DNA of 64,000 nt from Adineta vaga. Lineage: Eukaryota; Animalia; Rotifera. Location of the stretch: the NCBI GenBank assembly GCA_021613535.1, contig CP075497.1, positions 11,966,001 through 12,030,000 on the forward strand, read 5' to 3'. Under the pieces are notes generated by a model that was given only the letters and a program-made list of their open reading frames with translations, made no database searches and was not told the origin of the DNA. A program made the translations under genes and the position numbers. Positions within the stretch are counted from its first letter, which is position 1, and every line of letters starts with the position of its first letter. This document shows, one piece after another, positions 1 through 64,000 of this stretch.

Positions 1-1286
1 GTACGAAAAGCAAATGGATGCATGACAATATCTTGTTCAATTTCACAAGCAACTTCGAATACTTCTAAAAGAATCAAAAATTTCTCGGTAAAATCATGAA
101 AAAAAACCAACAACGTCCATTGATCATGTGCAAAAGCAAAAAGAGAGTAACTATAGGTGAATTTACCTTCAGTGTGCATTTTGACATAACCACCGGTTAA
201 AAGAAGAAGAACGCCAGCCGTTTTAGGTGTACTACACAAACATATAGACAACGGACAAAATGCAAATAATAACAAAACATATAGACACACACAAAGCAGA
301 GACATCTTCTGACATCAAATCAGTTACCAAGTGAATGAGGTTCCATATCACCATCAGTTGCTAATAACATTACACCTGCTGTTTTCGGTAATCTTTTACA
401 AGAGAATAAAACTCCTTAGTTTGCCCCAAATAATAATAATCATAGCGAAAGAAGATTGTTGAAAAAACGAACTCATTTTACTTACGGTTTAGGTGATGTG
501 GTTAAAATTAAACCTGAACGATCAGTTTCACCAGCTAGAAAAACATAGATTCTAATATAAAGAAAAACTATTCTTTGAAAATAAATTACCTTCAAATTTT
601 TCCATATTGGCATAATGAACTTGTAAAACAAGATATTTGACTGATGTTGATCCACCAACTTTGAAAGCAACATCTAGAGAGAAAAAATAACACATCAATT
701 CATTTTCCTAAAGAGAAATTTCATACCTTTTGGTAATTCAGTTTTGTCAGCATCTAAAGCCCATGCATAAACAATTGTTGAGCCTGATTTACATGTTGGT
801 CCTGTTTCATAACGTTGTTTGGAATGACCATTTGAATGAGACATTTCACCACAATTCCTAATAGAAAAAAACTAATTTTCAATACTTTTCAATGCTTTAG
901 TTGATATTCTACCAGATTTTTTCATCACTGCCTGGTTCTGTACATCCAAAAAGTAAAATATGATGTGCATCTTTTGATGTTGCTGACGGATTAAAAGCCG
1001 CTAAATAATTCAACAACAACAAAAAAAAACAATATTTAATCAACTTAAAAATCAATACGAACTTATATAAGTCGGTTGATTTTCATCCATTGTATATGCT
1101 GTACATAAATAATCGTCAACCTAAAAGATTTGTCTCGAATTACTTGTAATGCCATACAAAAAATTAACTTACATGTTCAGCACGAGCATCAGGCATAAGG
1201 ATATTCAATGTATTTGCTGTGTCTTCGGCTGTTATCAATAAAATTAGTGAGGACAAACTAATGATGATGGATAAAAGATTAGCCAT
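1..1286 (-). CDS. PHM: Peptidylglycine alpha-hydroxylating monooxygenase (copper type II ascorbate-dependent monooxygenase), multi-exon, 3' end runs off the window
   Basis: Spliced translation gives a signal peptide (MANLLSIIISLSSLILLITAE), DDYLCT, the CuH motif DAHHILLFGC, IVYAWALDA, KYLVLQVHY and, at the window edge, MHPFAFRT. GT-AG introns throughout; ATG at 1286. Confidence 0.9.
167..231 (-). other. PHM alternative exon A (65 nt; TPKTAGVLLLLTGGYVKMHTE)
   Basis: AG acceptor and GT donor; same length and phases as the exon at 328-392. Confidence 0.75.
328..392 (-). other. PHM alternative exon B (65 nt; LPKTAGVMLLATDGDMEPHSL)
   Basis: AG acceptor and GT donor; phase 2 in, phase 1 out; open frame; paralogous to the exon at 167-231. 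Confidence 0.75.
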
Positions 1287-2860
1287 TTTTAACTCTTAAA
1301 CGAAGAAGAAGAAGAAAAAACAATCAAATGAGAAGAGTATTTTTAAACAAAACAAAACAAGAAAATATGAGTAATGCGCCACCATCAATCGAGTACTTCC
1401 AGAACGATCCTCATCAACATCATGGTTATTTCCCATTCGATAATAATTCCATTGCACTAGTATCGTGTTCCACTATAGTTGTCGTTACAAACACATCGTC
1501 GAAAGAAAAAGAACAGAAAAAATAGCTCGAAGCCAATTATTTCCTTTTTTTGTATAGTTGTCCTCAAAAGATAAAACTTAGATAAACTTTTCTTCTCATG
1601 TATTGTATCCATATCTATTCAATATAAGTAATTAAAGGCGAAGGACTAAGTACAATTAGTTTTCCATCAATTAGATATTTAGTAAAATAAATCGCATGTT
1701 GGTGAATCGTTTTTCAAAAGATTTAATTAAAAACTAGTAAATACATATAATATTTTTTTATAAAAAACCGTTTACCTACAATGGAAGTTTATTATTTTGA
1801 ATTTTTATCTATTTATCCCCAAGTATTGAACGTTAATATTCGGCCAATTAATAATAACAAAAGTAAAAGTTGTTTCAATAGAAATAGATTTACTTCAGTC
1901 ATTAGTAGTCAATCAGTATGTATATATTCATTGAATAAATTTGATTCTCAATGTCTTTTCCTCCCTTGAATAAATAATAAAACAAAATGTCAAAATTATG
2001 ATTTCTCTCCGAACGAAAAAACTTCGATGGATCTATTTACAAGAACACAGTGAAAATACTAAGTTATGTGTGTTGTGTGAATAACCAAATCGTCATTAAT
2101 TGTTTCAGCGATCAGAAGATGTCATATAAAGAAAATAACCATGGCCACACATACAGAAGTGTTTGACAATGATGAAACTACTTTAAACGAATCGTTAATA
2201 CTTATTTTGACAATTTTGTTGTTTTCAATTGATCGACTAACAAAAATCATATGAAAATAATTTTCTTCTAATTTATGAACAATTGATTGTTAACGATGAC
2301 CAGCGTCCTCGCTACTGTTTCGTTCTTCCTCTCTATCACGTCGCGTCTAGATACATTCCTCTTCATCTTTCTGCTCATGTAGTGCTCCAGATTTCTTTTT
2401 CGTTTTTGTTTTTCGAGAAAGAATGCTATCTTCGATGCCGTTCTTTCTCTCTTTTGCTTGTTCTTTTTGATATACATGCCTCTAGAGCTCTGCAGACAGG
2501 CTCACATTGATTAAGTAGAAATTTAAATACTAACGTTAAGTTTTTGCTCTTGGATAGAAAAATAAAGCTAATCTAAATAAAAGTTTGTAACCTCTTTGCG
2601 AGTTTGATTTGTTTTTTAGTGGATCTATAAAGTTTTGTTTAATGTCTGTATTGCGTCGAGTTTGTTCTATAAAAAATAGCCTCATTTTTGTTATATTTTT
2701 ATGTTCCAGTTCATAAAGAAAGCAGCTGACTTTATGACTCGAAGAAATTTAAAAAAATTCTGGTGATTCTAAAGGAACACACTATTTGGAAGCAGCTGTC
2801 TTTTCTCCCTAAGATATCGTTTCCTTAGAATCTCTAATTAATATTGTTTTATCGCGTGAG

Positions 2861-2883
2861 AAGAAGAAGAAGAAGAAGAAGAA
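2861..2883. repeat. (AAG)n microsatellite
   Basis: About 8 consecutive AAG units read directly. Confidence 0.9.
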
Positions 2884-4281
2884 ATATAATTGAGAAACAA
2901 ATCTCAATAAGTATAAATCGTAGTTTGCGTAATAAGATTCAATTCTTCCGATGTAGTAAACAATCTTTCGATAACTATTCTATGGCTCATCAACTTCAGA
3001 CCACTTGATTGACTTCCGATCATATGAATTCAAAAATTATAGAAAATTTTTTCCTTTTGAAATATAATTGACATTCAATGTTCTATTTGAATAGTCAATA
3101 TATATTTAATAAGTTTATCTTGTGTATTTGATTACGAAATTGAAAATGCATTGATTTCATTCTTTTATTATTATATCACGTAAGTTTATCACATGATTGA
3201 AAAATGAATAGGATAAGATTTTACATCATATACTTAGAAACAGTAGGAACATCGTGAATAATAACAATTATATATAAATTCATTTTTATTTTTCCTGTTC
3301 GAAAGTATTTATTAGCAAAAGCTGATGCAACGATTTTTTAGATTAATGTATTTCTTCGTTTCAATGGTAGACACACATGAAAACTAATCGCTTTTTCAAA
3401 TTATAATGAAAAGGAAAAAAGAAATCTTTCAACAACACTTTTAAACTCAAAATGATTGCGAAAGAGACGAAGAAATAAAAAGAGAGAACAAGAAAAAAGT
3501 GCTCGTTTGTTGCTCAACGATCAACATTTTGAAAGAAGAATAAACCTTTCCCGTCATCATCGATTCTCCTGATGTATTCTTCTTCTCCTTTCTTTCTCTC
3601 TCTTTCTCTCTCCGTCTCACTGTTCGAGTATAAAAACGAACGGTAAAAAAGAAAGAGAATTCATTAAAATTCAATCTCTTCGACAACGAACAATAAACAA
3701 GACCAAAGAAACAATGATGTAAAGGTGAGAAGAGAGAATAAAAGTAAATCGATACATAAAGCATTTCTATTTTGCTTTTCTCTCTCTCACTCTTCCCTTC
3801 AGAGTCCAACTAGGTTAATCATCATTCTTCTCTTTTTTTTCATTCAGATAATAAATCATTATTGATGAATGAAGATTCATATAGAATCACTTATGAAAGA
3901 AAATGCGATCAAGATGCGAAGAAAAATAGCAGCTGCTCTTTTTCCGATCATTTTGAACAGTGAAAAGAAAGCCCAGGCGTATAAAACTAAAAAGTAAAAG
4001 CATCAATAGATTCCTTTTCTTTTGAGAAAAAAAAACAGAGCGAATAAATCGATTTCTATTTTCTTTTATTCATGTAATGTTTTGGAGATGAGAAATTTGA
4101 TTATCTTATGGTAAGTTTTCTTAAATGGTACTCTTTGATAATAAATATCACATGCTAATTTATGATTGGAATGAGAATGTAAAATATTAATATTCTGTTT
4201 CATAATGAATAAAAGTGAGAGAAAAGAAATGGTTTTTAATTTTGATTTTAGATTAATTGTTTTGAATAGATGTAAATTCTA

Positions 4282-6571
4282 ATGTTTCCAATACGTCGAA
4301 TTAACACATTTATATCTCGAATATCTTTAACTGTTGTTCTACTTCTCACATCTGTTTTTATTTTATTTGGTTGTGCAAAATATCTTTATCGAACTAATCA
4401 TCAACAATTCGTACCAATTGAAAGACATATCATTAAAAAGCATGTTCATCAACATCAACATCAGGAGCATGAACATAATCATAATCCCAATCTTCAAGTT
4501 AGTCTTTAATATCCATTAAATTTAATCGAACTTTTCTTTTCTTTTCAATAGGAAGTCATTCAATTACATCTTGAACCAATTGAACAAATATCAACATTAG
4601 AAAAACGTCGTTTACTTCAACAAAATGATTCATCAATATCAGAAACAACGAAAATTGGAACAAAACCAATATCTGTTTTAGTTCATTTTGATTTAAAAGG
4701 TGCTGCACCAAAAATATCCTATTTTGAACAACTTTTCCCATTAATACGTAAATGGGGTGCAACAGGAATCTGTATGGAATACGAAGATACATTTCCATTC
4801 GAAGGAATTGTGAGTTCAATTAAACATAAACAAGCTTATACAAAAGACGATATCGAAAAAATTAATCGTCTAGCTAAAGAAAATCATTTAGAAGTTATGC
4901 CATTATTACAAACCTATGGTAAGTTATTTTATTCATTGATGTCAACTTGTTATCATAAAATATGTACGAAAGATTAAATACTTGGTAAACAGTAACATTT
5001 ACACATGAAAATGTCTTCATTTATTTACTAACCATGATAGAAACAAAGGAAAGAAAAAGAGTTTTACTATTTGATTTAAAATTTACGAGTAATGATGTAC
5101 GGTCAACAGATTAACATTGATAAAATGTTTCTTTATGTAACTTTTAAAGAAAAAGAAATTTTGTTATATAATCAGATTGAAACTAAACTAAATCCTTCTT
5201 TTTTCAAAGGACATCTGGAATTTTTATTAAAACTCAAAGAATTTAGTGATTTACGTGAAATTTCAAAATATCCTCAAGTAATAACTCCATGTACAAATAA
5301 AACATATCCAGTTTTATTTGCAATGATTGATCAATATCTTGCATTACATCCAGATATGCGTTTATTTCATATTGGTCATGATGAAGTTTATTATTTTCTT
5401 AGTCATCCTGAGTGTACAGAATTTCGTCGTATAACTGGTATTCAAACTCAATATGAATTATTTGCTTATCATCTTAGTATAATTGTCAATTATATTCGAG
5501 AAAAAAATCCAAATCTCTTGTTATTTGTTTGGCATGATGTCTTACAAAATTTAAATACAGAAACTTTACAAAAATATAAATTAATCAATACAGTTAATCC
5601 TGTTCTATGGTCTTATAGAGAAGATATGAGTGTTGAAGGATTTGTTAATGGACCACAAGCACATCTTTTTGGACAATTTCAAAGTTTATGGGGTGCATCT
5701 GCATTTAAAGGTTCAACAAATGAAATAGCGACTGTTAGTGATGTTCGACATCATTATGAAAGTAATAGACAAGAACGAGATGATTGACAATTGAATGATT
5801 AATTTATATTTTAGATCAAGTGTCATGGATTAAACAGTTAAAATCATATATTCCAACAAAATGGAGAAATTTTGATGGAATTATGATCACTGGCTGGTCA
5901 CGTTATGATCATTTTCTCTCATTATGTGAATTATTACCCTATTCTATTCCATCGTTAGCTTATTCTTTAGCTGCTTGGAAAGAACCATTCAAAAGTCTTC
6001 CATCTAAGGATATCTATGCAAATAAAGAATTACAAAATTATGTTCAAAAAGAACTTCAATGTTCATCAGCAATTCATTTGACTTCACATGAACATGCACT
6101 GAAACCAGCACCAAAGTATTTGTCGCCTTCAAATTCTATTCATCGTTCATTCTTTCAATTCTTTGTAGATGCAAATTTCCTGGTTATGATGTTTATGAAG
6201 CAATGCTCTCTTTACCAACACTTTGGAGTGAAGTTAAACAAGCTGAATCCTTTGTTGATAAATATGTTACAGATCTCCATGTGAAATATGAATATATTCA
6301 TCTAAAACGTGGTGAAGAATGTTTAGAGCAATTGAGACCAGCTGTTCTTCGACTGAAAAATTTTATTAAATCATTTCAAAAATCAATGGATGAAATATTT
6401 CCACCTCAAGTTGCGATTGAATGGTTAGAAACATATTTTATGAAACGCTATCGAACAGTTATTAAACGATATGAATTTATTCATCGTGCTATTCAAGAGC
6501 AGAAATCTTGGTTACCGAGACCTATACCTGATGTAGATAAACTTGATGAATATGAGAAAAATACCAGATAA
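4282..6571 (+). CDS. HEXD: Hexosaminidase D-like glycoside hydrolase family 20 protein with N-terminal membrane anchor, multi-exon
   Basis: [36 protein letters not shown], catalytic [15 protein letters not shown] and [16 protein letters not shown] motifs across ORFs 4282-6571, joined by GT-AG introns. Confidence 0.88.
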
Positions 6572-6784
6572 TGAATAGAAAAATAGCTTTGAAATTGTGA
6601 TAATATACCCGGTGAATTGTGTTTTTATTATTTATGTGTTATCTATTTGATTATGTTGATATGAACGTTGAGAGATGTGAGTGAGGATTTTTACATTTGT
6701 TTTTCATTTAAATCTATACTCACACGCTCATTCACCTACGAAAAATAAACAGTTAAGCGAATGGTAGAAAGAATGATAAAATCT

Positions 6785-6892
6785 TGAGGGTGTGGATGGG
6801 TGGATGTGCCAATTTTTTTCTCCTGATGTTGTCTTCGAGAACGATGATCATTCTGTGGAAATTTCATTGCTTGAGGATGGGTGTGGGTGTGT
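6785..6892 (+). repeat. Two degenerate telomere-like G-rich tracts (TGAGGGTGTGGATGGGTGGATGTG; TGAGGATGGGTGTGGGTGTGTG)
   Basis: Read directly; resemble TGTGGG/TGAGGG units in otherwise very AT-rich DNA. Confidence 0.35.
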
Positions 6893-7145
6893 GAAGATTT
6901 TTTTCTCTCGGTGACCCTCTGCAAAAACTACATCATTTGATAGAGAATTAAATTCTGCATCCAACACAACCTTTTCGAAGACCAGCACAAGTTTACAGGC
7001 TAATCTTGACAAAAAATACTCGAATATGGTGCTGACTTTAACTACGTGACTATCACGATATTTGTGGACGTTTTTTATTTGCAAACATTTTCACTGGTTA
7101 ACGTAATATTTTGGGCAGTAAACTTATCATATAGAGTGTGCCAAT

Positions 7146-7312
7146 AACCCAGCTGAATGAAAACGGAGTCGTTTACAATGCATTTTCGGAATGCAAACTG
7201 TAACAAAACGGTGACTTTACGGCCGAAAATGAACCGTTTTGTTTCGTAATCACGGGCACAGATTTACGGCATCGTAAAGGCCGTATACGGACCGCATCGT
7301 TCGACCTGGGTA
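7146..7312. mobile_element. Short non-autonomous element (MITE) with ACCCAG...CTGGGT termini
   Basis: GC-rich island with inverted ends. Its right end GACCTGGGTA is the reverse complement of TACCCAGGTC, which starts the element at 57487. Confidence 0.55.
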
Positions 7313-7329
7313 ACTACATGCAATAATTT

Positions 7330-7900
7330 TGAAGATTATAAAACTACAACATATGACAATGTTTCTTGTGAACAAAGTTTTGTGTTCGCGATCCTTGATG
7401 ATATAGATGAAGATGTGAAATTAAAAAAAGATGATAGTAATACAAATGAAGATTCACAATTAACTGCATTGAATAGTTCTTGCCATAAAGAAGGTTAGTT
7501 TTATTTGATTTTCGTAATATTGATAATATTTTCTGTTATTTTTTTAGATTCAAATTCAAACAGAGAAAGGGAAAAGGAAAATAAGTTGCACCTTGATGAT
7601 TCACAGGTAAGCTTCGCACTGCTAGTCACTAAATTGGCTATCTTCGTTCACTATTTAGATCGCGGATAATAACGACATTGAACAATTGTTAGAAATTCAA
7701 CGAAATGGAAAAAATAATCTTAAAAGTTTTGTAGAACAAATTTTAATTGTTAATATAAATATGGAGCAAATGGATACTCATATGGAAGAAATGAGTACTC
7801 GTATGAAAAATAATGGAAACACGAATGGAGAAAATGAACGTGAAATTAAAAGGTCTTGTTGAAGAACAGGAAGAAGCTGAACATGTTATGAAGATAGTTA
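7330..7900 (+). pseudogene. Fragment of an unknown acidic/coiled-coil gene (exon-like pieces)
   Basis: Coding-like segments bounded by GT/AG (donors near 7494 and 7607); no clear start, and the frame decays near 7820. Confidence 0.3.
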
Positions 7901-8498
7901 ATGAAAAAATCGGCGATCTGAAAAGAGATAAAAAGTAAAACTTACCTTTTCACAATAAGGAAACTCATTTTTTATTTCTTTTTTAAATATAAAAAATTCA
8001 GAAATAAAAAGCCGAACAGATTCAAAAGCAGAATTAATCAAGTAAGTCATGTCTAGGAGATTTCCCATCAAACTCTGCTTGGAATAAAAATCATTAACCC
8101 TTGGATTGCTTAGTAGAACTAGTGAAATCGATTTAACAATAACAAGAACAGATTTTTTCGATACCGTTGAAATATAGTATATCGAAGTTTGGTCATAGAA
8201 ATGTTTTATTATGATTATAAGTCTGAGTAGTGTAATCAATATTGAAAGAAAACATTTTAGTCTTTAGTTTTTCTCTACAAGCAATATAATAAATTGAACT
8301 GATTAAAAAAGTTATGAAAAAGCTTATTGTTATCATTATAGAAAATTAGCTTTTAAGTCCAAAAGAAATCCAACTGTTTGTTTTCCTTTTTTAGATTCGT
8401 CGTTAATGATCAGATTTTGGTTATTGTTTGTTTTTTTCAACAATAAATTCTTTTGTGGTAAACGAGTTATCCATCAACTCTTTATTTATTTCTAAATA

Positions 8499-8842
8499 CA
8501 GTAAAACCTCTCTATAGTGAACACTCTCGGGACCATTCAAAAGTGTCCACTGTAAAGAGGTGTGCACTATATAAAGGTGAGGTATTTTATAGAACAGCTC
8601 TTTCGAACACAGAGTAAATATGTTTTGTAGATACCTAAGGGTTCCTAGTGAACAATACAATATGCTACTGTGTATTCTTAGTTGTTATTACATGCATCTT
8701 TGCTCTCGATACCTTCATAGTTGTCAAAAATCGAGTCGTATTTCTCTTATGAACACTAATACGCTTTTCAAAAATCTTCATCCTATATAATTATATTCAA
8801 ATGTCCACTATATGGGAGTGTCCACTATGAGAGGTTCTACTG
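8499..8842. mobile_element. Tc1/mariner (pogo/Tigger-like) MITE
   Basis: TIR CAGTAAAACCTCTC / GAGAGGTTCTACTG flanked by TA on both sides (8497-8498, 8843-8844); internal GTGTCCACT repeats. Confidence 0.8.
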
Positions 8843-9571
8843 TATCTGAAAGGTCATGCCGGAATCATAGATTTTGTATTCGACTCTATGTTTTGTCAAA
8901 TACTACACAGATCTAAATGTGAAAACAAAAAAGATCATTCTGAAAGATATCATAAGAATTGAAGTGAGACACGTTCGTAAAAATAAAAATCATTCTGAAG
9001 ACATCTTATCTATCATACGGTATGTAAGTTTTTTGTCTCAACAATGTTATTTATGAAAAAGTGTAGAAAGTGAGCAACTAAGGCTTATTTGAATGAAATA
9101 AAAGCACTGATTAACAGCTACTCGTATTACAAAAGAGAAGCATTTTTGAAAACTCGAAAAATAGAGATAAGAATAAAAGATAGTAGATAATACGATGAAA
9201 TATCATATGTAGATAAAAATGAAAGATCATATGATGAGTCTTTCTCTTGTTCATATTGTCGATAACTCGCATACAATCTATTACACATATGAAGAAAGAT
9301 TATCAAAATACATATGGAAAAACAAACGAAAACATTGACACTCGACAAAAGTGAATTTGATAAATTTGAAGAAGAAAAAACAAACCGAGCACAAGAAAAC
9401 GAAAGAATCATATATAAATAAATCATCGTATAAAAATTGACTATGATTATAAGTTTGCGTTTTATTGATATGAAAAAAGAAACGAAAGTTAAAATAATAT
9501 AGATTTTATTTTTTCCCTTTTTTTCCATCCTAAAATGAATATAAAAAACAAAAAAGAGTTTAAAATGATAT

Positions 9572-12292
9572 TCAATTATGACATACCTTTGGATTTATAT
9601 GTAATTGTTGTTGAAGTCGATCAATTTTATCATTCTGTGATGTAATATGTTCATTCATCGATGCCAAATGTTCGGTCATTGTCACAATTTGTTCTTCATA
9701 GCCTTTAGTTGTCATTGATAATTCATCTTTCATCTTCGCTAATTCTACTTGTGATTGTTCAATTTCAGTTCGACATTTTGTTTCTTGATCTTTGGAATGT
9801 CTTAAACGTTGATGAATATTGGCTAACTAGAAAGTATATAGAGAATAAAGATGAGACGAAGAAGAGGAATGAAGATTTTGCTTACTTCATTATAAAATGC
9901 AATTCCTTTGCCATTAGCCAATTGTAGTTTTGTTTCTAAATCGAGGATTTTTTGTGAATAGTATTGTTTTATCATCATTTCACGTTCACTTGGTGGATCT
10001 GAACTTGTTCGAGCATCTCGTTGAAGATTTATTGTTGACTAAACAAAAATTATTTAGCATTTCTACTTCTCTCGATTATATTTACAGTAGTTGATGGAAT
10101 TGAAATAAGTTCATCTAATTGTTCATTTGTCGTCACTGTTTGATTGGTTTTATCTTTTAATTCTTCGATTTGTTTTGAATGATCATCACGCATTTTTTCA
10201 GATTTGATTTTTAATAATTGATATTCTAAACGCCAATGTTCTTTCTCTTGTTCAAGTGCACCAATTGTTTCTGCATTACAAAGAATCTTAATATGAAGAA
10301 AAATATTATAATGAATCGTGGAATTCATAGTCATTTTACTTGTTTTTTATGACTATCAATTAAATGTAGATGGGAATTGTCTGAGAAATCAATAAGATGA
10401 GCTTGATCTTGTTGTAACATTTCTTTTTGTCGTTTTTGAAGTTCAAAAAGATATGTTTGATTTTCTCGAAGTAAATGTGCGATCTAAATGAAATTTACAT
10501 CATTAGACAACAAAGAAACTAACGAATTCATTTACTTGTTGTTCAAGACTTGATAATTTTCTTAATGCTGCTAATATACATTCATCAGTTGTTGTTAGAT
10601 GTACTGGAGAAACAGTTAATTCATATTCTAAACATAATTTATCATTGTAATTTTTATCAAGATCTAAAGACAAAAAAAACGAGAATATTTGAAATTCAAA
10701 TGAGAATTAATTAAGCGTATACCACAATGAATAAGTGCACCGGCTTGAAATGCATTTAAGATTTCGGCAACTTTTGAATGAAGTTGATCAGCTGTATCGG
10801 GTAAGGATAAATCTAAGAAGAAGAAGAAAATATTTTCGCTAGTGTCTTCATGAAGTCGTATTAAGCTATATGTTTTACCGAATTGAATAATATCCGCACA
10901 TATTTCACGTAAATGAGATAAATTATTTGCCCATTGTTGAAATAATTGATTGAGCACATCATTTAAAATATCAATTTTTTCATAAATTTTTTCTTGATTA
11001 TTCGATGAAGAATTAACCTTTGGTTCATCACAAACACTATCAACAAGAATAAATCAAACTTTTCTATTCAAATCTATTTACCTTTTAATCGCAAGGGCAA
11101 GTACTTTTTCACATGATGAAACAAACATACTAAATAATTCGGCAAAACCTGTTGTATTATTATTCTCTAATAAACACTAAATAACAAAAAATAAAAATCA
11201 ATTTTAAACTTTCTTAATTGTCTACCTGTCCATCAAAAAGACGAAGTTTTAATTCGGTTAGAAAATTGTCTGCATGTTGTTGAAAAGCTTTCACTGTTTG
11301 AGCCATCTAAACAAGAAAAATCGTTTTGAATTAGATCAGAGACGAACGTATGAATTACTTTTTCATTATTTTCTGGAGAGCGATTATTATTTTTTAATCG
11401 TTCTTCAATATAAATTGTCAATTCTGTAAATGCATCTCGCCATGCGATTAAATATTTATATAAAAATATTTCAGGTTGAGGAGTTGGAGGTGATTCATTG
11501 ATAATCTTAGATGAACTATTTAAAATGGAACTGAAAGAAAAGAAATTTTGCGAAAAAAAAAGTGAAATATAAATACGAACGATTTGCGACTAATAGCAGT
11601 ACTGGATGGTTGATCAGTTAAATGTTGTTTAACTTGTTCATTAAGTAATTCATTTTCATGTTTGATTTGTTTTAATATTCGTTCATATTCATCTCGAGCA
11701 CGTTGATGACTTTCTTGCATTTCCGACATTTGATTTTGTAACTGTTCGATAACTGAACGATGACTTAATCGTTCATTTTCAGTGTCAGAAATTTGTTTTT
11801 CTAATTCATAAACCTCAATGGAAAAAAAGAACCTAGTCTCTATATTATAAGTAAGCAAGTGAAGTCTTACTCGACGATGCATTGATTCATATTGTTTGAT
11901 TTTTTGTTCAAGTTCTTGAGCAAGTATATTGTTATTAAACGGATTGTTTTGTGCTGTTTTATTGCTATTTGTTTTCTTTAATTTAGAGTTTGAATCATAT
12001 TCATTTAATTCATGTTGAAGAATTTCTAATCGAGATTGTAATTGGGTATTAAGAAATGTAAGAGTTTCAATTTCTTGTCCATTTCGTCTGATATTTTGGT
12101 CTCTACGATTAATATCTTCCTTTAAGAAGAAAATCATAATTAAAGATTAATCATCAATGGAAATTAAAGATTTACTTGAAATTGTTGATTTTTAGTTTGT
12201 TCATCAATAACAGCTTTCTTAAGAACTGTTACTTGTCCTCGAACTTTGGAGAATTCACTCGCTAATATTTGATATTTATTTTGTAAGTCCAT
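9572..12292 (-). CDS. PPP1R21: Protein phosphatase 1 regulatory subunit 21-like coiled-coil protein, multi-exon
   Basis: N-terminus MDLQNKYQILASEFSKVRGQVTVLKKAVIDEQ (KLRAQ-type motif) and C-terminal TTKGYEEQIVTMTEHLASMNE (TTKRSYEDQ-type motif). The 3' end is approximate. Confidence 0.8.
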
Positions 12293-12403
12293 TTCAACAT
12301 CTAAAACAAGAATTGTTTTTCTTTCTTTTCCAAACTAAATGAAACACAAACAACATCAAACAGAATGAGAACTAGAATATGAAATAAAAACGAAGAGATT
12401 TTA

Positions 12404-13311
12404 TTATAATGTTAAACTTTGTAAAGCTGATTCGATAATAGGAACAAGATCCGGAATTGCTTCACGATATTTTTGAATAATTTGTTCACGTGCCCATTGA
12501 ATTTGTTCGATAAAACCTTGATTTTCATTCGAATTTTGTGTTCGAGAATTTGATGATGAATTTTTCATTGCAAGATTGCTCGATGTTAATATAACACCAT
12601 ATAAAGCACGAATACTTGTTGGATTGATTTTCAATGTACTGAAATAATACGTTCGAGCTTTTTCATAATCACCTTGAGAATAACGAATGGAAGCATAACG
12701 TTCATGATTTAAATGATTATGTGGATTGATTAAAAGAAGTTCTTCAGCACAAAAAGCAGCTTTTATATATTCATGTTCCGAGAGATAAAGATCACATAAT
12801 TCACTCCATGCTTCTTGATCAGCCTTTTAAGAAGAAGAAGAAAAAGAAGAATCAATAAAAAACAAATTCAAAAAGATTTTACTTGATAAAGTTCTAAATA
12901 TGTATTTAATTCACTAATTGCTTCACGTATTTGATTTTGTTCTTTTAAAAGACTAATTTGTCTCTTTCGAACAATCGCATCTGTTTCATTATCTTCCAAT
13001 AAATTTGAATAAATTTCTTCGGCCCGTTCAAAATCTTGTATTGATTCGTGATACATTGCATCTAATGTTGTTACACGACGACTTGTTGTTTTAAATTGTT
13101 TTTCTAATTGATCAAGACATTGACGAGCAATTGATTGTTTTGAACAATTTAATGCTGATTTGAATATTTGTTCAAGTATTAACCATTTTTCATCACCTAA
13201 TGATGATAAATTACGTTTGGATAAAACATCTGTCCATAGATCAACAATTTCATCATGTGAACGATGATTTTCATCGCGATATTTACGAAGTTTTTCAATA
13301 GCTGATTGCAT
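12404..13311 (-). CDS. EMC2: ER membrane protein complex subunit 2 (TPR protein), two coding exons
   Basis: LGDEKWLILEQI, TSRRV, IVRKRQI, ELNTYLELYQ/ADQEAWSELCDLY, AAFCAEELLLINPHN and SIRALYG match EMC2/TTC35. Confidence 0.88.
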
Positions 13312-15169
13312 TCGAGTTTGTTTTTTCTAAAGATAAAGTCAGAGCTATATTTTAAGATGAAAAAAAAACACACGCACACACACACATAGTCAACAAAGAG
13401 AAACGAAGCATGCATGCATCAATCCTTCTCCTTTTTTTTATCATCATCATCATCATCTTCTAACAGTTAGCAATTCTATTGGTTTAGAATTATAACCAAT
13501 ACAATGATGACTTTGATTTTATATTATACTATAATTGAATTTTTATTTCTATAAAAAAGTATTTTTATTATTTTTTAAATGAAAATATAAATTTGTTGAA
13601 TTAAAAGGAAAACTATAATTATCTAATCTAGTTTGAAACAACAGAGTGCTAAAGTACTTCATTGATTCATTCGATTGTGTGGAGAAATTTGAAGTTCATT
13701 ATTCGCACTTTATAATTATAATTCACTCGAACAAGAATATTCAATCAATCGATAATAATTGAGACTCAAAAAATCATTGCGACAATGGTTTTGGATTTAT
13801 TTATTTTAAATAAAAAATATCGTTTTTTTAAAGTTACAAACAGGTTTAATCGACATCGACAGCATCAAAAGATTTTTCTTTTGTTTTATTAAGATTAGGA
13901 ATGGACAAAGTTCAGTTCAATGAAATCTAAAAAGTATGTGCCGGTCCTACTGTAGAGAGGGAGGAAGTTAAAGACTTTACTTTGTCGCTATTCATAGATA
14001 GTGAGACCATATATTGTAGCAAGAACTCGTGGTAAAAGCCGATTCGAAGATGTGAACACAATGTTGTGTAGGGAAATGATTGACGTACATGAAACTGGAG
14101 AGCAGACATGCCATTTTTCCTCATGAAATAGGTTGAATCTAGTGTCCAATATCACTCTGCGAAAAACGTACGATAATTTTAGCTGATTTTGCGTTTCATT
14201 GAATGGCAAGATCGTTTTGTTTAGTTTATGTAATCGATTTTGTACGATAGCAGGTCCATTTAACATTGGATATGTTGGAGATCTGTGCAATAGAACACAC
14301 TTACGACGTTAGTCTCAGTCTCGTGATATTAAGGTAGTCACACGTCGCATTTATATACAAATAGAAGTCTAAATAAGCGCTCCGATTTTCGTTCATATTT
14401 CCTCATTTTTGCTTACAAAGGCAGCCATATGAACATCTCCAATGTATACAACACTGCTTAAACCACTTTTCTTTGCAAAATATGTATTTTTTTTCATGAA
14501 AAACCGTTTTCAATATAACTTTATTCAAAGACTTCAATCTCATATCACTTTCAAAGAATTTGCTGGGGAAGATTCTTGTTACAAGGAAACAACCTTTTTC
14601 ATTTAAGAATTGATTCAGAGCACATTACAGTAGAGTGGTAAAACGTATTATATACACAATTTTTCTTTGTTTTTTAATGCGACTAACTGCTATATTACGG
14701 ATGAGAGCTATGTATTGATAGATTTTTTTAATCTCCTTCATCCGTTAGTTCATCAGTATACTTCAACAAATATATACCGTGTGATTGGCGACAAGCTATA
14801 GTCGATTCATAAACAACCATTACTCTTTCAATTTGTCAACAAAGCACTTTTAATACGAATCACGAAGCTCAATCTCAACACTTTTCCTAAATAGTTGAAA
14901 AGCACGATGATTCTCTATATTATAGAATTTTCAGTCAGCATTCTTGATCAAAAAATATTTCTACGGTTATTACACTCGAATAAAATCTACTCAAAGATAT
15001 TTCATACAGATATCTAAGCAGTTCTTTAGTTCATATGAATGGGATTCGTGAACTTGAGCTTGTCTATCGCTAATTAAGATAAACAAATAAAGATATATTT
15101 GAAATAAAGTGAATATTCACACCTACACCCTTTAAGAAAAGAATTCTGTATCTCTGTTTGTATTATTGA

Positions 15170-17644
15170 TTAGACTGCTTGAGTCAAGCAAAGAATATAT
15201 GGAAAGCGATCATCATCCGTATTATAGAATTTGACGATATCCAAAGAATTTTTCTTCATTAACAAATGAATATCATCGTATGTATATTTCGTTGATAATT
15301 CTGTTTGTATTGCATCATAAGCTTCTAATTCCATGACAAAACCATGTTGATCTGTTACAGTTTGTTGTTTTGTACTAATTAACCAACTTTCCATTTGTCG
15401 ACGCAACGGATTATACATAGGATAATGTTGATAATTGCAGAGATCAAAATCGAAATTAAGTTCACGATTTAAACGAAGAAGAAGATTATAATTGAAAGCA
15501 GCAGTAACACCTTTTGAATCATTATAAGCTCGAATCATTGTTCTAGTATCTTTACATATGTCGAAGGCACATATGAACCAATCTCCAACTTGTAAATTTT
15601 GACGAATCGAACGAATTAATTGCACAACAGGTGCATCATCACCATATTTAATATCACTAGGTCCATAAGATGAGAAATTACCAACAGTACTACCCATTAA
15701 CATAACTACTTTGATTCCCATTGCATCCGTTCTTAACTTCGCATACATCTCATCAAATGTCGAGCAAATTGGTTTGACATGCTTTTGAATAAACTTTTCG
15801 CCCATCTTCTGCATTAACAATTGAGTAAGAGAATCGATTGCATGTTGAGATATATCAACTGGATGGTAGACCATTGATATTTCGTCTGTTGAATTAACCC
15901 AAGGTGTTAACCATGTTTCGACTTTTTTACCATCGCCACAACCAAGTTCAATGAAATGAATTGATGATGATGTACGAGAACTGAAGTCACTATGACGAAT
16001 AATCATCGATTTAATATCATTCACTTGTTGTTGAAGTAATCTCAATTCTTGATCGAATAAATAATATTCTTTCAATAGCGTAATTTGTGTATACAGAATG
16101 GAACCCTGTGCATCGTAAAAGTATTTCGAAGCAATTCTTCTATGTGCTTTATCGCTGAATCCCGTAATGATTTCCTGTCGATCTGATTCAGTAAGTGGAC
16201 TATCAGTATGATTAAAATGTTTGACGCATCGAAATGTCGCAAACATGTATTGATATGTATCTTGGTACCAATTACGAAATGATCTTCGAATCAATGTTAA
16301 ATCAGTAACGTAGGAACCACCTAATAATACGAAATGACGATCATCGAAAAAATCCGCTGAATATTCAGGATACGTTGGTAGAGCACTGCGATAACCAGAT
16401 AATGGTCGAAAGACACTTGATGTCCATTCAAATGCAGATCCTTGCCATTGCAATTGATTGCCAATTGTTGATTTCGTCGACATCGTGTGAAGATGACGAA
16501 AGTTAACATTACAATCATTATTCGTCAGACCTGCGCGTATACTATCCGACCAATCCCACATTGCATAGACCCATTCGGATTCAGTTGGCAATTCAATTTT
16601 TTCTCCGGTTTTGTTTGACATCCATCGACAGTAAGCTTTCGCTTCAATTTGACTTAGTATTACTGGATGATCGAATACAAATTCAACAGGAATATTTCGC
16701 TGTAATACAAAATTTACTCGATAGTAATCGTTCTTTTTCGTCCATGTAGCTGGATGATGTATGTCAGATTTTTTGATCCATTCGAAGACTGGCTCATCCC
16801 ACCAATCACTAGTGGTATAACCATCATCGAGTATAAATTGAAGAAAGTCGCCGTTTCGAACAGGATGTGATTGCATTTGAAAAGGAGACACAAAAGACGA
16901 TTCATGAGGAAATTCGTTATCCCATCCAAACGAAAATGTCGATGGCTGGTTACTATACGGCTTACCTAGGGAAGTGTGTCCGCCTGGTAATGTCACCCAG
17001 TTGTTTTCTAACAGTGAAGAAATAGGCGAAGTTTGACAAAGATCAAGTTCATTGATTAGATCTATTCGAAGACTTTCTATTGGTAATTGAACAAACAGAT
17101 ACATCAACGTTTCTTGATGTAACATTTCATGTTCCGTGGCAATATTGAGTACATTCAAAGTATGTAAATCGTTGAGGTCAAGATTGCCATTGTTCAAAAC
17201 ATGAAGAATTTGTTCTCGAACTTTTTGTTTGTATTCGATTACACTCTCTACAGTAAATGAACGCCAATAGCTTTCTTCTTCTTTAACATCTGTTGAGAAC
17301 CGACTAGAGTGCGTGTGTTCAACAGTTCCTGTCTGTACATTTGGATCAACACCACGTACAAATAAACTATCATAAACACTATCAATAACATCATTAACGC
17401 CATTTAGATGACGAAATTGCGTCCAACTAAAGCATGGTAAATGACCAAAATAAAATATCAATGGTAATCGAAGATTTATTGGTTGTTGATAATAGTCGTC
17501 GGACGAACGAAGTAATGAAAAAAGTCGATCGCTTCTATCCCATACTTGATTGAATTTATTTATCCAATGAGCTATGTCAAATTGTAGTTTTTCATCGATT
17601 TCCGACGAATAATGATTGTTTGGTAAGGATTCGATAGCATTCAT
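15170..17644 (-). CDS. Intronless bifunctional ergothioneine-biosynthesis-like protein: N-terminal DinB/FGE-type sulfoxide synthase (EgtB) fused to C-terminal histidine N-methyltransferase (EgtD)
   Basis: 824-aa ORF. EgtB part: LIFYFGHLP, FVRGVDP, iron motif EHEMLHQET, FGWDNE, LPTESEW, YPEYSADFFDDRHFVLLGGS, RSFRNWYQ, ATFRC. EgtD part: SKYFYDAQGS, EYY, ELGCGDGKK, GSTVGNF, AYNDSKGVTAAFNYNLLLRLNREL, TELSTKY. Confidence 0.88.
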   Translation of the reverse strand: MNAIESLPNNHYSSEIDEKLQFDIAHWINKFNQVWDRSDRLFSLLRSSDDYYQQPINLRLPLIFYFGHLPCFSWTQFRHLNGVNDVIDSVYDSLFVRGVDPNVQTGTVEHTHSSRFSTDVKEEESYWRSFTVESVIEYKQKVREQILHVLNNGNLDLNDLHTLNVLNIATEHEMLHQETLMYLFVQLPIESLRIDLINELDLCQTSPISSLLENNWVTLPGGHTSLGKPYSNQPSTFSFGWDNEFPHESSFVSPFQMQSHPVRNGDFLQFILDDGYTTSDWWDEPVFEWIKKSDIHHPATWTKKNDYYRVNFVLQRNIPVEFVFDHPVILSQIEAKAYCRWMSNKTGEKIELPTESEWVYAMWDWSDSIRAGLTNNDCNVNFRHLHTMSTKSTIGNQLQWQGSAFEWTSSVFRPLSGYRSALPTYPEYSADFFDDRHFVLLGGSYVTDLTLIRRSFRNWYQDTYQYMFATFRCVKHFNHTDSPLTESDRQEIITGFSDKAHRRIASKYFYDAQGSILYTQITLLKEYYLFDQELRLLQQQVNDIKSMIIRHSDFSSRTSSSIHFIELGCGDGKKVETWLTPWVNSTDEISMVYHPVDISQHAIDSLTQLLMQKMGEKFIQKHVKPICSTFDEMYAKLRTDAMGIKVVMLMGSTVGNFSSYGPSDIKYGDDAPVVQLIRSIRQNLQVGDWFICAFDICKDTRTMIRAYNDSKGVTAAFNYNLLLRLNRELNFDFDLCNYQHYPMYNPLRRQMESWLISTKQQTVTDQHGFVMELEAYDAIQTELSTKYTYDDIHLLMKKNSLDIVKFYNTDDDRFPYILCLTQAV

Positions 17645-18901
17645 TTTTACAGAATGAAATCAATATCAGTCTTAGGGCACACCTTTTATATGTCACATAA
17701 TACCAAGGATAAAAATAGATCGCATACTCATTGATAACAAATATTATTTCAGTAACTCGGTCATTTGTTACTGTATTATATAATACGTATAAGAATAAGA
17801 AACAATTGTCAAGACGACCTTTGTTAATTAATTGTATTCAAAACGACATAGGTTTTTTCGAATTTTCCTACACAACAATAGTGTCAACGGTTATGCTATT
17901 ATTTTTAAACAAATTTGATCGATTCTTTTTCAAATGATCGTAATAGAGAGATAATGTATTTCACAATGACGTTTTTCATCGTGATTCAATTCTGAGTACT
18001 TTCATGTAAAACGGAAGGAAAAAAAAGAAAAGATTAAAAAACTTATTTGTTGATTTATTTTTTACGTCCTATCTAGGAATAATTTCCAGATGTCATTTTA
18101 TGACTGTGCAGAACAAAGTTTCACAGAACAAAAAGAAGATATTTTTAACTTTGAGTGTAGTTGTGGATGGTTTCTTTTTTCCACATCTTTGAGAGTAGAA
18201 ATTGAGAAAAATGTGTAAGTTTCTCTCTCTGATAAATGACTTCGAAAACGTTTTGTATCAGATAGTTATTCAGTTAAAAATTGTATTTAATTGGAAAGTT
18301 TCTTTTTAGCAAAAGCAGTCGATAAAAGAGAGAATACCTAGAGGGAAAATGATGTTCTTAAAACAAATTATAATGTGAAAATAAAAAAAAACGAAGAAGA
18401 GTCATGATTCTCAACTGGAAGAAGACTATAGCGACAAACTTTCTTTCTTACGCCAAATATGTAATTAGTATCAAATTATCACTATAGTCATATCGAGTAT
18501 CTACGCTAGTAGTATAATGATTAATATCCAATCGTTCGTTAAAATCAGATTTTCTATGGTGTCAATGATATTAAAAAAATATTTATTACTTTATTTAATT
18601 AAACAAATCGAAATAAAAAATGAAACACGTGAATGAGCACGTGTTTGGTGTAAACGCATCCTATTTCGTTCTGCAACAGATCATAGAAAAGAAGAAATTA
18701 TTTCTATTCTTGTTGCTCCTGTCACAGAGTAAAAACGTAAATGACAGTATTTATAACATTAGTTATACGTAAACCATCATCGTCACGACTTGCTTTATTA
18801 ATTTCTCTACCAATATTATTATAAATAAAACATAGAAGAAAAATATACTTCGAGTATACGAAATATATTTCGTTCCGTAGATTTCATTTCAAGTGATCAA
18901 T

Positions 18902-21092
18902 ATGAGTACAACGAATTTTGTTGAATTTGATCAATCAAAATGTGTTGATAAAAAATATGGACATCAACATATTAGTAAATAATTTCTTTAGATTTCTGTA
19001 TTTTATTAACCAATTGATATTTAGTGTCATCATTCACAACTTATCCTATTGAAACAGTTCGAACTGAAGTTTTAAAAACGACAATTAAACCACCAACAAT
19101 TACACCTAAATATGATTCGAATACATCATCAACTGTTGTCGAATGGCATGTAAGTTCTATTTTACTAAAAGAATATTATTTTCAAGATAAGTTTTCCCAG
19201 GGTAAAAAAGACGTTCGAATTGCTCAACGACCTCGACCAATGATTACTGATGATAGCGATGCTATTATACATGTGACATCATCAACAATTTGTGGAAGTG
19301 ATTTACATATGTGTAAGAAATCATAGGTTTAATAAATATTGATTTTTATATATTTTGTATAGATACTGGTGATATGAAAGGCATGCTATCAAAAGATATT
19401 ATTGGTCATGAATGTAAGTTTTTTTTACAGCTTTATTTGTTAGAAGAAAAAAAATTTTATTTTAAAGGTATGGGTATTGTAGAAAGTATAGGTAGTAGTG
19501 TCAAGAATATTAAAGTTGGTGATCGAGTTGTTGTTAGTGCACCAATTGCTTGTGGACAATGTGAATGTAAGTCTTTTTTGTTTTTAATTAATAAAAATAT
19601 CTGAATTGTTTTGTTTATAGATTGCAAAACTGGTATGTTTTCATTATGTGATATTACAAATGATTCGAAAGTTATGGAAACACTCTATGGTCATCGAATT
19701 TGTGGAGCATTTGGTTATTCACATTTAACAGGTCATTGATAAAGAATATGAAGTGTTGAACAATATGTATTATTCCATTTTTTTAGGAGGTTATGATGGA
19801 TGTCAAGCTGAATGGGTTCGTGTCCCATTTGCTGATGTTAATCTATTGAAAATTGAAAATGATCGATTAACTGATGAACAAGTATTATTTCTTAGTGATA
19901 TTGTTTGTACTGGTAAGTTATTTTCCATGATTGATTTATTATTGACTGTGATATTATCGGTAAATATTGTAGCATGGCATGCTAATGTCTTAGGTGGAGT
20001 TGGTCCTGAAACGACTGTAGCTATCTGGTAAGTATTTACATCATTGCCTTTATGATTAATAATAAATGGTATGTAGGGGTGCTGGTCCAGTTGGTTTACT
20101 GACTATTATGTGGGCTAAATATCGAGGTGCAAAGCGTATCTTTTCTATTGATTGTGTTGAGGAACGTCTGGCTAAAGCTCGATCACAAGGTGCAGAAACA
20201 ATCGATTTTTCTAAACATAATGTAGTTGATACTATGCAAAAACTAATACCTGGTTGGAATTTTCTTAAATATTAGATAAAATATGAATTCTATGTTCTTT
20301 GAGTAGGTGGTCCTGATGTATGTGTTGATGCTGTTGGTTTCCGTTATACAAAAGGTTTGATTCATACTGTACAACGTGCTGTCTTTCTCGAAACAGATAC
20401 ACCTGAAATCTTAGCTGAAGCAGTTACTGTTGTTCGAAAAGGTGGAACTGTCGCAATTGTTGGAGATTAGTAAGTCATCAGATCTAATCATCTTTTCATA
20501 TCTCTTGTGTTTCTTTTCTAGCTTTTATAAATCGAATGCATTTCCGATCGGTGAGAGATATAAAAGATGAAGATTATTACATATCAAACTTTCTTTTATT
20601 TTCTAGGTGCTTTCATGGAAAAAGGTGAATACATATAAGTTTAATGATTTTTATATGAAATAATAATGTCTTTAGCTGTAACAATGCGAGGTGGTCAGTT
20701 ATACTGTCAAAGCTATTGGCATGATCTTCTTAAAATTATTGAAAATGGCGTAAATTATTCCTGTTTCTATTATATAAATAGAGAAATTATTTTATTTGGA
20801 TCTATTTTAGGAAGTTGATCCAACATTTATTATTACACATACAATGGATTTATCACAAGGTTCGTCAAAATATATAACTATTTATATCTATTTTTGATTT
20901 TCAATGATAATCTTCTAGCGGCTGAAGCTTATAAAAACTTTAATGACAAGTCAAATGGAACAATGTAAGTGATCGGTTAGATATTCTTTTATTAGGAATT
21001 CGTTATTATTCTATTTTAGCAAAGTAGTATTGAAAACTGCTTTTGCTGCTGTTCAACAGGCTACATCAGGTGTCACCACGAGCACAAAATAA
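18902..21092 (+). CDS. Zinc-dependent alcohol/formaldehyde dehydrogenase (MDR family, microbial glutathione-independent FDH-like), about 16 exons
   Basis: [13 protein letters not shown], structural-Zn [66 protein letters not shown]. About 15 short introns, including an 18-nt exon near 20607-20624. Confidence 0.85.
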
Positions 21093-21267
21093 TCTTTGGA
21101 TATTAAATTCATAACTGAAGATGTATTTTTATTTGTAGTCAAGCTTTTTATATTCTAATATATAAATTATTTTTTCTTGAAAACAGAACAAAAAAGATTT
21201 AGAAATGTTCATATTTATATTATATGAGAAATTAATCTGTATAGATAAATATTTTAATTCACTTCTA

Positions 21268-21360
21268 ACAGGAGTGTCCCGATGGAGGGGGAAGGGGTTT
21301 GGGAGCGCGACGTCCTCCCAATAATCGAAAATTTCGACTTACGCCTCCCCAATTTTTTCA
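21268..21360. mobile_element. Probable DNA-transposon end remnant (hAT-like GC-rich terminus)
   Basis: Isolated GC-rich CAGGAGTGTCCCG...GGGG...CTCCCC segment; a similar style of end (TAGCGGCGGCGCCAGAATTTT) occurs near 22258. No matching partner end found. Confidence 0.3.
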
Positions 21361-21940
21361 AAACTGAGTTCTAATCAATTTCATTTATAAATATATATAT
21401 ATATGTATTTATTTTAAAACTAACTGTACGAAAAATACGTCATGATGAGGACCCTGAATGATTATTACATCAGCAAGATCATATATGTTGGTTAATTGTT
21501 GAGTTGCTATAAGTAAAAGAAGGAATCATTTTAAAATTAAAATAGAAATAAAAAATAAAACTTACAGTTTGGCATTATCAAGTTTTTTTTCGCTGTTAAA
21601 CCAACACTATGCGTATCAACAGTCTAAAAATAAATACTTTTTAATAAATATTTTACAAATTATTCATACAAGAAATATGCAAAGTATTCGTAAAAAAACT
21701 ACCTCAGTCAAAACAGCCATTTTGTTGTCAAACAAGAGCAAGAAACAATAATCTCTACTATGTTCTCCTTTTGAACATACGATGACCGATTGATAATATT
21801 TCTCAACTCGTTTTTTTATTGGTCGAACTATAACTTATTACGAGAAAATGAGTAAATTATTCTTCTTCTATTTTCCTGTTTTCTTTAGTCGTTCTGAGTC
21901 TGAAGAAAACAACGTCGTTGATTGAACTACATATCATTTC

Positions 21941-22137
21941 TAGAGCCATCGGGAGGGGAAAAAGACACAAGATTTCAGAATTTTGATGATACGAAAAACG
22001 TTTTGCTAGAAAATTGTAGAAAAAATAGTTTTCTATTGATCTTTGTTTTTTGTTTTTGAAAATCTTATCGGGTTACGTTTCAACACCTGTTTTGCTGAGA
22101 CCTCCATTGTACTGTGCTTTTTCCCTCGGCGGTTCTA
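21941..22137. mobile_element. Degenerate MITE
   Basis: Imperfect inverted ends TAGAGCCATCGGGAGGGGAAAAAGACACA / TGTGCTTTTTCCCTCGGCGGTTCTA; no clear TSD. Confidence 0.35.
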
Positions 22138-24034
22138 TAAAGTTCTTCTTCCAAAAAAAAATTTCTATTTTGTTCATTACAGTTCTAGTCTTTTTTGTTA
22201 ACACAGAAACGTTTAAATATTGATTAATTGTTAGAACTTAAAAATAAGCTGTGCGATTAGCGGCGGCGCCAGAATTTTCGCTCAGGGTGGGCTAAGCCTA
22301 TCCACAAAAGATTTACATTTACTACGAATAACTAATTCTCATATAAGACAACATATACAAATTTACACAATTTAATTTCAAACTGGATTTGTACTCAATT
22401 GGTCCAAAACTGATTTGTTAATTTGATCATGATGATGAAAAAACGACAATATGCGCTTGTATACATGAATTAATTTTCGATATTGATTGGATAATGATTC
22501 ACAGTCACATGATGATGATGCAACATAATTCTAAACGAAAATTCAATTAACAATTATTGACTTGAAATATTTTCAAGGACGTCATCCATCCTCCATTCTT
22601 TTCGTTTATATACGGCATAGAAGGACCCCCCTATTAGTACTTCGATCAGTGATCGAACAACTTCCATCAGACCTGCAGTTTGTTTGGCATATAGATTTTC
22701 CGAAAGACCCTGGGTATCAAAACAATTTTTGCAGTGCTTAATAGGTCATCTATGAAAAGTTTTATATAAAGTTATTGAAAACAATTTGACGAGTTCTTAA
22801 ACTTTTTTTTTGGTTTCGTTCTTCGCAGTGTCCCAACATAGAGCTTTTCAAAATAAAAATTGGCGCTACGAAGCAATATTTGTTAATTTCGTGAGTAGCA
22901 AAAAAGAAAATTAGATTTAAAAAAAAAACTCAGAATCACTTCTGAATTAAAAGAAAAAACTAGTGAAGATCAACTAATTGGAACTTGTTCTGATAATTCA
23001 TCCAATCGAAGGAAATTTTTTTTATGAGTGATCTTTTCCATCATCTCAATAGTTTTAGTGAGACAAAGCCGTAACAGGATGTTTCCTTTCGTTATAAATC
23101 AGTTTCTGACTAGAAATCCAGCTGTTCTCTTAACATAGAATGAAGATTTCATTATGCTTTAAATACATCCATGGATATAAGAAAAATTTCTTTGCATAAA
23201 TTCATTAAAATGAGAAATAGTGAAGAATATACGGACAAAGTGAATAAGTAAAAAAAAAAGAAATGAAAAACGAAAATACCATTATCTTGTTGTCAAAGAG
23301 CAATCTATCAACACTTTCTTGGAGTGTACCAGAATAGAGTTTGACCAATATTAATAACAATATTATTAGTGCAGCAATGCCGATACAACCCATACTAATA
23401 CCGAATGTAATATGGCAGTGGTCATCTTCATTTGTTAAAACACATTTCTACATAAAAGAAAGAAGAAAATCAATTATTATTGACATGATTTCCAGATAGA
23501 TCTTCTTTGCTCCCTTTTTATTCTCTTTGCTACTATTTTTTCCGTGATTCTTAAGATCTTTAAGGATAGGCGTATTTGAAATCAAAATTGCCTTACGTCG
23601 AGCTAATAGAATGAAATTAGTTTATGAGGGTACGGACCGTGAGCGTGAAAAGTAGAGACTATCGGTATCTACCCTCAAAGATTTCCTTTCCTGATTGAAC
23701 TTTTGTTGAATATCACATGCAACAATATCCTTTCTTAAAACGAACTCTTTTGCAAAACTCAAAAAATTACTAATGAAAAATACATATCTTGAGTGTATAC
23801 TGACACTGATAATCATACACGTCAAACGAAACTCCAATCAATAAATACATTAACGCCATCTTTCTGCATAAACGAACTATTCGCTTTTGTTGAAATCGTC
23901 AGATTTCATTACCTTTCTCGAATAACAAAAACACAATACTGTCAGTAATAGTAAAGCGAATTTCTTTTCATAACAAACAAAATATATTCAATAGCTTGTA
24001 TTCTCAACAAACTTTTGTAGAATTTAAAGCGAAT

Positions 24035-27000
24035 ATGTACACATTTTCAACATTACCGATTGAACTCGTCTATCGAATTTTGGATCATCTGTCTGATTTT
24101 ACACTATTTTGTTCAATGCAAAATGTTTGCCAACGTTTTAATCAAATTCTGAACATTTATCATCGATATCAAGTAAGTTTGCAAAGTGCTTTACCTATTT
24201 TCTCATCTGTTCAAGCACACATGAGCTTCGCAATATCTAATTAAATCAGTTTACTAAAAAAAAAAAAAAATTTCACAATTCCGAAGCAATTTCTACGAGT
24301 GAACCAAATACAACATTGACTCATGCTATTAAAACAACCATTCCTCTCACCTGTTCTTTACTATCTCTGCCCATAAAATATATATCTTACTAAACGTGCA
24401 CTCATGTGCCGCACAAGAACGAAACCGCAGCATTAAAACACTTTTCCCGTTTCAAACAAATGTCTCTATTGCAACTCTTAAACAATTCAACAACTATTTT
24501 TGAAACCCACCCAATAAAACAAAGTGAACTGTTTTATATTGTGCCCCAACACCATACGATCTTTCGCAAACCAAATCTAAAAATAACAATCCAAAACCGT
24601 TCGAAATAAACAAGTATCACTACCTTCAGTACAGTATTCACTCTACTCATCCGACGATTCCAAAATTCACTCAGTAATAATCACACAAGCACCGATTTCT
24701 CTTTTCACTCCATGAACCCAGATCGAACCCTTTCACACACTCCCGCCACACCTCTTGTATAATGCTATATCTAATTGAAAAACCTTACTCTAAAGTTCCG
24801 ATTGATTTACCCACACTCTCGAAATGAATATTCTATATATAGACACTCACCACACTAGATCTCTGGGGCAATCAAATCGGCCATGAAGGAGCACAACATA
24901 TTGGTGATGCCTTGCGAATAAACACAGTAATATTCATTCGCTCTTGTCCTGATTGACACATCCATGCTCTTTGTCTCGTCTATAGACACTCACCACACTA
25001 AATCTTGGGTACAATGAAATCGGCCATGAAGGAGCACAACATATTAGTGATGCCTTGCGAATAAACACAGTAATATTCATTCGCTCTTGTCCTGATTGAC
25101 ACATCCATGCTCTTTGTCTCGTCTATAGACACTCACCACACTAAATCTCCTGAGCAATCAAATCGGCCATGAAGGAGCACAACATATTGGTGATGCCTTG
25201 CGAATAAACACAGTAATATTCATTCGCTCTTGTCCTGATTGACACATCCATGCTCTTTGTCTCGTCTATAGACACTCACCACACTAAATCTTGGGTACAA
25301 TGAAATCGGCCATGAAGGAGCACAACATATTAGTGATGCCTTGCGAATAAACACAGTAATATTCATTCGCTCTTGTCCTGATTGACACATCCATGCTCTT
25401 TGTCTCGTCTATAGACACTCACCACACTAAATCTCCTGAGCAATCAAATCGGCCATGAAGGAGCACAACATATTGGTGATGCCTTGCGAATAAACACAGT
25501 AATATTCATTCGCTCTTGTCCTGATTGACACATCCATGCTCTTTGTCTCGTCTATAGACACTCACCACACTAGATCTCGGGGGCAATGAAATCGGCCATC
25601 AAGGAGCACAACATATTGGTGATGCCTTGCGAATAAACACAGTAATATTCATTCGCTCTTGTCCTAATTGACACATTCATGCTCTCTCTCGTCTTTAGAC
25701 ACTCACCACACTAAATCTCCTGAGCAATCAAATCGGCCATCAAGGAGCACAACATATTGGTGATGCCTTGCGAATAAACACAGTAATATTCATTCGCTCT
25801 TGTCCTGATTGACACATCCATGCTCTTTGTCTCGTCTATAGACACTCACCACACTAAATCTTGGGTACAATGAAATCGGCCATGAAGGAGCACAACATAT
25901 TAGTGATGCCTTGCGAATAAACACAGTAATATTCATTCGCTCTTGTCCTGATTGACACATCCATGCTCTTTGTCTCGTCTATAGACACTCACCACACTAG
26001 ATCTCTGGGAGAATCAAATCGGCCATCAAGGAGCACAACATATTGGTGATGCCTTGCGAATAAACACAGTAATATTCATTCGCTCTTGTCCTGATTGACA
26101 CATCCATGCTCTTTGTCTCGTCTATAGACACTCACCACACTAAATCTCCTGAGCAATCAAATCGGCCATGAAGGAGCACAACATATTGGTGATGCCTTGC
26201 GAATAAACACAGTAATATTCATTCGCTCTTGTCCTGATTGACACATCCATGCTCTTTGTCTCGTCTATAGACACTCACCACACTAGATCTCGGGGGCAAT
26301 GAAATCGGCCATCAAGGAGCACAACATATTGGTGATGCCTTGCGAATAAACACAGTAATATTCATTCGCTCTTGTCCTAATTGACACATTCATGCTCTCT
26401 CTCGTCTTTAGACACTCACAACACTAGATCTCCTGAGCAATCAAATCGGCCATGAAGGAGCACAACATATTGGTGATGCCTTGCGAATAAACACAGTAAT
26501 ATTCATTCGCTCTTGTCCTAATGGACACATCCCTGCTCTCTCTCGTCTATAGACACTCACCACACTAAATCTCCGGAGCAATCAAATCGGTGATCAAGGA
26601 GCACAACATATTGGTGATGCCTTGCGAATAAACACAGTAATATTCATTCGCTCTTGTCCTGATTGACACATCCATGCTCTTTGTCTCGTCTATAGACACT
26701 CACCACACTAAACCTCGGGGGCAATGAAATCGGCCATCAAGGAGCACAACATATTAGTGATGCCTTGCGAATAAACACAGTAATATTCATTCGCTCTTGT
26801 CCTAATGGACACATCCACTCTCTCTCTCGTCTATAGACACTCACCACACTAGATCTCTGGGAGAATCAAATCGGCCATCAAGGAGCACAACATATTGGTG
26901 ATGCCTTGCGAATAAACACAGTAATATTCATTCGCTCTTGTCCTGATTGACACATCCATGCTCTTTGTCTCGTCTATAGACACTCACCACACTAAATCTT

Positions 27001-28061
27001 GGGTACAATGAAATCGGCCATGAAGGAGCACAACATATTAGTGATGCCTTGCGAATAAACACAGTAATATTCATTCGCTCTTGTCCTGATTGACACATCC
27101 ATGCTCTTTGTCTCGTCTATAGACACTCACCACACTAAATCTCCTGAGCAATCAAATCGGCCATGAAGGAGCACAACATATTGGTGATGCCTTGCGAATA
27201 AACACAGTAATATTCATTCGCTCTTGTCCTAATGGACACATCCACTCTCTCTCTCGTCTATAGACACTCACCACACTAGATCTCTGGGAGAATCAAATCG
27301 GCCATCAAGGAGCACAACATATTGGTGATGCCTTGCGAATAAACACAGTAATATTCTTTCGCTCTTGTCCTAATTGACACATCCATGCTCTCTCTCGTCT
27401 ATAGACACTCACCACACTAAATCTTGGGTACAATCAAATCGGCCATGAAGGAGCACAACATATTAGTGATGCCTTGCGAATAAACACAGTAATATTCATT
27501 CGCTCTTGTCCTAATGGACACATCCACTCTCTCTCTCGTCTATAGACACTCACCACACTAGATCTCTGGGAGAATCAAATCGGCCATCAAGGAGCACAAC
27601 ATATTGGTGTTGCCTTGCGAATAAACACAGTAATATTCATTCGCTCTTGTCCTAATGGACACATCCCTGCTCTCTCTCCTCTATAGACACTCACCACACT
27701 AAATCTCCAGAGCAATCAAATCGGCCATGAAGGAGCACAACATATTGGTGATGCCTTGCGAATAAACACAGTAATATTCATTCGCTCTTGTCCTAATTGA
27801 CACATCCATGCTCTCTCTCGTCTTTAGACACTCACCACACTAAATCTCCGGAGCAATCAAATCGGCCATGAAGGAGCACAACATATTGGTGATGCCTTAC
27901 GAACAAACACGGTAATACTCATTCGCTCTTGTCCTACTTGACACATCCATGTTCTCTCTCCTCTATAGACACTCACCACACTAAATCTATTTGGCAATCA
28001 AATCGGCGACCAAGAATGAAAGTATCTCCGAAATACTTTTGGAAATAGGTTGACGTTGTAG
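24035..28061 (+). CDS. F-box protein with 23 exon-encoded ribonuclease-inhibitor-type LRRs (copy 1); in-frame TGA at 28017-28019 in the last exon
   Basis: Exon 1 (24035-24172) MYTFSTLPIELVYRILDHLSDFTLFCSMQNVCQRFNQIL is an F-box. Intron 24173-24842. Then 22 exons of 84 nt (TLTTL[D/N]LxxN[Q/E]IGH[E/Q]GAQHI[G/S]DALRINT) and a terminal exon from 27969. Confidence 0.88.
24843..28019 (+). repeat. Tandem array of 141-143 bp units (84-nt LRR exon plus 57/59-nt intron), 23 copies
   Basis: Exon starts at 24843, 24986, 25129, 25272, 25415, 25558, 25699, 25842, 25985, 26128, 26271, 26412, 26553, 26696, 26837, 26980, 27123, 27264, 27405, 27546, 27687, 27828, 27969. Each is preceded by TAG, and all but the terminal exon are followed by GTAATA. 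Confidence 0.97.
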
Positions 28062-30269
28062 TTTGGACTGTAGGGACATTGTGTTTTAGTGCTCTTTTCT
28101 GAAGAATTTTTTCAGAGTAAACCGATGTGGTGACAAATGAATACACAGTGTGCTTCGAAGTCGTATTTATCGTACAATAACGTGTTTTGTTTTAAGCTCT
28201 TGATTTGCGACCGTGAGAGATGTGTTTATCATCTAAGTTGTTGATTTGTGTATGTCCGAGATAGCGAAATCCCGTGTTAGAAATGCACTATAATTTATTA
28301 GTTGAAGTTTGATGGGTATCATATGATATTTTGTGAAACTGTCTACTCTTAATATAATGTCTTCTGAAAATGTTTCAATAGTGGAAAGGTTATAAAGAAG
28401 AAGGACGACCGTCGATGCGTCTTATGAGCCTTTAAATGGGTCCACTGCACTTATTCCCATCGCTGATCTATTAGGAACGACTGGGAAATTATTTCTTAAA
28501 CATTCTGCTGTGCATGAAAACGTAGCAAATTATTCTTCCGAACTTTATTTTGAATATTTCTCATAATAGAGAGTTTAGTTTAAAGTCTGAGTGCCTCACA
28601 AATCGTTACTATATTTGTAACGTTAGAGAGTTGGGGTTGACGTCAAGATAAAGTGGATGACGAGTTTGACAACTTTATTTAGTTGCTTCTTCGATTTGAC
28701 GTTTGATGTCTAATGATAGAAAGATGTTTTGTATTCGTACATCTCTCAAGATAAAAAAGAAAGTTTTAGAGAAAAGAGTGTATCTCATTCTGAACTAACG
28801 AATGTTTAGAGACACAATTTAGGATATAAATCGCATCTAGATGCAGCTTCCGATATATTCGAGTTTCAATGAAAGACGGCGAAATGCATTTGTAAACACA
28901 AAGAGTGTTTCATGTTTACATAGTGACCCGTACTTATATTCCCTTCCTATTCATTATCATTCTGAGAATTACAAGAGTATGATTAATTCGCGAATGGTAA
29001 AGTCGTTCTGTCTTGAGTTTACACATATTTCTTTTTGAATATATTCATCATCGGTGTCGATGAAACCGACTATACTAGATCTATCGAAGTTTTTCATGCT
29101 GTGCATTCAAATAATTACACATGATAATGAACATTTAGTTGTTGAATGTACATCCAAAATAGTTTCTTTATCTAATATGACGATTTTGTTTATTTGAGAA
29201 ATCAATGTGAACTGCCTTTCTGAATTCATCGATTGTGATGAACATTCTTCTAAAATATACCATCGACGCATGTATCATGACATTTGTTTCATTGAACCAA
29301 TGGCATATTGATCACTGACTTTTAGACTATGAATATATTGATGAAGTATATAATTGTCATATTTACACTAAATGGAAATTTTCTTTCATATAATATTGGT
29401 ATTTTAACAAAGATAGGATTATATCTGACATGAATTAACAAATAATATCTAACATTAGTCGAAAAGAGATAACAAAATTAATGATAAACTTTGTTTGGTT
29501 TGATTTAATCAATTTTGATTGCAATGCTCTAAATATATTTGTAAAAAATATCGAATTCGTATAATAGTTACCTATAACCTTTGAACAATTTCACAGCATC
29601 CAAACAATGAGAATTCAAACGAGTGTTGCATCATAACCAAGATAAAAATGAAGACATTATCAAACGTCATTCGAAAGACGAGCTTGTAAATTTTAAAATA
29701 ATCGATTGTAAACGGATATTATCCATTGTCATAATTAGGTAAATAACTATTGAATCCATACAAAAAATTCAATAAACTCTTTTTCTTTATTTTTTAATAC
29801 TTGATGTTTCCAGATAAAAACTTTCTCTTCCATCAGAAAACATATACATTTTGACCAAAATTATAGAGTATATGATTGTTCGTTCTTTTTTCAATGTTTT
29901 AAATTCTAATGAAAACAAATAATAATGTTGATGTCTTGCGTAGAAGAAGTTTTTCTTTTCTACTTTCATGGCAAAAGAGATAAAAACTTCCATATTTAGA
30001 CTTACGAAATGAGAACAAAATTAAAAATGAACATTTCGTAAATCTCATCTATATTTCTACTCATTTTGTTTCTTATTTATAGACAAGCAGTAATTTATTA
30101 GAGCAACTCTATTTTCATTTAATTATCATAAGTGTTCTAATCTTTTTTGATCATTGTCTTTGAAGGTAATATTTGTTTAAAGCATCATGTGATATATCCT
30201 TTTCATTATCGTCTTTCGATAGATCCCTATTATTCTATTCTTCTATAGAATAATTTTGTCTATTCATTT

Positions 30270-30735
30270 ATTTAATTCTCATTTGATCGTATCTTACGTT
30301 AATATTACGAGAAACTATGTTTTATTTCGGATTCTCTCAACATTAAAAAATCTATTGTGGAACACTTTCATATTATTTTCCTTCGACACAATTTGAGATC
30401 AATTGCCTCTATACTTTCCGAAATATACACAATACATTATGACTTTCTCATATAGCTCAATGGAATATTAACTCGTTGATAATTCAATATATTGTAATCA
30501 ATTGATTTGTTTATTATCGTGTGTTCCATAATTTCGTTATTTATCAGCAAATTTATTACGTCAATATGGTCCTACACAACCAAATTTATATGGCATTATG
30601 TTGATTAATTTGACATATGCATCTTTTAAATTCAAATCCAAAGCAGTTGATATTTTTGAACAATCTTTTATTAATCATTTTCCTTCTATTGAAATTTTAT
30701 TCATCACATCAGATATTAGATGTATAAAAGCCAAC
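30270..30735 (+). pseudogene. Decayed fragment of a lineage-specific LRR-like (F-box-associated) gene
   Basis: LVDNSIYCNQLICLLSCVP*FRYLSANL...LINLTYASFKF...DIFEQSFINHFPSIEILFIT with internal stops. Confidence 0.35.
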
Positions 30736-31346
30736 TCTGAAAATAATAAAAGAGTTTTCCAGAACCTTTTTGGAGGTTCGGCCCACTGGTAAATTTCAGA
30801 ACCCACAAAAGGTTCTGGCTCATAGAGGGTTCTGTTAAAACCTAACAGAATTCTTCATTATTCTATACAAAAATAAGGTTCAGTCTGACATAAAAGGTGT
30901 GTTAAATGGTTTTTCAGAAAATTATTTTCTCTTTATATCTATGTTGATTTGTACACATATTTCAGTGTTGCAAGTGCGTCTGTTTATGTTAAGCTCTCAA
31001 ATAGACCGAAAAAGTGAATTAAGCTACAGTCGAATCACGCTTTTTGCTTGCTGCCGATTGGCTCAATTCAGCCCTAACCTAATTCATTTTCTCAGTCTGT
31101 TTTTGACCTTGTAATATAAACAGACGCACTTGCAGCACTTGGATACGTGTACAAATCAACCTAGATATAAAAAGAAAATCAGTCTACTTATTTTGTTTCT
31201 AATATCCCACTTACCATTTCTCTGCAATATAGATCGGTCTAAATATAAAAGAAGAAAATATTTAGTTTTCTATATAAAATATAAGTCACATTTCGCTAGA
31301 CTTCGATCTGAATTTAAATGAAAATAGAAAATATTTGAGTAGCTGC

Positions 31347-33296
31347 CTAATTCGACTTATAATATAAATGCAGAAACGTACTATCCATACGCACTTATAC
31401 ACTGATAGATATAGATTTAGATTTAGATATATTTATATCTATATACATAGGTACCCATGTAAGTTGTAGGAATAGATTTAGATTTAGTTGAAGGCCTACT
31501 TATATATATGTATTGATGTATATGTATGTACGTAGATATAGGTTAGGATGACTGTAACAACAATCGTAAACTTGTGACTATAGGGTTCAATTGGAGTTTT
31601 TCTTTTCAATTGTCAAATGAATTTCTCTTGCTGAAAGTTTGTTCTGTACACCTACTGTACGAGAACTAAGTTAAAAAGCCTGCATGGATTATTGTGTGCA
31701 TGAAAATAGAGAGTAAAGTGCTTGACTCGAGAAACTATTTCGAGAAAGAGGATGATATCTAAAGTATTGGGTGTAGGTCTGATGCTGGTTGTTAAAGTAT
31801 GTAAATCGTATACGGAAATTTCTCATCCTTATCCTCAGTGTAGACAAAAATAGAGAGTAATGGTGTGCGTTTGTTTCGGTGCGTACACAGTAGTATAATT
31901 TGTGCTGAAGTCTTTTGCAGTAGCATTGTTTTGAAGAGTCATAGTCAGAGGAAACGTTTTGTGAGAATCGAGTGTTGAGGTCAAATTGCGCTATAAAAAG
32001 GAATATATTCCCGTGTACTTATACAGATATGTAGAAAGAACAAATTTCAAAATGCCGAGTTTTCGAGGGTACCGGGTCTTCCGTGCGGCGCCTACTCCTT
32101 TATAGACGGGTTCAAGATTTTAATCAATCAAATTTAGCAAGGAACGCTCGTCGTGCCGATTGAATCAACCCTTGACTGTGGAGCAGATATCTTTCTAGCT
32201 TGTCTCAATAGTAAGACGAATTGATCTATCAGCTTTAAATACGAGAAAACGACTCAAATGTTAATGCTCTGATGTCTTAAATTCCGAAAACAAATTAATC
32301 TATTACTTTGTAAAATAAATTCCACCCAACACCCACAGCCCCACCCATGTACATATCCTCATCTATAGTTTTAGCGAACACCTAGGTATATACTCTCTGA
32401 AGATGATTTCTAACGAGTTTCATTCATTTAATAATCAATATTTTAATGAAGAAAAAATGTACATTTTTCAAACTTGGGAGACTAATTTTTCTCGTAACTA
32501 TAACAATACATTACATCCAGATAGAACCACGCCAAAAGATTGACTTCAGGTTACATCTACAGCCCCTTAGCATCATCGAGCAAGGGTGCTGAAAAAAATA
32601 AAACAGGATCTCATGAGACTAAGCTTCAAGTCGACCAAAGAACATCTCCCATCGCCGAGCAAGGATTTAAAAAATAAAAAAAGATTTGAAAGGAACTAGT
32701 TTAAAACTGGTCAAAGAATGGTTCTCATTGATGAGCAAGGAGTGTTGAAAAATGCAAGACTTGATTGGAACCAGTTTGAAGTCAACAAAAGAATGCTCCT
32801 AATTGTCGAACTTCTATTTTCACCCACGTGTTCTTCTAAAACCGAGCCAGTCACAGTGTACATCATATATATATATATATTTATCACTTCGCTTTGATGA
32901 AACGCATGAAGCTACTATGTGAAGCATTAAACAGTCTTTCAAAGAGCGCTAGCACAAAGCTAGTCCGTTCACAAATTTATAATTTTTATGAAAATTTTGT
33001 GCTTTCTGTTTTGTACATAACTTACATAAAGAGGATTCGTTTATAAATTTTTAATTTATATAAAAAGCTTGTATTTGTTTGTGCAAATGTACAAAGATTT
33101 CTACTTTTATTTTATAAATGAAGTTTTTCATTCAATTGTGCATTTATATTATAATTACAAGTGAGCATCCCATGGAGTATGTATGTATAACTAAATCTAA
33201 ATCTAAATCTAAGTATAAGTATATATATATATATATATCTATTTTATAAGTCATATTTGACTGTTGTAGGTCCATTTATATTATAAGTCGAATTAG
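31347..33296. mobile_element. About 1.95-kb non-coding element bounded by inverted repeats
   Basis: 24-bp perfect inverted repeat CTAATTCGACTTATAATATAAATG (31347-31370) / CATTTATATTATAAGTCGAATTAG (33273-33296); subterminal (TAGATT)n on the left and (AATCTA)n on the right. Confidence 0.6.
32572..32810 (+). repeat. Three degenerate ~75-79 bp tandem repeats
   Basis: Recurring ATY..YGAGCAAGG...AAAAAT...CAAAGAA pattern near 32572, 32651 and 32726. Confidence 0.55.
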
Positions 33297-33305
33297 ACAA
33301 CTCAT

Positions 33306-33417
33306 GGACTAAGCATTCTCGAGATATAATATTTTCAAAATATCTATGCATACAACGATACTTGTAAAAAAAACCATGTTTATGTTAACATACTCATATC
33401 TCGAGAATGCTCAGTCC
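33306..33417. mobile_element. 112-bp mini inverted-repeat element
   Basis: 22-bp inverted repeat GGACTAAGCATTCTCGAGATAT / ATATCTCGAGAATGCTCAGTCC with one mismatch. Confidence 0.6.
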
Positions 33418-33769
33418 AACAATCCTGAAAGTTTGTCGATGAACTACTCTGGCTGAGGCCTCGATATGGACGAAAGCTAACCTCAAAATTCAAAACTTTG
33501 ATTTTATGGGGAAGATGGGGTCTCATAGGCAAATTCTAGTAAAGAGTCGATATCTCAGCTGGATCTCAATTATTTTAACATTTCATGCAACTCATAGAAT
33601 AATGGCATCTATATTAATTACTTTCAATTGATCGAATATCTAATTCTTGTCTCAATCAGTCCACAGCACAGTTATTGCTTTCGTTTTACTACAATGTTTC
33701 AACAACCTGAATTTGAAGACATAGTTTCTTTGTTGGTACCAGCGAAGTTTTTTTTCTTTTTTATAGATT

Positions 33770-34205
33770 ATGAGTATAAAAAGGATTCAACTTAGAGAGA
33801 CACCTAATGCCGTTTCTTACTTAATCGGTATAGACAATGACAATGGCATAAAACTGTCTACATTAAAACAAATGTTTCCTGGTATAAAAATGATTGGATT
33901 TTATGATCAAAATAACGTTTTAAATCTGTAAGTGATTATTATAATCATGGGTCGTTTATGATATGTTTTTAGTGTAAGTTATGATGATGATAAACGAAAA
34001 TTTTTTCCATCTGATGGAGATGAATGGAAAAATGATCTTACATATATTCCTGTACTGGCCTGTAAGTTCATGAAAAGTGTTTCTAGACCTAAGTGTATTG
34101 TAATACATTTACTAACAGAGTTAGTCTATTTTAGATTTCAGCATTTATCAACGTCTTTACCAATGGTTCATGGGAGACCCTCATAAACATTCCAAACTTG
34201 ATTAG
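33770..34205 (+). CDS. About 105-aa three-exon protein resembling an isolated TDP-43 N-terminal domain
   Basis: Exons 33770-33927, 33973-34061 and 34135-34205 splice in frame to MSIKRIQLRETPNAVSYLIGIDNDNGIKLSTLKQMFPGIKMIGFYDQNNVLNLVSYDDDKRKFFPSDGDEWKNDLTYIPVLAYFSIYQRLYQWFMGDPHKHSKLD*. The LST...FPG and P...W...Y.V patterns are as in the TDP-43 NTD. Confidence 0.6.
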
Positions 34206-35853
34206 ATTCTAAACTAATTAGTACATTGCACACAGGCCCAAGTATTATATAATTGTTTTTGCTTTTTGTTTGCTCGCCGTCATTCTATGCTGTGTAATGA
34301 TAAACTTCTAATTAATTAACCTTTTAAATTAGAGCTCATTTGCTAATGAAATATTTGTATTGGATGCTAATAAACAAGTAACTGCTACAGTTTTATTAGA
34401 TGCTAAGATTCACAAATCTGGCAACGATTCTGACAGGTTATTGTAAAATAAATTAGTACGAATTTCATGAACTTTATAGTATTTTTATTGAAATTCGACT
34501 CATACAGCAGTAAACTATGAATGAAGTATTGATTGAGTAGTACGCTGCTTAGTTCTCATTTGTTCCTCTTCAACAGATCTTATGAGTATAATCGTATTTA
34601 GTATCGTAGGAAAGTTGGAGATAGCAATGCATGATTTTAAAACATAACTGACATATTGTTACGAACTACAAGAATCAGTTATTATAACGAATACATTGCA
34701 ATATTAAAGTGATGTTTTTGCGAGTTTAGATTATTGTTGATGAGTAGATACTTTGTATCTGAAATATAATTAATATTATCATGAAAAAGTCTAGTCAAAT
34801 AGAATGGAGCTGTTTCTTCGTCAATAATATTTTTGCTGAATAGTACTTTTATCAATAGCGAATCTTTATTGGACTTTCGCCGATGAATCGCTTGATATTT
34901 CACTCTTGATCAAAGTCTCTTTATCGAAGTTTTAGTAATTCGTAGTATGTAAACAATTTTATTTGTTCAATTTCAGAATGATGCATGATAATTATTCCAA
35001 TTATGTCTTGAACTAAATATCTGAAGACTCTTTTGATTTAGTCTCACAGAATATCGAAAAAACGGCGTCCTCTTTTCTCTTCTTTCGATTGATGAAAACA
35101 AAAATTCTCTATCTTATTAAATTCTTGAGTTATTCAAAGAACAGTAGAGCATACTATAGTTTGAAATGGATAGTAGAAATAAAACTGTGTCGATATTGAT
35201 ATAATCTCTTGATGTTCTCTATCTTCTTCTCCTTCTACAAAACTTTTCTCTTTTTATTTTTCTTATAAAAAAAAAGTATGTGATCTTGCGAAGTAGAGAC
35301 ATTCTAGATATATGAGATAGCTCAATAAACAACCATACCATGGGAAACGATTAGTTACTCACTCAGGTTGTCGTTACACTACAAGTGAATTTATTTTCTC
35401 TATTACAAGAGAAAGTAGTCCAAGATCGAAGTTCATTTATCTCATAATTTATACAGTATATAAATTTTTCATGTTTCATAATCTTTGTTTATTTTGGATA
35501 AAAAAACTTGTAGTAATATGTTTTATTTTTATTTTAGTTCGTCTCAGTATGGTTATTGTTACAAGCTTCATTTCAACTTTTATCGTAACATTAACAGATC
35601 TGGTCAAAATATATTTTGATGTTGCGTCTCCACGGCTATAGATTATTAGAGCCGTTTTTCTTTTTCTTTCCAGACGTGTCATCTACGCAGTTGCTCTTAA
35701 GTTTTTTATCAAATGTCATTGGTATTATATGAAAGATGCTCATGTCGTTCGGCTGTTACTTTTACATTAATATAGTTCAGAGAGAATATACATTGAAGAG
35801 CGATGGTATTTTTCTTTTCAACCATAAAATCTCTTAACTGTTTATTCGTGCTA

Positions 35854-36220
35854 CATGTTACTATCGTTTCAAAAATTCCACTTTCAACATCAATAGATGA
35901 AATTAAATCATTACTTACTACGTATTTTCAAGAACATTCTTTACCTGAAGTTCACATCAAAACTTTAGATACAGGATCAAACATTTGCTCATAACAATAA
36001 TGATATCGACAAATAGATAAAAGATTATGATCCTCATATTTCATTGATATATGCTGAAGAAAAAGCTTGCAATGATAAAGAATTAATCAATCGAATTGAT
36101 CATTCAAAATTAATTGATAAAATATGGCAAGGTGGAAAAATTCAATTAGTTGATACAAGTGGAAAATTATCTGAATGAAAGACAGTATTGGATTTTGATA
36201 TTCCAAATAGTACTTCATGA
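35854..36220 (+). pseudogene. 2H-phosphoesterase / cyclic nucleotide phosphodiesterase (CPDase-like) pseudogene
   Basis: Two H-x-T/S motifs (HVTIVS; YDPHISLIYAE) and WQGGKIQLVDTSG, interrupted by stops and a probable internal deletion. Confidence 0.6.
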
Positions 36221-36900
36221 TAAAATAATTTTTTCAGCAACACTTTTTTAATTTTTATTTAAGTTTTTCTCCTATATTTTAATTCTTTCTTATTACGAAA
36301 GATCATCAAGGTTCTGTGCTCTGTAATTTCGCAGATATAGATATCAAGATCGAACTGACTTGCTCGTATTTCATGACCATCTCATTTACACATCTGATAT
36401 ATTATTGAATAATTGCTACCGTCAGCTAATTCGACAAGATTACTCTCTTGATCATTTCTACTAGAATCAACAACGTATCTGAAGTTAACGCATTTTCACT
36501 AGATGCATAAGGATCTATACAAATTTTATTCTTCAAGTGTATGATTGTTCATTACATTCTCTCTTGATAAAAACAGTCATCATAATAAGAATTCTCTTTT
36601 CCATGAGTATCGTACTCTCATGATGGTTAAAGTACATTCTCTTTGCGTAAATCTATCTTCTTATCGAAGATGTAATTGTAATAAGAGGAGAACCACTCTC
36701 TACACTCATTCTCGTAGTGGAATTTTTATCCTAACTCTTGAAACACTTTATGTGACAAATATCTATTTTACAAGAAACAGTAGCTCGTAGAATTTCTCTT
36801 TTTATTTAACATGAGAAAAAAAGGTACAGAAAAATATATGAATGATAACAAAAATAGAGAATTATTTTATTTGTCTATCTAATAATAGTCATTTGAATAT

Positions 36901-41210
<4,310 letters not shown>

Positions 41211-41492
41211 TGTTTCGATATTCTTTTTTCGAAGATAAATTGTCAGTAAGAATGATTTTTCGATCGATTGCGTTAGTCTTTGTTTAAATAGTTCTTTCTT
41301 ATTTTCGCTCTTTATTTATCGATTTGACCAATGAAATTCATCAGCGCAACTATCAATGATCTGATGAAAAGATAGAAGATTGGGAGGATATGATGAAGAA
41401 TTCTATTGGCTAAAATTCTAATCCAACAAAGAATAAGAGAACGAGTTTTGTCGGATGATTTTCTGCTCCTTCAACTTGTTCTCAGATTAAGT
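41211..41492. promoter_or_regulatory. Putative bidirectional promoter between MCM2 and LIN9
   Basis: Divergent ATGs about 280 bp apart; CCAAT at 41328 and ATTGG at 41379 and 41405. Confidence 0.55.
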
Positions 41493-44448
41493 ATGGCAAC
41501 AACAATCGATGTATTATTGAAAAATCCTCCAGGATCTCCTCTGGTTAGATTTTCATTATTTATTTTTGCTTAAATAACTTTCGACTTTTATAGAGAATAA
41601 CTGTTGATAATTTAAAACACTTCTTACTCAATGCAAAAAGTCAACGATGGATAATTTGTGAATGGTTTTATTCTGATATTGATCGGTATTGCTTTTTTTT
41701 TGAAAGATATCAAATTTCAATTGTTAATTACTTTTCATGTCATGTTCACCTGCTGCGTAAGGACACTGTGATGAGACAGATTGATTCTAGACAACTGATA
41801 TCATAGGTTGATGAGACTCAATAATTTTGCGATATCTATATCAATGTCTCGTTGTTTAAAATCAAAAGTCATCGACTAGTCGACCCACAATTATCGCTTC
41901 GATATTTTTCATTTTTTGAAAAGGAATAAAAAAAAAGAATTTCTACTGAGTAAATATTATTATCTCTGATTATTTTCTCATAGAATAGAAAAAAAAAACG
42001 TAAGTGGAATGATGTAAGTTATATGCAATATAATCATCAGATGCATGGTTCGTGAAGAAAAAAAAGAAATGGTTATGACAAATATTTATTAACCTTTGAT
42101 CGTAGCTAAACGGTTTTTTGCTATAGAATATTATTTATTCATAATATTTTTCTTCGTAGGTATAAGAACACAGTACGTTGAGATAAATTATAGTAAATAT
42201 TTTTCGTCCGTTGAAGTAAATAACTGATTTGGAAAATGTTCATAGTTATTGTCGATTTTCCTTGATAATGAGGTTATATTTATCAGTCAAGTATATCCAA
42301 TAATATCATCCTGTTTAGGTAGTAATGAAACTGTCAAGTACATATTTTTCCAATATTAATTGGCCTTGCGATGTTCAAGGTTGTACAGGCGAGTTTTCAA
42401 GGTAATACTTTTACCTTTCTCTATTTGAAATCACGCATAAGAAAAAATACCAAAACATAGATATTTTCTTTCTCTGTTCATTTCCATAGACACTGAAGGA
42501 TAAGTAACAAAACCCTTTTCCTTGGTAACTCATTAGATATTTTATATATTTTTTTCTCTTTCTCTTCTTCATCATCGTTATATCGCCGACATAGAAATGA
42601 GAGTGCATACAGAAAAAGTAGTGAAACGTTCTATTCTATTACTTTTCTTGTTTCAAGGTGCTTATTGACAAGTGAAAATGAATTTGAAAGTTGTATGGAA
42701 CATTTTTTTCCGGAATTTATCCATAAGAAACCACTTCGATTGACTCGTCGTCAATGGAGTTTAATTCGACGTCGATTTGGTAAACCTCGAAGGTATAACA
42801 GAAGGAATGAATAAGAAATATTTGTTATTCTTTTTTGTCAATAGATTATCAAGTATGTACCTTGAAAATGAACGAAATAAATTAACTAAACAAAGAAATC
42901 TATTACGAATTGTACAAAATGAAAATAAAACACATTATCAATCGGAGAAAATCTTCTTAAATCATCTTCCATCGATTATCATTTCACCATTAAAACCTGG
43001 TGCACGTGTCATTGGTAGATTTCTTTCTTGTTTGTTCAAAATTTCAATTTAATGTAAATTTAGTTCGATTATTTCGTTCGTCTCAATTCGGTTTATATCG
43101 TGGTGAATTTCTTTCACGAAATGAAAATAATCTCGAGCAATATAAAATTCTATTTGATGATTCAAATCTTGGCTTATTGAATGTCAATGATTATGATGTT
43201 ATGGTAGAAAGAAATCCTTGAATAAAATCAAAACATTCTTGTTTATTATTTAAGTCTGAAGAAACACTCGAACGTCTTGTCCTTGCTGACAAATTAAAAT
43301 TAATTCAATTTGCTGATAAAGATAAAGTATATAAACATTCATCATTTGTTGAAACAGATGGAATTCGTTTTTTTTTTAGAAATATTTGATTAACGATAAC
43401 GACGATGATGATTTACAAACGACAGATGATGAAGAAATAACGACAAAAAAAGATGTAATTACAAAGATACCGGATCGATTGTTATATTTAATTGTATGTA
43501 GAAGTTTTTTTGATTTATTTAAAAAAGAAATTTCGATTTTTAGATTCGAGTATCGAGAATACTTTGTGCCAAACGGGATTCAATTGAAAATCTACGAAAA
43601 ATGAATGATCAAGCTGAATTTGAAGTAAGAATTCAAAAAAAGAAAATTTTAAATAATAAGAAATACTTTTAGATCAGTCGACATATTCCATTAAGTGATA
43701 CTTTTCGACGTGATTATGCACATTTAATTCAATGGTTAGCCAAATTAAATGAATATTTAGCAAAATTTATTGATGAAATTAATACAATCTGTCGACAAGT
43801 ACTAGACCAATTCAAATATATCTTTCACTAATTCTATATTTAGATTGTTACAGATGAACAATTACTCGTAGTATTTAATGATACAAAATTCGTTTGTGAT
43901 AGATCACAACGTATTGCAAAAGATCTGATCACTAAACTTAACGTAAGAAATGTTCTTGAAATACAGAATGAATCATTTGTTTTTCATACAAATAGATTCC
44001 TTCAACAGTTCTTAATCATGAAACGCTCGAATTAATTACTAAACTTGTTGCACTCGTCGTTCAAATGAAAGTTTGTATAATGATTATTTCATTCTCATTA
44101 CTGTTGAATTGATTTTCAATAGGAATTTTCTGAAAGTGAAGGAACATTCTTAGAATTACATGCACTCGATGAAGCCAATGACAATTTTAAAAAATCAATT
44201 CATCCATCACTTTTACCGTATGAAGAAAATTTTGTTGTTTTTTAATCAATATTAAATAATTCTCATATTTCATTGGATATTTTAGAACTTATAAACAATG
44301 TGTCGAAAGTAGTGTAACACAGTTTAAATCAGGTTTAAATAATCGACCAGCTCTCGGTTTGTTACAATCATTTCTTCATACACAACCTGAATTAAATGAA
44401 CAACAGAATAAAAATTCTTCTCTTAATCAAACTTTCTTCAGTGTTTAA
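41493..44448 (+). CDS. LIN9: Lin-9 homolog (DIRP domain; MuvB/DREAM subunit), multi-exon
   Basis: LKHFLLNAKSQRWIICEWFYSDIDRCLL..NEF...LTRRQWSLIRRRFGKPRRLSSMYLENERNKL, followed by a Tudor-like segment (PLKPGARVI...YKILFD). Confidence 0.85.
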
Positions 44449-44532
44449 AAGATAAATATATATATATATACATATGCAGATGTCTCTCTTTTCTAGATGA
44501 AGTAATTGAGCCGAGAGATTTTATTATCAAAT

Positions 44533-47500
44533 ATGCTTTTTCTTCATCAACTTAAAGTTCTTCTATGGAAGAATTTCATTCTCAAAAAACGCAGTCCGGT
44601 AAGTTATCTTTCAAAATTTAATTTCAAATTCAATTTGTTTGCTTTAGTTTGTTCTGCTATTCGAACTTGTCATTCCACTAGTTTTATTTCTTGTTATGAC
44701 TGGAATACGAAAAACACAAGAAGCATCATTTAATCCACAAAGTATGATTTTTCTTTAGATTCGTAAAGAAAAGATTTTTTGTTTTCTTCTAGCTAATTAC
44801 ACGCCGACTTTTCTTGATCATTTTTATCGACCAAAACCACTTCCATCAACAGGAGTGTTTTCAATTCTTCAATCATTCTGTCCCAAATCCGCTCCAAGTA
44901 ATGAGCAAGGTTTCAGTGTATTTCCAAATGGAACGTATGTATGAAAATCGTAAAAGATAATCATAAACTTTTGCTTCTTCTAGATCAACAGAATTGCTCA
45001 CAACAATCGATCGTTTATCTCGTACAAATCCATTTTTTACCCAAGATTTTTCTATGGTTGATATTGATGCATTACCAGATATTTATGAAACGATGATTGA
45101 TCGTCCTGCACTTGTTTTTGATTCTTTACAGAATTTAAGTTCTTTATTTACGAAAAATCTAACAAGAATTTGTTCATTCTTTGTTACTCAATTGAATTTT
45201 ACTGAAGACGAATGTCATTTACTTTTCAACAGTACAACAATCAATCTAAATAATGTAAGAATTCAAAATCAAAAGTAAAGATTTTCTAATCGATCTTTTC
45301 TTTCAGTCAAGATCTAAAAGAGATTTAACAGTAGGTGCACGTTTTGAGGTGATTAGCACGATAAAAAACTGAACTAACTTAATTATTTTCTTTACAACGA
45401 AATATACATTGAATATTTCTTTTAAATAGATCTCAAATATTCTTCCACATTTATTTCCTAAACCATCCAATCGTGAAAAACGTGATATTGAAGATGAATT
45501 TTCTTGGATTGAATATTATTCAATCTTACAATCATCATTAGAACCTATGGAATTTTTGCAAGCGACGATTTTAATATCCAAAATCATTTCACAAAAAACG
45601 CTGACAAATTTAACACGTGATGAAATTCATTTATTAGCAAAAATGCTTAAAGTAAGTTGAACTTTTATTGATGAAAAATTCGAAATAAAAAACAATTCCA
45701 TTTAGATAATCTTATTTCATCCAACTACATTAAAACGTGTTTTTTGTTCGGCAGATAAATTTGATTTAATTTTTCATTTCAATTCGACCGGTCTCAATCG
45801 AGTAAGAAATCAAGAAGAGAAAAGACACATTCTGAATTAATCAATCAATTTTAGACAAATATTCAACAACGTTTATGTAATATGACAGATGAACAGTATG
45901 AAACTCTTTCAAATCTATTAATGAATTCAATAACCGATGATGAATTAATTCAAATCGTAAGAAGAGATTACTTCAAAAAGAATTCTTGTTTTAATTCGTT
46001 TTTACTTTAGTTACAATTAGATCATATTCAAATATCATCAATGATCTTTCAGTTAGATGATTATATTGATAAAGTAAGAATATATCAAATGAAACAATCC
46101 AATGTTTCTATTGAGATATTTTAGCTTGAAAAATATGCATTATTTGAACAAGGTTTGAAAGATTTATATGATGTCGCCAAACTTCTTCGGACAAATTCTT
46201 GTTATATCAATCCATTAAATGATAGTGACACATCAGCATCACCGGCATCACAAAGTTTTTCGGGCAATGTTGTAAGTTGAGATGATATTTATTCAATGAC
46301 GTCAAATCATCGGAGATCATGTTTCGAAAATTTTGCTTCTTTTTTTAGGAATCGATTGTTATGAATAAATTAAAGAATAAAAAAGGTTTTTTTCCATTAT
46401 GGCTTGGAATGCAAGAAGCTATTTGTGGTGTTAAACCTAAAATTAATCCTAATTCACAACAAGAAACAGATAGTGATCAATTTACTGATTTTGGTTTGTG
46501 AATTTATTCATTGAAGAAATAATTTATAATTATTCTCTATTTTAGCTGAATTAGGAATATCTGATAATCAACAGCGGCAATTAGGTCTTTTATTTTATGT
46601 TCTTTATGGAAATTCAATGATTTTATATTCACCAAATTCTTCATTAATTAATGGTGTAATTTCTAAAGCAAATTCAACTTTTGTTCTACTTGATACAATA
46701 ACTCGATATGCTCATGAATGGGCAAATGTTTCTAATACACTTAAAACATATTTTCTTGCTAATGGAACAGAGAAAAAAGTTGAATCATTAAAACGAGTAG
46801 GTCAAAGAAAAGATTCTTATTGATTTTAAAAAACAACGAAATATTTGATTTAGATGAAAAGTTTTCTAATTCAATATGGTCCTTCATTACATCTTGCTTC
46901 CATGGATCGAATTGTAAATATTCTTAAAAATTTAAATGATCCATCGATTGATAATTATATGGAACAAATCACAACAATTGATAAAGCTGCTTGTAGTTGG
47001 AGAAGTCTGATAACAGGAATTAATTTAAATGTTTATAAAGGTTTTGCAGATGAAAATGATTTAGTACAATATTTTCTTCGACGAGCCTATCATGACAATT
47101 ATACAGTTTTAGCAAGTGTAGTTTTTACAAATGTAAATATTAATGATACGAAATTACCACCGAATACAATTTATAAAATTCGACAAAATGCGTCATTGAC
47201 GCCATCAACTAAACGTGTTCGAGATCGCTTTTGGATACCATCACCTGCACCAAATGGATTTCAATATTATGACTTTGGTTTTAGTTGGGTTCAAGTACGA
47301 ATATTCAATGTAAAAACAGAAGTTTTATGAAGGAAATTTTATCTTTTAGGAAGTTATTGATCGTTCAATAATCGATACTCAAGTGGGTCAACCTGTTGTT
47401 GAACCGGGATTATTCTTTCAAGAAATGGCATATCCTTGTTATACCTACGACAAGTAAATTTATCTAAATATTTCGCATTTTCACGAGAAACTCTTTTTAT

Positions 47501-50500
47501 TTTAGTTTTCTTCAAATGATTCAACATGCTTTGCCATTATGTTTAACAATCTCCTGGGTTTATGCCTTTGCAATGTTGACTCAAAGTATTGTTTATGAAA
47601 AAGAAGTACGATTGAAAGAAGTGATGAAAATTATGGGTTTAAATAATGGTGTACATTGGATTGCATGGTTTATAACAATTTTTAGTCAAACAACAGTTGT
47701 GATGATTGCAATAACGATTATTTTACATTATGGAAATGTTCTGATGCATTCAAGTGTATTTCTTATCTTTTTAATTTTTGAAATCTATGCACTTTCAACA
47801 ATTAGTTTTGCGTATGTTCAAACGAAAATGCTTTTCTGAGCGATTTAATTTTTATCAATTTAGATTTCTTATAAGTGTATTTTATTCTAAAGCGAAGATC
47901 GCTGCTGCTTGTTCAGGAATTATTTATTTATTAACATATGTGCCATGTATGTATATATCAATTCGAGAAGATTTAGCTCAAGATACGATACCAAGATGGG
48001 CGAAGATGTTAGCGGTAAGTAGAAAATAATTGATTGGGTTAAGAAAAAGAAGTAGTGAAATCTTTTTTGTTTTTATTAGTCGTTATTTTCGACGAGTGCC
48101 TTTGGAATGGGTGCAAAATATATTGCATTTTATGAAAATATTGGAACTGGAATACAGTTTGATAATATCCGGTTTAGTCCAGTAGAAGGTGATCGATTTA
48201 CTTGTTTTGAAACAGTTCTCTTTATGTTATTCGATACAATTCTTCATCTACTTCTTATGTGGTACATTGAAAATGTTTTTCCAGGTAATTTTGAAATTTA
48301 AAATGAAGATTTTATTGGAAAAGTTGTTGTTACTTAGGCACATATGGAATACCAAAGAAATGGTATTTTCCATTTACAATTAGTTATTGGACTGGTGAAA
48401 CATACACTGAACCCAGTTGGATGAAAAAATTGAAGAAAGTGAAGTTCTTCAATTGGTATATTTGTAAAAAACATCGTATGTCCTATCGATTCGATTGGTC
48501 ATCCTCATCTATATATCAAATAACCAATGATACAAATCGAAATCAAAGTACAACGAAAAAAAACCTCTTGAAAATCAAACAGAGATATGATCGATTTATT
48601 TTAGATTATTTTGAACAAGATGAACACACAACTCAACAAACAACGGGTGTTCGATTAATAAATTTAACAAAAGTGTTTGATAAGAAAAAGATCGCTGTAC
48701 AAAATTTATCATTAGATTTATATGAAAATGAAATTCTGTCCTTTCTCGGACATAATGGAGCAGGAAAAACAACAACCATGTAAGATTTCTTGGATTTATA
48801 ATCATTCATCTCAAGATTCTCTTCTTAGGTCAATTCTAACGGGTTTAATTCCGGCAACATCAGGAACAGCGACGATTTATGATCAAGATATCAATACAGA
48901 TATGGATAAAATACGAAAAAATCTTGGTTGGTGTCCACAACATAATGTTTTATTTGAAAAATTAACTGTTGAAGAGCATTTATTATTCTTTTCGAAATTA
49001 AAACAAGTTCAAAGCAAAGAAATGAAGAAAATGATTGAAAAGTAGATACAATAATTTTTGTCAAGGAAATATTCAAATGAAATCTCTCTCTTTAGTATGC
49101 TATTTGACATTGGTTTAACAGAAAAACGTAATGCAATGGTTTCAACATTATCCGGAGGAATGAAACGAAAATTATCCGTTGCAATGTAAATCATGTCTCA
49201 ATAAGAAATTCATTATTTCGTCTGATTTTTCTCTTTTAAAGGGCATTTGTTGGTGATGCAAAAACAATTATTCTTGATGAACCAACAGCTGGCGTTGATC
49301 CCTATGCACGTCGTGCAATATGGGAATTGTTAATAAAGTTAAAACAAGGACGAACTATTTTACTAAGTAGTCATCATATGGATGAAGCTGATGTTCTTGG
49401 TGATCGAATTGCGATTATATCAAGTAAATATTTCATTGGAATCTACTGACAATGCATTTAATGTGTTTTTCATTTTAGATGGACAATTGAAATGTTGTGG
49501 AACATCATTGTTTCTTAAAACTACATTCGGGGATGGTTATGTCTTAACATTACTTAAAAAAGGTAGAGTGAAATTAATTATCTTTTGTTTGTTTTTTTCA
49601 AACTTTGAATCATTCGTAGATCCATGGATGTCATCAAGAGATGATGTAACATCAATGATTGTTCAATGTATACCAAAAGCTTATCTAAAAGAAGAAACGA
49701 GAAAGTAAATTGAAAAAGAAGATTTCATTCATGTTTTTGTGTTGTCGATTGTTGTGTTTAGTGAACTTCAATATGTTTTACCATTGAAAAGTCGTCAATT
49801 ATTTCCGGAATTTTTTTCGGTACTTGATTCTCGAAAAGAATCTTTATCAATCATGGGTTATGGTTTACAAGATGTTTCATTAGAAGAAGTTTTTCTTAAA
49901 GTAACTGAACAATATAAAAAATCACCAAATGCAGCAACGGTTGAAGCACAAATGAATAATCTCAGTGAAACTTCCGAGCCAGCCACGACAACAACTTCAA
50001 TAACTACTGACATATCATCAACACCGTAAGTTATTTCTTCAAAGAAAAATTCTTCATTCCAATCGATTCTTCTTTTAGAGATTCAACAACACCATCTCTG
50101 GGTCATTATGATCGTGTAACTGGAACTCGTCTTTATGCTAAACAAGCATTAGCTATCATTATCAAACGTTTTATATTCAATTATCGAAATATGCGTGGTT
50201 TAGCCACACAAATTCTACTACCCGCATTTTTCATTACTGTTGCAATGACAGTGGCATTAACAGCACCTGGTTTCGCCGATCCACCTCCGATCACATTAAC
50301 AACTGCAATGTTTTCTCATATGAATTATTTACATACACCAGTATCAGGTTTAAATAGTTATAAATTACGAAATATATCTCAACTTTATTCCCTCAATGCT
50401 AATCCTTATGATTTAACTGAAACAATACAATATCCTTCCGGTCTTGGTTCAACATGTTTATTGAAAAATCCCTATATGAATGAAACCAAATTAACATTCG

Positions 50501-53222
50501 ATGATTTCACTGGATCAAATTGTTATAAAGTTTACAATGAACAGTTTCAACTGCATTCACCGAAAGATATTAATTGGATAGAAATGTTTAATGATCATAA
50601 TATATCTATAAATCGAACATATGAATTAGAAAATTCGACAAATGAGAAATATTATTCACCTTGTTCATGTTCAAAAGTTCAATCAAGATTTATTTGTCCA
50701 TCATTTACACCATCACCATGTTCTCGGTCAATAACAAATGATCAAATATCCAATATAACAAAAGAAAAAAATGAAATTCTCTATTATTTATATACAATGG
50801 ATAATCATCATTTAGATCGATATGGTGGATTATCATTTGGTTTAATTCAAGATTATATTCCTGATGATTATCCAATTAACAAAAAGAATGAATATTTACA
50901 TAAATTAGCAGTAAAAAATACTGCAAGAATCTTTACAAATCATAAAGGTTATCACAGTTTACCATTGTATGTTAATATCATGTCAAATATGATACTTCGA
51001 GCTAATTTACCTCGTGAAAAAGGTCTACCTTCCGCATATGGAATTACTACAATTAATCGTAAGTTATAATTTATCTAATAAGAAGTATGACACGTCTATT
51101 TTTAGACCCAATGAATGAAACAAATAATATGTTGTCTACTGAATTTATTTTACAAGGATCTGATGTTGTTATTTCGGTATTTATCATAGTGGCTATGTCT
51201 TTTGTTCCTGCATCATTTACATTATTTCTTGTTTATGAACGTGCAACAAAATCTAAACATATTCAATATATCAATGGTCTCTATCCATTAGTTTATTGGG
51301 TAACAAATTTCGTTTGGGATCTTTTAAATTATCTTCTACCAGCTGCTTGTGTCATTGTTATTTTACGTTTATTTAATGTTCCAGCTTATGTTGAAGGAGA
51401 AAATTTTCTTGCAGTCATCAGTTTATTTCTTATGTATGGTTGGTCAATTATTCCCGTGATGTATCCATTTAGTTTTCGATTTCGTGAACCAAGTAATGCT
51501 TATATATTTTTGATTGTGATTAATCTATTCAGTGGTATTACATGTATTTATACATCATTTTTCTTGGAAATTTTTGCACTGGGAAGTCCTGCAACATCAA
51601 CATTGAGTGTTGTTACACGAACAATAAAGAAAATATTTAAAATCTTTCCAAATTATTGTTTAGGAAGAGGTTTGATCGACATTGCATATAATGTAAGTTA
51701 TCTATGATGAAACAAACGTTCTTGATAATAAGTCTTTATTTGTTTAGGATTATTACAACTCATTTTATAAGAAAACTGGATTAACTGATCGTATTCGTAC
51801 ACCATTTATTTGGGATATAACTGTATCAAATCTAGTATCCATGGCTATTTGTGGTTTAGTCTTTTGGATTTTAACATTATTACTTGAATATGGATTTTTC
51901 TATACACCATCAATTCCCGATGCTCTACCCTATTCGCATTTAGATGAAGATGAAGATGTTGCACAAGCTCGTCGACAAATTTTAAATAAAACTGTCGATG
52001 ATAATATATTAATTCTATCGAATCTCTCCGAAATGTTATCGTACGAAGAAAACGAAAAAATTAATTGCGGTTAATAACCTTTGTATGGGCATACGTCCGG
52101 GTGAATGTTTTGGTTTATGTGGTGTGAATGGAGCAGGAAAAACGACAACATTTCAAATGTTAACGGGTGATCTTCGTCCGACAGCGGGTTCTGCATACAT
52201 TCATGGTTATGATAGTGTTCAACAAAAACGACAAGTCTTTAAATATATTGGTTATTGTCCACAATTTGATGCTTTATTTGATGAATTAACACCTGTTGAA
52301 CATATGTTATTAATGGCACGTTTGAGAGGCATTCATTGGCATGATGAAAATCAACATGTTCAACAATTATTAAAACGTTTAGATCTTTGTGAATATTTGA
52401 ATATTCCTGTAGGAAAATTATCATTAGGAAATCGAAGAAAATTATCAACAGCAATGGCTTTAGTTGGAGATCCTTCGATTGCATTTTTGGATGAGCCAAC
52501 TAGTGGAATGGATCCATCATCGAGAAGATTCTTATGGAATGTTATTCGACGTTTAGTTAAAGAAGGAAAATCTGTTATACTTACTTCACATAGGTAAGAA
52601 TATTCGATATTATGAATTATTTACTCATTGTATCTGATTTAGTATGGAAGAATGTGAAGTTCTATGTTCATCAATTGCAATTATGGTTAATGGTTGTTTT
52701 CGTTGTCTTGGTTCAACTCAACATCTAAAGAATCGTTTCGGTGATGGTTATACTATTAAAATTCGTCTAAAATCTTCCCTCGATTCTGAATTAGATCAAA
52801 CAATTCTCGATTGTTTTTCATCTAATTTCATCTTAAAAGAACGTCATATTAATATTTTACAATATGAAATCGCTGAACAATACGTTTCATTAAAAGATAT
52901 TTTTACAAAATTAGAACACTTATTAACCAATCATTTAATTACTGATTATAGTGTAACACAAAATACATTGGATAATGTATTTGTCAATTTCGTACGTGAT
53001 CAATGTGATACATTACAACGAACTAATAAAAAATCGAAACGAAGACAAGAACAATTTGATGATATTCTTGATGATACATTTGAAGATGGATCATTCGTAG
53101 CAAGACGATCGACTAGAAATACAACTTCTAATGTAAGTCTGGAAACAATGCCAACGAATATTGCTTGTAATTGTAAAATGAACACAAATCCACTTGAAGT
53201 GTTAGATTGTTCGAAATTGTGA
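44533..53222 (+). CDS. ABCA2: ABC transporter subfamily A (ABCA2-like), multi-exon; apparent 1-nt frameshift near 52030
   Basis: [23 protein letters not shown]-terminus, [21 protein letters not shown]1 GHNGAGKTT / [12 protein letters not shown] / [13 protein letters not shown]2 GVNGAGKTT / [10 protein letters not shown] / LTSHSMEECE. Subfamily is certain; the exact orthologue is less so. Confidence 0.9.
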
Positions 53223-54115
53223 TATCATTTGTATAGATTCAGTCCCATTTCATCGACATTTTGGTTTTTTTCGATGTCATCATAGAGAATGATAAAGGGA
53301 GAACAGTGTTCGGTAGTGATAATTGACAACTAATCTGTTGATGAAACGGGAATATATTTTTTATTCATATCTGAGTCATTGCATTGTTAATCATCGTTCG
53401 TATTAACAAATCGGTTTCTTTTCTACGAAAATACTCTTCGATAAAAAATTTATTTAATTTTTTTTCTTTAAAACGAAAAAATTTCTAATCAAAATATTTT
53501 TCATTCGATTCGAATATGATCTGAACAGTTCAATGACTCATCGTTCATTCATTTGTTTTCTTTGTGCACATTTGCATAAGTGTTCACTTTTTTTTCTCAT
53601 CGTTCCGCTTCGCTGCTTGTTTTGCTATTGCTACGTTCTTTTTATCGAATACTCGTGTATTTTCTGTGCAATAATATTAAAAAAATTGTGTCTTTTTCGG
53701 CATTGTAAGTGTATGCTATGTTGATAATTGTTGTTTTGTTATCCTAAGTCATTCGGTTTTTTTTCTTCATTTGACTTATGGTGCTCATTTATGTGTCTTT
53801 TGTACCTAATAAAACAAGATAAATTCAAGCTGCTATGCACACGCGTACTTTCACGTCAAATTATGAAGAATAAATTTCTATATTCTTTTCTAGGATCGAC
53901 AACGTATAATCGATTATATCGAACTTGAATGTTAAGATGGCGAACAAATAAATATATAATATTCATGCTTTGTCCGAAGAGTTTCGTTTTTTTTTCGTTG
54001 TATAAAAACAAGATTTAATGAAGAGTAAATAACAATAAATAAATATGTCTAGTTTTTTCTTGCAATATTTTATATTTCACTTTATTTTGAAAAAAGTTTC
54101 TAGATTTCTATCAAT

Positions 54116-55037
54116 ATGCAAGCAGAGAAAGTTGCGGATCATATCACCAAATGGCTTAAAGATTATCTTGAACCAAGTCATGCAAAAGGTTTTGTTGTTG
54201 GTGTGTCTGGTGGCATTGATTCAGCTCTTGTTTCAACACTATGTGCTCGAACAGGTGCTCCAACACTTGTTATTGAAATGCCTATTCATCAATCATCATC
54301 TGAGGTACAACGAAGTCAAGCACATATCAGTTGGTTAAAATCAAAATTTTCTAATGTTACTGGTGGTACTGTTGATTTAACTGAACCTTTTGAAACCTTT
54401 AAAAAAACAGTTAATGCAAATGAGATTAATGAAACGAATGCTTATAGTGAAGTCGCATTTGCTAATATGAGATCACGTTTAAGAATGGTTAGTATTGTTT
54501 AATTGTGATATTGAAAAACAGAGAAGGATCTTTTTTTCTTTCATAGGTTAATTTATATTATTATGCTTCACTCAAAGGTTATCTTGTTGCTGGTACTGGA
54601 AATAAAGTAGAAGATTTTGGTGTTGGTTTCTTTACAAAATATGGTAAGAAAAGAGAAGATTTTCGTAATCTATAAGCTTTCTTTAAGGTGACGGTGGTGT
54701 TGATATAAGTCCAATTGCTGATTTATTGAAATCTGAAGTACGTGCTGTAGCTGCTGTTTTAGGTGTTTCACAAGCAATTATCAAAGCACCGCCAACTGAT
54801 GGTTTATTTGGTGATACAAGAACAGATGAAGATCAAATTGGAGCTAGTTATGATGAACTTGAATGGGCAATGAATCATCTCGATTTAAGTAATACACAAC
54901 AAGGAGAAGCAACATTAACTGATCGACAAAAGGAAGTCTTGGAAATTTATAATCAACGACATGCTGCTAATTTACATAAAATGGTGGAAATTCCACGTTG
55001 TGTTATTCCACCAGAATTAAAAGCAAATCAACCATAA
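54116..55037 (+). CDS. nadE: NH3-dependent NAD+ synthetase (bacterial-type, no glutaminase domain), two introns
   Basis: [75 protein letters not shown]. Confidence 0.92.
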
Positions 55038-56647
55038 TCTTTACATGAATCTAATCATGCAAAAATCATCTCTTTATTATGGATCGATGTTTCATCTTTT
55101 TTCAATTAGATTGTCTTTCGTAGTTTTTTTTTCTTTCACATATTCCAGCTTGTCAATGACAAACTATGTTATTTCTTTCGAGAAAAAGTTTTACATTCAC
55201 CTGTTGCGCTGAAAAACAAAGTTTATCTTTGTATTTAACGTTATTATTTATCTAATAAAATCATAAACGTATAACTTGAAATTCGAATTCAACTTTCAAG
55301 TTTGATACTACTGACTCATGTGTGCATTTTAATTCATTATTACATTGATATGAAATGAAAAAAAAGAGAAAAAGGAAAGAAAATAGAATACATCAATGGT
55401 GGCATGGTAGAATAAAACAATAGAAACAATATTATGTACAGATTAAAGATGCAATCGAATGCAAGAAAGCAAAAGAAATAATGTTATAAATAGTCTCGTT
55501 GTAATTATGTATCTATTACGTTTTACGATCTGACTAGACTGTTGACAGAAATTAGAAGAAAGTATCAAATAGGGAGAAGGTCGAAAGAATTAAAAGAAAA
55601 CATCCTTATATGGACATTTATTTTTTATCTTTTCTTATCTAAGATATTTTCTTTTTCGACATTTCCCTCTTACCCTCATCAACTTTTACAATAAAACCTC
55701 TGATTATGCCACACAGATCAGCACGATTAAATAAAGGTGTGAAACAACAACAGCAACAACGAAAAGTGAGTTCATCGTCAGTCATATGTTCTAATCTTCC
55801 ATCAGTAAAGGACGTCCGATAGAATCATACGTGTGATTGAATCATTGAAAAATATTTAGCCTGATCTGATTAGTTTATTCTGTGAATTTGATGGAATTAA
55901 ATGCGTTTCTTTGTGCAACTTAAGTAGTTATGTAAACTAAGACATTATTGATTAATGTCCATTGCCATTGATTGGTTCGGTTTTTATTGATTTCTCATAA
56001 GTAGTTTTATTTTATGAATACGATATTCTGTACAATAGGGTGAGGCAATAATTTTTTTATCTGAAAATGATTAGAGACAAAATAGAAAAAGTTTATTACC
56101 ACAGAGTTATCACAACATTTAATCAATATATGGGATCAATGTTGTAATAACTCTGTACCAATCAAATTTTTTTCTCTTCCGTCTTTATTCATTTTTATAT
56201 AAATAGCGACGCTCATATCCACTTGCACCCATATTTCATTATGTTTTTTGAGAAAGAGAATGTGTAGGATACAGCAACACCCACGATAAACTGTGGAAGT
56301 GTAAGAACTTGAACCTTTTTCCTGAATATTGTATGAGTAGACAATGAAGTAGATCAATCGATCTGGTAAATCTAAACGAAAGATGGATTAGTGTTGAAGA
56401 AAAAAGACAATCAGCAGCATATATTCATAAAATATTTTATTTTCAAAAATTTCATTTTATTGCTATATTTAGAGCACTGACGAGAGTGAAGAAACGTTCG
56501 AACAAAATGCTCAACTTCACTATGAGGCATAAGCTGGGGAATATGATTTTGCGGCAAAATAGTTTTGGAAATAAATGCCTGATGTGTGACAAAATAAAAA
56601 ATTACATAAATTATATTAGCTAAGTTATATACAACTGTATCGATCAT

Positions 56648-56815
56648 ATAGCGGTTTTAGTGGTCTAAGAGGTATAGTTGTCTAAAAGATATAGAGGTCT
56701 TAGCGGTATATACCTCTTAGACCACTAAACCGCTAAGACTGCTATACCTCTTAGACCGCTATACCTTTTAGACAACAATACTTCTTAGACCGCTAAGGCC
56801 ACTTAAACCGTTATA
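56648..56815. repeat. Internally repetitive palindromic (foldback) element
   Basis: Left arm TATAGCGGTTTTAGTGGTCTAAGAGGTATAGTTGTCTAAAAG... is mirrored by ...CTTTTAGACAACAATACTTCTTAGACC...AAACCGTTATA; built from TACCTCTTAGACCGC-like units. Confidence 0.7.
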
Positions 56816-57042
56816 TCACTTGCACTGTTGAAACCGCCGTCTCTATAATGTCTAGGCGTCAACAAATGGTCCATTGCTGAAATTGCTTGATGCAATAGAT
56901 AATTCACTATTTAGTTTGAATTTAATGTTCATCTTAAGAATTTTTTATCGATTTTGCGGAGAAAATATTGGCGTTTATTTGAATTTGCCGCAAAATCAAA
57001 TTCCCTATTAACTCAAATGCATTACAAGAGAAAATACAAGCG

Positions 57043-57363
57043 ATGGAAAATCACTTCCAACAACAAACAGCTGAAATGAAACTCATGAGGCAACAACGTC
57101 GATCAGTGGGAACGATCACAAGTGAACCATCAAATAGTTCCCTTCAAGAGTATTATGTTGCATTAGGTATAAGAATAAAACTACTTCACTAAATTTATCA
57201 TCTATTTTATTTAGATTTTATTGGCCTTAAAGAACTTTTTTACCTTTGGCTAACAATTAGAATAAAACGGAATCTGCGAAAGGCATTTATCATAGGAATG
57301 ATCATAGTAACTATAATAAATTGGATTATCATGTTCTACATACAAAAATCGACTAGTCCTTAA
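57043..57363 (+). CDS. Possible small two-exon tail-anchored membrane protein
   Basis: MENHFQQQTAEMKLMRQQRR...YYVAL|DFIGLKELFYLWL...KAFIIGMIIVTIINWIIMFYIQKSTSP* is in frame across a GT-AG intron. No family recognised; may extend upstream. Confidence 0.35.
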
Positions 57364-57486
57364 TTTATTCCAATCATTTTCTTCTTACACAATCAGAATT
57401 AAATGATCACGGAAATAAAAATTCTTCTCTTAATCAAATTTTCTTCACTGTTTAAAAAAATAAATGTATACATAAAAATTTAATGT

Positions 57487-57771
57487 TACCCAGGTCTAAA
57501 AAACGGCGTCGTAAACTACCTTAAACGATGGAAAAACGGCGAAAACCGGCACTAATACGCTACCGTAATCCGTTAACCCAGAAATGTATAGAAATACGCT
57601 ATAAAAAGATGGTCGTTTCGTAGCAAGAAACGGCCGAAAACGGCGATCGTAATCAGGAGTGACGGATTACGGTGAAATTCGGTCAAAATTAAGGCAGTAA
57701 ATTACCGTTTTCTAGCCGTTTTTGGTCGTTTAAGGCGCCGTTTCCGACTGCTGGAACGATTGTTCTGGGTA
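57487..57771. mobile_element. MITE with TACCCAG...CTGGGTA ends inserted in the duplicated segment
   Basis: Absent from the source locus near 44470; inverted ends and internal AAACGGC/GCCGTTT repeats; same terminus as 7146-7312. Confidence 0.75.
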
Positions 57772-57821
57772 CCTTCTTTTCCAGATGAAATAATTGAGAC
57801 GAAAGATTTTTATTCTTGTAC

Positions 57822-60230
57822 ATGCTTTTTCTGCATCAATTGAAAGTTCTTCTATGGAAAGTTTTTATTCTCAAAAGACGCAGTCAGGTAAGCGATTTTT
57901 CCTAAAATTGATTTTTATATTCAATTCATTGTTTAGTTTGTTCTGCTATTCGAATTCGTCATTTCATTAGCTTTCCGTCTTGTTATTATTGGAATACGAA
58001 AAACTCAAGAAGCACCATTCAATCCTCGAAGTAGAATTTACTTTATCTTTTCTTAAAAACAAGTGAATTGAAATGTTTATCTTTTAGCTAATTATGTGTC
58101 AACGTTTTTTTATCATAATTATCGACTGAAACCACATCAATCAACAAGAGTTTTCTCCGTTCTTCAATCGTTCGGTCCAAATTCAGTTTCTAGTAACGAA
58201 GACGGATTCAATGTATTTCCAAATGGAACTTATTTGCTAAAAGATTTCTGTAGAGAAGTAACAAAGTATGATAATCGTTATTTGTAAATAAACAGAACTA
58301 TTAACAAAAATTGATCGAATATCTCGTACTAATCCATTTTTTTACAGGAGATGTCTCTATGTATGATATTGATGCATTACCTGATCTTTATGAAACAACG
58401 CTTGATCGTCCTGCGCTTATTTATTACTGATCAGATGATTTAACTTATACATTTCCGAAAAATTTAACAAATATTGTTCATTTTTGTCGGTCAATTCAAC
58501 TATAGTGAAGAACAATGTGAATTACTTTTTAACAATACTCAAATCAATTTAAATCATGTAACAATAGTATAACTTGAAAAGATGCATCACCAGCACCATT
58601 GATTGAACGTGTTCGAGATCGATTTTGGGTACTATCACCAGCACAAAATGGATTTTAATGTCATGAATTTGGTTTTAGTTGTATTCAAGTAAGAATATTT
58701 TTCAAATAAAAAGATTTACTAAAGATTTTCTATCTTTTAGGAAGTTATCGATCGTGCAACAATCAATACTCAAGTTGACAAACCTGTGGTTGAACCAAGA
58801 TTATTCTTTCAAGAAATAGCATATCCTTGTTATACATATGATAAGTAAGTTTTCTTAAATTTTTCTCATTTTCTTCAATAAAAAAAAATTCTTTTAGTTT
58901 GCTTCAAACGATTCAATATGCTCTTGCATTATGTTTAACAATAGCATGAGTTTACGCATTTACAATGTTTGCAAAATTTATTACATACTCAATTGATTAA
59001 TGATTATAGTGTAACACAAAATCCACTTGATAATGTATTTGGTAATTTTGTTCGTGATCAATGTAATACATTACAACAAACAAATAAAAAATCTCGACGA
59101 AAACAAAGACATTCACACTAATCGACGATCTTGCCCTGTTCTTTCCAGGTTCTTGTTTTTCTATTCCTTCCATACAAGATTCTTGCCTGAAAAATATGAT
59201 CTTGCTTTTCTGGTAAGGTTCTTGTAGACCGAATCTTGTCTGATGAGGCAAGAATATTTTTTCAGACAAGATTCTTGTTCTCTTGCTTTCTTCCCTGATT
59301 CTTGGCTTTCTTGAACTCTTGCCTGCATCTTGCTTTTCTTGTTATTCTTATCTTTCTTGTCTGATTCTGATCAAACTAAAAAGCCTTTATAGATTGTTAT
59401 TACTATCTTTTTATATTATTTTATTAGAAATTTGCACGTCATTCACAAAAAATGGTAAGAATACAAAAAAATATGTCATCTTATTCGTAAAAAGAACACC
59501 TGTTCTGTTTAAAAGAATATAATCTTTCCAGGATACATCTGAAACTTTCATCGTTCATTAAACAAGATTTTTTGTAGATAATTACAGAAAAATCTAAAAA
59601 TAAAATAAAATAGAAAGATTAAGCACAAAAATATTGAAATACATTTGATAAATTCAATTTATTTAAGAAAAATAATATGAAATAGCATTACTTACCATAT
59701 TCTTTCGTCGATCAAATAAATATTTTACTTACATTTAATTGAGATATAGTGTTGTCTCGAAAGATTATATCTGAGAAAAGTACATATTTGGAGTGAATTG
59801 TAATAGTCATTAAATAGAAAATGAATGAATAACGTTCAGATATCACTTTATATATGTTATATACAAAGAATACATCACGTGCCGTTTATCTTGGGAAGGT
59901 AGCAAGGATTTTTTTTCGTTCATACTATAAGAGTCTTGTCTGAATTCTAAGAAATTTAAAATATCTTGTGTTTCTTTCCAGATTCTTGTTGTTCAGGATA
60001 TTCAGACAAGATTCTTGTTATCTTGAAATTCTTGTATGATTCCTTTTACTTTTCTGTTGAAAAGAATCTTGTCTGAACACAAGAATCTTGCCTGAAAAAT
60101 AAGAAAAATAAGAATCTGGAAAGAATAGGGCAAGATCGTCGATTAGTGCAACTTCTAATGTAGGTTTGGAAAGAATATCAATACAAATCCTCGTGAAGTA
60201 TTAAAATGTTCAAAATTGTGATAGAAATCT
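57822..60230 (+). pseudogene. ABCA pseudogene (unprocessed, two multi-kb internal deletions)
   Basis: Diverged copy of ABCA exons and introns. Jumps from the ~45250 to the ~47200 equivalent and from the ~47575 to the ~52900 equivalent. Contains stops (e.g. TGG>TGA near 58948) and a transposon insertion. Confidence 0.9.
59116..60148. mobile_element. Non-autonomous CACTA/EnSpm (CMC superfamily) element, 1033 bp
   Basis: TIR CACTAATCGACGATCTTGCCCT...AGGGCAAGATCGTCGATTAGTG; CA duplicated at both flanks; multiple AAGATTCTTG/TCTTGTCTGA subterminal repeats; empty site visible near 53120. Confidence 0.88.
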
Positions 60231-60808
60231 TTCTTTTATTCTTTATTATCTGAGTCATTGCATTATTAGTCATTATTCTTTTTAACAAATCGATTTCTTT
60301 TATATGAAAATTGTGTTTGACAACGAAAAAAATCTTTTTCTTTATGTGCCATGTTGATAATTTTAGTTTTCCTAAGTCATTTGTTTTTTTTCTTATGTGA
60401 CTTCCGGTGCTCATTTATATATATACGTATGTACATGAGAAAAAAAATCTCATCTTTTTTTTCGTCAAATAAGACGACTCAACTTAAGTTGCTGTTGACA
60501 TGATGCTGATTTTATCGTCAATTCTTGTGATGATTGATACAAATACACATAAATAAATTTGTCATTTTTTTCTAGGATCGAAAACGAATAATTGATTATA
60601 TCGAACTAGAATGTTGAGATGGCATAATAAATAAATAAGAATGTTATTTTTTCTTTTTTCGCTTCGTCTTTTTTCTGTGATCTGTTTAATGTGTTTTAAT
60701 CCATGTATGAAAATAACATTTAATAACTAGTAAAATTAAAAATATGGATATTTTTCCCTTTGATATTTTATATTTATTCGATAGTATACTTTTTAGAGTT
60801 GAATCAAT

Positions 60809-61388
60809 ATGTAAAAAGAAAGTTGCGGATCATATCACCAAATGGCTTAAAGATTATCTTGAACCAAGTCATGCAAAAGGTTTTGTTGTTGGTGTGTCTG
60901 GTGGCATTGATTCAGCTCTTGTTTCAACACTATGTGCTCGAACAGGTACTCCAACACTTGTTATTGAAATGCCTATTCATCAATCATCATCTGAGGTACA
61001 ACGAAGTCAAGCACATATCAGTTGGTTAAAATCAAAATTTCCTAATGTTACTGGTGGTACTGTTGATTTAACTGAACCTTTTGAAACCTTTAAAAAAACA
61101 GTTAATGCAAATGAGATTAATGAAACGAATGCTTATAGTGAAGTCGCATTTGCTAATATGAGATCACGTTTAAGAATGGTTAGTATTGTTTAATTGTGAT
61201 ATTGAAAAACAGAGAAGGATCTTTTTTTCTTTCATAGGTTAATTTATATTATTATGCTTCACTCAAAGGTTATCTTGTTGCTGGTACTGGAAATAAAGTA
61301 GAAGATTTTGGTGTTGGTTTCTTTACAAAATATGGTAAGAAAAGAGAAGATTTTCGTAATCTATACGTTTTCTTTAAGGTGACGGTGG
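60809..61388 (+). pseudogene. nadE: Truncated nadE copy
   Basis: The equivalent ATG is immediately followed by TAA. 60817-61388 matches 54126-54697 with four substitutions by my count, then stops at the start of exon 3. Confidence 0.92.
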
Positions 61389-61402
61389 GTGTGGGTGTGG
61401 GT
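61384..61402 (+). repeat. Interstitial telomere-like tract GGTGGG(TGTGGG)2T at the nadE truncation point
   Basis: Source reads GACGGTGG|TGTTGATA; copy reads GACGGTGG|GTGTGGGTGTGGGTATG. Confidence 0.7.
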
Positions 61403-61719
61403 ATGACTTTGTTTCTGTAGAATCTATTCGCACTGAGGCGCCTAATAGCTAACTAATTGAATACTTGAATTCAACTTTCGAGTATGACACTATACTGTCA
61501 TAGTTATACACAGCAGACGGAAGTCCACAATACACGTACGTTAACGCCATCTTTCTGCATCCACAAACTATTCACTATTGTTGAAATCGTCAGACTTCAT
61601 TTTTTTTTCAATAACAAAATACAATACAATACTTTCAAAAGTGAATTCCTTCTGGTGACAAACAAAATATATTCAATAGCTTGTATTCTCAACAAACTTC
61701 ATTGGAATCTAAAGCGATA

Positions 61720-63006
61720 ATGTACACATTTACAACATTACCTATCGAACTCGTCTACCGCATTTTGGATCATCTAACTGATTTTACACTATTTTATTCA
61801 ATGCAAAATGTTTCCGAAGGTTTTAATCAAATTCTTAATATTTATCATCGATATCAAGTAAGTTTCCCCAGTCCTTTACCTATTTTTCCGTCTTTTCAAA
61901 TACATACGAGTTTACTCGAAGAAAAAACAAATTTCACGATTCCGAAGCAACTTTCACGTGTGAATCAACCACAACATTTCCTCACACCTGTTCATTTCTA
62001 TCCATGTCCATAGGATATACATCTTATTCCACCTACACTCAAGTGCCGAACAGAAATCAAACTGCACAATTATAAAACAGCTTTCCCATTTCAAACATAG
62101 CTCTATTGCAACTCCTCAACAAATGCAACAACTATCTGTGAAACCCACCGAATAAAATCAAATCAACTCTTTTATATTGTACCACGACTCAATACTAACC
62201 TTCGCAAACTAACTATCAAAATACCAATCCAAAACCTTTCTAAATAAACAAGTATCATTACCTTGAGTACAGTAGTCCCCTCTCCGTCCGACAATTCGAA
62301 CATTAACTCAGTAATAAACAGTCAAGCAATAACTTTTCTTTTCGCCCAAAGAATCCAAACCAAACACTATCTGAACTCTTTCACACACCACCAAGCATCT
62401 TGTATAATGCTATATCTCGGTGAAAGATGTTAATCTAAATTTCGATTGCCTTACGCACATTTTCGAAATAAACATTCTATACATAGACACTCACCACGCT
62501 AAATCTCTGGGACAATCGAATCGGCGAACAAGGAGCACAACATATCGGTGATGCCTTGCGAAGAAACACAGTAATATCCATTCTCTCCACATACAATTGA
62601 CAGACCCATGCTCTCTCTCTCTCGTTTATAGACACTCACCACACTAGATCTCTGGAACAATCGAATCGGCGAACAAGGAGCACAACATATCGGTGATGCC
62701 TTGCGAATAAACACAGTAATATCCATTCTCTCTATATCTAATTGACAGATCCATGCTCTGTCTCGTCTATAGACACTCACCACACTAAATCTGAGGGATA
62801 ATCAAATCGCCCATCAAGGAGCACAACATATCGGTGATGCCTTGCGAACAAACACAGTAATATCCATTCTCTCTACATACAATTGACAGACCCATGCTCT
62901 CTCTCGTCTATAGACACTCACCACGCTTAATCTCGAGTGCAATCGAATCGGCAAACAAGGAGCAGAATATCTTCGAAATATTTTAGGAAACAGGGTGATA
63001 TTCTAG
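61720..63006 (+). CDS. F-box protein with 4 exon-encoded LRRs (copy 2, paralog of 24035-28061)
   Basis: Exon 1 at 61720-61857 (MYTFTTLPIELVYRILDHLTDF...); LRR exons at 62487, 62632 and 62773; terminal exon 62914-63006 (TLTTLNLECNRIGKQGAEYLRNILGNRVIF*). Confidence 0.88.
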
Positions 63007-64000
63007 TTAGGGCTCAATTGACATTGTTTTGTAGCGCTTTTTTTAAGACTTTTTTTCGGACAAACTGATGAGGAAAAAAATGAATAAACAGTGTACTTCA
63101 AAGACGTATTATTCGCATGATAGCTTATTTTCTTTAAAACTCATGATTTCCGACTGTGAGAGGTGATCTTTCATCTAAGTTGTTTATTTGTGCATGTCGG
63201 GGAAACCAAAATCGCGTGTTTGAAATGCACTATAGTTTATCAGCTATGCGACAAGTTTGATGTGCATCATATCGCATCTTCTGAAACTGTTTACGCTCAA
63301 AATAATGTCTCCTTAGAAATTTTGAACAATGCAAAGGTTATGACGAATAAAAACAACCGTCGGCGCGTTTATAAGCCTTTGAATGAGTCCGCTGAACTTA
63401 TTCCCATCTCTTATCTATTGTGAACGATTGGGAAATTATTTCTCAAATATTATATCGTGATCAAAAACGTAGCAGAATATACATCCGAACTTTATTTTGA
63501 ATATTTCTCGTAATAGAGAGTTTAGTTTAATGTCTGAGTGCGTCGCAAATCTTTACTATATTTGGAACGCTAGAGAGTTGAGGTTGACGTCAAGATAAAG
63601 TGGATGACAAGTTTCACAATTTCATTTAGTTGCTTCTTGGATTTGACGTTCGATGGCTAATAATAGAAAGATGTTCTGTATTCGTACATTTTGCAACATA
63701 AAAAAGAAATTTTCAAAGAAAATTGCGCATCTCAGTCTTATCTAAGAAATGCGTAGAGACACAATGTAGGATATAAGTTGCATGTGGATGCAATTTCTGA
63801 TATATTCGAGTTTCAACGAAATGCTGCGAGATGCCTTTGTAAACACAAAGAGTGTTTCATGTTTATATAGTGACCGGTACTTATATTCCATTCGTATTCT
63901 CTCATTGACATCCACAGAATTACTAGAGTAGCAATGATTTGTGACCAATGAAGTCTTTCTATCTCGAGTTCACACATATTTCTTTTTGAATATATTTATC
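63007..64000 (+). repeat. Non-coding 3' flank homologous to ~28062-29048
   Basis: Shared blocks such as CCGAACTTTATTTTGAATATTTCTC, GTTGACGTCAAGATAAAGTGGATGAC and TTTGTAAACACAAAGAGTGTTTCATGTTTA continue to the window end. Confidence 0.92.

What the first reader, a model, noticed from the sequence alone, without database searches (positions are those of the whole stretch)
15170..17644. Animal-genome ergothioneine synthase candidate with reversed EgtB-EgtD fusion order
Seen: an intact intronless 824-aa ORF among intron-rich genes, with sulfoxide synthase then methyltransferase domains. Established: ergothioneine synthesis is known from bacteria and fungi, and animals take it up from diet. Fungal Egt1 has the methyltransferase at the N-terminus. 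Animal OvoA has a C-terminal methyltransferase of a different family. Here the C-terminal domain has EgtD motifs (KYFYD, AYND..GVTAAFN.NLL, TE.S.KY) and the N-terminal motifs (RGVDP...H.HS, GWDNE, YSADFFD) look Egt1-like rather than OvoA-like. Inference: a horizontally acquired antioxidant pathway, potentially relevant to desiccation or radiation tolerance. No EgtE/Egt2 C-S lyase is visible in this window.
Basis: partly seen in the sequence, partly recalled or inferred. Interest (0 to 1): 0.82.

Follow-up and report, generated by a model that had tools for sequence, protein, structure and literature searches.

The report
Rotifer EgtB–EgtD ergothioneine synthase gene
An expressed, intronless gene of microbial origin in the bdelloid rotifer Adineta vaga fuses the two enzymes that build the precursor of the antioxidant ergothioneine, a compound animals are thought to obtain only from food.

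Summary
Window 15170-17644 (-) is one 824-aa ORF. It has an N-terminal DinB_2 + FGE-sulfatase sulfoxide synthase and a C-terminal EgtD-type histidine methyltransferase.

- **Host:** the genome is Adineta vaga (100.8 Mb, 6 chromosomes).
- **Not a contaminant:** DNA contigs run from the ORF into AT-rich host flanks. Single-exon orthologues lie among animal genes in Adineta ricciae and Rotaria. GC3 is 0.26.
- **Selection and expression:** dN/dS is about 0.13-0.16. RNA-like contig sets cover only the ORF and the EMC2 exon, not the spacers.
- **N-domain:** it is not OvoA. It keeps the iron triad, the catalytic Tyr and the hercynine-type pocket (SFRNWYQ, YSADFFD) shared with fungal Egt1 and EgtB-IV. 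A true OvoA lies elsewhere, on chromosome 3.
- **C-domain:** all EgtD histidine-binding residues are present.
- **Lyase:** two Egt2-like PLP enzymes, candidate lyases, are encoded on chromosomes 2 and 3.
- **Domain order:** the "reversed" order is not unique. It occurs as fusions in Plasmodiophora and some bacteria. It also occurs as egtB-stop-egtD pairs in many Acidobacteriota.
- **Donor:** unresolved.

Ergothioneine production itself is inferred, not shown.

Verdict: a new, animal-hosted member of a known enzyme kind.

The parts
15170..17644 (-). Complete single-exon coding sequence (824 aa plus stop) of the EgtB-EgtD fusion
   Evidence: RNA-like contigs lie collinear on it with no joints. 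AlphaFold model: mean pLDDT 84, pTM 0.74.
17108..17554 (-). DinB_2 four-helix domain (residues 31-179). It carries iron ligands H68, H172 and H176, plus R59, Y65 and D100.
   Evidence: Pfam. Residues were aligned to EgtB-IV 8vig and OvoA 8khq. They are invariant in alignment A1 and tabulated in the composite table.
16220..17005 (-). FGE-sulfatase (C-type lectin-like) domain (residues 214-475). It holds the catalytic Tyr425, Y428 and the hercynine pocket N458-W459-Y460.
   Evidence: Pfam. Alignments. Foldseek to EgtB-IV 8vig: TM 0.84 by target.
16181..16219 (-). Short inter-domain linker (residues 476-488). It sits where bacterial egtB ends (...FRCV..) and egtD begins.
15188..16180 (-). EgtD-type Methyltransf_33 domain (residues 489-819). 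It has SAM motif ELGCGDG and His-binding residues Y510, Y527/Y528, G651, T653, N656, Y707, T714, F717, N718, E782 and S784.
   Evidence: Foldseek to EgtD 4pin/4pip: TM 0.87-0.92, rmsd 2.1-2.9.
17683..17690 (-). TATAAAAG, 46 nt upstream of the ATG. It is a candidate eukaryotic TATA box (inference).
   Evidence: sequence read
15065..15169 (-). About 105 nt downstream of the stop that is still covered by RNA-like contigs. This is the probable 3' UTR.
   Evidence: X19 record 20 and X7 record 25 start at 15065/15134; sequence
12868..13311 (-). Neighbouring EMC2 (TPR_EMC2) exon. It serves as host-gene context and as an internal control for the RNA-like runs.
   Evidence: Pfam. RNA-like contigs are cut at 12882 and run on into unlike sequence, as at a splice site.
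19374..20275 (+). Neighbouring zinc alcohol dehydrogenase gene, split into several exon-like ORFs (host context).

Best explanation
The ORF is a bdelloid-rotifer gene that an ancestor of Adineta and Rotaria acquired horizontally from a microbe. It encodes one polypeptide with two enzymes of the aerobic ergothioneine pathway. The C-terminal EgtD domain would trimethylate the alpha-amino group of L-histidine with three SAM to give hercynine. The N-terminal non-haem-iron sulfoxide synthase is of the OvoA-like branch but has the hercynine-accepting pocket of EgtB type IV and fungal type III. It would couple hercynine C2 to free cysteine with O2, giving hercynylcysteine sulfoxide. A separate PLP C-S lyase would then release ergothioneine; candidates are the two Egt2-like class V enzymes on chromosomes 3 and 2. 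Shown here: gene structure, host integration, transcription-like coverage, purifying selection, domain identity, and conservation of catalytic and substrate-pocket residues. Inferred: the substrates, the regiochemistry, which lyase acts, and that the animal actually accumulates ergothioneine.
For: Domains and folds:
- Pfam, NCBIfam and PDB sequence hits.
- A confident AlphaFold model whose halves superpose on EgtB-IV (TM 0.84) and EgtD (TM 0.87-0.92).

Hercynine-type pocket:
- The composite is R59 Y65 H68 D100 H172 H176 Y425 Y428 N458 W459 Y460.
- It is identical to that of fungal Egt1 and of 9 bacterial EgtB-IV-like proteins, and one conservative change (F->Y) from the EgtB-IV rule RxYH--DxHxHYxNWFx.
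- It fails the OvoA rule ..HYF(Y/F)AF (rule from bioRxiv 10.1101/2024.04.10.588772).
- That paper states that histidine-accepting enzymes have Ala where hercynine-accepting ones have a bulky aromatic residue. This protein has Trp there.

EgtD domain:
- The histidine-binding residues are all conserved.

Other support:
- The genome has a separate true OvoA (576 and 189 bits, both over the cut-offs).
- Egt2-like lyase candidates retain the HKW lysine motif.
- Host integration: the window lies on a 13.9 Mb contig; the DNA run covers all 30 bins of the laid stretch; and 20 runs from 9 studies hold the stretch.
- Orthologues are single-exon next to Forkhead, CysRS, GT10 and 7tm_1 genes.
- RNA-like contigs cover only the exons.
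- dN/dS is 0.13-0.16 and GC3 is 0.26.
Against: - No chemistry was done.
- Scores lie below NCBIfam equivalog cut-offs for EgtD (220 vs 291), EgtB (197 vs 360) and OvoA_Nterm (243 vs 400). The protein therefore belongs to an uncharacterised subfamily on a long branch.
- Residue 460 is Y, not the F of the EgtB-IV rule.
- The loop holding Tyr425 and the rotifer-specific insert at 101-109 are modelled with low confidence.
- No EgtE equivalog exists in the genome, and the Egt2-like candidates are only 25-30% like N. crassa Egt2.
- The three 'RNA' runs are labelled RNA only by a guess. My reading of them as RNA rests on their exon-limited coverage.
- In Rotaria the closest paralogue has lost iron ligands, so the sulfoxide-synthase half is not indispensable in every copy.
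Confidence: 0.77

Rival explanations
1. The fusion is active but makes something other than ergothioneine. The synthase might accept histidine or a partly methylated histidine, giving an ovothiol-like or mixed product. Alternatively the pathway might stop at hercynine or the sulfoxide because no dedicated lyase acts on it.
For: The N-domain is on the OvoA-like branch: ovoA_Nterm is its best NCBIfam model and OvoA 8khq scores 4e-46. All equivalog cut-offs are missed. There is no EgtE. New thiohistidine products are still being found in this enzyme family (PMC13674229).
Against: The pocket residues N458 and W459 are those of hercynine-accepting enzymes and differ from the genome's own OvoA. Covalent fusion to an EgtD with an intact histidine pocket argues for hercynine as the intermediate. 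Egt2-like enzymes are present. EgtE is co-encoded with only 6.2% of such synthases anyway.
Confidence: 0.14
2. The gene is a decaying or neutral horizontal acquisition with no current function.
For: Some bdelloid copies have lost catalytic residues: P0004 H172Q, P0005 D100N/H176Y, and P0023 in both domains. Depth in the RNA-like runs is about a tenth of EMC2's, though contig depth is a poor measure of expression.
Against: The A. vaga, A. ricciae and A. steineri copies and one Rotaria clade keep every catalytic residue. dN/dS is 0.13-0.16 over 824 codons. The frame is intact across genera. Coverage looks like transcription.
Confidence: 0.05
3. The ORF comes from a contaminant (fungus, protist or bacterium) mis-joined into the assembly.
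For: It is intronless, and its nearest relatives outside rotifers are microbial. One DNA contig in run X1 joins 13620 to 18021, skipping the gene, but on a side of only 21 nt.
Against: DNA contigs bridge the ORF into both flanks: 14716-17186 and 17247-18026. Depth over the gene (38) matches the flanks. Twenty runs from 9 studies hold it. GC is 35.5% and GC3 0.26, like the host. Orthologues sit among animal genes in four other bdelloid assemblies.
Confidence: 0.02
4. It is a divergent member of the metazoan OvoA family, that is, an ovothiol synthase.
For: It shares the DinB_2 + FGE-sulfatase + C-terminal methyltransferase layout. OvoA 8khq is the first Foldseek hit for the whole model.
Against: The C-terminal domain is EgtD (Methyltransf_33), not ovoA_Cterm. 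The genome's real OvoA scores only 105 bits against the N-domain and sits on a 4.8-substitution branch. The pocket differs.
Confidence: 0.01

Closest known systems
Fungal Egt1 (bifunctional EgtD + type III EgtB; e.g. the Mortierella, Glomus and Calcarisporiella proteins P0068, P0070, P0090)
   Same: One polypeptide carries both activities. The 11-residue active-site composite RYHDHHYYNWY is identical, as are the SFRNWYQ and YSADFFD motifs. Cysteine, not gamma-glutamylcysteine, is the expected sulfur donor. It needs a separate Egt2 lyase.
   Different: The domain order is opposite: EgtD is N-terminal in fungi. The EgtD halves are far apart (52-57 bits, against up to 173 for bacterial EgtD). A rotifer+fungi clade is neither supported nor rejected (SH-aLRT 84 on the N-domain only; AU p 0.20 and 0.29).
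Cyanobacterial EgtB type IV (PDB 8vig, 8vih) with a separate EgtD
   Same: It is the best solved-structure match of the N-domain (9e-50; Foldseek TM 0.84). It is on the OvoA-like branch but hercynine-accepting, with the N-W pocket.
   Different: It is a stand-alone enzyme. It has F where the rotifer has Y460. The rotifer clade has an extra insert after GVDP (residues 101-125).
EgtB->EgtD fusions of Plasmodiophora brassicae (P0030; P0029 carries an added N-terminal PLP domain) and of bacteria (P0033, P0034); also egtB-stop-egtD pairs of Acidobacteriota
   Same: Same domain order and a short junction. The concatenated tree puts rotifers next to Plasmodiophora and P0031 (SH-aLRT 86).
   Different: Only 31-34% identical. 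The bacterial fusions nest inside bacterial clades, so they are independent fusions. The hosts are microbes, not an animal.
OvoA (5-histidylcysteine sulfoxide synthase), including the copy in this same genome (chromosome 3)
   Same: Same two-domain synthase fold followed by a C-terminal SAM methyltransferase. It was also horizontally acquired in bdelloids, according to Gerdol et al. 2019 as cited in PMC8433421.
   Different: The methyltransferase belongs to a different family (TIGR04345). OvoA has a histidine pocket rather than a hercynine pocket. It sulfurises C5 rather than C2.

Membership tests
EgtD, L-histidine N-alpha-methyltransferase (Pfam Methyltransf_33 / TIGR03438) | Full-length match to the family profile | tested here: met
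   PF10017 scores 230 bits (cut-off 23) and covers 2-302 of 304 positions.
EgtD, L-histidine N-alpha-methyltransferase (Pfam Methyltransf_33 / TIGR03438) | Score over the NCBIfam equivalog cut-off | tested here: not met
   TIGR03438 scores 220 bits against a cut-off of 291, so this is a divergent subfamily.
EgtD, L-histidine N-alpha-methyltransferase (Pfam Methyltransf_33 / TIGR03438) | Histidine-binding residues of M. smegmatis EgtD (Y39, Y56, G161, T163, N166, Y206, T213, F216, E282, S284; list from my knowledge of the EgtD structures) | tested here: met
   The alignment to 4pim and the column table give Y510, Y528, G651, T653, N656, Y707, T714, F717, E782 and S784. The M252 equivalent is Ser, as in 37 of 48 bacterial EgtD sampled.
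EgtD, L-histidine N-alpha-methyltransferase (Pfam Methyltransf_33 / TIGR03438) | Fold | tested here: met
   Foldseek TM 0.87-0.92 and rmsd 2.1-2.9 A to 4pin, 4pio and 4pip.
EgtD, L-histidine N-alpha-methyltransferase (Pfam Methyltransf_33 / TIGR03438) | Trimethylation of histidine to hercynine | not testable with these tools
   Needs an enzyme assay.
Hercynine-accepting sulfoxide synthase of the OvoA-like branch (EgtB type IV / fungal type III) | DinB_2 + FGE-sulfatase architecture with a 3-His iron site and a catalytic Tyr | tested here: met
   H68, H172, H176 and Y425.
Hercynine-accepting sulfoxide synthase of the OvoA-like branch (EgtB type IV / fungal type III) | Composite motif RxYH--DxHxHYxNWFx (Kayrouz et al. 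preprint) | tested here: inconclusive
   All ten fixed positions that I could map match except the last, where F is Y460. The same NWY variant is found in fungal Egt1 and in 9 of 40 bacterial relatives. I mapped the positions from pairwise alignments, not from the authors' alignment.
Hercynine-accepting sulfoxide synthase of the OvoA-like branch (EgtB type IV / fungal type III) | Closer to EgtB-IV than to EgtB-I/II in sequence and structure | tested here: met
   EgtB-IV scores 173 bits, against 72 for type II and 67 for type I. Foldseek gives 1.6e-27 against about 1e-19.
Hercynine-accepting sulfoxide synthase of the OvoA-like branch (EgtB type IV / fungal type III) | C2 sulfurisation of hercynine with cysteine | not testable with these tools
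   Needs an assay and NMR or MS of the product.
OvoA | ovoA_Nterm equivalog score | tested here: not met
   243 bits against a cut-off of 400. The genome's real OvoA scores 576.
OvoA | C-terminal OvoA methyltransferase (TIGR04345) | tested here: not met
   It is absent from this protein and present in the chromosome 3 gene.
OvoA | Small residue (Ala) in the histidine pocket, motif (Y/F)AF | tested here: not met
   The protein has N458-W459-Y460.
Fungal Egt1 | EgtD domain N-terminal to the EgtB domain | tested here: not met
   The order is reversed.
Fungal Egt1 | Placement inside the fungal clade | tested here: inconclusive
   Rotifers form their own 100%-supported clade. They are sister to fungi only on the N-domain tree (84). 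The AU test does not reject the grouping.
Horizontally transferred gene in a bdelloid | Physically within host DNA, absent from other animals, nested among non-animal sequences, conserved in the recipient clade | tested here: met
   Absence from other animals rests on the word-indexed search, which would list fusions scoring over about 211 bits.

The most novel reading that the evidence does not exclude
Bdelloid rotifers make ergothioneine themselves. That would be the first documented endogenous synthesis in an animal. They would run it beside a separately acquired ovothiol pathway, giving them both thiol-histidine antioxidants, which would contribute to their tolerance of desiccation and ionising radiation.
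Probability: 0.5. Interest if true: 0.75.

Novelty: new member of a known kind. Interest (0 to 1): 0.6.

Why it matters
Ergothioneine is generally held to be made only by fungi and certain bacteria, and to reach animals through diet and a dedicated transporter (my knowledge of the field). A conserved, selected and apparently transcribed EgtB-EgtD gene in an animal genome makes that rule directly testable. Labelled-histidine feeding or a recombinant enzyme assay would settle it. It would add a defined small-molecule antioxidant route to the explanations of bdelloid stress tolerance. It also shows that one animal lineage took up both thiol-histidine pathways, ovothiol and ergothioneine, by separate transfers. 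For enzymology, it supplies a eukaryote-adapted single-chain enzyme of the little-studied NWY pocket variant. It also illustrates that the EgtB->EgtD fusion arises repeatedly from operons that are one stop codon away from it.

Tried and rejected
- **EgtE search:** an EgtE equivalog (TIGR04343) in the genome gave only weak class V hits (35 bits or less).
- **PLP domain search:** the PLP domain of Plasmodiophora P0029, used as a query, found three generic class I/II aminotransferases with no specific C-S lyase signal. I did not follow these further.
- **Contig look-up:** The look-up of encoding contigs had no record for the window's own protein.
- **Donor inference failed:**
  - The N-domain tree pairs rotifers with fungi (84).
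  - The C-domain tree leaves them in a polytomy with Plasmodiophora and bacteria.
  - The concatenated tree pairs them with Plasmodiophora and P0031 (86).
  - The AU test with the mixture model was killed by the sandbox. Under LG+G4 it does not reject rotifers+fungi (p 0.20 and 0.29).
- **Bacterial loci:** all 80 best loci show egtB and egtD in one frame. I treat that uniformity as a ranking bias of tblastn, not biology.
- **X1 joint:** the joint 13620->18021 in DNA run X1 was checked for flanking repeats and none was found. With a 21-nt side and even depth, I regard it as an artefact.
- **Papers not held:** Gerdol et al. 2019 and Ireland et al. 2024. One literature query timed out.
- **Not used:** the big representative search. 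The word search and family scans left nothing open.
Full report
**The object**

The window carries one uninterrupted ORF at 15170..17644 on the minus strand: 824 codons with an ATG start. The surrounding DNA is about 30% G+C. At that composition about 8% of random codons are stops, so an open run this long has a chance of roughly 1e-30 (my calculation).

Pfam finds three domains in this order:
- DinB_2, residues 31-179
- FGE-sulfatase, residues 214-475, E 2e-29
- Methyltransf_33, residues 489-819, E 3.8e-68, covering the whole profile

**Host and integration**

The genome is 100.8 Mb in 6 contigs, and the window is C6:11966001-12030000. Two other genes of this genome carry NCBI names from Adineta vaga.

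The neighbours are fragmented, exon-like pieces of ordinary animal genes:
- an EMC2 TPR exon at 12868-13311 (-)
- a KLRAQ coiled-coil exon at 11520-12137 (-)
- zinc alcohol dehydrogenase pieces at 19374-20275 (+)

Twenty public runs from nine studies hold the stretch. I laid four of them on 12800-18700.
- The DNA run covers all 30 bins at even depth: 38 over the gene and 35-46 beside it. Its contigs run from the ORF into both flanks.
- The three runs guessed to be RNA cover only the EMC2 exon and 15065-17634, with nothing in either spacer. On the EMC2 exon they are cut exactly at 12882, where the contigs run on into unlike sequence, as at a splice site.
- That exon-limited pattern is what transcripts give, and no joint falls inside the ORF.

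A TATAAAAG lies 46 nt upstream of the ATG.

**Conservation in bdelloids**

Full-length orthologues at 56-80% identity exist in Adineta ricciae, A. steineri, Rotaria sordida, R. magnacalcarata and two unnamed Rotaria species. More come from unnamed environmental contigs.
- In A. ricciae and Rotaria sp. Silwood2 the gene is again a single exon. It lies among animal genes: Forkhead, cysteinyl-tRNA synthetase, a GT10 fucosyltransferase, an aldo-keto reductase, VWA and a 7tm_1 receptor. One of these contigs is 992 kb long.
- A. vaga against A. ricciae gives dN 0.128, dS 0.83-1.02 and dN/dS 0.13-0.16.
- GC3 is 0.26 in A. vaga and 0.125 in Rotaria, so composition is fully that of the host.
- No other animal appears among the 120 listed hits. 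The same database holds Brachionus and many other invertebrates.

Contamination and pseudogene readings are therefore very unlikely.

**The N-terminal enzyme**

- Against solved structures the best matches are EgtB type IV (8vig, 9e-50) and OvoA (8khq, 4e-46). Types II and I of EgtB are far behind at about 1e-19 and 1e-17.
- NCBIfam ranks ovoA_Nterm first (243 bits), but this is well under its cut-off of 400.
- The genome has a genuine OvoA elsewhere, at chromosome 3, 3555071-3556399. It scores 576 bits on ovoA_Nterm and 189 on ovoA_Cterm, both over their cut-offs.
- That protein scores only 105 bits against the N-domain here. It is presumably the bdelloid OvoA whose bacterial origin Gerdol et al. 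reported, as cited in PMC8433421.
- Kayrouz et al. (bioRxiv 10.1101/2024.04.10.588772) compress the active site of this enzyme family into composite motifs. They note that histidine-accepting enzymes have Ala where hercynine-accepting ones have a bulky aromatic residue.
- Mapped through the pairwise alignments and my own alignment, this protein reads R59 Y65 H68 D100 H172 H176 Y425 Y428 N458 W459 Y460.
- This fits the EgtB-IV rule except F->Y at the last position. It is identical to five of six fungal-type proteins, to Plasmodiophora and to 9 of 40 bacterial relatives.
- The genome's own OvoA instead reads ..YFFHF.
- The local motifs SFRNWYQ and YSADFFD are shared with fungal Egt1 and bacterial relatives but not with OvoA.

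**The C-terminal enzyme**

- The best solved relatives are the EgtD proteins of Mycobacterium (4.5e-29).
- The SAM motif is conserved. So is every histidine-contacting residue I know from the EgtD structures: Y510, Y528, G651, T653, N656, Y707, T714, F717, E782 and S784.
- The position of M252 is Ser, as in most bacterial EgtD sampled.

**Structure**

An AlphaFold model built on a 56-sequence alignment has mean pLDDT 84 and pTM 0.74. Low confidence is confined to the N-terminus, the rotifer-specific insert at 101-109 and the loop around Tyr425. Foldseek superposes the N-half on EgtB-IV (TM 0.84 by target) and the C-half on EgtD (TM 0.87-0.92, rmsd 2.1-2.9 A).

**Mechanism proposed**

- Histidine is trimethylated to hercynine by the C-domain.
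- Hercynine is coupled at C2 to free cysteine by the iron-dependent N-domain. The thiol-side residues R59, Y65 and D100 are those of the cysteine-using OvoA and EgtB-IV branch, not the Arg pair of the gamma-glutamylcysteine-using type I.
- A PLP lyase then releases ergothioneine.

The steps up to residue conservation are shown. The chemistry is inferred.

**The lyase**

No EgtE equivalog exists in the genome. Two uninterrupted class V PLP ORFs both have N. crassa Egt2, the hercynylcysteine sulfoxide lyase, as their best solved relative. Both keep the HKW lysine motif.

| Candidate | Locus | Size | Chromosome position | E-value to Egt2 |
|---|---|---|---|---|
| L005 | L005:991-2349 | 452 aa | chromosome 3, about 3.118 Mb | 5.8e-28 |
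| L006 | L006:1066-2313 | 415 aa | chromosome 2, about 5.094 Mb | 1.8e-25 |

- L005 belongs to a family spread through molluscs, echinoderms, sharks, brachiopods, amphioxus, sponges, Trichoplax and Brachionus.
- L006's nearest neighbours by language-model features are fungal PLP clusters. This is a lead only.
- Dedicated lyases are co-encoded with only 6.2% of such synthases in bacteria (PMC13674229), so the absence of a lyase from this window says little.

**Is the reversed order new?**

No.
- Fungal proteins do have EgtD first.
- EgtB->EgtD single chains exist in Plasmodiophora brassicae (one gene model adds an N-terminal PLP domain), in a EukProt transcript and in metagenomic proteins.
- One of these metagenomic proteins lies on a plainly bacterial contig next to MerR, HMA and RsmJ genes.
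- A scan of bacterial genomes returned 80 loci, mostly Acidobacteriota. In them egtB is followed at once by egtD, and in 71 loci only the egtB stop codon separates the two open frames.
- That uniform frame is probably a ranking bias. It nonetheless shows the fusion is one stop-loss away.
- The true bacterial fusions P0033 and P0034 nest inside separate bacterial clades.
- The literature already says that most EgtB homologues are co-encoded with or fused to EgtD (PMC8433421).

**Origin**

In all three trees the bdelloid sequences form one clade with full support on a long stem.

| Tree | Position of the bdelloid clade | Support (SH-aLRT) |
|---|---|---|
| N-domain | sister to fungi | 84 |
| C-domain | polytomy with Plasmodiophora and bacteria | unresolved |
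| Concatenated | next to Plasmodiophora and P0031 | 86 |

- AU tests do not reject a rotifer+fungi group (p 0.20 and 0.29 under LG+G4).
- The donor is therefore unknown.
- The shared domain order makes a B->D source (bacterial operon or fusion, or a protist fusion) more economical than a permuted fungal gene. This is inference.

**Prior knowledge**

Full-text searches found no paper holding both 'ergothioneine' and 'Adineta'. None of those holding 'ergothioneine' with 'bdelloid' or 'rotifer' describes such a gene. Databases name the orthologues only as domain-containing proteins. The scan's own notes hold nothing on it.

**Verdict**

This is a real, expressed, selected and horizontally acquired EgtB-EgtD gene in an animal. 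The enzyme kind is known, but the host is unexpected. It is a new member of a known kind and is of above-average interest, because it makes the statement 'animals do not make ergothioneine' directly testable.

Noticed in passing
G000:C3:3555071-3556399 (L002:712-2955, minus strand): A bona fide, uninterrupted OvoA (747 aa in the listed ORF; ovoA_Nterm 576 bits, ovoA_Cterm 189 bits) in the same genome. The animal therefore encodes both thiol-histidine synthases. Its pocket reads R-F-H-F where the OvoA rule has (Y/F)-A-F.
   Followed up: partly
G000:C3 about 3.118 Mb (L005:991-2349, minus strand): An Egt2-like class V PLP enzyme (452 aa). It belongs to an animal-wide family found in molluscs, echinoderms, sharks, brachiopods, amphioxus, sponge, Trichoplax and Brachionus (39-46% identity). 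These taxa resemble those reported to keep OvoA, so the family is a candidate for the sulfoxide lyase that has not been identified in animals.
   Followed up: partly
G000:C2 about 5.094 Mb (L006:1066-2313, minus strand): A second Egt2-like class V PLP ORF (415 aa, UJR26025.1). It is 25% identical to the first, and its language-model neighbours are fungal clusters. It may be another foreign gene.
   Followed up: partly
Proteins P0004, P0005, P0023 (Rotaria sp. Silwood2, R. sordida, a metagenome): The Rotaria paralogue closest to the A. vaga gene has lost iron ligands (H172Q; D100N + H176Y) while its EgtD residues are intact. A second Rotaria paralogue clade keeps everything. P0023 is degenerate in both domains.
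   Followed up: partly
Loci L018-L097 (mostly Acidobacteriota MAGs): egtB is followed by egtD in the same frame in all 80 loci. In 71 of them a single stop codon lies between the frames, and the egtD ribosome-binding site sits inside the last egtB codons. The uniformity is probably a ranking bias, but the tight junction explains recurrent fusions.
   Followed up: partly
window 13620 and 18021: One contig of DNA run X1 joins these two places, skipping 4.4 kb that includes the whole gene. One side is only 21 nt. There are no flanking repeats and depth is even across the gene.
   Followed up: yes
Protein P0029 (Plasmodiophora brassicae): A 1173-aa gene model with a class I/II PLP domain, then EgtB, then EgtD. 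If real, it would hold all three activities in one chain. The shorter model P0030 lacks the PLP part.
   Followed up: no

What the first reader, a model, noticed from the sequence alone, without database searches (positions are those of the whole stretch)
24035..28061. F-box gene with a 23-module exon-per-LRR array and a hypervariable di-residue pattern: candidate programmable recognition/ubiquitination system
Seen: after one F-box exon come 22 full 84-nt phase-0 LRR exons plus a terminal one, with nearly identical scaffold codons and introns. Amino-acid change is concentrated in LxxL[D/N]L[x][x]N[Q/E]. The di-residues run WG, GY, LS, GY, LS, GG, LS, GY, WE, LS, GG, LS, RS, GG, WE, GY, LS, WE, GY, WE, QS, RS, FG, with minor H[E/Q] and G/S toggles and almost no synonymous change elsewhere. 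Established: these x positions form the concave ligand-binding face of ribonuclease-inhibitor-type LRR solenoids, and F-box proteins recruit substrates to SCF E3 ligases. Inference: a modular receptor whose binding surface is rewritten by shuffling, gain or loss of interchangeable exon cassettes, reminiscent of TALE RVDs or lamprey VLR cassettes. It could plausibly target pathogen or transposon proteins for degradation in an animal with little or no meiotic recombination.
Basis: partly seen in the sequence, partly recalled or inferred. Interest (0 to 1): 0.92.

Follow-up and report, generated by a model that had tools for sequence, protein, structure and literature searches.

The report
Diversifying F-box LRR receptor gene family
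This is a real, spliced rotifer gene that joins a ubiquitin-ligase docking module (F-box) to 23 near-identical leucine-rich repeats, one per exon. It is one of at least 40 copies of a gene family whose likely binding loop evolves unusually fast, but nothing suggests a programmable code.

Summary
A 46-codon F-box exon (24035-24172) is followed by a 670-nt intron, 22 full 84-nt phase-0 LRR exons with 57/59-nt GT..AG introns, and a short terminal exon.

It is not a single locus. The genome (Adineta vaga) has at least 40 F-box exons that are 90% or more identical. The 22 arrays I read hold 3-24 modules, all with open internal exons. A. ricciae and A. steineri keep the same architecture.

Variation is concentrated at LRR positions 8, 9 and 11, and less so at 6 and 14. 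These lie in or next to the strand-to-helix loop of an RI/NLR-type solenoid. Nonsynonymous diversity there is 3-6 times that of introns and fourfold sites, while the scaffold is under purifying selection. RNA contigs show exon-exon junctions at the predicted borders.

Arrays grow by local cassette duplication. I found no evidence for a TALE-like code, VLR-like assembly or somatic shuffling.

New here: each gene sits in a multicopy unit of at least 9.5 kb with one sharply defined end and unrelated flanks, so it was probably mobilised. The window copy is a truncated unit.

First-stage notes of this scan describe the same kind of array on other pieces of this genome.

Verdict: a lineage-specific, diversifying family of probable SCF substrate receptors, a new variant of a known kind.

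The parts
23548..24034 (+). Upstream part of the shared repeat unit (promoter and 5' UTR region). Homology to the paralogous units begins here (23517-23548); the first ~1.37 kb of the full unit is missing in this copy.
   Evidence: homology boundary; the missing part is nowhere else in the window; 94.6% mean identity between paralogues. An RNA contig covers 24011-24172.
24035..24172 (+). Exon 1: ATG plus a 46-codon F-box, ending in phase 0 before a GTAAGT donor.
   Evidence: Pfam F-box-like 1.1e-5, F-box 1.7e-5, both above cut-off. (near-identical exon at all 22 arrays). (at least 40 copies in the genome at 90% identity or more).
24173..24842 (+). Intron 1, 670 nt, GT..AG. Its length is conserved at 662-670 nt in most paralogues and is 702-753 nt in other Adineta species.
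   Evidence: The donor at 24172/24173 is used in RNA contigs. It is the least conserved segment between paralogues, at 90.2%.
24843..27968 (+). 22 cassettes of 141 or 143 bp, each an 84-nt phase-0 exon for one 28-residue RI-type LRR plus a 57- or 59-nt intron. Hypervariable codons are 8, 9 and 11 of each exon.
   Evidence: LRR_6 matches. Exon-exon junctions in RNA contigs at 24986, 25557/8, 26553 and 26636.
27969..28019 (+). Terminal exon: 16 codons (a partial 23rd LRR) plus TGA. The stop is premature relative to the 30-residue terminal exon of most paralogues.
   Evidence: Four of the 22 arrays have a stop at residue 14-16 of this exon.
28020..31336 (+). Conserved downstream part of the repeat unit, apparently non-coding. 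Homology to the paralogous units stops sharply at 31336, so the unit is truncated here.
   Evidence: 92-97% identity to other copies, which run on further. (no ORF of 80 aa or more)..
61720..63006 (+). A second, more divergent family member in the same window. F-box exon 61720-61857, intron 1 of 629 nt, LRR exons at 62487, 62632 and 62773, terminal exon 62914-63006. Four modules with different variable residues (WD WN RD EC).
   Evidence: 78-81% identity to the main subfamily.

Best explanation
The locus is one member of a lineage-specific (Adineta, probably wider among bdelloids) multigene family. Its proteins are an N-terminal F-box spliced directly onto a solenoid of ribonuclease-inhibitor/NLR-type 28-residue LRRs. 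By analogy with other F-box proteins, the F-box would dock on SKP1-CUL1 and the LRR surface would select the protein to be ubiquitinated. Each LRR is its own phase-0 exon within a 141-143-bp exon-plus-intron cassette. Unequal exchange or replication slippage can therefore add, delete or recombine repeats without breaking the reading frame. Diversifying selection acts on positions 8, 9 and 11 (and less on 6 and 14), in and around the strand-to-helix loop, while the scaffold is kept by purifying selection. The genes were spread around the genome, mostly to distal chromosome arms, as cargo of a unit of at least 9.5 kb with one fixed end. The result is a germline-encoded repertoire of differing recognition surfaces. 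Its most likely targets are fast-changing proteins such as those of pathogens or selfish elements. Shown: gene structure, family, pattern of variation, RI-type fold in a relative, splicing, and the unit with its discrete end. Inferred: SKP1 binding, ubiquitination, the kind of target, and the mobilisation mechanism.
For: Structure and splice sites are intact in the window and in 263 of 263 internal exons of 22 arrays. The F-box passes Pfam cut-offs. LRR_6 matches single exons of the window weakly and relatives at 112-121 bits. AlphaFold of an A. ricciae relative gives pLDDT 81-97 over the LRRs, with the strand at repeat positions 4-6 and the helix at 13-26, so positions 8, 9 and 11 sit in the strand-to-helix loop. 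The best PDB matches are NLRP3, NOD2 and ribonuclease inhibitor, TM 0.7-0.78. Entropy over 263 units is 2.58, 2.95 and 2.24 bits at positions 8, 9 and 11, and mostly below 1 elsewhere. The same positions lead in A. ricciae and A. steineri. Within arrays, pN at codons 8, 9 and 11 is 0.40 against a scaffold pS of 0.10, and scaffold omega is 0.43. First and second codon positions there have diversity 0.35-0.70, against 0.15 at fourfold sites. A unit's nearest scaffold relative lies in its own array 57% of the time against 5.5% expected, and array sizes are 3-24. RNA contigs carry exon-exon junctions, and the exon 1 donor is joined to an LRR acceptor. Spliced gene models exist in A. ricciae and A. 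steineri. The shared unit has one sharp end and unrelated flanks in 16 copies; the end motif occurs 130 times in the genome against 0 for the control. 29 of 40 copies lie within 3.5 Mb of a chromosome end (p = 8e-5).
Against: No test of SKP1 binding, ubiquitination or any substrate was possible. The F-box part of the model has low confidence (pLDDT 41-49). The expression evidence comes from short contigs of runs only guessed to be RNA, and it cannot be assigned to this copy rather than to paralogues. This copy has a premature stop in its last exon and sits in a truncated unit, so it could be on its way to decay. The dN/dS figures come from non-independent, recombining repeats and are descriptive, not a formal site test. 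I read 22 arrays, not the whole family.
Confidence: 0.6

Rival explanations
1. The F-box-LRR gene works for the mobile unit that carries it, not for the host. One possibility is that it directs host silencing or restriction factors to the proteasome, as some viral F-box proteins do. The hypervariable surface would then track changing host targets.
For: Every copy read lies inside the same unit with a discrete end and unrelated flanks. The linkage of that end to the gene is also seen in A. ricciae. The rest of the unit has no recognisable coding capacity, so the F-box gene is its only evident gene.
Against: No transposase or reverse transcriptase lies in the part of the unit that I could read, so the unit is at best non-autonomous. 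Mobilisation of ordinary intron-bearing host genes, including one LRR gene, is already described in this species (PMC3846280). Truncated units such as the window copy still keep an open gene.
Confidence: 0.1
2. Diversity is generated beyond the germline. Combinatorial skipping of the symmetrical phase-0 exons, or somatic recombination between cassettes, would yield many receptor isoforms per gene, in the manner of Dscam or VLR.
For: All 22 internal exons are phase 0 and of equal length, so any subset keeps the frame. One RNA contig joins the exon 1 donor (24172) to the acceptor of unit 20 (27546) with GT..AG ends. Some DNA contigs skip one or two units.
Against: That joint rests on 29 nt in one contig and could come from a paralogue or the other haplotype. 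Short-read contigs collapse repeats, so the DNA 'skips' are expected artefacts. The gene is complete and ordinary in the germline. No flanking silent cassettes were seen.
Confidence: 0.07
3. The family has an endogenous or no selected recognition role. The variable positions would simply be the least constrained exposed residues of a recently amplified repeat, in a gene family drifting after TE-mediated amplification.
For: Copies are young, with about 10% neutral divergence. Four of 22 have a premature stop in the last exon. Many units are exact duplicates.
Against: Relaxed constraint cannot push nonsynonymous diversity 3-6 times above intron and fourfold-site diversity. Third positions of the same codons stay conserved. 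Residues at positions 8 and 9 are biased to G, R, E, W and to Y, N, D, G, S. The same positions vary in three species. All 263 internal exons are open.
Confidence: 0.15
4. The array is an assembly artefact or a dead satellite-like repeat.
For: High-identity tandem repeats are prone to mis-assembly. Short-read contigs of DNA runs break inside the array.
Against: At least 22 independent loci have the same architecture and different content. Two other species' assemblies show it as well. Reading frames and splice sites are perfectly kept, and spliced RNA contigs exist.
Confidence: 0.03

Closest known systems
Expanded F-box (and MATH-BTB) ubiquitin-ligase adaptor families of Caenorhabditis and plants
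   Same: Large lineage-specific families with a conserved cullin-docking module and a positively selected substrate-binding part. They cluster on chromosome arms and are proposed to target foreign or selfish proteins (PMC8120010, and the Thomas 2006 work it cites; PMC12951971).
   Different: The nematode families use FTH/FBA or HTH domains, not an RI-type LRR solenoid. They have no one-exon-per-repeat cassette arrays. Here the number of repeats itself varies from 3 to 24.
Ribonuclease inhibitor and NLR (NLRP3, NOD2, fish NLR-C) LRR domains
   Same: 28-residue LRR_6 repeats with the same fold. From my own knowledge, not tested here: these genes also have a modular exon structure, with in-frame LRR exons that duplicate and can be skipped, and ligand contacts in RI come largely from the strand-to-helix loops.
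   Different: RI and NLR exons encode two repeats (about 57 residues) rather than one. NLRs carry a NACHT domain, whereas here an F-box is spliced directly to the LRRs.
Vertebrate/yeast FBXL proteins (SKP2, FBXL2, Grr1) and plant TIR1/COI1
   Same: F-box followed by an LRR solenoid that binds the substrate.
   Different: To my knowledge FBXL repeats are the shorter cysteine-containing LRR type. Pfam records only a faint LRR_FBXL15 hit for the relative, and LRR_6 is the best match. FBXLs are conserved single-copy regulators, not a diversifying family.
Lamprey VLR and TALE repeat arrays
   Same: Tandem repeats with variation focused on a few surface positions; VLRs are also LRRs.
   Different: VLRs are assembled somatically from silent cassettes into an incomplete germline gene, and TALE RVDs read DNA one base per repeat. 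Here the gene is complete in the germline, the cassettes are ordinary exons, and no code or nucleic-acid binding is indicated.
Penelope pLTR-mediated mobilisation of intron-containing host genes in A. vaga (PMC3846280)
   Same: Same species, with intron-retaining copies of multigene-family members, one of them an LRR gene. The terminal repeat module is about 180-220 bp with a palindrome at its end. Our unit starts with a hairpin-containing module of about 180 nt that other loci share.
   Different: I could not read the other end of the unit, find target-site duplications or compare with a Penelope pLTR. The four GIY-YIG matches in the genome are not near the listed unit ends. The paper describes single events, not a family of 20 or more copies on one unit.

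Membership tests
F-box proteins (Pfam PF00646 / PF12937) | An F-box motif of about 40-50 residues recognisable by profile | tested here: met
   Exon 1 scores 25.5 bits (cut-off 24.3) and 24.9 bits (cut-off 20.5). The second copy in the window is weaker (14-15 bits, below cut-off).
F-box proteins (Pfam PF00646 / PF12937) | Binding to SKP1 and assembly into an SCF ligase | not testable with these tools
   No A. vaga SKP1 sequence could be handed to complex prediction.
RI-type (RNI-like) LRR proteins, Pfam LRR_6 | 28-29-residue repeats matching LRR_6 | tested here: met
   Single exons score 16-24 bits. Multi-repeat relatives score 112-121 bits against a cut-off of 23.4.
RI-type (RNI-like) LRR proteins, Pfam LRR_6 | Alpha/beta horseshoe with one short strand and one helix per repeat | tested here: met
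   Tested on the A. ricciae relative P0162:1-216, not on the window protein. pLDDT is 81-97 over the LRRs. The best PDB matches are NLRP3, NOD2, RI and NLRP1 LRR, at TM 0.7-0.78 and rmsd about 2 A.
FBXL subfamily (cysteine-containing LRR type) | The FBXL-type LRR repeat profile | tested here: inconclusive
   The repeat is 28 residues and its best match is LRR_6. For the relative P0151, LRR_FBXL15 is only 'faint' in the precomputed Pfam hits.
NLR (NACHT-LRR) receptors | NACHT/NB-ARC nucleotide-binding domain upstream of the LRRs | tested here: not met
   The F-box exon is spliced directly to the first LRR exon in all 22 arrays and in relatives' gene models. There is no other ORF of 80 aa or more in 20000-33000 apart from a short one at 19753-20031.
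VLR-type somatically assembled receptors | An incomplete germline gene completed from flanking silent LRR cassettes | tested here: not met
   The germline gene is complete, with start, canonical GT..AG introns and stop. The flanks hold no further cassettes.
TALE-like repeat code | 33-35-residue helical repeats with a two-residue determinant reading one base each | tested here: not met
   The repeat is a 28-residue LRR. Three to five positions vary. Nucleic-acid binding could not be tested.
pLTR-mobilised host genes (Penelope, PMC3846280) | Introns retained in the dispersed copies | tested here: met
   All copies keep intron 1 and every cassette intron.
pLTR-mobilised host genes (Penelope, PMC3846280) | Flanking pLTRs and target-site duplication | not testable with these tools
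   One end is discrete, and its first 120-180 nt are shared with other loci. The other end lies outside the DNA I could fetch. Only one inverted pair of ends was seen, at C5:15670253/15679952.

The most novel reading that the evidence does not exclude
The family is a mobile, self-diversifying degradation-receptor system. In this reading, a retro-mobilised unit of about 10 kb, copied from an antisense template so that introns survive, seeds new F-box-LRR genes near chromosome ends. Each array then rewrites its binding surface by cassette exchange, and possibly by exon skipping. That would give a largely asexual animal a fast-evolving intracellular immune repertoire against fungal, viral or transposon proteins.
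Probability: 0.15. Interest if true: 0.85.

Novelty: new variant of a known kind. Interest (0 to 1): 0.6.

Why it matters
Bdelloid rotifers have persisted with little or no conventional sex, so how they keep up with coevolving enemies is an open question. A family of dozens of ubiquitin-ligase receptors with fast-evolving recognition loops and variable repeat number would be a concrete candidate for germline-encoded intracellular immunity. Its spread with a mobile unit adds to that interest. It also offers a natural example of LRR binders that differ almost only at three loop positions. I found only generic annotation of these genes ('F-box domain-containing protein', 'leucine rich repeat containing protein') and general remarks on LRR family expansion in A. 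vaga.

Tried and rejected
1. Exons were searched one by one by reference, and the structure was predicted on a database relative instead.

2. Reading the far end of the repeat unit failed. The class of the unit (Penelope-like, LINE-like, DNA transposon) therefore stays open.

3. A terminal-inverted-repeat model was rejected as general. No inverted copy of the end motif occurs in any fetched locus. None with 2 or fewer mismatches lies at the expected distance on contig C1. Only one inverted pair was seen, on C5.

4. The search for GIY-YIG endonuclease near the unit ends gave 4 hits, none nearby. This is inconclusive, not negative.

5. There were no Rfam families in two full loci and no Pfam hit for the longest ORFs of the unit outside the gene.

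6. Intron 1 is not conserved in sequence between Adineta species; only its length is. No hidden exon is suggested.

7. Literature searches for the family returned nothing specific.

8. SKP1 docking by complex prediction was not attempted for lack of an admissible SKP1 sequence.

9. The 46-residue F-box query against the representative library mostly returned short exon-sized gene calls. It was useful only for reaching the Adineta gene models.
Full report
**1. What is in the sequence**

Tandem Repeats Finder reports one array at 24838-28007 with period 143, 22.3 copies and 92% matches. Parsing it gives 22 full 84-nt exons starting at 24843, 24986 ... 27828. Each is preceded by AG and followed by GT, with introns of 57 or 59 nt.

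Each exon translates to one 28-residue repeat of the form TLTTL[D/N]Lxx N[Q/E]IGH[E/Q]GAQHI[G/S]DALRINT.

Upstream, an ATG at 24035 opens a 46-codon exon that ends in phase 0 before GTAAGT at 24173. This exon passes the Pfam cut-offs for F-box-like and F-box. A 670-nt intron separates it from the first LRR exon.

The terminal exon starts at 27969 and stops at a TGA at 28017-28019 after 16 residues. Single LRR exons match LRR_6.

Exons were handled one by one by reference.

**2. Is the variation really focused?**

Within this array, nucleotide diversity is 0.44 at codons 8-9, 0.038 in the rest of the exon and 0.069 in the introns. These figures are recomputed from the columns, whose printed codon labels are one too low. 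Five of 6 sites vary in codons 8-9 against 13 of 78 elsewhere (p = 0.0014).

The array has 13 exon classes, 8 intron classes and 15 unit classes. It contains an exact 301-nt two-unit duplicate. The same exon class occurs with different introns, so units are recent duplicates and recombinants.

**3. It is a family, not a locus**

The window is C6:11966001-12030000 of a 100.8-Mb, six-contig assembly. One database protein places this assembly in Adineta vaga.

A two-unit query finds more than 265 matches on all contigs. The F-box exon finds 40 scored copies at 90-100% identity, out of 66 candidates. Of those 40, 29 lie within 3.5 Mb of a contig end (p = 8e-5), and only one is on C3.

I fetched 20 further loci and read 22 arrays in all:
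- They have 3 to 24 modules.
- All 263 internal exons are open, with AG and GT intact.
- All have the near-identical F-box exon, a GTAAGT donor (GTAAGC in one) and an intron 1 of mostly 662-670 nt.
- The terminal exon is 30 residues in most arrays; 4 of 22, including this one, stop at residue 14-16.

A second, more divergent member with 4 modules lies at 61720-63006 of the window.

In A. ricciae (two tandem genes, 141-bp period) and A. steineri (142-bp period) the architecture is the same. Their public gene models splice the F-box directly to the LRRs. F-box-LRR relatives are also annotated in Rotaria.

**4. Pattern of evolution**

Over the 263 units, entropy is 2.58, 2.95 and 2.24 bits at positions 8, 9 and 11. 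It is 1.4 at positions 6 and 14, and mostly below 1 elsewhere. The same positions lead in the other two species.

Within arrays, the nonsynonymous difference at codons 8, 9 and 11 is 0.40, against 0.10 synonymous in the scaffold. Scaffold omega is 0.43.

At those three codons, first and second positions have diversity 0.35-0.70, while their third positions (0.08-0.33) and scaffold fourfold sites (mean 0.15) stay low. Residue usage is biased to G, R, E, W, Q at position 8 and to Y, N, D, G, S at position 9.

Between paralogues, identity by segment is as follows:

| Segment | Mean identity |
|---|---|
| F-box exon | 96.5% |
| Upstream 480 nt | 94.6% |
| Downstream 1.5 kb | 92.4% |
| Intron 1 | 90.2% |

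A unit's nearest scaffold relative is in its own array 57% of the time, against 5.5% by chance. Each array uses a small set of its own types: there are 88 tri-residue types in all, and 32 are shared between arrays.

Together these results indicate local cassette duplication and exchange, purifying selection on the scaffold and diversifying selection on a few positions. The figures come from non-independent, recombining repeats and are descriptive only.

**5. Structure**

An AlphaFold model of the A. ricciae relative P0162:1-216, built with a 9-sequence alignment, has pLDDT 81-97 over the LRRs. There is one strand at repeat positions 4-6 and one helix at 13-26 per repeat.

This places position 6 in the strand, positions 8, 9 and 11 in the strand-to-helix loop, and position 14 just inside the start of the helix.

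Foldseek's best PDB matches are NLRP3, NOD2, ribonuclease inhibitor and NLRP1 LRR, at TM 0.7-0.78. The F-box part is poorly modelled (pLDDT 41-49).

**6. Expression**

No listed run that holds the stretch is on record as RNA; the RNA label is a guess. In three such runs of the same organism, contigs carry exon-exon junctions at the predicted borders. Exon-end letters stand directly before 24986, 25557/8 and 26553, and exon-start letters directly behind 26636.

One contig covers 24011-24172 with one difference that is also seen in DNA. One joint links 24172 to 27546 with GT..AG ends.

This shows that family members are transcribed and spliced as predicted. It does not prove expression of this copy. 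The single long-range joint (29 nt on one side) may be exon skipping, a paralogue or the other haplotype.

**7. The larger unit**

Homology between this locus and the paralogous loci runs from 23548 (23517 in three copies) to 31336 and stops sharply there. The other copies continue to match each other on both sides. The missing parts are not elsewhere in the window, so this copy is truncated.

In 16 copies the unit begins 1.86 kb upstream of the ATG, at the same nucleotide. The start is a 5-nt T-rich stretch and then a small hairpin (CCCTTT..AAAGGG), and the upstream flanks are entirely unrelated.

The 27-nt end motif occurs 65 times forward and 65 times reverse in the genome, against 0 for the control. 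Its first 120-180 nt are shared with other loci that lack the rest of the unit. The same end lies 3.2 kb upstream of an F-box gene in A. ricciae.

Downstream, the unit runs at least 4.4 kb beyond the array. That stretch has no ORF with a Pfam match and no Rfam family. Some copies end earlier at different points. I could not read the far end.

A discrete common end with unrelated flanks points to mobilisation rather than ordinary segmental duplication. A. vaga Penelope elements are reported to mobilise intron-bearing host genes between roughly 180-220-bp pLTRs with a terminal palindrome, including one LRR gene. An antisense template was proposed there to explain intron retention (PMC3846280).

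Read antisense, our fixed end would be a 3' end with a hairpin and a short A-rich tail, which fits that idea. This reading is untested. The GIY-YIG matches are few and not near the listed unit ends.

**8. Comparison and verdict**

The family works like the expanded, positively selected F-box adaptor families of nematodes and plants (PMC8120010, PMC12951971). Its LRRs are of the RI/NLR type.

It is not an NLR, because it has no NACHT domain. It is not VLR-like, because the germline gene is complete. It is not TALE-like, because the fold differs and three to five positions vary.

Existing annotation is only generic. LRR family expansion in A. vaga has been noted in general terms (PMC3846280). 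I found no description of the three features set out here: the one-exon-per-LRR cassette arrays, the variability at positions 8, 9 and 11, or the carrier unit.

First-stage notes of this scan describe the same kind of array on other pieces of this genome.

I rate it a new variant of a known kind, of moderate to high interest. The 'programmable' reading is not supported.

Noticed in passing
window 60744-61401: An intron-bearing NAD synthase-like gene (Pfam NAD_synthase 6e-15, profile positions 3-110 of 242) breaks off right after the codons for KYGDGG. At that point it runs into a (TGTGGG)3 telomere-like repeat at 61384-61401 (0.04 expected by chance). About 85 nt further on, the second F-box-LRR unit begins. 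This looks like a broken gene healed by telomere addition, with the unit appended distally.
   Followed up: partly
window 28020-31336 (and L044, L039, L049 downstream parts): More than 3 kb downstream of the gene is 92-97% conserved between copies, better than intron 1. It has no ORF of 80 aa or more and no Pfam or Rfam match. Its role is unknown; it may be a cis element of the carrier unit or a non-coding transcript.
   Followed up: partly
L044:1-142 (minus strand), L042:9306-9901, L039 and L033 tails: The distal part of the unit holds a run of short imperfect palindromes of the form AGAACC-N5-6-GGTTC, about 20-40 nt apart. They look like repeated protein-binding sites or subterminal repeats.
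   Followed up: no
window 24172 -> 27546: One RNA contig (run X17) joins the F-box exon donor to the acceptor of LRR unit 20 with GT..AG ends, supported by 29 nt on one side. It could be skipping of 19 exons, a paralogue or the other haplotype.
   Followed up: no
window 24431-24814: Contigs of a presumed RNA run (X18) lie inside intron 1 at about 94-96% identity and low depth. Possible causes are intron retention, paralogue pre-mRNA or DNA carry-over.
   Followed up: no
L045 (C4:14587000-14596900), left flank of the unit: The public A. vaga gene model UJR34376.1 (P0003) fuses an exon of the flanking host gene (...YQEEFREQL) to the F-box exon, across the first 1.86 kb of the unit. The unit therefore lies in or right next to another gene, and the annotation is chimeric.
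   Followed up: partly
L044:7430-7735 (minus strand): Just outside the unit's fixed end there is an open frame with an unrelated F-box-like motif (LPEHVLYNLCKYLS...).
   Followed up: no
genome-wide: Only 1 of the 40 scored F-box exons lies on C3, which I calculate to be the largest contig (about 20.4 Mb). The other five contigs carry 7-9 each.
   Followed up: no
L036 (C5:14703000-14712900): Two direct copies of the unit's terminal module lie 938 bp apart, upstream of one F-box gene. This resembles a solo terminal repeat plus a full unit.
   Followed up: no
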